A stretch of DNA of 64,000 nucleotides, taken from Saccostrea echinata (lineage: Eukaryota). The stretch covers positions 41,602,001 through 41,666,000 of the forward strand of contig NW_026889803.1 in NCBI RefSeq assembly GCF_033153115.1. Reading direction: 5' to 3'. Both the position numbers and the translations under genes were made by a program. The notes under the pieces were generated by a model. That model did no database searches and was not told the DNA's origin. It saw only the letters and a program-made list of their open reading frames with translations. This document shows positions 1 to 64,000 of the stretch, in pieces (within the stretch, counting starts at the first letter, position 1; every line of letters begins with the position of its first letter).

Positions 1-269
1 TTTGTTGTCTTCGATTCTAGACCCGATCGTATTGAAGAAATAAAAACTAGGAAAGTACGTTTTGTATTATACATAAAACATTATTGTACAATTCTTTAAC
101 ACCTTACTCAAAACAAAATCCATGTAATTTAGTAATTCTATAAGATAAGAAAGAAGTGAAAGAAATCAGGCGATCGAAATTGATCGCTAGTAAATTAAAG
201 AGGGATAATTCCAGCACTGCTCTAATCAAAATTTAATAATCACAGTACTTCTTTTTTTTAATATGAAAA

Positions 270-354
270 ACACCGAATATTCGAATCTTAAATTCATATT
301 CGAATATCAACTCATCGAATGAATATTCGAATGTTCGAATATTCGTTGCCATCC

Positions 355-357
<3 letters not shown>
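270..357. mobile_element. Terminus of a hAT-like DNA transposon (reverse complement TAGGGATGGCAACGAATATTCG), with subterminal CGAATATTCG repeats; abuts an (AT)n tract
   Basis: TTGCCATCCCTA at 346-357 is an Ac-type TAGGGATG terminus. Repeated palindromic CGAATATTCG motifs lie just inside it. The same 12-bp terminus occurs at 55496-55507. Confidence 0.6.

Positions 358-440
<83 letters not shown>
358..440. repeat. (AT)n microsatellite
   Basis: Direct. Confidence 0.98.
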
Positions 441-443
<3 letters not shown>

Positions 444-1015
444 CACTAAAAACCAACAACACTGTATATCCTAAGTGTCGGATCTACTAAGTAGATACAA
501 GGTCACGGTNNNNNNNNNNNNNNNNNNNNNNNNNNNNNNNNNNNNNNNNNNNNNNNNNNNNNNNNNNNNNNNNNNNNNNNNNNNNNNNNNNNNNNNNNNN
601 NNNNNNNNNNNNNNNNNNNNNNNNNNNNNNNNNNNNNNNNNNNNNNNNNNNNNNNNNNNNNNNNNNNNNNNNNNNNNNNNNNNNNNNNNNNNNNNNNNNN
701 NNNNNNNTATTTGTTATGCTTATGGCAGGATCACTGTAGTTTCACTGTTGCAAGGGACACGCCATTAACCGAAAGTCACATTTATTGAAGCACGCACACG
801 TAACATACAAAATCAATGAGATTACACATTACATATCCGGAAAGATACACTACACTAAACTTTTGATATTCCTGCCGAATGCCAATCATATGTTCCCTCA
901 CTGCATAGATTTTGTAAAGGATGGCGGTCTTAAATAACAAAACAATAGCGTAATTATGCAGAGCTGGTAATACAAATACACATTCTAACTGTTTAGAATA
1001 ATAACTGACAAATAA

Positions 1016-1857
1016 AATAAGAGACCCAGGGGCCACATCGCTCACCTGACTACTTTGGCTAGGAAAAAGCAGAAATCAGTTCAGTCTTGAAAAGTTTAAA
1101 TATAAAAGAACTTACTTGATCCTACACTAGTCTTCCTAAGGATGCTTTTGAATTAATATGACACAAAATGGCTGTTGCTGATTTTTCCTATGTATTCCTA
1201 TTTAAAACTCTGATCACCCCACTGTGGCCCCAACCTACCCCACGGGGTCATGATTTGAACAAACTTGAATCTACACTACCTGAGGATGCTTGCATATAAA
1301 TATAACCAATCATGGCTTTGTTGTTCTTGAGAAGAAGATTTTTCCTATGTATTCCTATGTAAAAAATTGATCAACCATTGCGGGAGTCACGGGGAACAAA
1401 CTTGAATCTACACTACCTGAGGATGCTTGCTTATAGATATGACCAATCATGGCTTTGCTGTTCTTGAGAAGAAGATTTTTAAAGATTTTTTCCTATGTGT
1501 ACTTATGTAAAACTTTGATCGCCCATTGTCGCCCCACCCTACCCCATGCGGTCATGATTTGAACAAATTTGAATCTACGCTATCTGAGGATGCTTCCATA
1601 TAAATATGACCAATCATGGCTTTTCTGTTCTGAAGAAGAAAAAGATTTTTCCTATGTATTCCTATGTAAAACTTTGATCACCCATTATGGCCCCATCCTA
1701 CCTCTAGGGGTCATAATTTGAACAAACTTGAATCTACCTCACAATGATTCCACATAAGTCTCATATTTTCAAGCACAGTGGTTCTTGAGAAGATGGTTTT
1801 TAAATGATGCCATGAATTTTTCAAGAATTCTTGATTATCCCCCCTTGGAAGAAGGCA

Positions 1858-1891
<34 letters not shown>

Positions 1892-1912
1892 TACCCAATA
1901 CACTGTGGAAAG

Positions 1913-1976
<64 letters not shown>

Positions 1977-2000
1977 GACGACAGACAACGGACAAATTTC

Positions 2001-2045
<45 letters not shown>
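1016..2045 (+). mobile_element. Non-autonomous Helentron/HINE-like element carrying a ~150-165 bp satellite array
   Basis: Starts AAGAGACCCAGGGGCCACATCGCTCACCTGA. About 4-5 tandem units contain AACAAACTTGAATCTACACTACCTGAGGATGCTT. A GACAAC/GACG microsatellite is followed by the terminal hairpin AGCTCACTTGAGCCTTCGGCTCAGGTGAGCT and AAAAA. This is the layout of oyster HINE/pearl-like elements. Confidence 0.8.
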
Positions 2046-3119
2046 GCAAATCATCTTCTTAAATCATAATAGATTCAGCATAATGAAATAAATAGAAGAT
2101 ATGCAGACCATACTCTTACAAAAAAACATTAATATTAATTTTAATCAAAAGCGTATTAATCATCGTTGAATTCAGAAGGGACCGGGGATGGAGGGTAATT
2201 AGAATAATACCTGTAGTTTGAAAAGGTGACGGGATCTTTACTATTTACCTTTTCTTTGATTATCAAAGAATACGATTGTTTAAAGCTTTGCTATAAATTA
2301 GCAAGTTACCATTTCTGTACTTCCATCTTCTGACATGACTACACTATCAACACCCACACCTTTGTCCGGTAATAATACACATCTATACCTTCATCTTTCA
2401 ATCTATAATTAAATTAGAACTAGCTCATATTTCTTTATTAATTGAAAAGCATTTAAGGAATTGATTCTTTAAGCACTTTTCGTCATAATGCTGCATTTGT
2501 CGTTGATAAATCCGTAAAGAGAGTACACTATAGAAAGTGTTTTCTCTTAATGGATTTATCAACGAAATTGAACACTGAATTGTTGCCTTTGACGTCACAG
2601 CAATATTACACCGAAAACTTATTGAAATATGCATATTGTCGTATTTGAATTTCAACTCTCAATATCGCATAAAATATGCTTACAGCAACGTTTATAGTAT
2701 TCAGTATTTCAATAAACAAGGCTGTAGATAATATTTTTTTCAAAATATTGATTTTTTAAAGAGCATGCGATAAGTCCTTTAAGGTTGATACTTTCGTCTA
2801 ATGGAGGATGGTTGAAACATATCACAACTAATTTTGAGAATTCACGGGAAAGTGTTATTATGAGCACCTTCTTAAAACATACATGTGAAATTTAATGTAA
2901 CCAGGCTTCTAGGGGGGGGGGGATGCGACTATAATATTTTGACGCACCAGATTTCGACAAATTATGTCTCTTCAGTGATGCTCATGCCGAAACTTTGGAA
3001 ATTCGAAATATTTAAATTAAAAAAAAACTTTGAAAAGCTGAAAAAAGGGGTGCCAAAGACTGGAGCCAAATACATCGAAGGATCAGAGCTATGCATGTAG
3101 AGTATATGAGTGAAAAGTA

Positions 3120-3396
3120 CAGGCCCGTAGGAAGCAATTTCAGTTTGTTTTTTTTTAGGGGGGGGGGAGGCACAGCCAATCATTTTTCAGTTGACAGTTG
3201 AGGGGGCACTACCAAAAATTAAAAAAAAAGGGTCATCAACTACCAAAATTCCTTGAAAAGCTAAAAAAAAAAAAAGGTCATCAGCCGTTTTTATTGAAGG
3301 GGCACAAGCATATATTATCTATGTTTACTATAGTAATCTATATATCGGCAAATTTATTGGGGGGGGGGGGCTGTCCCCCCCGTTCCTACGGCCATG
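3120..3396. mobile_element. Short TIR element (MITE) with poly-G/poly-C subtermini
   Basis: Inverted ends CAGGCCCGTAGGAA ... TTCCTACGGCCATG. Confidence 0.55.
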
Positions 3397-6300
3397 AAGT
3401 GACAATGTTTGAGAAAACTCCTTGAAGGTGATATATATTCTCTCCTCTTAGTCTAATTCCACTTACGGATCACCAATAATTTGTCTTTGAAAAAGACAAA
3501 TATACGTAATTGCTTTTTTGCAAAAAATATTAATTTTATTTTATTGCCTCTTACACATCTTTCCATGTATACTATAAAAATTTCCTTCCCATTTTTTTTT
3601 ACATTCATAATTATTATTTGCTAAATAGTTCGGGTGGCTATTAATCAGTAAAATGCTCTATTATTAAATCAATATATAAAATTCTTTTTTCCCCTTTACT
3701 TCTATATTATTTTTAAAAAAATCAAATGGCAATTTTTTCTCCAAAACTTTTCCCAGTACAAAATGGTCCTCTCTTAATGCAGTCTTCCACTAGTCCCTTT
3801 CAATCTCATGTCCTATACTTTACTAATACCGGTGTTACCATCTAAATGATCTTTTCTAAGTATAATTCTAGTTTTCAGTTATCTTTTCCCTGCATTATAT
3901 AAAAAAGTTAGAAAAGAATTAAGATTTAGAAAAAAATAGCAACTGTACGTATTATACATCCCAAAATTTGAAAATTATCAAAAGTTTTACATTTTATAAT
4001 TTCAGACAATGAAATTCACCGACAAAAAATTGCCTCAGTGATATTTATCACCAAGATGTTAAACTCGATATAAGATTCATTCATGAATGTTGTTTTACCA
4101 CAATCTCTTTATTCAACAGATCGGGTACACTACCTTTTATGGAAGACAATTTTAAACACATGACGATGTTTTCGTCAAACCCATTCGCAAATCAATTGAA
4201 TGAGTCGCAAAGCATGACGGTCTACTACGTGTTTACGATTCAACAGCGACACGTGGATTTCGTAGGTTTTTTGCATTATATTTACTTGGTCAAGGAAAAA
4301 CTGTACTTCTTTTTTACTTTATTAGGGTGAAATTGAAAGATTATATTCCAAAGACACTGTTCTATGCTCACATTTAATATGGAGTTGTTTTAGAAGAATA
4401 ATAGTCGATTCAAATACCGTACAAACGCTTTGACTTTGCCTGCACATAAAACATTTTGATGATATTGAGGAGTTAAATAATAATAATAATTGAGCAACTT
4501 GTACTGCTGTCTAAAATTATGTACATGCATGTATACCACGTGAAAAAACAAACTCAGTGGTTTATCGACACAATAGCACTTAGTCTCTTCGAACAATAGT
4601 TTACGCCGATGTATTACAAGTTGATATAAGGCTTCATGAAGCAAATTTTGTAAATGTGAGCATAGAAATGAAAGATTATACATCACTTTCAATATTTCTT
4701 TCATCAATATAAAAAAAAAATTGCAAATGAGTTTCCAAGGGACAATTAAAGTTGCTCCTCATTTTCAACACAACCGAGTTCGTACTGATACTTGTAGTAG
4801 CCCACAATGCATTGCGACTCATTCAATAGTCGGTAAAGTAAACAGATAGCTAATTTACATGCAAATTTATGCTGACGTCAGAAAATCTAGTGGCCTCGAC
4901 CTGTTCAACCGAACTCTAATCTATTATCTAACAGGTGAGCCGAACGTTAAAGAAGCGAAACCAAAATGTTGCTTTGACATAACATGCATGAAATTTCCTC
5001 GACAAAACAGGCTCGGTTGTGCTTCTTATGAAAGGGTTGTTGAAACCGAGAAGGATCATTTTTCAGACATGAATTACATTGCTCTTATGCAGTGTGCAAT
5101 GAATACGTTTACAGATTTATATCAAAACATCTTCAGCTATACATTTGCAATACTCATGTTATGAGTCATTAAATTATAAATCGAACTTTCTGAAAATACA
5201 TTACCTGCATTGCTTAAAAAAAAATAAATATGAATACTGATTATACATCTCAGGTTAGAAAACCGCAATCTAAAACATAACGTATAAAGTAGTATCTCAA
5301 GTCAATGTTTTCAACAGTGTTTAAACAAACATAAAAACCATTACAATTTTCCGTCCTCTGTTAAGAATGCAAAATTAAATATTGTTTATCGAATTAATAA
5401 TTTTCCTATAATGGTAGGTTTCTAAACGCACTGGACTAGAGGATTTATTAATGTACCATTCCTCCATACATTGCAGTGCTAGAGGCTGGTAGTCATGATA
5501 AAACTTACTGGCAAATAATTCTTTTTCTGATACTAGTTTATTTAAATCACCAATTCCAAACACACAGACGTCTCTAACATATTTTCCATGGCAATCCATT
5601 GACCCTTGCCAAGTCACACTTGCTGCTATCCATAATTTTCTGTCTGGAAATCCTGCAAAAAATGCTTACTATGAAATTCCATCTGTTATGCTAATGGTTT
5701 ACTATAGTTAAAACTATAAAAAAAAAATTGTAGGGGATTCAAAGTTTAGAATATTGTCGGTAAGGAATACTAAGTAATGCACAAGAATGAATTAGGGCTG
5801 TTTGAGATTAAATAAAGATTTTATCTAATACACTTAAGCCAACGTCTAAAATGCTAAAATATTGATGAGATGCAAAACCTTTCAGGCTGATAGAAATAAA
5901 AACACAAGGTAAACAGAAAAATACATGCTTTGGAGAATATACATGTATGTATCATCTAAAATTTCCATATTCCTTGGGTTTTGTTTTTTGTTGTTGTTTT
6001 TTTTTTGTTTTTGTTGTTGTTGTTGTTGTTTTTTTATTTAATTAACATGAATTAAAAAAAGATCAACTGAATTGTTATTAATAGATAATCTAAATTCGAT
6101 GAATAATTACATGGATGAATGTGTAACTGTTACTGTGAAGACGAGCATTTGATTAAGAGGGATGGAAAGCGGGGATTAAACTATTATAATGAAAAAAATG
6201 AGCAAGCTTATATACCCCATGCTCCCACATTGCTTGGCAATGCTTCACTTGATGAATGGCAATTTTATATATTAAAAACAACAAATAATTACCACCCCCT

Positions 6301-6805
6301 CCCGCCCCCCGACAAAGAATAAAAATATTAATTCTGAATTTCATGTGAGTATACACATCTACACAATAGTAACGACGACGGACCTAATTTATTTCTACAA
6401 TCGATTTTTTATTCAAATTTTAATATGAGGTAAAGTAACTTTACCTTTATTGAGTTAAAATCAATAAAAAAAAATCATATGGTCAACGATGTAGATTTTT
6501 AATGGGGAGCGTTTCAAAAGTTGGCGATGGAATCGATAATTACTATAGGAAGTAATGGGAAATTGCCAGTGAAGGGTATAAGAGTGATCATTGAAAAAAA
6601 AATTCTGCAATAGAATTTTTATTCATATCAAAGGACAATGATATCAAGACAATTTACCAGCAAATTATGTCAAAAAAATAAATGGGTCATCGGCTTAGAT
6701 TTTTCAGGGGGGCATGTCAGACTCAGGTGTAGTGCACATTTTGGTGGAAATTTTCAATGAAAATACCTTGGCCAAATAAATCATTTATTTATAAAATTAT
6801 CAAAT

Positions 6806-6887
6806 GAATATAAATCAAAATATTTTTGAATTGAGAGGAAACGTTTGATATAAATCAAAATATTTTTGAATTGAGAGGAAACGTTTG
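6806..6887. repeat. ~40 bp perfect tandem duplication
   Basis: ATATAAATCAAAATATTTTTGAATTGAGAGGAAACGTTTG x2. Confidence 0.9.
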
Positions 6888-7011
6888 CAGATCTTTAAAA
6901 GAATAAAAATGTATATTTTTTTATCTTTTGCAATGCATAATTATGTCAATTTGATTCATGGCATATGCCCGGTTTTCTGCGCAGTGGCGCGAAATTTCGA
7001 ATTAGGTCCAA

Positions 7012-7368
7012 CGTTCTTAACTACAAAGTGACGTGAAATTCTGTTGAGTTTCAGAAAAGTGACAAACTGCTTTAGTAGTATATATAAATTTGGTCAAACT
7101 TCTAAGTTCAAAAGGAGCATGACTCCCGGAAATAAATTGGAACTGGAATTTCCTGCAAATATGCACATTTACATATTATGTCCGTATTAACTGCAAAGTT
7201 TCACAAAATTCTGTTGAGTGGTATCAGGGGAGTTGCAAGCACTGATGAAAGACAAACTTCTATGTTCAAAAGGGGCATAACTCTCAGAAAAAAAAAATTA
7301 TCGGAATTTTCTGCAAATATGCACATCTACACAATATGTCCTTATTAACTACAAAGTTTCACAAAATA
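7012..7368. repeat. ~160-170 bp satellite-like tandem units (about 2.3 copies) in the GCNT intron
   Basis: Recurrent AAACTTCTAAGTTCAAAAGG..CATAACTC..CTGCAAATATGCACAT.TACA..ATGTCC.TATTAACT.CAAAGTTTCAC. Confidence 0.75.
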
Positions 7369-7479
7369 AAGTTTATGTGCCCAACAACTACATCGTGAGA
7401 CCAGATTTAAAAACAAAATATGCTCAACTGATTTCAGAATGACTGAATGATTCTATTATGTTTACTACATTTCAGGACC

Positions 7480-7510
<31 letters not shown>

Positions 7511-9159
7511 TTCCAAAAACCTACAAAAAGTGTGCCCAACTGATTCCAAAATAATTATATCTTTTCAAATATCAGGACCCTTTGTTTTAAATTCTAAAAA
7601 CTGTCCATCTTTAAATGTTCTTCACCTTGCAATAATATAATTATTCTGTATATTCCTGTAACATACCTAGTACACCGGGGACATTTAGATGTTTATTGCT
7701 AGCCAGCGTCGCCCAAAAGAATTCGTCAGGGCTATATGTGTCATATAACCAATCTAAAATAACCTGAGCTTTGTCATCATTTATTGTATAATTCACAAAG
7801 CTCCAACTAAAAACACCATAAGCGCTTCCCTTTCCTACAGTGATGTTAAAAGATGGTGGGTCCTTTTTCTTTCCTGTTGCCTCCATTTTACCATTTTTCA
7901 CCGAGTAAGATTCATTGCATCGATAATATGATTACTCATCGTAAACGCTCTCAATGCTGCTAATGCCATTATAATTTTTCAAAATCTTAACAATTTCTGC
8001 GTTCGTTTTCAAGGGGTATACTTGGGATGGTAAATTGATGACATATTGCCATTGAATATCAGTTTGATTTAGTAAATCGGACATACAGTTTAAGTCCGCC
8101 CTTAGTCGGGAAAATCCGGCGTATACAACATCCTCTAATTTTGAAGCAATGAAAACATTGGGAAGGCAATTCGAGATGGATTCCAAGGCGTATAACAAAG
8201 TAGCATTGGAACGCTTGTCCACGTGTATACAATAAATATTATGTGATCGATAAATTGTTCGGAGCAATTTTTCTGTTTGGGTGGCATCCTTGTGAGTTAA
8301 TATTGTGTAAGCAATCGGTAAATCAAGCTCATCTTGGGATACGACGAAATTGTCATAACTATGTACTTCAAAGAAACTTTCACAGTTTTGAGCTAAATCT
8401 CCCATTTCAGTATCTGTTGGGAATTCGTATGTTCTGTGTGACATTGTATTATTGACCGCTGATATGTACTCTTCGTCCCCCTCAATTATTCGACGACAAT
8501 CAAAATCATGAACCACACTCTTAGGGCCTGACCTTAGAGGAACTGGAGTTGAGGGCTCGGAGGTGATATGGTAAAGTCTGTCTATTTGTTTGCATGGTAT
8601 ACTGATCATTCTGAATTCTATGTACCGACACATGGCAAAAATCACAGCGATAACTACACAACTTCCTAGAAAGTTCCGATATGTCAGAGTCATTCTTTTA
8701 GGGGAAACAACAATGCATGAATTTACAAAAAAAAAAAATCATAAAAAAATTCTTAGAGATATAATTTAATTTGTGTTTTATAAATTATTAAGTACTTTAT
8801 TACACATCAAAATAAAAAACCTAACACATTGCTTTATTCAATTTAGAAGACGCCATCTTCCCAAATAAAAAAAAACCCAGATCTCATTCAAAAAGTTTCA
8901 TTAACTAAGATTCACTTTTGATACATCAGCCAGTAACAGACTTTTTATGCGCTGTAGTGGGCAATGATATTGTAAAATCTACTACTGTTATAATAAAGCA
9001 TTAATGATTACTTTGTATAAAAAAAATTATATATTTACATCCCTTAATGATATTTTTGTGTGATTTTCACATTCACTCACGAATTTGTACTTAAATTCTT
9101 ATCAAAAATATATATTGTATTGAAAATTAATAACGATATAGCTATATAATAAATGGATG

Positions 9160-9162
<3 letters not shown>

Positions 9163-9248
<86 letters not shown>
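9163..9248. repeat. (AT)n microsatellite
   Basis: Direct. Confidence 0.98.
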
Positions 9249-9249
<1 letters not shown>

Positions 9250-9805
9250 AAAGCATATTCCAAACTTCGTCATCGGTATCATAAATTGATTTAAATTATT
9301 ATGCTGAATAAATGGTAGGACAAAATCTTCTTTTTTTAATTTATACAACTAAAATAATGTCTTCCTAAATAGTTTTGTATTATCGTATCATCTTGATATA
9401 AAATAGGAATTTATATGAGGAAAGTAAAATAAACTTCATAAACTGAATAGCCTTTAATCAAAAAAGTTGTACTAAATCAGTGAAAATATGTAAATTAAGT
9501 TATAAAATTATGGTAATTGAAGTGAAATAATATTCCACTGCAAAGAGAGACATGGAACAATCTCAATCCTTTAAAAATCGCCTAGTGAATCACCAAAGTA
9601 TGCAAAATGTGAATATTAATGCAATAGCTTTTTTATTGTTTTGTCCAAATGCAATATGTTAACCTAGCTGATGTTGATCAAGTACATGAAATGCACTAGC
9701 AAATTATATACCATTGTGTATGTTCATCATGTCTGACAGATTTTTTCTTCGTTTTTTTTCATGTACATACTTATATTTTTCTAATATGTCGACATATTGT
9801 AGAAT

Positions 9806-10082
9806 TTTACTTGCTATTGAGCAAATCTATGCTTCTGTCCTACCTGATTAAAACTGTTCACATTTTCAGGAATCCAGTCCTTTTGTAAATAGGTAATACT
9901 TCCATAAATCTAAATAATGTTCATATTTTCGCGTATTACAGTGGTTACCGCATGCAACATGCACCAAATTCGATACATAGGAGGTGACCCATTTTTGCGC
10001 ACGGCATGTAACGTTAGAAAACATGATCATTAACCCGTTTTGCATCTTAAATGCACATTATGCAACGCATTTAAATACGACA
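9806..10082 (-). promoter_or_regulatory. Putative promoter and 5' non-coding exon of GCNT copy 1
   Basis: Collinear similarity to 62525-62900. The donor position reads GCAAGT at 9814-9809 (GTAAGT in the paralog). Lies 1.1 kb upstream of the coding exon. Confidence 0.55.
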
Positions 10083-11269
10083 CCCTAGACTCCAAAGGGC
10101 AAGGTTTGTAAATCAAAGAAGCCTACAATTTTCTCAAACTTTAGAATTGAATTCTTATAATGAAGCTTGATTAAATAACGTGTATCGGGCACACAATTTC
10201 GGTAAACGCAACAAAATAATGTTTTAAACTGTAATTTTATTGAAAATATGAAGAAAAAAATCAGCTATGAAATCGGGACATATCACAAGAATAAAATGTA
10301 TCCAGATTGCCGACCGTCACTCAGAAAACGGTGATTTATATCTTCTTTACAATAATAATACAAAATTGAAAATGGAGATCTAGATTACTTTTCACATGAT
10401 TTCTAAATGAATGCCATAAAATGCGTTATTTTCAACACAATTTAGAGATAACTGTAAAGGAAGGGAAAAAGAAGTTTGAATTATGACGTCATTATGGATC
10501 TGGCACTAAAAGGCTATCTAGTAATTTACTCGATCTCCATGCGCACCTACATTAAATAAGTTGCATAAACTGCTTTAGGTACGACGTCTCCCCCTCTTAG
10601 CTTTGCACCGGAAATTTTTTTCTGAATTTGCAAAAGCATTACAGTCCCACAATATGATAATTTGTCCCACCGTTGTTGATAATTGTAACTGAAAAGAATT
10701 CATCGAACCTTTTTTTAATTACTTTAATTATATGATTTTATTTTAACCTTTAATTTTTATTCCATGAAAGTACTTCGGGGAAATACTTCTGGAAAAAGTT
10801 TATTCTGTGAATGAGAGAATATGCGTTTCAAATAAGAAATTTTATATTATTGATTTAATAAATTATATATAAGGAGAGCGTGTAAAGATAGAATTTTAAC
10901 TTGGTTGGGAAAATAAGGGTTTTTTCTACCAGTCGGTCATATACGTCACTCTGTCAACAACGAACAGTTCATTGTAAGGCGGAGCTTCAATTTTCAGCGA
11001 GAAGCAAATAAGAAGCGTAAATTTCACCACTCCTTACGAAACAAACAAGCATTCCCCAAGCTTCAATAAGTTTCATTATATCTTTTTTTAAGATAAAATG
11101 CATGTGTGTCTTGTTCTTGTTTCATCATATTATACACATATTTGACGTTATGATTATGCTGTCGATACACGTTAAAATATATATGCAATCTTTTAAAGCC
11201 TAAAAAAGTTTTGAATTTATATACAAGGGTAGGTATCCAAGGAAACAAATATTTTTCATATTTATATGC

Positions 11270-12385
11270 ATACTGAAAGGAAAAAGAAACGCATATTTTT
11301 AATTTATCTACTACAACTGTGTCTGATCATGGTTAAAATAGTTTTGAATTTATTTGGGCTTTAAATAATATCCAGAAATGGATAGAAAATTACTCAACCA
11401 TGATTCTGGTGTGTTCGGCGTAAACAGGTATAGTTTGCCTATAAGCTTTTGGTTGAAAGAAATGTAGCTAGAATTTTGGATAAATTTCATCTATTTTTGA
11501 AATCTCCAATGATTTTTTTTTAAAATCCCCGGTGAGAATTTAAACAGATTTTGACCCGAAAGGATGCCATGCCTTACTTAAATTCTAAGATTCTGGTTGT
11601 TGCCATGCTAATGCAAAGATACCATCAGAATGAAATTGCTGAGCAATTTAATATGTCACAAACTGTATCGCGTCTTGAACGAAGACTAATGTTAGGAGAA
11701 AGCATTAAAATCCGGCCAAGAAGCGAACGTCTTCAGGGGAAACCTGACTTCCGGTCTTATATATCCGTTTAATCTACCAACGGAACAGACTTCGAAATGC
11801 AAGTGAAACTAATAGTAACATTCACGTATACCGCAATGACAGAATTGGAGAGAAAACTGTATGCCAAAGACTCGTAGATGCAGGCCTCAAAGCATGCAGG
11901 TCATCCTTTTACAACCAACAATGTACGCACTCAGAATGGTCACCATTTAGTTAAAATTCTTCAGTAGAGCAATTTGGCGCAAAATGTTCGACGGACCTGA
12001 CTTTGAAATCCGATCTCAAACACCACCAATGAGCTGAGGCAAGCTGTTATGGAGGAGTGCAATCTCATCCCTATTCAAAGAATGAACCATCTGATCAATT
12101 CCATGCTCAAAATGATACCAGCTTTTGTAAATGCGGCATGATGACATACGCGATATTGACTTTCGAAATTAGGAATTTTAAAATTCAGACCTCTACTCCC
12201 TACAATCAACAATTGCGGTGCTAAAATGTCATTTGATTCGATATAATACCTATGATTATGACACTTATGAATAACATAAGATATTACATTAAATTGTATG
12301 TGGATATCATTGTGTCGCATAGTAATAAATGCTAACCTTATACATGTATAATTATCTAGATATGCGTTTCTTTTTCGAATGTAGA
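11270..12385 (+). mobile_element. Degenerate, internally deleted Tc1/mariner transposon
   Basis: TIR core GAAAAAGAAACGCATAT / ATATGCGTTTCTTTTTC. HTH-like MPYL..EIAEQFNMSQTVSRL..RPRS, then TVCQRLVDAGLKA and a C-terminal ELRQA..LINSM..HTRY in shifted frames. The DDE core is missing. Confidence 0.75.
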
Positions 12386-13179
12386 AATTTAGACCATACT
12401 ATTGCCTTTGAATAATGCTTTACAGTCATATAGAAATGTGATCTGTAATAAGATAGGACCTGATGAAAACATACAGATAGTTAGGCCAATTTGAAATTAC
12501 TTTTCGGTATTACAACCTTAGCAACATTTGCCAACGAATGATAAAATATAACACTTCTTCCTTAGAATATTTTACAAGGATCTTTTCTGTTATTTTGGCT
12601 ATTTTTCAACTTATACAAATTTTTTTGATATTTTTGCACCTGCCTGTTTCAATTCATAAATTTTGTAAGAACAAGCTAATATAAGAAATGTGTCCTTTAA
12701 ACATTTTTTGGTAAAATTTAAAATATTTTATGAATTACGATTGGTTGAATGTTTGATTTAATTACTGAGTTACAATTGATGTACGAAATTGTTTATGATA
12801 TATGTATAGCTCTTCAGTTATTCATTAAAATTTGTTCGAAACAATCACATTGTTTTACTTTCCCAAAACAAAAGTCCTTTGGTACACCTAGTATTAATTA
12901 ACCATCATATTATACTATTACCCTATTGCATAAAATTGTAAGCAGAAATCACTAACCTAATACATGTATTTGTATATGATACACATTGCTTTTCCTTATT
13001 AAGCTATAATTTCTGTACAAAATTTTAAAATAAAACTTACATATGTTTCAGAGAGACATAGTAATATATAGTATAGATGATTTGAACACAAACATAGCCT
13101 ATTGGCTCTGAAAGGCAAACCTATACCGAAGAGCATAAATGACAAGCATTTACTTTTTTTCACTGTGTTTAGAATGTGA

Positions 13180-13420
13180 AATTATTCATTGCTTATCGAG
13201 GTAGTTAATTTCCTATATTGATATAATTCCAAACGATTTATTGAAATAACATAGCACGACAGTGCTAGGGGCTAATAGTCATGATAAAACTTATTGGCAA
13301 ATAGTTCTTTTTCTGATACTAGTTAATTAAAATCACCTATTCAAACATATTTTTCATGGCAATCCTGTGACCAATACCCAGTCACTATCTTCAGTCCTTA
13401 AGTTTTGTCTGGCAAACCTG
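13180..13420 (-). pseudogene. Degenerate last exon of GCNT copy 2
   Basis: Aligns to 5375-5652 (e.g. TAGTCATGATAAAACTTATTGGCAAATAGTTCTTTTTCTGATACTAGTT). Acceptor TTTTTGCAG retained; deletions and stops present. Confidence 0.85.
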
Positions 13421-27818: not shown

Positions 27819-28224
27819 TTAAGTTTGTTTATATCATAACTCCCGGGGGGTAGGTCGGGGCCACAAGAGGGGGTCGAAGTTTTACATAGGTATATATAGG
27901 AAATGTCTTAAAAAACTTCTTCTCGAGAACAGCAAAGCCATGATTAGTCATATTATAATATTAGTATCCTCAGGTAGTGTAGATTCAAGTTTGTTCCAAT
28001 CATGACCCCTGGGTGTAGGGCAGGCACACCACAGGGGGTCAAAGTTTACCATAGGAACATATAGGAAATATCTTTGAATTAAAATCTTCTTCTCAAGAAC
28101 AGCCATTATTAGCAATATTAATACAGAAGTATCCTCAGGTAGTGTAGATTCAAGTTTGTTCAAATCATGACCCCCGGGGGTGAGGCAGGGCCAAAACAGT
28201 GGGTCAAAGTTCTACATAGGAATA

Positions 28225-28721
28225 TATACGTGTAATGGTTAAGGGGCAATTGAATAAAACGCATGGAAAGCTTCAAATAGTGGAATGACCTGACAACCCT
28301 TGGAATGGACAAGCCAAACTGAAGGGTATATAAGGCAAAGCTTTGGGAAATTCAGGCATTCAGAAGCTAGCTGAAGAAGTTGGATGTTGAATCAGCAATA
28401 AAGAAGTTACGGGTAAGAGCAAAATAAAAGTATAAAAGTTATAAACACCAATGGCAAGTATCGTAGGGAATTGATGTTAAGTTCTAGGTGTAGTAAATCT
28501 GAAGAAGATTTTGACACCCAGTTCTTATAATGGGAACCTAGGGGGGAAACACGGTGCAAGTAGTACCTTACTCTGTTCCCGTCTCTAGATAAGAGAAAAT
28601 TTAAGTACTGTGTGATTAAGCCTCAGACAGAGCTGTCTAAATAATCATTCCAATCATTAATTCAGACAGAGTAAAAGGAAAACTATATATCCCTTGTAAG
28701 AATCTGATCATACACGTTACA
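28225..28721. mobile_element. Probable solo LTR
   Basis: ~500 bp non-satellite insert ending TACACGTTACA, with inverted start (TATA)CGTGTA and a TATATAA box at ~28326. Confidence 0.5.
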
Positions 28722-29239
28722 TAGGAAATATCTTTAAAATATTCTTCTCAAGAACAACTAAGCCATTATTAGTCATATTTATGCAGAAGCAACCTTAGGT
28801 ATTGTAGAATCAAGTTTTTTTTTCAAATTTTGACATCCCAGGGGTTGGGGGCACAACAGAGGGTCAAAGTTTTGCACAAGAATATACAGGAATCATCTTG
28901 AAAAAATCTTCTGCTCAAGAACAGCAAGGTCGTGATTAGTCATATTTTTAAAGAAGCATCCTAGGTAGTGTAGATTCGTCGAATTTGTTCAAATTTAGGG
29001 TGGGTAGGGTGGGGCCACAATGAGCGATCAGAGTTTTACATAGGAATACACAGGGGAAAAATCTTTTAAATTCATCTGTTTAAGAACAGCTAAGCCATTA
29101 TAAATAATATTGATATGGAAGCATCCTGAGGTAGTGTACATTTAAGTTTGCCCCCCCCCCCGTTCATTACTGAACTGATTTCTGCTTCTTTCTAGCCAAT
29201 GCGTTTAGGTGAGCGATGTGGGCCATTGACCTCTTGTGT

Positions 29240-29422
29240 TTCAATGTAATCTTACAAGAAAACTTAATGATAAACGTGATGACTTTAAATTTTCTATTGT
29301 TAACTTCCCTTATTTATGTAACGATACACCATTATCACCTGCATATGGAGTTTATGTCTCCCAGTTAATTCGATACGCAAGAGCATGCTCTATGTACGTA
29401 CAATTTCTAAAACGAGGCAAGA
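29240..29422 (+). mobile_element. Penelope-like RT fragment
   Basis: DKRDDFKFSIVNFPYLCNDTPLSPAYGVYVSQLIRYARACS. Confidence 0.8.
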
Positions 29423-29443
29423 TATTGTATTTATTTAATATAC

Positions 29444-30025
29444 CTAGTACACCAAGGATATTTAAGTTTTTATTGCTAGCCAGCGTCGTCCATTCGTCAG
29501 GGCTATATGTGTCATATAACAAATTTAAAATAATCTGAGCTTCGTCAGTATTTATTGTATAATTCACAAAGCTTCCACTAAACACACCATAAGCACTTCC
29601 TTTTTCTATAATGATGTTTAAAGGTGGTGGGTCCTTTTTCTTTCAGTTAACTCCATTTTCGTGTTTTTCACAGTATAAGATTCATTGCATCTAAAATATG
29701 ATATATATTATCGTAAAAACTCTCAATACTGCTTCTGACATTATAAATTTTCAAAAATCTTAACTTAACAATTTCAGCGTTGTTTTCGAGAGTTTTACAT
29801 GGAACGGTAAATTTATGGCATATTGCCACTTAACGGCAGTTTGATTCAGCAAGTCAGACATAGGCAGTTAAGTCCGCTCTTAGTCGAGAAAATCCGGCGT
29901 ATACAACTTCCTCTAATTTTGATGCAATAAAAACATTGGAAAGATGTTTGAAATGGATTCCAAGGCGTATTACAAAGTAGCATATGTGAATACAATATAT
30001 ATTGTGTGGTTGATAATTATAAATA
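29444..30025 (-). pseudogene. GCNT copy 2: degenerate, 5'-truncated main exon
   Basis: HNIYCIH, VFIASKLEEVVYAGFSRLRADL, YSPDEWTTLASNK with multiple frameshifts; donor GT at 29443. Confidence 0.9.
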
Positions 30026-30176
30026 GTTATAAATACTAAAATACATCGAAGCACACAAAATCGAACTCAATCTAAAACATTACATATAAATTAGTATCCT
30101 AAATCAATGTTTTCAACAGTGTTAAAACAAACATAAAAACCATTGCAATATTCCGTCCTCTGTTAAGAATGCAAAA

Positions 30177-30454
30177 CTAAATATTGTTTATCGAATTAAT
30201 AATTTTCCTATAATGGTAAGTTTCCAAACGCACTGGACTGAAGGATTTATTGAGGTACCATTCTTCCATACACTGCAGTGCTAGGGGCTGATAGTCATGA
30301 TAAAACTTATTGGCAAATAATTCTTTTTCTGATACTAGTTTATTTAAATCGCCAATTCCAAACACACAGACGTCTCTAACATATTTTCCATGGCAATCTA
30401 TTGACCCCTGCCAAGTCACACTTGCTGCTATCCATAATTTTCTGTCTGGAAATC
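30177..30454 (-). CDS. GCNT1: GCNT-like copy 3, last coding exon
   Basis: Acceptor TTTTGCAG at 30455; (G)FPDRKLWIAASVTWQGSIDCHGKYVRDVCVFG...NNI then TAG. The symbol denotes the family, not orthology. Confidence 0.9.
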
Positions 30455-31360
30455 CTGCAAAAGATTCCCACTCCATTAGGGTTTCAATTAACAACGTATT
30501 TCAGCGTATCATTAACATAGTTTACCGTAGTAAATCAAAATATCAAATACAGTTCGTATACAGTTTGTATAATGATAAAATGTTAATATTCAGTTAAACG
30601 AGTGAGTTGCCAATCTTTTCAGTTGATAGATATAAAAACACAAAGTAAACAGAAACCTTCATTCTCTGAGAATTGTATTTTCTCGATCCACCAAGAATAC
30701 AAGTTAACTCTTTGTAAGGTTCATACTTCCAAGTGTTATCAATTTTGCAAATACATCATTTTTCTCTTTTTTTTTCTCTTTACCCCTTGCCATCTTAGAA
30801 GTAACGTTTCCTCATTCCATTTTTTAAGAATGAAATATTTTTTGAAATTATGTAGTATAGCAGATGCTCCTTGCGCATTTAGCAGTCAGACTATGCGTGG
30901 TCAGAAACCTTATTTAAGAACGTTTTTGTCTNNNNNNNNNNNNNNNNNNNNNNNNNNNNNNNNNNNNNNNNNNNNNNNNNNNNNNNNNNNNNNNNNNNNN
31001 NNNNNNNNNNNNNNNNNNNNNNNNNNNNNNNNNNNNNNNNNNNNNNNNNNNNNNNNNNNNNNNNNNNNAAAGCTTCAGAAGTATACAGTTGCAAGAAGGC
31101 TTATCTTTAGTAAGATTGTGTAGAAAAACTTGCTGCAAAATAATTTTTCGATGCCTAAGGGATGCTTTCCTGTGATAATCCTATACTTCAGTATTTCATA
31201 GAGGAGTCATATTGTCAAGGGGGAAAATGTGCATTTCAGCAGAATTTTAAAAGCTAGGCGCAATTTAAGGTGTCATTTGATAATGAATTATGGATGAGTA
31301 GAAAACCCGAATAACTTGAGTAGAAAACTTGAATAACTTATGTATATTCCTGTAACATAC

Positions 31361-32390
31361 CTAATACACCTGGGACATTTAGATGTTTATTGCTAGCCAG
31401 CGTCGCCCAAAAGAATTCGTCAGGGCTATATGTGTCATATAACCAATTTAAAATAACCTGAGCTTTGTCATCATTTATTGTATAATTCACAAAGCTCCAA
31501 CTAAAAACACCATAAGCGCTTCCCTTTCCTACAGTGATGTTAAAAGGTGGTGGGTCCTTTTTCTTTCCTGTTGCCTCCATTTTACCGTTTTTCACCGAGT
31601 AAGATTCATTGCATCGATAATATGATTTCTCATCGTAAACGCTCTCAATGCTGCTTATGCCATTATAAATTTTCAAAATCTTAACTATTTCTGAGTTCGT
31701 TTTCAAGGGGTAAACTTGGGATGGTAAATTGATGACATATTGCCACTTTATGGCTGTTTGATTCAGTAAGTCAGACATACAGTTCAAGTCCGCCCTTAGT
31801 CGAGAAAATCCGGCGTATACAACATCCTCTAATTTTGAAGAAATGAAAACATTGGGAAGGCAATTCGAGATGGATTTCAAGGCGTATAACAAAGTAGTAT
31901 TTGAATGCTTATCCACATGTATACAATAAATATTATGCGGTCGATAAATAGTTCGAAGCAATTTTTCTGTTTGTGTGGCATCCTTGTGAGTTAATATTGT
32001 ATAAGCAATCGGGAAGTCAAGTTCATTATTTGATACGACGAAAGAGTTATAATCATGTACTTTAAAGAAATTTTCACAGTGTTGAGCCAAATCTCCTATT
32101 GCTCTATCTGTCTGGAATTTGTATGCTCTCTTTGACATTGTCTCATTCACGACTGATATGTACTGTTGGTCCCCCTCAATTATGCGTTGACAATCAAAGT
32201 CATGAACGAGACATTTAGGGCCTGGCTTTAGAAGAACTGGAGTTGAAGGTTTGGATGCGATATGGTAAAGTCTTCCCATTTGTTTGCATGGCAAAGTAGT
32301 CATTCGGTATTCTATGTACCGACACATGGCAAAAATGACAGCAATAACTGCACACCTTTTGAGAAATTTCCGAAATGTCGCATTCACCAT
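31361..32390 (-). CDS. GCNT1: Core-2 beta-1,6-N-acetylglucosaminyltransferase-like (GT14/Branch) copy 3, main coding exon; spliced product 435 aa
   Basis: Uninterrupted ORF, type II TM anchor, FPIAYTIL, IYRPHNIYCIHVD, catalytic YSPDE. Donor G|GTATGT at 31360. Upstream acceptor TTTTTCAG at 32417. 1030+278 = 1308 nt in frame. The symbol denotes the family, not orthology. Confidence 0.92.
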
Positions 32391-32595
32391 TTCAGGAAAA
32401 ACAACAATGCATGAATCTGAAAAATAATAATTCAATATCAATTCAAATAATTCTTAAGGTGAAAAATCCCTCTGCTCTAAATTTCACTATTTTTTTTTTA
32501 TTTCCAACATTGATTTTCATCAACAACAATAGCATGAGATTCAAATGGAAAATAGTTTGAAGTATAAAGAGTTGCTACTTTTTCAGAAATTAATA

Positions 32596-33021
32596 CCGTA
32601 CGGCGGGAATTTTTAGTGGGGTGCTAACTTTGGCTTATTTTAGCGGTTGTGAAGAAGGATGCTAGAATTTTAATCGTTAAATTTGCACTATTGTATACGA
32701 GAAAAATAACTTTGATTAGTCTGTTGTTAAAAAATACTCCTTTCATCTGGTATTTGTTATTACTCAAACTCTTGCCTAAATGTGTATTCAAACGTATATT
32801 AAACGTACTGAAAACTCATTTTGAGGATGATTATCCTCTCTTTTCAACATCATAGTACTGCTATTAAACGTACTGAAAACTCATTTAGAAGATGATTATC
32901 CTCTCTTTTCAACATCATAGTACTCTGTGTCCGCCAAAAAAAGTTCCATCAAAATTATTGGCATACCTTTGAGCAAGGAAACCGCCAAATTTTACACCCG
33001 CTAAAGAAACCCGCTTTACGG
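32596..33021. mobile_element. Tc1/mariner-type MITE (TA TSD) with an internal ~65 bp tandem duplication
   Basis: TA|CCGTACGGCGGG ... CCCGCTTTACGG|TA; repeat TATTAAACGTACTGAAAACTCATTT..CATCATAGTACT x2. Confidence 0.75.
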
Positions 33022-34069
33022 TATTATGTCTAATCATAATATGAAGAAAATTTGAGACAGTGAATGGAAAGACCAATAATTTGAGGTATATATTAAAATT
33101 ATATTTACTGTCATACATATTTAATTCATATTAGAAAACATTATGAAGCGTTGCTTTTTAAATCAGAGTATCACACTGTTTTCTGTGCTTGTAAAAAAAA
33201 GTGCATCCATCTACAAGAGTTAGCTTTCCATCTACAGGAGTTATCTTTCTTCAAAATATTTTTTACGAAAAAAAAAATTATTATTAAATTAATTATGAAA
33301 ATTCTGTAACTGATACATATTAAAAAAAATTGTATATTGAGAGATAGAAATATTTCAATTTTAACACTTCAAAGGAACTGAGTGCAAATGTTTTAGGTAA
33401 AATATTATAAGTAACTATCAAAAATATTGGCAAAAGAAAACAGAAATCGATATTTGTAAGATAATCCATATTTGATAGAATTGTCTACCTAATGGTCCTC
33501 ATTAATATACTCAGTTAAGACAAAACATTTGATTGCTTGGAATAAATTCCTTGGAAAGTTGTCTCTCTTATTAGAGGGACTTTTCATCTTAAAGAGATAG
33601 CAGTAATAATTACGTGTAAAGCAAATATTAAAGAAATCAAGTCTCTAAGAGAGTTTAAATGGAGGGGGGGGGGGAACCCCTGATAAAATGTTCCAAAGTT
33701 CCAGTTCTATCTAGATGTACCTATGTACAGACAAGGATTTTAGGTATTCACAGAATATATTACCTAATATAATATAATTGTTAAAACAATATGTAACACT
33801 GCTATATAATACTAATATAAACACGGACAGAGGAGAATATATATATATGTTTGATCAAACTAACAATTCAGCATTATGTGATATAAGAGCATAATGGATA
33901 TATTTTCCCAAGCTGACCAGGGTATATATTTGTTGTTTTTTATATTCAACTATTCATGAGACTCACAAACATCACACAATATATCCTATCTGTTGTTTAA
34001 GGATATTTTTGGTCAACCTCTGATATCATTACGCAAATGTAGATGAAATCTTGACACATTCCTTATATA

Positions 34070-34735
34070 ATGAAAAAGTTGGAAATAACAAACGCTGATC
34101 GATTTTCAAAAAAAATCTACAACTAATATAACTCTGTGAATAACGCATTAAACACGAAACACCGGAAATTCCAGAGGGTGGATCAGGTGTCTAGGATGCG
34201 TAAGCATCCTCTGTTGACCGGTCACACCCGCGGTGAGCCCTATGAATTGATCAGGTAGACGGAACAATTAGTAGTCAAATTTAGTATAAAAACAAAGGCC
34301 TAAAACTGTATGAAACACGTCAGTCAAAATACGACCCATTGATAGGTTATATTTGCTAACAAAGTCATTATAACGACCACAGAATGTAAGAAATCTGACT
34401 TTAAACGAGGTTGTTGAAATCCCAGTAACAACAACTTATCTGTCAGTTGCCTGCCTTGGTTAAAAATTATTTTACTCAGAGCATGCTTTTGAGTATCCAA
34501 TGAGTTGGGAGATGTAAACACCATATGCAGGTGATAGCGGATATAAGTAAAGTTGACGATGGAAAAGGTGAAATCATCTCCTTTGTCATCCATTTTGTTG
34601 TTAGTTGGCCCTTATTGTCTATAGTCGGTGAAACATCTAAATAGGATACAGATATGGCAGACTCTGTGGTGTCTTTTATTTCAAGTTGAAGCGGGATATA
34701 TCGAGTCAATAAGGGTAACCTCAGTTCACTATAGG
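34070..34735 (-). mobile_element. Penelope-like element, older 5'-truncated copy
   Basis: ELEIKDTTES-like SVSYLD, DDKGDDFTFSIVNF, QQPRLKS, followed by the conserved 3' motif. Confidence 0.8.
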
Positions 34736-34774
34736 ATGACATATTAATGCTTACCTGAAGATTCTCTCTGGATA

Positions 34775-35620
34775 CCCTGAAATATGAAGATAACGAACAG
34801 TATTCAATCTCGAAAGTCCAATGAAACAATACAAATTTGGAGCAGAGCAAACACAGACCTCAAAATTTAGAGGTGGGATCAGGTGCCGTGGAAGAGTGAG
34901 CATCCCCTGCCGACCGGTCACACCCGCCGTGTGCTCCTTGTCATGATCGGGATACAAAAAACGGAAAAATCTGTAGACAGTTCAGTGTATAAATAATGGC
35001 ATAACAATTAGTATGAAAAACGTCAGTCAGCATTTGACTCAAAGATAGGTTGTATGTGCTGACAAGGTCATTGTATCGACCGTAAAACTTGCGAAATGAT
35101 GACTTCAAACGAGACTGTTGATATCCTTGTTTCATTAACTTGTTTGTCAATAGCTTTCCTCGTTTTAGAAATTGTTCATACGTAGAGCATGCTCTTGTGT
35201 ATCGAATCAACTGAGAGACATAAACCCCATATGCAGGTGATAAGGGTATATTGCTACATAAATAAGGGAAGTTGACGATTGAAAAGTTGAAGTCATCACA
35301 TTTGTCATGAAACTTTGTTGTTACGTTACCATTAATGTCTTTTTCTAGTAAAGTATCTTAATATGAAACAGATGTGTCAGAATCTGTAGTATCTTTTATT
35401 TCAAGCTCACTGGGATATATCGAGTCGACATTTGAATGAAAGTAACTATTGTTAATTGATAATAGGTCGTCGATATATCGAAATGTCGAGTTGAAGGCCA
35501 CAGCAACTGTTTTCTTCTTCTCATGTAGAAGTTTTTGAATAAATTCTGCTTCATATGAATACAAAAATAGGTCTGCTAATAAGGGAATGCAATTGGTACC
35601 CATGGGAATTCCAACAGATT
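34775..35620 (-). mobile_element. Penelope-like element with C-terminal RT (possibly Naiad/Chlamys-type), 5'-truncated
   Basis: GIPMGTNCIPLLADLFLYSYE, FRYIDDLL, ELEIKDTT, SQLIRYTRACS, KFYGRYNDLV. The ORF ends after the RT thumb and is followed by the conserved 3' UTR. One in-frame stop. Confidence 0.85.
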
Positions 35621-36329
35621 CCTCTGATATCAAAACACAGATGTATGGGGAACTCTGAGCACCTTCCATAGAAAATGTAATGCTAAAAAGGGGTTACCCT
35701 GCTCATTACGGGATTATATAATAATGCTTATATTAAGATTACCTTTCGTCATAACACAAATATAGGTGAAATTTGAACACCTTCCTAAATAATGTAATGC
35801 AAAGGCAAGAGTTACCTGTGATCAGTATGAATGATATATTAATGCTTATATAAAGATTACCTCTGGTCACCCTCTGATATTATAACACAAAAATAAGTTA
35901 ACTCTGAACACCTTCAATAGATAATGTAATGCTAATACAAAGATTACCTCCGATCACTCTAGTTCACCTATATTTGTTGATATCGGAGGGTGACCATATG
36001 AACATTTTCCAATCATAATGTATGTGTAAAATACACTATTTTCTTTCAAAAACATTGAAATTTTGAATATCCTTTTGACGTCATAGCTGCTGAGATAAAT
36101 ATATAGAGCTTTGACGTCTGCAAATATTACCCTTGTTAGGAACATTATTAAGGATTTATCCATTTTATTTTTAGCTTGGTGCCGGGGGGGGGGGGTGCAG
36201 ATATTGACCATTACAGAATAGAGTTCCATAAATGTATCTATTTGCATTTGATAAAAAAGGGCTTTCTCTTGCACCTATAAATCGGCAGAAGAACTCTGTC
36301 TACTTGCAATATACACTTACATTTCATCA

Positions 36330-36495
36330 TTTAAGAGATTAATTTAATTTTTGAGAATGCATATGAACATGAACTACGACGCTTCATGCCTGCATATTTC
36401 ATGAAACGCATTAGCGCTTCATGATAAATATGCTGGCGTGAAGCGTTGTAGTTCATGTTCCTCAAGAATTCTCAAAAATTAAATTCATATCTTAT
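36330..36495. repeat. Imperfect long palindrome (Crypton-like non-autonomous element)
   Basis: AATTTAATTTTTGAGAAT..GAACATGAACTACGACGCTTCA / TGAAGCGTTGTAGTTCATGTTC..ATTCTCAAAAATTAAATT. Confidence 0.7.
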
Positions 36496-38624
36496 ATTTA
36501 CATTTTTTTTCTAATGACTTGCCACATATTTTTGTCATTCAACGATCATTTAAAAAAAAAAAGATTGCACTATTTTTGGACTTCAATCACATCTCAATGG
36601 AAATATTTTTACTCATCCCACGATAGTTCTTGAGAACATGAATTTTTCTCATTTGCAAAGAATCTTAAGGAAAGATATTTGGAAATATAAATATAAAAAA
36701 TTTTTAAACGGTAATTACTTGCTCTTTCCTTAAATAAAACAATTATAAATCCTCGCTTCAAATTTTCAATTAAAAAAAGCGGTCGCAGCTTTTACTTTGG
36801 TGTCAACAATCTTGTCATTTCCTGTAGAAGATATTATGAAAGTTCAAACCATCGACGGTAGAACTTTATCCGAAATAGGAAGCATATTAAAATTTGCGAT
36901 TTTTTTTATTTTCTTTATATAAATCCTTATAAAGTCTGCCGCTGTAAAGACTAATAATGACCCCCGTAGAAAAATTTCCGAGGGTTATCAAAAATCACCC
37001 CCTAACCGTAGAAAAATGTAATTTTTTGTAGAAAAGAACTCTATGGGTCAGTTATCTACATAATGATATGCAACCCATAAGAAATTGACCCCCGGGAAAA
37101 ATGACCCCTATCCCAATAGAGTGATACAAAGTTGAAAATAGATGATTGATGCAAAGGTTTGGGTCTAGAGGTAATTCTCTTGCGTTTTTCTGATTTACAC
37201 CGGACGAGCAAGCAATTAAAACGCATTTAACAGCATTACATGTGTTTATTTTTTATTATACCTATTGTGTTTTCAGCACACAATTAAAATTACTCAGTAG
37301 ATACGTCACAGTGGCGATTGGTTAAATCTGTTATTATGTTATTTTGTCCGAGTATTTTCTCGGAGATAACTTAGACAAACTTAATAAAACTTTTCAGAAA
37401 TGACGATCAGCAACTCTAGATGTTCATTAAATATTTTGATTTTTTCACTGCCCCCGTTGTCATGGAAACAATAAAAAAATGTCAACAAATGTCCTCACGG
37501 TTGGTTTGGACAATCTTTATAAAAATTCATAAATGCATTTACATTTAAGATTTTTGAAATTGTTTCCATTACCATGGAAACGGTTGGACAAACTTTTTCA
37601 CACAACGAACGAGTTAACTAACGTGTACATTTTTTCCGGGAGGTAGAAAATCTGCCGTCTGGTGATCATTATGTATGGATCGTTGTGTAAAGCACAATAG
37701 CAAAAATTCTAGTCTTAATCTTTTTTATCATCCGTTTCATTTTTCGATATTATACTGACTATTTATGGCCAACTAACACAAACGGTATGACCTCAGAATC
37801 GGCTTTTCCATTGCCAACTTCTTGAATGTATTTATGTAGTAATATTTACACTTGCTGTGTTTTTCTACTAAGCCAACTGTGAACGCGCGCTTCATGAAAT
37901 ATGCCTACGTGATTTACACACCAACAACTCACACAAAACTTAAAAACATTCCTTAAATATTCCATTATCGCCTGCATATGGTTTAATGTCTCCTAACTTA
38001 TATATTCAATACGCTAGAACACGGTTGAGTACAATCAACTTTTTAACAGAGGCAGGATACCGACAAATCTATAGATGTTACACACCTTTCAACAACCTCA
38101 AACAAAATAAGCATTTCGAAAATTTCTGGGTCATTGTAATAAACTTAATAAATACATTTTGAATTTTTAGAATCTCGATAACGCTAACGAAATTTACATT
38201 TAAAAAACTCCATGAAGGCAACAACTTTTCTAATAATGCAATAGTATGGTGCCTTTGATGCCCAGAAAAGAATTATAATTGTTCGGGTGAATTAGATATT
38301 TGTTCTGACAAAGAAGATAATGGTTCTGACAGGTTAGTTCTTCGTTCGGACGAACAAAATATTTCTGTGGATAAATAAGTTCTTTCTTCGGACGAATTAA
38401 GTATACGCTAGAAGAAGATTAAATTGTTTTTGTTCGGAATTGTTCGGACAACCTGGATATTTACTTGTACAATTTAGCGAATTACATATTTGTTCAAACA
38501 GATTTGATGTTTCTTCTTTGGACAAAACTTTTCTCTGATAAAGGAGAGCATCTAGAAAATCAAAGATGATACATGTATAAACCTCATGGATCAAGTGCAC
38601 GTTGGTTAGGAGATATGGATATCT

Positions 38625-38843
38625 GTCCCCAGGATCAAGAAATAGACTTCAACTTAAGTCAGATTTTATATCGCCTGTAAAATGTTTATCAAATATTGAA
38701 TTAATCTCTAAATTTTCAAAAAACAACTCTTCTGTGAAGCAAAATTGAAAAAAAGTTTAATTTTGGTCTGCTCGACTTCTACAACATTTTAATATAAAAT
38801 AAGGTTTCAACTTAAGCTTAAGATGTTTCATGATCCTGGGGCC
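38625..38843. mobile_element. PIF/Harbinger-like MITE
   Basis: Inverted ends CCCCAGGATCAAGAAA / TTTCATGATCCTGGGG; internal AACTTAAG repeats. Confidence 0.55.
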
Positions 38844-39244
38844 TGATCAAGTTTTTTTATTGAAAAATTTTGCTGAAAAGAAACACTAAAATGAGGTAAA
38901 TTATGTCGATGATGAAACTGGTCGTTTCCTGGGCTTTTGTTTGTTTGTTTTTTTATTTGCTTATACATGTTTTAATTTCTTTTGGAGTGTAGCAATAAAA
39001 ACATATGTAGATGTTGAATCGTTAGCAAGGTTCCCAAAAGTGCTCGAAAAAACTATAACTTTTGATGCTGAAGAATTTCGTCTTCTGAATTTTTTAAAAA
39101 AAATGTTTTGGGTTGCCTTTCTTCAACTGCTGCACCATGTCGCCTTGTGTCGCCTGTATTGATTATTATGTTTCTCTTGAAGGTTTTTGTACTTTTTGCT
39201 TTAGATAGTTAGTTATAATTTGCTGTGTTATAAGAAGAGGATAT

Positions 39245-39410
39245 TCAATGTTTTGTAGTTGAATATGGAATTTATTTCACGAGTGAGGCAGGATTTTTTT
39301 TTTTATATTTTTACGAGTGCGAATCAAGAGTGAAAATATCCACCAAAAAAAAAAAAAAAATCCTGTCTCACGAGTAAAATAAATTCCATATCCAACTACA
39401 AAACATTGAT
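39245..39410. repeat. Long palindrome (Crypton-like element end)
   Basis: TCAATGTTTTGTAGTTGAATATGGAATTTATTT..CAGGATTTT / AAAATCCTG..AAATAAATTCCATATCCAACTACAAAACATTGA. Confidence 0.7.
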
Positions 39411-40482
39411 TTTTCTGTTTATTATTTTATTACATTTTCTTTGATTTTCTTTTTGCTGCCTATATATGTCTTTTCTCAACACAGTGTCATAGGCTGTGAC
39501 GTCATAGTTGAGATGTCATAGCTTCATAAAGCAGTTGTGATATTGAAAACATTGTGACATGGATTTTAGCAACATTTTTGGGAAAAAATTGGCAGTTTTA
39601 GTCTCTATCAAGATGGTTAAGTTGGTATCTCTATCTTATTAAGGGCCAGATTATTTTTTAATTACTTTGATATCCTTTCACACTGTTATCGAATGTCATT
39701 TTAGTATCCTTTCACACTGTGAGAGAATATCACTTTTATCCAATAAATATATCACAGTATTTCACTGCTGAAAATGTAATAAACTTGTTATATATTCTTC
39801 CAAAGATGAGTACCGATTGAAACTTTACATTTATGTTTTAGACTACTGCATTCAGTTATAATATTGCAAGTTTAAATGTATCATAGGTTTTATTCCTTTT
39901 CATCAGAAACTTTCACCAGGTACATATATTCGAATTTTACTAACCAATAGGCAAATTCGTTGGTTTTGTCCTTCTTGTTTAAAACGTTGATCACATTTGT
40001 AAGTATCCACTACCAGTTACTACAAATAATGTTTTGTAAACAGGAATGCCTTAAAATTATATTTTCATATTTTTCTATGATTCTGCAGTGGTTGGAAATA
40101 TTGATCATAAATGGAACAGGTTAATTGCATTGATTATAATGAAAAGCATGCGGCAAAAACAGTAATCTTGTGTCCAGATGATATGCTACACAACTTCTTA
40201 CATGGTACACAACTGTATAGAGTAAACGTTGATTGTCTACTTGTAACTTCCTTGCATAAAGTGCAATTTTAAGACTACTAGTATTAAAATGTGTTAAAAA
40301 ATAGATAACGAGAGAAGTTTCCGTTTTTCAGTTTTTTATTTTAATTTATTCCTTTCCTCCTGTGATGTAAAAGGTTTATGCAAAAAATGTCATTAATTTA
40401 AATTCATACCCAATTCGAAAATATCTTTTGGAAAAATGCTTTAGATAAGTGTAATGAAAACTATTGTGAAGTAAAAGAATTT

Positions 40483-40780
40483 GTGATATTTGTTTGTTTA
40501 TTGTTTAACGTCCCTCTTGAGAATTTTCACTCATAAGGAGACGCCACCACTTCCCAGTTTAGAGCTGCAAATTTTGACATCTCGGCACTCAGGGCCATTG
40601 AGCAGTGAGGGATCATTTTCATGCCAGCATCTACTGCGACACAGGACCTCGGTTTATACCGTCTCATCCGAAGGACTGGTCTCCACGTCCCACGGTGGGA
40701 TTCGAACCGGCGACGTAAGGATCAACTCCTTACTCCGCGAGTATAGAGCAGACGCTCTACCATTGCGCCACGGGGGCGAC
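40483..40780 (-). mobile_element. tRNA-derived SINE with Deu/Nin-like domain and a 12-bp TSD
   Basis: TSD GTAAAAGAATTT at 40471-40482 and 40781-40792; A box GTGGCGCAATGGTAGAGC; B box GGTTCGAATCCC; (AAAC)n tail. Confidence 0.88.
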
Positions 40781-41796
40781 GTAAAAGAATTTAAAAACAC
40801 ACATATATTTTCGATATACACATTTTCTTTTTTAGTCCCCTACCGGTGAAACCGGTAACTTTGAGTCAGATAGAGTGAAAACACATCTAAACACTTTGAC
40901 TTGTTTATCTAGACTGCCTATTCAAACATAGCATTGTATTGTAACGTTACCATAACGTCATACTAATGATGACGTAATAATAGAAGTATTACATGCACTT
41001 TAACGTTACATATAGGAAGATTTTTTCATCAACATACTCCAGGCCGCAAAATGTACAATAATCACAATTTACAATGATAGAAAATTCATATTTGGCTTTG
41101 TGTGTTTTTTTTAAAGATTAACTGTGGAATCTGATTCGCTTAGTTCAAAGGGATATAATTTTGTAATGGGTCGGTTTGATATGGTTCCGTTACTAAGACG
41201 TAAGAGTGCTTATCTTGTGAGTCCATCTCTGCCAGTTATGAGATCCACCACTACAGCAGTTTCCAATTGATGTGTTTTTTGCAGACATCATGGACTTGGA
41301 CAACATCTCCAATTTTGATTTTGTTGTATGTAGTTCCTGTCCTTCGGTGATATTGTCTCAGAGAAATAAGGTATTCTGACTTCCATCTGTTCCAAAAGCT
41401 TTGTAGAAGCTGAATTTGTCGTATTATAATTCATTTGCTTTATCATGATTTACTAGAGAGTTGTCGTTGGCATCCACTTCTTCAAAATAAGGTAGAGAAG
41501 TTAATCTTCTTCCATATAACAGCTGAGATGGTGTAAGCGGCTGTAAATCATCTTGATCTGTTGATATGTAAGTCAGCGGTCTGTAATTCAAAATTACTTC
41601 TATCTCCATAACTAAAGTGTGAAGAGTCTCCATATTTATCTTTGAACGTCCAAGAACTTTCAGTAAGGAAGTCTTAGTCAATCCTATTAATCTCTCCCAC
41701 CATCCATCATACCATTCCTTTGATGCATATTGAAAGGTTGTTGCATTATCTGAGATCATGATACTAGGCAGTGATCTCCTACTAATAAATCTTCTG

Positions 41797-42045
41797 ATTG
41801 AAATATATTGAGATGACGAACAGTATTCAATCTCAAATGTCCATTAAATAATACAAATTTTGGAGCAGAGCAAACACGGACCTCTAAAACATCAGAGGCG
41901 GGATCTGGTGCCATGGAGGAGTGAGCATCCCCTGCCGACCGGTCACACCCGGCGTGTGCTTCTTGACATGATCGGGAAAGAACGGAAAAATCCGTCGACA
42001 ATTCAGTGTGTAAATAATGGCCTAACAATAAGCATGAATGAAAGA
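41797..42045 (-). mobile_element. Penelope-like 3' fragment inserted in the Bel/Pao integrase
   Basis: Closely similar to 34777-35020; interrupts HLELV..RRFISRR. Confidence 0.8.
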
Positions 42046-43896
42046 ACTCTTCGTCAGGTTTGGTACTAACTCTAGGTGTAAAGCTCGAGATGATGCACAG
42101 GGAAAGAAGCATATTTATGCATTATAAATGCTCCCAATTTATCCTTGACATAAAGGGGTCCTGCAAAATCAATGCCTGTCATGGTAAATGGGGGTTTCAT
42201 CTGTAGATAGATACTCGCAGTAGTCCTTTGCTAATGGAGGGGGTTCTGGAGGTTGATATGATTTTCCAGTGATTTTTCTACAGCTGATACATCCTCTAAG
42301 AATCCCTTCCACACGATGTCGAATCCTTGGTATCCAGTATTGTTCATGAAGTAAGGTAATTGTCGAATTTAAACTGGCATGAGCATGCCTTTTGTGTGTA
42401 TCACCAACAATAAAATATGTCAATCGGTGGTCTGTAGGAAGAAGGTATGTAAATTTTGTTTTCTCCATCAGTGTTGCATTGTGTATTATTCCTCCACACC
42501 TTAAAAATCCATCTCTAGGAACAGTTTCAGCTGCTGAAACAATGTTGGTTTCCTTTCAGATGGATGTTTCAGATATTCTATTTCCTTTGTAAACTCTGTT
42601 CTCTGCACATCTTGTATGAGCAGTCTAATAGCTTCGCCTAATTCTTGTTTACTGAGAAATCCTAATCTTCTTCACTAGAATGTCTGCAGTTATGAATAAA
42701 TCTTCTATGTATGCAACAGCTCTAACCAACATTATGAGTGAACTTTTATCCTCAGGTTTCGTTACTGACTGTATACCTTCATGCAGTCACGGTATCTGCT
42801 GTTACTTGATCCTCTGCTTGATGATTCATATTACTCTCTTCTTCAGCGCTTGTGGAACAAAGTATTGCATTTGTTGGTCCATCTCATACAGGCCATTTCT
42901 TGGGTTCAACGAACCATGCTGCTCCATTCCACCAGAGAGTATCCTCTTTGAATTTCTTGAGGGTAAATCCACGAGTAAGATAGTTAGCAGGATTACAGTA
43001 TTTTTGACAATGCTGGCAAGTTGAAGATCCGCTAATCTCCCTAGTTTCATTTACTCTGTTTGCTACCAATCTGTTTGGTGATTTCTGTGACATGATCCAG
43101 TGAAGTATAATTTGACTGTCACACCAAAAGTAGATTTTGTTAACTCCTGTTATTTCTTTTACATGTTTTCCCAATTTTGCTCCAATAAGTGCTCCCATGA
43201 GTTCTAGTCTTGGAAGTGTGATCTGCTTAATTGGTGTCACTCGATTTTTTTGCCATAAGTAGTGTAATCTTGTTCTTTGATAACAAGTAAACACATGCAC
43301 CATATGCTTACTGGCTTGCATCAGAGAAAACATGCAATGAATCACCCCTACAATCCATCGAAGGACTGTTTTTTCTTTTTACTCTAATGTCTAATGCTTC
43401 ACAAATTTCTGATGATATTTCTCTCCATGTAGACTGCATAGACTTCGGCAGTTTTTCGTCCCACTTCAAATTAGTTTTCCATAACTCTTGCTTGAAAACC
43501 TTTGCCTTCACAGTTATAGGGATTTATAATCGAAGTGGATCAAATACCTTTGATGTTTCTTTCAATACTTCACGCTTTGTGGCTACAAGATCCTTCCTTT
43601 GTCTAATACCATTCTTTGCATATTGAAGAGTATCTTCTTGTGGATTCCATTTCATTCCAAGAACTTTAATGACAAGGTCTTCATCCGCTGTTTTTTCTGC
43701 TTTAGTTAACCTTTGTAGCATCTCACTGTTGGAGCTCCATGAACGGAGATTGAAACCTCCAGCTGCAAGTAAGGTTCTTGATTCTTTGTAGATTTTCATG
43801 GCTGTTTCCTAACTCTGAAAGCTGGCCAAAACATTGTCAACATAGAGATTTTGTTCAAGGAGAGATGAAATTTCACTGGCATTCTCTTGAAAATGT

Positions 43897-44438
43897 TTCA
43901 ATTAACAATGGTTATTTCTATTCTTATGTCTATACGATATATCTTTTCAATCGTCAACTTCCCTTACTTATGCAGTAATATACATTCATCATCTGCATAC
44001 GGGGTTTCTATCTCTCAGTTGATTCGATATTCATGCTCTACGTATGAACAATATCTAAAAAGAGGTAAGTTATTGATAAACAAGTTGATGAAACAAGAAT
44101 ATCAGCAGTCTCTTTTAAAGTCGTCATTTCGTTAAGTTCTATGGTCGATACAATGACCTTGTCAGCAAATACAATTTATCATTAAGTCAAATGCTGACTA
44201 ACGTTTTTCATACTAATTGTTAGGCCATTATTTACACACTGAATTGTCAACGGATTTTCCCGTTATTTCCCGATCATGACAAGGAGCACAGTGTGACCGG
44301 TCGGCAGGGGATGCTCACTCCTCCATGGCACCAGATCCCACCTCTGAAGATTTTGAGGTCGTGTTTGCTCTGCTCCAAAATTTGCATTGTTTAATGGACT
44401 TTTGAGCTTGAATAATGTTCGTCATTTCCATGTATTTC
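43897..44438 (+). mobile_element. Penelope-like fragment inserted in the Bel/Pao RT
   Basis: FSIVNFPYLCSNIHSSSAYGVSISQLIRY plus the 3' motif; interrupts SPFILTATLI..HF. Confidence 0.85.
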
Positions 44439-46894
44439 ATTAATCAAAGTAGCGGTGAGGATAAAAGGTGAACAAGTTGCTCCAAACAGGACAGATCGAA
44501 AGCGATAAGTTGTTTATGGACTCGATGGATCATTTGAAACATTCAACCAAAGGAATCGTGTTGCATCACGGTCTTTCTGGTTAAGTTCAATTTGAAGGAA
44601 TGTCTTTTCAATATCTGCTGTTACTTCAATCTTGTTTAATCTGAATCTGGTCAATATTGACGTGATGTCATTCATTACCGGGGAATATGGCTCAATGCAA
44701 TCATTTAGACTAACATGTCTTTTTTTTGTCCTTGCAGCTACAATCATACATAATTCTAATCGGAGTTGTAGTGCTGTCTTTTCTAACAGGGTGGTGAGGG
44801 ATGTAATGGACTCTATATTCTGAATTTTCTGGATCTTTAACTCTCTCAATAACTCCTTTGTTTTCTTGATCCTGGATTATCCCACTATACAGTTTTAACA
44901 GTTTTAAAATCCTTGCTAATCTCTGAATAACATTTTCTGGTTTTTTTTTTCACTATCTCATAATTTCTACGTAAGCAAGGAGAGTTTTCTTTCCAGGGAA
45001 TTTTAGCAACATAATGACCATCCTCTTTATCTATTGATATAGCAGCATAGTTCAAAAGCTTTTCCTTGCCTTTCAACTCTTCACTCTGATCATCAATTCC
45101 CATGGATTCTCTTTTCCAGAAATTTTCAAGATCAATTTCTTCCATTTTATGTTCAGCCAAAATATGAAACATTCCTGAATGTTGTTTTCCTGATGAGTTG
45201 ATAGGTCCAGATATTAATACCTAGCCTTTGATTCAACTGCAGTGGGTCCATTCCCTCTGATGATTTTGTCTCCTACTATGTTCCAGTAACAATCTGCGCC
45301 AATTACATTGAAATATGGAATTGTTCCTCTGTACTGACTGGGTGTGCCGATTTAATCCAGTTCTTTGATATTGACTCGTGATCTGTTGGAGATTGGAGCT
45401 GCAATCTTCGGAATGATGATGACCTCCATTGGAATTTTGTCTACAGTTTGTGTTTCTAGTTGTACAGTTGCTTTCTCAAGATGTCGAATTTCACTATTCT
45501 TGTCTCCAAATGCTGAAATTCTTAGGGTAATGGATCCATTTGATATAATGTCAAGTTTCTGTGCTAGCTCCTCAGTAATAAATGCATTTTGAGCCCCTTC
45601 GTCAAGCAATATATTACAGCTGATTTCTTGATTTCCATACCAAATTGGTGTCACAGCAGTTTTTAGTAGCACTTCAGAGTTGGCTGCCACCTGTTTTGAA
45701 GAGTGAAGCTGGAATGACTACTCTCGTTGACGTGGTTGTTTCGCTTGTGTGCTCTCGGAATTTGTGACAGTTCTCTCTGAGGGAATTGAGAATTTTTGCA
45801 GATACTTGTGTGATGAGACTTCTTACAATTGCTGCATTTGAAATGTGATTGACATTCATTTACTTTGTGTTTTCTAAAGTAATTGAAGCAGACTTTCTTC
45901 TGTTTGATGATCGATATTCTCTTATCATAATCTTGGATGTTATGGCAAGTTATTGTTGAATGATTTCCATTACAGAAGAAGCATTGCTTCACAGAATTTT
46001 CCAGTTTGTAAGTCGTTTAATGGCTTGACCCAGCAACAAAGTTAGTTGTTGGAATGAATTCCTGGGTTTCCTGTTTTGATTGTATTGCCTGTCCAGCATC
46101 TTGAACACATAGCTCCTTGTTATGGCTCTCCTCAGTGAATTCAATTCCCATTGATCATCTCCTTTGTCCCGGGTAATGTTCTTCCGGATATCTGCTGGCA
46201 GTTTGTTGTATATCATTGGAGTTAAAATTGTTCCATAGGTGGTTTTGTCAGTTCCTAGAGATTCTAATCCTATAATGCAACACTCCATTTTGTCGAAGAA
46301 GTTTCTCAAACTATCAGGATTAGACTTGGGATAAGTCAATTAAACTTGGTAAGTCAATTAAACTCTGGATATGGGAATCAATGATTCTGTGAATTTGTCC
46401 ATATCTCTCGAATAAAACATCTATTGCTTGTCTATAGTTGGTATTAGTCAAACTGAATACTGTTACAATGCGAAATGCTTCCCCCTATAACAGCGATCGA
46501 TTTCCGTTTGAATCTCCTCTTCATTCACTAATTCTTGTAGAATCTCGCTGTTGATTTTCTCTAATATGTCCCACTTCTCCTCCAGTACCTTGATCATTTC
46601 AGCTTTCCCATTTTCATTTTCATTCTCAGAAATTCTCAAAATTCTTGTAATTACTCCATGATGTCCTGAACGCATCGCCTTCAATTTGGATACATCCATT
46701 TTGCACATGAACTGTTATCCTGGTCACGACACCAATGTTGAGATTGTATAGTGGTTTGTTACTTTGAGTCAGAGAGAGTGAAAACACATCTAAACACTTT
46801 GACTTGTTTATCTAGACTGCCTATTCAAACATAGCATTGCATTGTAACGTTACCATAACGACATACTAATGATGACGTTATAATAGGAGTATTA

Positions 46895-47678
46895 CTTATT
46901 GTACTTTAATTACCTATTTACATTTGCAAATTTTTCTTTTATATAACACCATTAAAAGAAACGCGTATCTATATCCGTATATTTACATTTGCGAATGTTT
47001 TCTTTATATAACACTATTTCAAGCAACGTGTATCTATATCCCTATAAACACGGGTTCCTCGCGTCATAAACGTTCGACGTAATTTCTCAGTGACGTCATA
47101 AAGGGCCGACGTGCAATCAATGGATCAAATACATGCCGTTGAGTTTGAAAAATAAAACATTTCACGCGATAAAGATTGTAATCAGAAAAATATAAAATAT
47201 GAATAAGTCAAAAATGTAAATATAAGTAATAATGTATCATTTTTAAACATCTATCGGGATATAAATACGGGTTGGTACGAGATCAAATTTAACATAAAGC
47301 CCTTCGGGCTTTATGGAATTTGATCTCGTGACCAACCCGTATTTATATCCCGATAGATGTTTAAAAATGATACATTATTTCTTAAATAAACACAGGTTTC
47401 TCGCGTCATAACGTTCGACGTAATTTCTCAGTGACGTCAAAAAGGGTCGACGTGCAATCAATAGATCAAACTCATGCCGTTGAGTTTGAAAAAATAAAAC
47501 ATATCACGCGTTAAAGTTATAATCAGGCTAATATATAATATGAATAAGTCACAAATGTAAATATAAGTAATAAGGTATCATTTTAAAACATCTATCGGGA
47601 TATAAATACGGGTTGGTCACGAGATCAAATTCCATAAAGCCCGAAGGATAGGTGTTTAAAAATACCTTATTTCTTAAA
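46895..47678. mobile_element. Crypton-like palindromic element (two tandem units) inserted in the LTR
   Basis: Near-perfect hairpin 47228-47379 (~75-bp arms, CCC-TTC-GGG apex); unit 47045-47385 is repeated at 47386-47678. Confidence 0.6.
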
Positions 47679-50600
47679 TATAGGAAGATTTTCATCAACA
47701 GACGTTAAGTAATATTGTGCATTGTTTTCAGCAATTTCTACCAGCGAATACTTAATAAACTTGGCGAAATAACACCAGATGCAATGAAGAATGAATATTT
47801 TTCCCAATATAAATTTTTTTTGGTATGTGTTTGAGATAAGAACAACGAGTATCGTTTTCCATACGTAAGCAGTCGTGTTTATCGACAGTTGGGTTTTTCA
47901 CACTTAGTGATTTTATTGTCAAAAGGTTCGAAAACAACCCAATCCCCTGTTACAGGAAGTTTGTTTAACTCTCTTAGTGCCGCAGCGACATTTATGTCGC
48001 TAGAGAGTTCAATGCCACGGGGACATTTTGGTCGCCTGTCAGTTGAGTGCCAAAACGACACATATGTCGCATCGGAGTTAAAAAATAAAAGATAAAATAA
48101 ATGTTTATTTTCCTTAAAATTAATGATTTAGATTTTATAAATGATGAGAAATGATAAGTGCAATTTGTTCTCTCAAAATGACGTAAATTTTGTACGTTTT
48201 ATGACGTCATACATGTAATATGCAAATATTACGTAGAAGTTATAAAAGAAAATGTCATCTGATAGTAATGACAGCTATGCGACCGACAGCGATAGCGATA
48301 ATTATGTTGATGTTCTAGTCGGTAGAGTCAATCATGGCCCATGGTTTACGGTGGTGGATCCAAGATCTTTCACTATTTCAAGGCTGCCAGACTTTACAGC
48401 TGATCACGGACCAGTTGATTTTGAACCCAATATGGTGCCTTTCGATTATTTTGAAAAGTTTTTGAAAGATGAGGACTGCTGCATTTTGGACATTATTGTA
48501 GAAGAGACATACCGCTTTGCTGAAGAAAGTATGAATATCCGTCAGCGGACTCCATTTGCAAGAGAAAATAATTGGAAACCTGTTACCAAAGATGAAATGA
48601 GTGCTTTTTTTGGCCTTGTATTTGCGATGGGAGTCGTACGGAAACCAACTTATGCGTCATACTGGGAGAGAGGTTCCGGTGATCTTATAACAGAGACTCC
48701 AAACTTTTCTCAAGTAATGTCCAGAAACCGATTCCAAGCAATACTTCGATTCCTTCACTGCAACGACAATGCTCGGAATGTTCCAAGGGGGCGACCAGGT
48801 TTTGACCCGCTACATATAGTGAGACCAATCATCGACTTTTTCAATGACGTATTTGAAAAGAATTATAGGTATATTCCTTGATTTACTTGACTAATAATTT
48901 ATTATAAAGTCGGTAAAATTCTCGAATGCAAAACAGTAATAATACATACACTGTATTAATTTTTCATAATTATTGAATTTTTTTTTCATTCATTCATCCG
49001 ATGTCTTTTTAACATACATGAATGTATTGCCTAGTATTATTAACGAGTATATCGTTTTGCAGAATTAATAACAAATCTAGGCCCTATATTTGTTTTTGCA
49101 CAAATGCNNNNNNNNNNNNNNNNNNNNNNNNNNNNNNNNNNNNNNNNNNNNNNNNNNNNNNNNNNNNNNNNNNNNNNNNNNNNNNNNNNNNNNNNNNNNN
49201 NNNNNNNNNNNNNNNNNNNNNNNNNNNNNNNNNNNNNNNNNNNNNNCGGTTAACCGATTAATCGTTCGCAACGATGGTAATCGGTTAGGAAATCTGTAAT
49301 CGGTTAGTCGGAAAAAAATAAAAATATGTGTAAATATCCTTAAAATTAAATTTGCAAGTTAAAAAAAAATGAATGTTGATAAGTTATAGCGTTTTTACAT
49401 GCATGTATTTAGATATAATTTATTAGGACTCTTCGGACGGAGGTGTTGGGGTAATTGGTCAATTTGTGAAGTGTTAATTGCTGTTTAAACACCATGCCGT
49501 TACCCAGCTTGTCCTTCTACATGTATTTCTTTAATGATAATAATTAAATCACCGTTGAGTATTGTGAACTGATTACATTGTGTATCTTAATTTTGCAGTT
49601 ATCTGCCAATTTATATTTTTATGCAAATATTGTAAATCAAGTAATAGTTTAAAAAGGTTTGTTCTGAGCTTTTGAGCAGATTTTTGTCTTGACCTCTTTA
49701 AAAAAAAAAAATCGGCGTTATATTTTAGTTCTTATAATAAATTTGGATTCTACAATGCAAAATAATCTATATTCGATTATATCCCCATGATTTAATTGAG
49801 CTATGTGTGTAGATTCTAAAAATATACTTTGATAGCAGGATCCAACCTCCTTAAACTTTGTTTCTGTTTATGGTGATAATGCAGAATGACCGTATGTAAT
49901 GTTTGGGGTCGTCAGAAAGTTATCAATGTTTATTGGGAGGGGGTATGAATAGAAGTAATTTTTGGGAGTTGAACTATGTTCAATCTCCCTTGGTCATCAC
50001 GGGCTTTCTAAGCGCAGTAATTTGTATTGATTATATAGTGGCCGTCCGTGGGGCTTCTGTGTCGACCAATTTACTCCTGTGATATTCAATATAAACTTGC
50101 ATAAACGTCCGCCATAAAATAGTCCATTTCAATTTTCTGAATTAATCTAATTTTGATAAATGACATGAAACTAAATGCAATTGAATTTCATTTAACTTAA
50201 TTTGAATACTATATTTTGATTAAATTAAAATTGATCTATACAGAACTAAAAAAAAATGTTGAAAATTGTCGTCACGAACCTCCCTTGCAGCACATACAGC
50301 GGCACCTATAAACAATGAGAGGGAAATTAACGACAACTCTGCATATGTAACTATATGACTGCGCGAAACCTCTTTGCATTGACTAACGCGTGGTAAAAAT
50401 TATTTCACAATCAATGTTATACCTATTTTTTTAGCCATAAATATTCGAAGTTTTCAAATATTTATTTGGTAATACAGAATAAACAAATTACATGTACGTT
50501 GATTTGGATATAAATGAACAATTGTTCTTTTAATATTGAATCCTAATACGTTTAACATCGAAAAGGAAGAAAATCGAAGAGAAGGTGATTAACGTAAACA

Positions 50601-51010
50601 GAAAGGTGAAACTTTAAAATAAATTACTAGATTAAGCTTTTTGAGTTTTCAAGTTTTTTTCATGTTGTGGCATAAAATTTATAAGCATTTCACATATGAA
50701 ATTCTTGATAAAATAAGTCGGAACAGCCGAGTCTGACATTTGAACTACATGTACATGTAAATTTGAAGTGGGAAAAACAACAAATTATAACCGTTTACGT
50801 AAGATTCATATAACAAGCTGAAACTGCTTTTTTTATTGTTATTTTTCAAACTTCCAAACAATTAATAGTCATGTGAAGAAGGAAATAAACCATGGCAAAA
50901 TCTCGCAAATATTTCACCTAATAATTCTATGCTTCTAAGTACGTTAGGACAGACACAACTGTAAAGTCTATACAACTGTAAATGAATTTACCGTGCAGTG
51001 ATTTTCAGAG

Positions 51011-51450
51011 CAGAGTTGTCAAAATTTTTGAATCACTGTCAGACATTTGGTCTGACAGAGTCAAATGATCTGTTAGACTGGACAAAGATTTGTCAGACCA
51101 GATACATGCATCTTATTTTGTACGCTGGATCGCTGATAACGAGAAAAAATAATAGCACTTAAATAAGATGTCTTTTAAGTTTTATGATATTCGATTTCAC
51201 AAAAAATCCAATCTTATGATACAGAGTCTCTAATCAGAGACATGCTTTAACAATTTTGATCGACAATCGGCACCATACGGACGTTTTCGGCGTTTTGTGG
51301 CCCTTACCTAGGCACAGCGTTTTAGAAATTTGCATCACGTTCAATTTTTTAAACGGTCGTTTGGACCACTGTTTTCTTCAGTGTACGTTATCGGTCCAGA
51401 AAATTCCTTTCCGACCTTGCCGACATGACTGAGTGTTTTTGACCACTCTG
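51011..51450. mobile_element. Nested MITE with a 14-bp TIR
   Basis: CAGAGTTGTCAAAA ... TTTTGACCACTCTG. Confidence 0.6.
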
Positions 51451-52889
51451 CAGATAAGAATTACTTATAAAGAAAGAAGTAAATGTGTGACAATTTCAGA
51501 TGACATTAATTTTTAATCCTTAATTTCATGAATTTATCAGCATTCAGTGGGTCACGTGTACAACACTAGTACTGAACTTGAAAAATGTGTGTTACATTAG
51601 TTAATGCATTTCAACACGTCTGCATATAAAAGTGTATTGCAGTAGTACGTTATCATTAAAAAAGTTTCATTTGATTTTATTAATAAAACAGTTAAAATGA
51701 ATGAATACTGTAAGCCAATAACAAGATTTGTAAGTTTTTTTTAACAGTTTATTAAACAACCGTGATCGTATAGATTTTTAAATGCTTGTTTCTGAAATTT
51801 CACCAGAATAGACCAATACTCTAGTTGTAGCAAAAGTTTTAAAGATCCGTCCCAAAGATTCCCGAAGAGCGTAGAACTAAAACTCCAAAAGTAATAATTA
51901 AGGTGAGGTCCAAATAAATTAGAGTCCAAAAAGTATTCCAAACGAGTCAAAGAATAGAGTCATAGAATAGAATGCCGTTTTCCGGCAAAACAGGGTATTC
52001 ATGGTCCCGGATATAAAAGTACTTTTCATTGGCTGACTTAACATTACCATACCACCTACGCTTAGTCCGTAGGTCTGTCCGTTGACCTATGAACCCCAAC
52101 ATGGCACCACCCTCAAATGCAAGTAAACACTCATTACTAATATTTATGGGTTCAGTCCTCATCTCTACACCCCAGGAGTTCTAGCCCTAAGCTCTTTTAC
52201 TTATTTACTTCAAAGTTCCCAATTTTATTGCTCTTGGTCAAAAATCTTAATAATACCATTGCATTTCCGTTCAAATTTTATTACTTTCTATCGATGGGCT
52301 TGATTGGTCTATTCGGATCAATTTCAGTACAAAATGATTTACCAAATTATAGTACATTGGAACAACAACAAAATCCAATTTGTTTTAACAAGATAATAAT
52401 AGTTCATAAAATTAAAGTCCTTTTTCCAATTATAAAGTCACCGAATTTGAGGTACTAATAATATACATTCTGGTTTAATAAACTTTTATTTCATTTTACT
52501 TTCACTACTAATAACTAAAAATGATTATGATATTAATATTGTCTAAGTTTAAAATGTTCAAATAATATGTCTGTGCTAAACCCTATAGGTTTACAATACA
52601 TGCGTGTGCGGAAAAAAATAGCTTATTAAGACCAGTGATCGATATGTGAGAAAGATCTATCCTCATAATTACAACAGTTTTATTTCTTGCAATAATAGCT
52701 CGTTAGACTACACTTGATTTTTAAAAAATCAAAACAGATTCAAGTCGATCGTTTTAATTCATTGAAAGTTTGAAAAATTGTCCAGCTCAGCTATATAGTA
52801 TACCTGAAATTCAATTACACTGAAATTTGCATCAAATCAAAATCACAAATAGTAAATGTCACTCGCGTTGCACAGTTGTTCAAAATCGT

Positions 52890-53166
52890 TTGCTCTAGAG
52901 ATTCAAAGTAATGTGTTAATCATTCACGTCGTGGTTCGATTCCCACTGCGGTATGCGTTTAGAAACGGACCCTTCGGATGAGACCGTATAAACCGAGATC
53001 CCATTTCGCAGTAGATGCTGGCACCAAAAAAAAATCCCTCACTGCTCAATGGTTCTGAGTGTCCTGTATAGGTAAAAATTTGCAGCAGCTCTAGCCTCCA
53101 TTGGCAAGTGGTAGTGTCTCTTTATGAGTAAAAATTCTCGAAGAGATGTAAAACAAACAAACAAAA
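52890..53166 (+). mobile_element. tRNA-derived SINE (Deu/Nin-like), degenerate
   Basis: B box GGTTCGATTCCC; CTTCGGATGAGACCGTATAAACCGAG; (AAAC)n tail. Confidence 0.8.
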
Positions 53167-53759
53167 GGCAAAGTATTCAGAGATACTTACTTCTATATAG
53201 AAATTTCTTGACATGAAATTAAAAATTATGGGATTTAAAAAAAAAATACATAATGATTGAGTTATAAAGATAAAAACATTTTGATAGAAAAATTAAATAC
53301 AAAAATTCTTTAAAAATTGATTATTGTATCCGAAAAGAACCAGTTATACCCAAAAGATAATATCAACTGCTTGTTCCAATCAGAGGAAGAAAAAAAAGAC
53401 AATTTAGTGTCTGTTGATGGTAACAATGAAAATAAAAAGTGCCAGTTGGTTGTTGGCACCAAGGATCTTGTACATATTCAGAAGAGAGTAGGGAGGGCGT
53501 TGTGCTTCAAATGCTTTCATAGGTATTTGGAAATAAATTATAAATGTTCGAAAAATTAAAGAAAGGAGCCCAGAAGATAAAGATTTTATTTTCAGAAATT
53601 GGGATGAGCTGTATCAGCATGTTCATTAATATTTTACTGATTCATATATTACATCCAAATGACTTAAAAAGTTACGTTTGTCTTGAGAGAACTTTGCTGC
53701 AATAGAACCATTAAAATGCAAACCATTCAAAGTTGTGTTGATTCAGTTTGCTTAACAAA

Positions 53760-54633
53760 TTAAGACCGCGGAACATTAACTGGCAAAATTGGAAATATGC
53801 AACTTACATCATCTCCATCTGTTACTGTCAAAATGTTGAACGATAGACAATGAAATGGGTGGGTACAATTTGACACGGACGTCCGAGAAAACATTGGATT
53901 GAAATTCTAGTTTGAAATTCATTTGCAATCCACCTCAGCTACGTAAGAACGTACGGTGTTACTGATTAACCAAGAAGACAAATAATTTCAATTTTGGAAT
54001 AGTTTGAAATTTATATAAATCAGAATTTTCTGTCCAGTGTATGTAGAGAAATATATTTCTGTTTGGTATGTGTATGTGTGTGCTGGGAGGGAGGCCGGCT
54101 GAACGATCTTGGAATAAATATGAAAATTTTCTTTTAAATTGACAACCCCTCCCTGCTTTTGTTTATCAAACAGTTTTCAGTGAAGACAAAACTAAAAAAA
54201 GGTTTTTGTCATCCTAGAAATAAATATATTCTATCATGTGAAGGCATGATCTGACTCGACAATTTTTGCCCCCCCCCCCCTTCTAGAATCAAATGGCTGT
54301 CCCCTGAAAAAGTAATCTCTGTCTTCTTTTACTTTTACGTATCCTTAAAATTATAGCCTAAAGTACTCATATAAATATGAATGTCAAACAACATGTATTT
54401 GGGAATTGAAATCTTTCGGATCATACATTCACACTTTAGGTTTGAAAACAGCTCAGGTGGATTGAAAATGAATTTCAAACTAGAATTTCAATCCAATGTT
54501 TTCTCGGACGTCCGTGTTGAATTGTACCCGCCCATTTCATTGTCTCTCTTTAAACTTTATGATTGTAACAGATAAAAATTCAAATGACGTAAGCTGCATA
54601 TTTCTAATTTCAGTTAATGTTCTGCGCTCTTAT
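53760..54633. mobile_element. Element with ~180-bp terminal inverted repeats
   Basis: 53760-53940 is the reverse complement of 54450-54633, including ACACGGACGTCCGAGAAAACATTGGATTGAAATTCTAGTTTGAAATTCATTT. Confidence 0.75.
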
Positions 54634-54839
54634 ATTATATGGATACTATGTGAGAATTGGCTAAAATGAATTTTGGATATTTAATAAATTAAATAAATTG
54701 GGATTTAAGTTGAATGTATGTGCACAGGAAAAAAATCTTCATAATTGCAAAACATTGTTATTAATATTGTGTAGATTTAGAGACCCCTATGAGTTTGATA
54801 TCGCCATATTAATTTATGCGGACACATTTTTTTTCATGA

Positions 54840-55119
54840 CAGGCACGTAGCATCGGGGAGGGGGGAGGGGTCTGCCCCCCACTTTTTTCCAAACATGAAA
54901 TTTTATAAAATTTTAATATTGTAAATGTTCATGGAAAGTCCGCCCTCCCCCCCCCCCCCTACTGTTTGTTGCAGAATATTCAAATAAGGGTGATGTAGTA
55001 GTGTATGAGTAAAATTTGATACTGAAAGAAGTTTGAAACCTATCCCCACACCCAAAAAATATAATTTTCGAGTTAATTTTCGAGCCCCCCCCCCTTTCAA
55101 AAACGATGCTACGTCCCTG
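54840..55119. mobile_element. Short TIR element with poly-G/C subtermini
   Basis: CAGGCACGTAGCATCG ... CGATGCTACGTCCCTG; CATG on both flanks. Confidence 0.65.
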
Positions 55120-55504
55120 CATGGGAATATTAAGTGGTAAAAGTTTTTGAAAATCTGAATAAGAACAGCACGGTTAAAGTCATTAAAGTTACTCAGGTGA
55201 GTATTGTGGCCCAAGGTCTTCGTTATTCAAATGTTTTTGAAATTATTTCTAATGTTTGGTTTGCATCTCTGTCAAATCTGCAATAGTTGACTTATATCTA
55301 AAGCATGAAAAAAATGTTCCGACACTATAGCTTCTTTACTTCCTATTAAATCTTTCACATTACAATGTTCAACTCCCATGAGTACTTTCAGTACTTTGAT
55401 TAAAAACGATGTCCGGAAAAGAGTATTTTGTTACGATTAACCGGTTAATCGGTCGGAACGCCTTACGGTTAACCGATTGGCAATTCTGTATTCGATTGCC
55501 ATCC

Positions 55505-55507
<3 letters not shown>

Positions 55508-55592
<85 letters not shown>
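55508..55592. repeat. (AT)n microsatellite
   Basis: Direct. Confidence 0.98.
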
Positions 55593-55595
<3 letters not shown>

Positions 55596-58500
55596 CGAAA
55601 TTCATATTCAGTTGTGTCATATTTATTATCATTATTCATATAATTTTTTGTCTCTTGTTAAATGTTCCGTCTTTATGATAGACTTTTACAGAATGTTTGT
55701 ATTGATGAACGGATTATCGGATTCAAGGGCAGACATTTCCTGAAGCAGTGTATTGTGGACAAGAAGGTACATAGATGGGGAGTGAAGGCCTGGGTGTTAG
55801 CCGAGTCGCACACCGGTTACACACATCATGTCCAAATTTATCAGGGAAAACACAACAGCCCAAATCATCCACTTGGCCAAGGGTGTGTTAATTTAATAGA
55901 TGTGTATACTAAGTCTCAATACTAGTAAAATAATCGTATTTTCATTATGGCATATAATATGAAGCTCATATTTTAATTTTAAGAAATAATAGTATTTAAA
56001 AAAGCTATGATTACAACTATGCGTGTCAAAATGATAGCTAATGATGTAGGAGGATTAATAAACTCGAAAAAAAAAAATAATTAGTAGATGCGTTCAATGA
56101 AGTAAAGCGGGCGAGGTAGGTTTGCAAATTTTACAAATAAAGTATGGACTCCTTCCGCAATCATGTTATAAAAATAATATAACATACAATCGGAAATATT
56201 TTTAAGCAAATCGCTCTGTATATTTCATCAAAAGTCAATTTTTAATTTTTGGAAAGAGAAAGAAACTTGCACAAACATAAAGAGATTATCAACAAAAACA
56301 AATTCACAACATGTGGACAGCCCCTCCCCCCTCCAAAACATATACACCCCAAACCTTAGTATTTTTTTAAATGTTGTATTTCATACAACATTTCTATATT
56401 AAACATTTTACAATATCCAACATAGAAAGAACTCCAACAAAAAAGTAAAATTAAAATTAAAAATACTCACGGTATTGTATTATGAAATAGAACAGAAAAG
56501 TCACTTTGTTTTTTTATTTACATTAACCCCCCCCCCCCTTTAGGATATCGGACCTTAAAAATCATGTATACCTATACGTTATATGTCACCAAAATTTTAA
56601 TGTATCATCATATTTTGTTTCGGTTTTGTCTTTAACCATGCTGTCCCTACATTTCACTTTAATCACACTATTCATCTTCAAAGGTAAATTCTATAGTGTT
56701 AAAATATCAAATCATTCTTGTTAATACGCATGAAACCAGTCCTCACTATAGGAAGGAGAGGGGTGGCTTACATGCTGTTTAAGTTTTAAACACTTTTTTT
56801 GAAAACAATCCCTAAGCCTGGGTGTGCAGATATAGACTTTAAGGGGAGGGGGGGGGGGAGGTCCTGACCACAAGCACTTGTGAAGGCATTTCAACTATAC
56901 TTTTCAAGTGCAGAATTAGATCTGTGCAGCTGTATTAGAATTTTAAAAATAACTCGTTTAGTTTATAAAAAATAACTATCAAAATGATTTCAGATATAAA
57001 GTCGTAATGGATTTAATGAGACCACATTTTGGTAACCTACACCACGTGACCATTGACAGCTGGTTTACCAGTCCCAAACTTCTGCATAATTTAAGGGACA
57101 GGGGAGTTTTTGGCACAGGTACAGTTATTACTTCGAGGAAGGGAATGCCAGTTAGTTTTAAAGCTACCCGCTTGCCCAAGGGAGACATGATTGTGAAGTT
57201 GCAAGGTCCTGTACAGTGATCGGCGACAGGTGACCCTCCTCAGCACTACAGGAAGTTCCAGGTAGGTTTATCACATAAAATTATTATAATGTTCTAAAAT
57301 TGTTCACTGCATTTAATGATGTACATTTCATATATAGAATGATGCGAAAAGCTAACACCAAAGGAAAAAATTGTTAAAGCACCAGGAGTTGTGCACAAGT
57401 ATAACGAAACAATGGGCGGAGTAGATCTAGGTGATCAGCTTCTTACACAGTATGAACACCAGTTTCGTAGTCTCAAACTATGGAAGAAAATTCTGTTCAG
57501 TTTCTTTATGATGGCTGCAGGTAATACATATTTTGCAACATTTCTTGACTTTAAATTACTTCTCGCGAATATATATAGGACTCAAAAATACATGCATGTG
57601 CAACATGTATTAATGCTATTATGTATTATTTTACAAACCGTTACCTCTTTCAGTCAATGCCTACATCTGTTACAAGTCCTCCTTCGTGATACAGAAGAAA
57701 ATGGACCACTTACAATTTCAGAAAGAGATAATAAAGGGACTTTTGGGAAATTTTAGGGAAGGAAGATTAAGACGGGGACGACTTGGTGTACAGAGATGTG
57801 CTAGATTGTCTGCCAAACATTTCATAGACTGGATCCCTGAAAAGAAGCGAATGAAATGTGCTGTTTGTTCAGGAAAAAGAGGGAACTTTGCCGGAACAAG
57901 GATCCGTACTTGGTGCCCTGATTGTTCCGTCGGGTTGTGTGTTGGAAATTGTTTCAGAAAATTCCACACTCTTATTAATTACGAAGAATAAAATTAATTT
58001 TATATGGAATATATAATAATGAGTTTTAGTCATATTCAGTTACTACGTACTTGTATTTTGTTTGATTTCTCAATTACTTTTTTCACGTTACTTAGTTCTG
58101 AATTTAAAAAAATCAAGGATGAACTATTTAGCGAAGGTATTGTAATATTTCCAAAATTTTGACAATTTAATTTTTATTATACCTTCATGTTCATTGGTCG
58201 AATCTGACTGGTTGGAAGGCGTTTGTTACACTACTGCGTGCATAAACCACACCCTCCACAGGGAGACAATTCATTACAAAAAACGCCACTTCACTACTCG
58301 ATACAAGGAATACCCTATTAATTTAAAACGACTTGTTCCTCACTATTTTTTTTTTTACTTAAATTGCAGTTGTCGGGATTTCTCTGGTACTATATAATTT
58401 TCATAACTTTAGCAAACTACATAATTATGTAATAAATGTACTGGAATTTTATTCCAGATATTTTTTTTTCGTCACATTTATTTGAAAGTTACTTTTTTCA

Positions 58501-60286
58501 CATTTTGAAATAAATTTTTATGCAAGCAAATCTTATCGCACTTGCAAGATTTTACAATCTGCATTATTAGTTTTAGTCTTTTATAAAACGGGAATAAGAA
58601 ATTATTAAATTCCTTTTTGTTAAATTATTTGTGGAATGAATAATTTCAATTTTAAAAAAATGATCTATGTATGAGGATTAGGTTCCAAAATTCAGGAAGG
58701 GGTGTGCAAATCCAGATTCACTCCTGATAAAAAGAATTTATTCACGAAAATCATAATGATTGTCTGTTACGTTTAGGTACATGTATTTCGGTACGCAGAA
58801 CGTACAGACTACTATGACGTACTAGCGACGTCATAACGTGATTCTATTATAAATGGCACTAAGAGGGTTAATCAATTATCCAATCTCTAAAAATGCTGCT
58901 AATGGCAATAACTCCTTCTTATGTATATTCAGGCCTTTTCTTTATTGTACTTCTACTGTAAAATGGATTCTCTGATATTTAAAATTCAAGCATTTTTATA
59001 ACGAAGTTATCATTTTGGAACTTTCAACATCAGAATAATGTATTTGAACCAGTTTTTACATAATTTTTATTATACTAATTGCTAAAAGTGTACGATTTTT
59101 TATGATCACATATACTGTACAATTATTACTGTTCTTGAGGTCAATACGATGATTTAGACACCTGAGGAGTACAATATTCAAGTACAATATTCGGGCTCGG
59201 GTAATATTTCATTACCTTAAGTTCATTTTGAAGATTTTATACAAAACATAATGATTTTATTATCTTAACTTCTTTGCTACTCATCAGAAGAATGGAAATT
59301 TATTGGAAAGTGAACATTTAGGTAAAGAAATTTATTGCATCTCACCAGGAGCACTAGTGGAATGTACATATGCATGTGGATAACTTTGAAAGAAGCTTAT
59401 ATGACATGATATTGAAGATTCTTTAAATGGTTTTAAATTAAAATGAAGTAATTAAGGAAAATTATTGATTGCTTTTTGCTGGGAAGCTGTGGCTATGTAA
59501 AGGTTACATGAATTAATTTCAAATGCATTGGAGTTCAGAAGTGTCGAAATACAGTTAAAATATGATAGTTATTCATAATACCAATTGAAATAATTTAGAA
59601 TGAATATCTGTATGGAGACTGAATTGTAGTTTGCACTTTCTTGCATAATTTTTCAACGGATAATATTAATCTCACAATTTTGAAGACAAATAGCATTTTT
59701 TTCATAAACCTAATATAACATTCCTGTAGTAACGTTTTTCAAGTTGGGGGGGGGGGGGCTTGCTCCAAAAAGAAATGAAAAGTTGACCAGCCAAGAAATA
59801 AAACTGCCCAAAATCGAAATCCTGTTCCTATTGTGTATTTGTGTGTGTGTGTGGTGGGGGGGGGGGGGGGTCTGTAACTCTAACTTCTCGGAGACATTTT
59901 TTATATGCTGAAATTTGCCTGTGTTCAACCGTGCAGCAACAAAAAGTGGGGAGGGTAGAGGCAAGCAGCTTCAAAATGACAATTTACATAGTAAAACTAT
60001 ATATATCAAAAAGATATCAAAAAGACTATTCGCAGAAAAAAGGGGAGCAAGCCCCCCTCCCCCCTCCCCTCCCCACCGCGTACTGTGTAAGAAGTAAGGA
60101 CATATATGGACGTGCATGAAGAAATTTCCACACTATTAGATGCAGGGCAAAGTATATCAAACCAGTTAACCAAATGTTGAACAAAAAATTATCATTATAA
60201 AGTAAAACTGCACAAAATTTTCCTTGTTGATGTGGAGTCTATTGAAAAAAAATCGTAAATGCATGTATATGTCTGAAGGCAAAAGA

Positions 60287-60350
60287 TTGATCGATTGATT
60301 GTATATTGCATATATTCCCATTCGAGAATTTTTCACTCATATAGAGACGC
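60287..60350 (-). mobile_element. SINE 3' tail fragment
   Basis: GATTGATTGTAT..CCCATTCGAGAATTTTTCACTCATATAGAGACG matches 26612-26671. Confidence 0.75.
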
Positions 60351-61811
60351 CGTTTGTTATCATGGTGTTATTGCAAAAAGATATAAAATTTCTATTTAAA
60401 AAATCTTAATCTTAAGAACAAACATTATTTAATTTCATGTAATTGTCACGCCCTTTCAATAGAACAATCCAAGATAATTTACTCGTTACATTTGGCGCGA
60501 AATGATTGTGTCACCCCTTTCGTAGAAGACAAATAGACTAATCCAATAGTTTAGAAACGCAGAAAAACTGTTACACGGACGTGTACGTATATGGTATCGC
60601 AAAAAATAAACAGGAACATGCAAAAAACTGAAGGAAGTAAATACATCAATATTTTGATTTCTTCTGTTTTTGTTAAGATGCAGATAGCAAATTCCGATGT
60701 AAATCAGCTTGCACAAAATCTAGCTCACAAAGTATGATCTCTTAGTTTCGGACCATGGAAAAATTTATCCTCATGCCTGACGCTCGTGGCGTTAGGCAAT
60801 TAATTGATGAAACGTCATCAACTAATGCTTTGCATTGCTGAAGCACTAATAATATTACTTTCACCTATGATAAAAAGTAGCATTAGTCGACACATGGTAT
60901 ATTGTGTAACTTTTCTTGTTATTGGATGAATATATATTTAAATTCAAACAAATTCGTATCGATAATAAATGTATTCATAATTTATAATGAAAACGAATGC
61001 TTCCATTTACTCTACATTATGTCATCAGTGGAATGTAAATATATACTCTTATTTGTAATTTTTAAACTGCATGTATCTGCAGACAACATAACAAACCGAG
61101 GGAAGGAACTCATGTTTTTGTGAAATAGATGCAATGTATCACGAAAAAAGTCCTTGTGAAAAAAAATGTTGTTAAAGTCATTTTCTTCATTAAAAATTCT
61201 TTTATCAAACTATATCTACATTTATTTCGTCCTGATCGAATTGAGTAGGGGATAACTGCTCTGGTGAATAATGCAAATTACTAGAAAGCATCAATGTGGA
61301 GGTTGCACATAAAATAACTTATTAGAAGCAGTGCATCTATGTTCAAGGAAACTAAGTTCAAGAAGGAAAATTCACCATAAGCTCAAACTAATGTATAAAA
61401 TGCACAGTATCTCCATTAATGATATACTGAGTTGAAGCTTAGTAACATCAACAATAACTCTGTGGAATAACTTACCTGAAGATATTAAGAATTCGATACC
61501 CAACCTTACTAAGTTTACTTTAAAATTTATGCAAAATAAGCCCAATCTGTGCAAAATATGCAATTAAATTGCCAAAATAGGTAATATGCCACTGGCAAAA
61601 GACATGAAGTTATCTTAATACACATCTGTTTAAAGATCACCTTTGTGAATCACCAAACATTAACGACCGTCTACAATGGCATACCAGTTTAGTTAGATAA
61701 TGTACTAATGGTGAAAATTCATTTTGTCTGACTGTCATTACTTTATTTATTTTAAAAACTCACAGGGGTTTACAATGAAACCTTGGTATAATATCACATA
61801 CAGTGCACTAG

Positions 61812-62155
61812 GATTGATTGATTGATTGTATGTTGTTTTACCTCGCATTTGAGAACTTTTCACTTATATAGAGACGTCACCATAAGCCGGTGAAGGGCTT
61901 AAAAGATTAGACTTCTACTTGGCACTCAGGGCCATTGAGCAGCAAGGGTTCTTTGTCGTACCAGCACCTACCGTGACATTGGACCTTGGTTTTTAAGGTT
62001 TCATCCGAAAAACCGTTGACTTTAATTTTATTTTTAGTGCCAGGCGCCTGGCTGAGGAACAGTCACTTTAGGATTTGACTCGAACGAGAATCGAATCCCG
62101 GCCTCCCGATCACGAAGCTAACGCCCTACCACGAAGCCACCGTGACCGGTGAGCT
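61812..62155 (-). mobile_element. tRNA-derived SINE (same family as 26610-26955)
   Basis: Collinear with the 26.6 kb copy; ACTAGGA on both flanks. Confidence 0.85.
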
Positions 62156-62189
62156 TACTAGGAAGAATTAATCATACTATTCTGTTCAG

Positions 62190-62312
62190 GAATTCAGAAT
62201 GAACAAAAGGCATGAATGTCTATAATAGTTTCCTCTAAAGGTCTAGAAACATGTATGTTGACTCGATCAGATAATATTATAGACATTCATGCCTTTTGTT
62301 CATTCTGAATTC
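62190..62312. repeat. Perfect 38-bp inverted repeat with a 47-bp spacer
   Basis: GAATTCAGAATGAACAAAAGGCATGAATGTCTATAATA (62190-62227) and its reverse complement (62275-62312). Confidence 0.92.
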
Positions 62313-62524
62313 ACGTCACTAAATGAGTAAAAAAAAATAATAGTTTCAATTTGTGCTTTAATATCACGTATTTCGTTACATTCCCTGGGGTCACTTTATA
62401 TATTTATTTTTTTTCAAAGCTTTTGCATGAATTAAGTCATAAGATTGCACGTTTATAAATTAAGTTTCATATTTCGGAGGTTTCAGTCATTTCCATTGCA
62501 AACGTTCACTAGGTACAGATAATC

Positions 62525-62900
62525 TTTTTACTTACCATTCAGCAAATTCGACGCTACAGTCCTACTTATTTTTATAACTTTGATCATATTTTCAGGAATC
62601 CAGTTTATAGGTCGGACAACAATTCTCCCCCACACAATTTTAATATTTCGTGAATTTGATTTATTCTGCACTGATTTGTAATATTTATCATCATTTTGAC
62701 AACAAATTAATTAATTTTGACGACAAATTGATTTAAAAAAACTACTTGCAACAAAAGGAAGACTAACCTTGTATCCAGAGGAAGTGACGTAGTTTTGTAC
62801 TCGGCATGCAACCGCATACAACATGCATATTATTGATCCTTCTTGCATCTAAAGTGCGCATATTTTTTCTGCACAATGCAAAGCAATAAAAACACGACTA
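62525..62900 (-). promoter_or_regulatory. Putative promoter and 5' non-coding exon of GCNT copy 3
   Basis: Homologous to 9806-10082. Consensus donor G|GTAAGT at 62535. ETS-CRE-like GGAAGTGACGT at 62780-62790. Confidence 0.55.
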
Positions 62901-63529
62901 CTTCCCTAATATCGGATGGTATTGCCTATTTTTTACCTCTTAGTTCACACCTGTAGATGAAACACTACAGGAAGCCTTATAAACTCCTTAACTTTTCCTA
63001 AAAACACTGCCTCAAAAAATGGTAATACATTTGATTTATATTAAACTGATTTGTAGCATTATCTGCCATCAAAGCAGTTTTTGCTAGTCAAAAAAAGTTA
63101 ATAGAATCGCATAGCATTATATCAAATAAACCTTGTCCGTCTTGAGCAAAACAAATGTAAGAGGTGAAGATAACGCACAGTGATCAATCTCATATATTCA
63201 GTGAACAAAACGAATCGTTAACTGGGCAAAAACATGGCAGGGCTCAACATTAAGGCACGTCCGACAGACTCAGACTAGTAAAAGTTAGGTCCGGTTTAGT
63301 TTATTTTGCTTCATGGTATTCCAACTGGTCGTGTAAAAATACTTCGACCGAAGTTCAAATGAAGCAAAACTTACAACAAATTTACAGATTTTTCTTGTTT
63401 ATCGATGTGTTAGATCAGGTTTCACTTTCATTTTGTTTCCTGTATTGCTGTAACCCGACCGACCCACTCAAACTGAAGCCGGGTGTATTTTTTTAATATT
63501 ACAGGAAACTATGGAATTCCATATACGAC

Positions 63530-63608
63530 AGCCAACTGCTCACTGCTTACTGCCAACTGCTCACTGGTTCTGCCAACTGCCAGCTGCTTATTGCCAACTG
63601 CTACTGGT
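63530..63608. repeat. Degenerate ~20-bp minisatellite
   Basis: GCCAACTGCTCACTG repeated 4 times with variation. Confidence 0.7.
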
Positions 63609-64000
63609 TATCGATGATATTGCCTGTTTTGTTATCTTTAATGCGCATGCTTGAATAAATCCTATGCAAGAAAAGAACGGCGAACGATAATATTGTTCTG
63701 CCAACAACCTCCAAGTTTAATTTTCAAAAGTTAACATATCTGAATGATTTTTCATATTTATATAGATATTTATAGGAATTTTCATAAAACATAACTTATT
63801 TGGGCAAACAAAGAGATGTAAGTCTTTAATTTTGGTAAAACTTGTGGTTTTCACAATAGAAAACAACGGAAAACGGAAATTTATCTATAATACATCTCCC
63901 CCCTCTCCGTGAAACAACAATTTCTCTTTACAGGTATTATGCATTGTTATTTCACAAATTCATACCTAAAGGTTTTGTTGTTTCAAACAATCTTGCCAAT

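What the first reader, a model, noticed from the sequence alone, without database searches (positions are those of the whole stretch)
47965..58871. Complete piggyBac transposon whose transposase has four spliceosomal introns
Seen: TTAA TSDs and 13-bp TIRs bracket five exons that splice in phase (NY-R-LLQNVCIDE; GQ-G-YKVVMDL; SS-R-MMRK; MAA-V-NAYIC), with all three catalytic Asp motifs and the Cys-rich C-terminal domain. Introns 3 and 4 are small (76 and 133 bp); introns 1 and 2 are large, and intron 1 holds a ~6.3-kb insertion. Known: canonical mobile piggyBacs have a single-ORF transposase, and the intron-rich relative PGBD5 is domesticated and lacks TIRs. Inference: a mobile, intron-bearing piggyBac lineage whose introns absorb nested insertions without breaking the CDS and could allow splicing-level control, as with P elements. 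This copy has two frameshifts. It lies antisense within the putative GCNT intron.
Basis: partly seen in the sequence, partly recalled or inferred. Interest (0 to 1): 0.7.

Follow-up and report, generated by a model that had tools for sequence, protein, structure and literature searches.

The report
Mobile piggyBac family with spliced introns
This is a broken copy of a piggyBac jumping gene whose enzyme gene is split by four introns; intact sister copies sit at other places in the same genome and RNA-like contigs join all four introns, so it belongs to a likely old mollusc lineage of mobile, intron-bearing piggyBacs, although introns in these elements have mostly been read as a sign of taming by the host.

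Summary
Confirmed and extended. Window 47965-58871 is a TTAA/13-bp-TIR piggyBac with five exons and four GT-AG introns. This copy is broken: -14 and +1 frameshifts, a changed left TIR, and a three-layer 6.4-kb insertion in intron 1. Seven more copies were found in the genome. Two (4,517 bp, TTAA at both ends, 99.7% alike) splice to an intact 537-aa DDD+CRD transposase. One of them sits in a tandem array where 12 of 14 units hold the empty single-TTAA site. Contigs of probable RNA runs join all four introns. Four further TIR-bounded or related families in this genome (41-56% protein identity) form one clade with mussel, scallop and abalone proteins. All share introns 3 and 4; the other introns differ, and one is shifted by 2 nt. 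One contig skips exon 2 in frame, removing the first catalytic Asp: a weak hint of a P-element-like repressor form. Precedents for mobile piggyBacs in the papers I read are single introns (Pokey, a salmon element). I found no published multi-intron mobile clade, but Repbase and Dfam could not be searched. New variant of a known kind.

The parts
47965..47968 (.). left TTAA
   Evidence: sequence; the flanking repeat family is cut off here
47969..47981 (+). left 13-bp TIR, one mismatch (position 2) to the right TIR and to sister copies
48252..48868 (+). transposase exon 1 (acidic N-terminus, DDBD1); 6-bp in-frame duplication relative to sisters
   Evidence: PF13843 E 1e-26
48869..55681 (+). intron 1, phase 2, 6,813 nt (445-456 nt in sisters)
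   Evidence: the 446-nt form is joined in one contig of run X4
49108..55508 (.). outer nested insertion: a high-copy non-coding repeat of about 1 kb set in a TA tract; its left end reads N in this window
   Evidence: 49247-49963 and 55390-55510 lie next to each other in 5 of 5 sibling loci; 1 of 4 siblings tested showed a terminal inverted pair, 1,009 bp apart
49959..55401 (.). inner nested insertion, 5.44 kb, HINE/Helentron-like by its ends (subterminal inverted repeat, T-run target); most relatives lack about 51709-52594, a likely third layer
   Evidence: 98% full-length twin on C46 and many 90-96% relatives; ends; HINE features from PMC7492417 passages
55682..55882 (+). exon 2, 201 nt, phase 2-2, carries catalytic Asp 1 (D212 in the intact sister)
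55883..56993 (+). intron 2, phase 2, 1,111 nt
   Evidence: the 1,098-nt sister form is joined in runs X1 and X4
56994..57261 (+). exon 3, catalytic Asp 2 (D292); 14-bp deletion after 57208 shifts the frame
57262..57337 (+). intron 3, phase 2, 76 nt; position shared by all five related families
57338..57520 (+). exon 4, catalytic Asp 3 (D394) and the fourth Asp (D397); one extra A in 57365-57370
57521..57653 (+). intron 4, phase 1, 133 nt; position shared by all five related families
57654..57991 (+). exon 5 with the Cys-rich domain (6 Cys, 1 His) and stop codon
   Evidence: PF13842 E 2.8e-5
58855..58867 (-). right 13-bp TIR
58868..58871 (.). right TTAA; 5 of 8 paralogues of the flanking repeat have TTAA at this place

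Best explanation
The window holds a disabled copy of a cut-and-paste piggyBac family whose transposase gene has four spliceosomal introns; intact sister copies and empty TTAA sites show that the intron-bearing form has moved, and it likely still can. How it works: the element is transcribed, the host spliceosome removes the four introns (shown by junction contigs of probable RNA runs), and the mRNA encodes a 537-aa DDD transposase with a Cys-rich domain (shown by translation of two sisters). That enzyme would bind the 13-bp TIRs and insert the whole element into TTAA (inferred from piggyBac biochemistry; not assayed). Because the element moves as DNA, introns ride along and are not purged, so they persist, change size, collect nested repeats and occasionally turn over (inferred from five families in one clade). 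The window copy has since decayed.
For: Intact spliced frame in 2 of 4 full-length copies, with introns that contain stops. Three sisters at different loci with different flanks. 12 of 14 units of a tandem array on C5 hold flank-TTAA-flank without the element. Junctions skipping 446, 1,098, 77 and 133 nt with GT-AG ends; three introns of family B joined in both studies. Window versus L013: exons differ at 2.25% of sites with 3 indel events, introns at 6.19% with 25; dS 0.046 and dN 0.017; L013 versus L016 12 synonymous and 2 non-synonymous changes. Five families share introns 3 and 4 at 41-56% identity, reproduced with an independent query; 11 single-ORF controls gave one spurious N-terminal intron and none at these sites. 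Catalytic motifs align with T. ni piggyBac and piggyBat chains (query P0003, 70% identical to the sister protein).
Against: Transposition was not assayed. The runs are only guessed to be RNA, are contigs, and come from 2 studies; intron 1 and intron 3 of this family each rest on one contig in one run. Copy number is low (8 places found, a lower bound). The window copy's own flanks do not rejoin into one target. The tree is a quick, midpoint-rooted one with SH-aLRT only. Introns in other molluscs are inferred from gene models, not from their DNA.
Confidence: 0.9

Rival explanations
1. A domesticated, PGBD5-like host gene that kept vestigial ends and was multiplied by segmental duplication.
For: Introns, purifying selection on exons and expression are all typical of domesticated genes; database models of relatives are named 'PGBD4-like'; the two C5 copies share a left flank inside a tandem array.
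Against: Homology between copies at different loci stops at the TTAA; empty sites exist; the DDD triad and Cys-rich domain are intact; broken copies are common; related families have their own TIRs and different flanks.
Confidence: 0.04
2. The gaps are insertions in a dead single-ORF element and only look like introns.
For: Intron 1 of the window copy is mostly nested repeats.
Against: Exact GT-AG joins in contigs; the frame is restored only by splicing; the same sites are used in families with unalignable intron sequence.
Confidence: 0.01
3. Added layer on the best explanation: splicing regulates activity. Skipping the symmetric exon 2 would give an in-frame protein without the first catalytic Asp that still binds the ends and represses transposition, as the P-element repressor does (P-element biology recalled, not read).
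For: Run X1 has a contig joining exon 1 to exon 3 (skip of 1,745 nt, GT-AG ends, depth 6.95 against 7.29 for exon 2 to exon 3). Exon 2 is 201 nt, phase 2-2, and holds D212. No copy with exons 1 and 3 but without exon 2 was seen among the 8 places found.
Against: One contig in 1 of 4 runs, 29 letters on the short side, 'between: not known'. It could come from a copy with a genomic deletion in that animal or be splicing noise. In family B intron 2 is phase 0, so the same skip would shift the frame, and families C1-C3 have other introns there: the feature is not conserved across the clade.
Confidence: 0.2

Closest known systems
Canonical piggyBac (T. ni IFP2, PDB 6X67; piggyBat, PDB 9C0F)
   Same: TTAA target, short CCC-starting TIRs, DDD(D) motifs and Cys-rich C-terminal domain; E 1e-36 and 1e-29 for the close relative P0003.
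   Different: Those are described as uninterrupted ORFs (PMC3902484 passages and supplement 2); here the coding sequence has four introns, five in families C1-C3.
Pokey (Daphnia; piggyBac superfamily)
   Same: Mobile element with a transposase intron shown to be spliced by RT-PCR (PMC3849761, one passage read).
   Different: One small intron of 68-84 bp; rDNA targeting.
Salmon piggyBac-like elements beside a herpes-like contig (Aswad and Katzourakis 2017)
   Same: TTAA, 13-bp TIR and a 750-bp intron (PMC5544889, passages).
   Different: One intron reported, others not excluded; the authors read it as domesticated. No shared positions could be tested.
PGBD5, PiggyMac, TPB2 (domesticated, intron-bearing)
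   Same: Several introns inside the transposase domain.
   Different: Single-copy host genes without TIRs; PGBD5 lacks most catalytic Asp and the Cys-rich domain (PMC3902484, PMC5381638 passages). Shared intron positions not tested.
TLEWI, intron-bearing Tc1-like elements of pteriomorph bivalves (bioRxiv 10.1101/656579)
   Same: Bivalve DNA transposons with 2-5 spliceosomal introns, low copy number, variable intron sets (abstract and section 14 read).
   Different: Another superfamily; TLEWI lack TIRs and were proposed as domesticated, while these keep TIRs, TTAA and empty sites.

Membership tests
piggyBac superfamily, mobile | TTAA target site duplication | tested here: met
   TTAA at both ends of the window copy, L013 and L014; empty single-TTAA sites in 12 of 14 array units. 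The window copy's own flanks do not rejoin.
piggyBac superfamily, mobile | short TIRs beginning CC(C/Y)T | tested here: met
   13 bp, perfect in L013 and L014, 12 of 13 in the window
piggyBac superfamily, mobile | PF13843 core with DDD triad | tested here: met
   D212, D292, D394 (and D397)
piggyBac superfamily, mobile | C-terminal Cys-rich domain | tested here: met
   PF13842 over cut-off; 6 Cys and 1 His
piggyBac superfamily, mobile | dispersed copies with different flanks | tested here: met
piggyBac superfamily, mobile | transposition activity | not testable with these tools
   needs an excision or integration assay
canonical single-ORF piggyBac-like element | uninterrupted transposase ORF | tested here: not met
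   four spliced introns
PGBD5-type domesticated gene | single copy without TIRs or TSD | tested here: not met
   8 places, TIRs, TTAA
PGBD5-type domesticated gene | intron positions shared with PGBD5 | not tested
Pokey | phylogenetic placement with Pokey; rDNA target | tested here: inconclusive
   no Pokey sequence in the tree; no Rfam family in the C5 array stretch L087 or in L013
HINE/Helentron (inner nested insertion) | subterminal inverted repeats, 3' palindrome, T-run target without TSD | tested here: inconclusive
   seen by eye at the ends and compared with PMC7492417 passages; orientation and palindrome not tested further

The most novel reading that the evidence does not exclude
An old mollusc-wide clade of fully mobile piggyBacs keeps 4-5 spliceosomal introns, gains, loses and slides them while staying selfish, and in this family uses in-frame skipping of exon 2 to make a catalytically dead repressor, a P-element-like splicing switch not described for piggyBac.
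Probability: 0.2. Interest if true: 0.75.

Novelty: new variant of a known kind. Interest (0 to 1): 0.5.

Why it matters
Pavelitz et al. 2013 (supplement 2) knew only three piggyBacs with introns in the transposase, all domesticated, and left open whether PGBD5 had introns before it was tamed. A mobile clade with 4-5 spliced introns shows that introns are no sign of domestication in this superfamily and can come first. It gives a small natural series for intron turnover in mobile DNA: two introns kept at 41% identity, others differing, one shifted by 2 nt with junction support on both sides. Mining that keeps hits over 250 aa (PMC13461360) would likely miss these elements, whose longest exon is about 205-240 codons, so intact candidates such as L013, L014, L023, L024, L027 and L028 are likely untested enzymes native to molluscs.

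Tried and rejected
No run on record as RNA was listed; all six were guessed RNA contigs. GCNT setting: tblastn of the Branch-family exon found only the three window copies and nothing in 40 kb beyond the right edge or 20 kb beyond the left; a non-coding first exon cannot be found this way. Empty site for the window copy: not found, flanks are two unrelated repeats. Second gene in the 3' region: no conserved frame among six families. Mosaic test: divergence from L013 and L016 is fairly even along the element, no switch point. Rfam: 0 hits in L087 and L013. Teratorn papers (PMC5601938, PMC5822658): passages searched, no statement on transposase introns found. The careful tree did not finish; the quick tree was used. 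Literature: nine searches found no description of a multi-intron mobile piggyBac clade; PMC10813416 and PMC13461360 have 0 occurrences of 'intron' and 'exon' in the main text, their supplements were not read, and Repbase and Dfam are not searchable here, so such families may be catalogued there. No structure or complex was predicted.

Full report
Observation. The element runs from TTAA 47965 to TTAA 58871 with 13-bp TIRs that match at 12 of 13 positions. Five exons (48252-48868, 55682-55882, 56994-57261, 57338-57520, 57654-57991) are separated by GT-AG introns of 6,813, 1,111, 76 and 133 nt. Exons 1-4 match PF13843 and exon 5 matches PF13842. Against the sisters this copy has a 14-bp deletion in exon 3 and one extra base in exon 4, so it cannot make the full enzyme.

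Sister copies. Searches with exon 1 and exons 3-5 found the family at 8 places including the window (a lower bound). L013 (C22) and L014 (C5) are 4,517 bp with TTAA and perfect TIRs at both ends and are 99.7% alike; the window copy is about 96% like them. Both splice to an open 537-aa frame (exons 611/201/282/182/338; introns 446/1,098/77/133; phases 2, 2, 2, 1), and every intron contains an in-frame stop. L016 (C12) is full length with a 1-bp deletion; four others are truncated or internally deleted. The protein has D212, D292, D394, D397 and a Cys6-His C-terminus; the close relative P0003 aligns at these motifs with T. ni piggyBac and piggyBat chains.

Mobility. Similarity between loci stops at the TTAA. 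L014 lies in a tandem array of near-identical units of about 2.2-2.65 kb; of 14 occurrences of its left flank, 12 continue through one TTAA into its right flank and 2 continue into the element. The flanks of L013 are adjacent in 3 of 5 paralogous repeats examined. The window copy differs: its left and right flanks are two different repeat families, each cut off at the TTAA, which points to a later deletion or recombination at one end (inferred).

Splicing. Logan contigs of four probable RNA runs (2 studies; RNA is a guess) laid on L013 join all four introns with GT-AG ends: 133 nt (X1, X4), 77 nt (X1), 1,098 nt (X1, X4), 446 nt (X4). X2 and X3 showed no joint. The X1 contigs match L016 at 7 of 7 checked sites and the window at 5 of 7, have no gap where L016 or the window are broken, and so come from an intact-like copy, not from the window copy. 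X1 also has one contig joining exon 1 to exon 3 (1,745 nt skipped, 29 letters on the short side); this is in frame and removes D212. X1 shows no exon 1-exon 2 joint.

Selection. Window versus L013: exons 36 of 1,600 sites (2.25%) and 3 indel events, introns 97 of 1,568 (6.19%; about 90 positions around the insertion point left out) and 25; dS 0.046, dN 0.017. L013 versus L016: 12 synonymous, 2 non-synonymous. This fits a transposase kept in function along most of the family's history.

A clade, not one family. A PF13843 search listed 123 matches, many single long ORFs and many partial. I fetched 20 further partial loci and 20 single-ORF loci. A spliced aligner run on 10 elements gave: family B (L023, L024 intact, own perfect 13-bp TIRs, 56% identity) with introns at 203.2, 270.0, 364.2, 425.1; families C1-C3 (L027, L028 intact with TIRs; L040, L041 with one frameshift, TIR pair not found; 41-42%) with introns at 219.0, 258.1, 364.2, 425.1, 487.1; family A (this one) at 203.2, 270.2, 364.2, 425.1. 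An independent query gave the same introns in 4 of 4 elements; 11 single-ORF controls gave one spurious N-terminal intron and none at these sites. Contigs join family B introns 2-4 in both studies, so the 2-nt offset of intron 2 between A and B has junction support on both sides; sliding or separate gain cannot be told apart. In a quick IQ-TREE of 59 rows, A, B and C1-C3 group with 8 mussel, scallop and abalone proteins (SH-aLRT 99), apart from all 20 single-ORF elements of the genome; another spliced element (L038) falls among single-ORF elements (midpoint root, no bootstrap, no PGBD or Pokey rows). In 30 database gene models, 14 of 70 ends of missing stretches lie within 2 residues of a family-A intron against 2.5 expected (one of the 14 comes from P0167, which by eye matches family B itself); two mussel models lack exactly exon 2 and one lacks exon 3. 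This suggests, without their DNA, that mussel relatives have the same introns.

Nested insertion. Intron 1 holds a repeat of about 1 kb, split by a 5.44-kb element with a 98% full-length twin on C46; most relatives lack an internal 0.89 kb. Its ends look HINE-like (PMC7492417 passages). Whether this copy was ever spliced across the enlarged intron is unknown.

Comparison with print. Pavelitz 2013 (PMC3902484; passages, section 5, supplement 2 whole) states that only PGBD5 and two ciliate piggyMacs have introns in the transposase ORF. Bouallegue 2017 (PMC5381638; passages) lists introns only for domesticated genes. Pokey has one spliced intron (PMC3849761; one passage). A TTAA/13-bp-TIR salmon element has a 750-bp intron (PMC5544889; passages). 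TLEWI are intron-bearing bivalve Tc1-like elements without TIRs (10.1101/656579; abstract, section 14). Passages only were seen for PMC5601938, PMC5822658, PMC10813416, PMC10294476, PMC13465315, PMC9587614 and PMC13461360. Nine searches found no multi-intron mobile piggyBac clade; Repbase, Dfam, subscription papers and unread supplements may hold one. Automatic gene models named 'PGBD4-like' already splice relatives. That other DNA transposons (P, Ac, En/Spm, Tc1) carry introns, and that P uses splicing to make a repressor, is recalled, not read. An earlier AI note of this scan reports a five-intron piggyBac in an annelid without RNA support; it is a lead, not evidence.

Verdict. Real, mobile by genomic evidence, spliced by contig evidence; enzyme activity and regulation untested. 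It works like a piggyBac and is a member of the superfamily, but not of the single-ORF type and not a PGBD5-type gene. New variant of a known kind; interest 0.5.

Noticed in passing
window 31341-32453, 7647-8741, 29428-30019 (minus strand): Tandem Branch-family (PF02485, GCNT-like) coding exons: two long copies 89% alike, the lower one with a premature stop, and a degenerate partial third; three further paralogues on C41.
   Followed up: partly
window about 40855-46917 and 20049-23471 (minus strand): Two decayed BEL/Pao-like LTR retrotransposons by their gag/pol fragments and paired direct repeats; family label recalled from the motifs.
   Followed up: no
window 46915-47650: Repeat with 341-bp direct and nested inverted repeats just left of the piggyBac.
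   Followed up: no
L038 (G000:C9:12065500-12075499): A separate TTAA/TIR-bounded piggyBac of 5,437 bp with about three introns at other positions, grouping with single-ORF elements: a likely independent intron gain; intron ends are uncertain.
   Followed up: partly
L036, L037 (G000:C33:24027500-24035499; C5:12229500-12237499): Further piggyBacs whose PF13843 match is split near profile positions 96-102, a possible third intron-bearing lineage.
   Followed up: no
G000:C5:6360400-6398200 (L014, L015, L087-L089): Array of more than 99% identical units of about 2.2-2.65 kb with no Rfam hit in L087 and no ORF over 93 aa in the unit scanned; two units carry this piggyBac at the same TTAA.
   Followed up: partly
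window 53817-54573: 148-nt inverted repeat pair (84%) inside the nested element.
   Followed up: no
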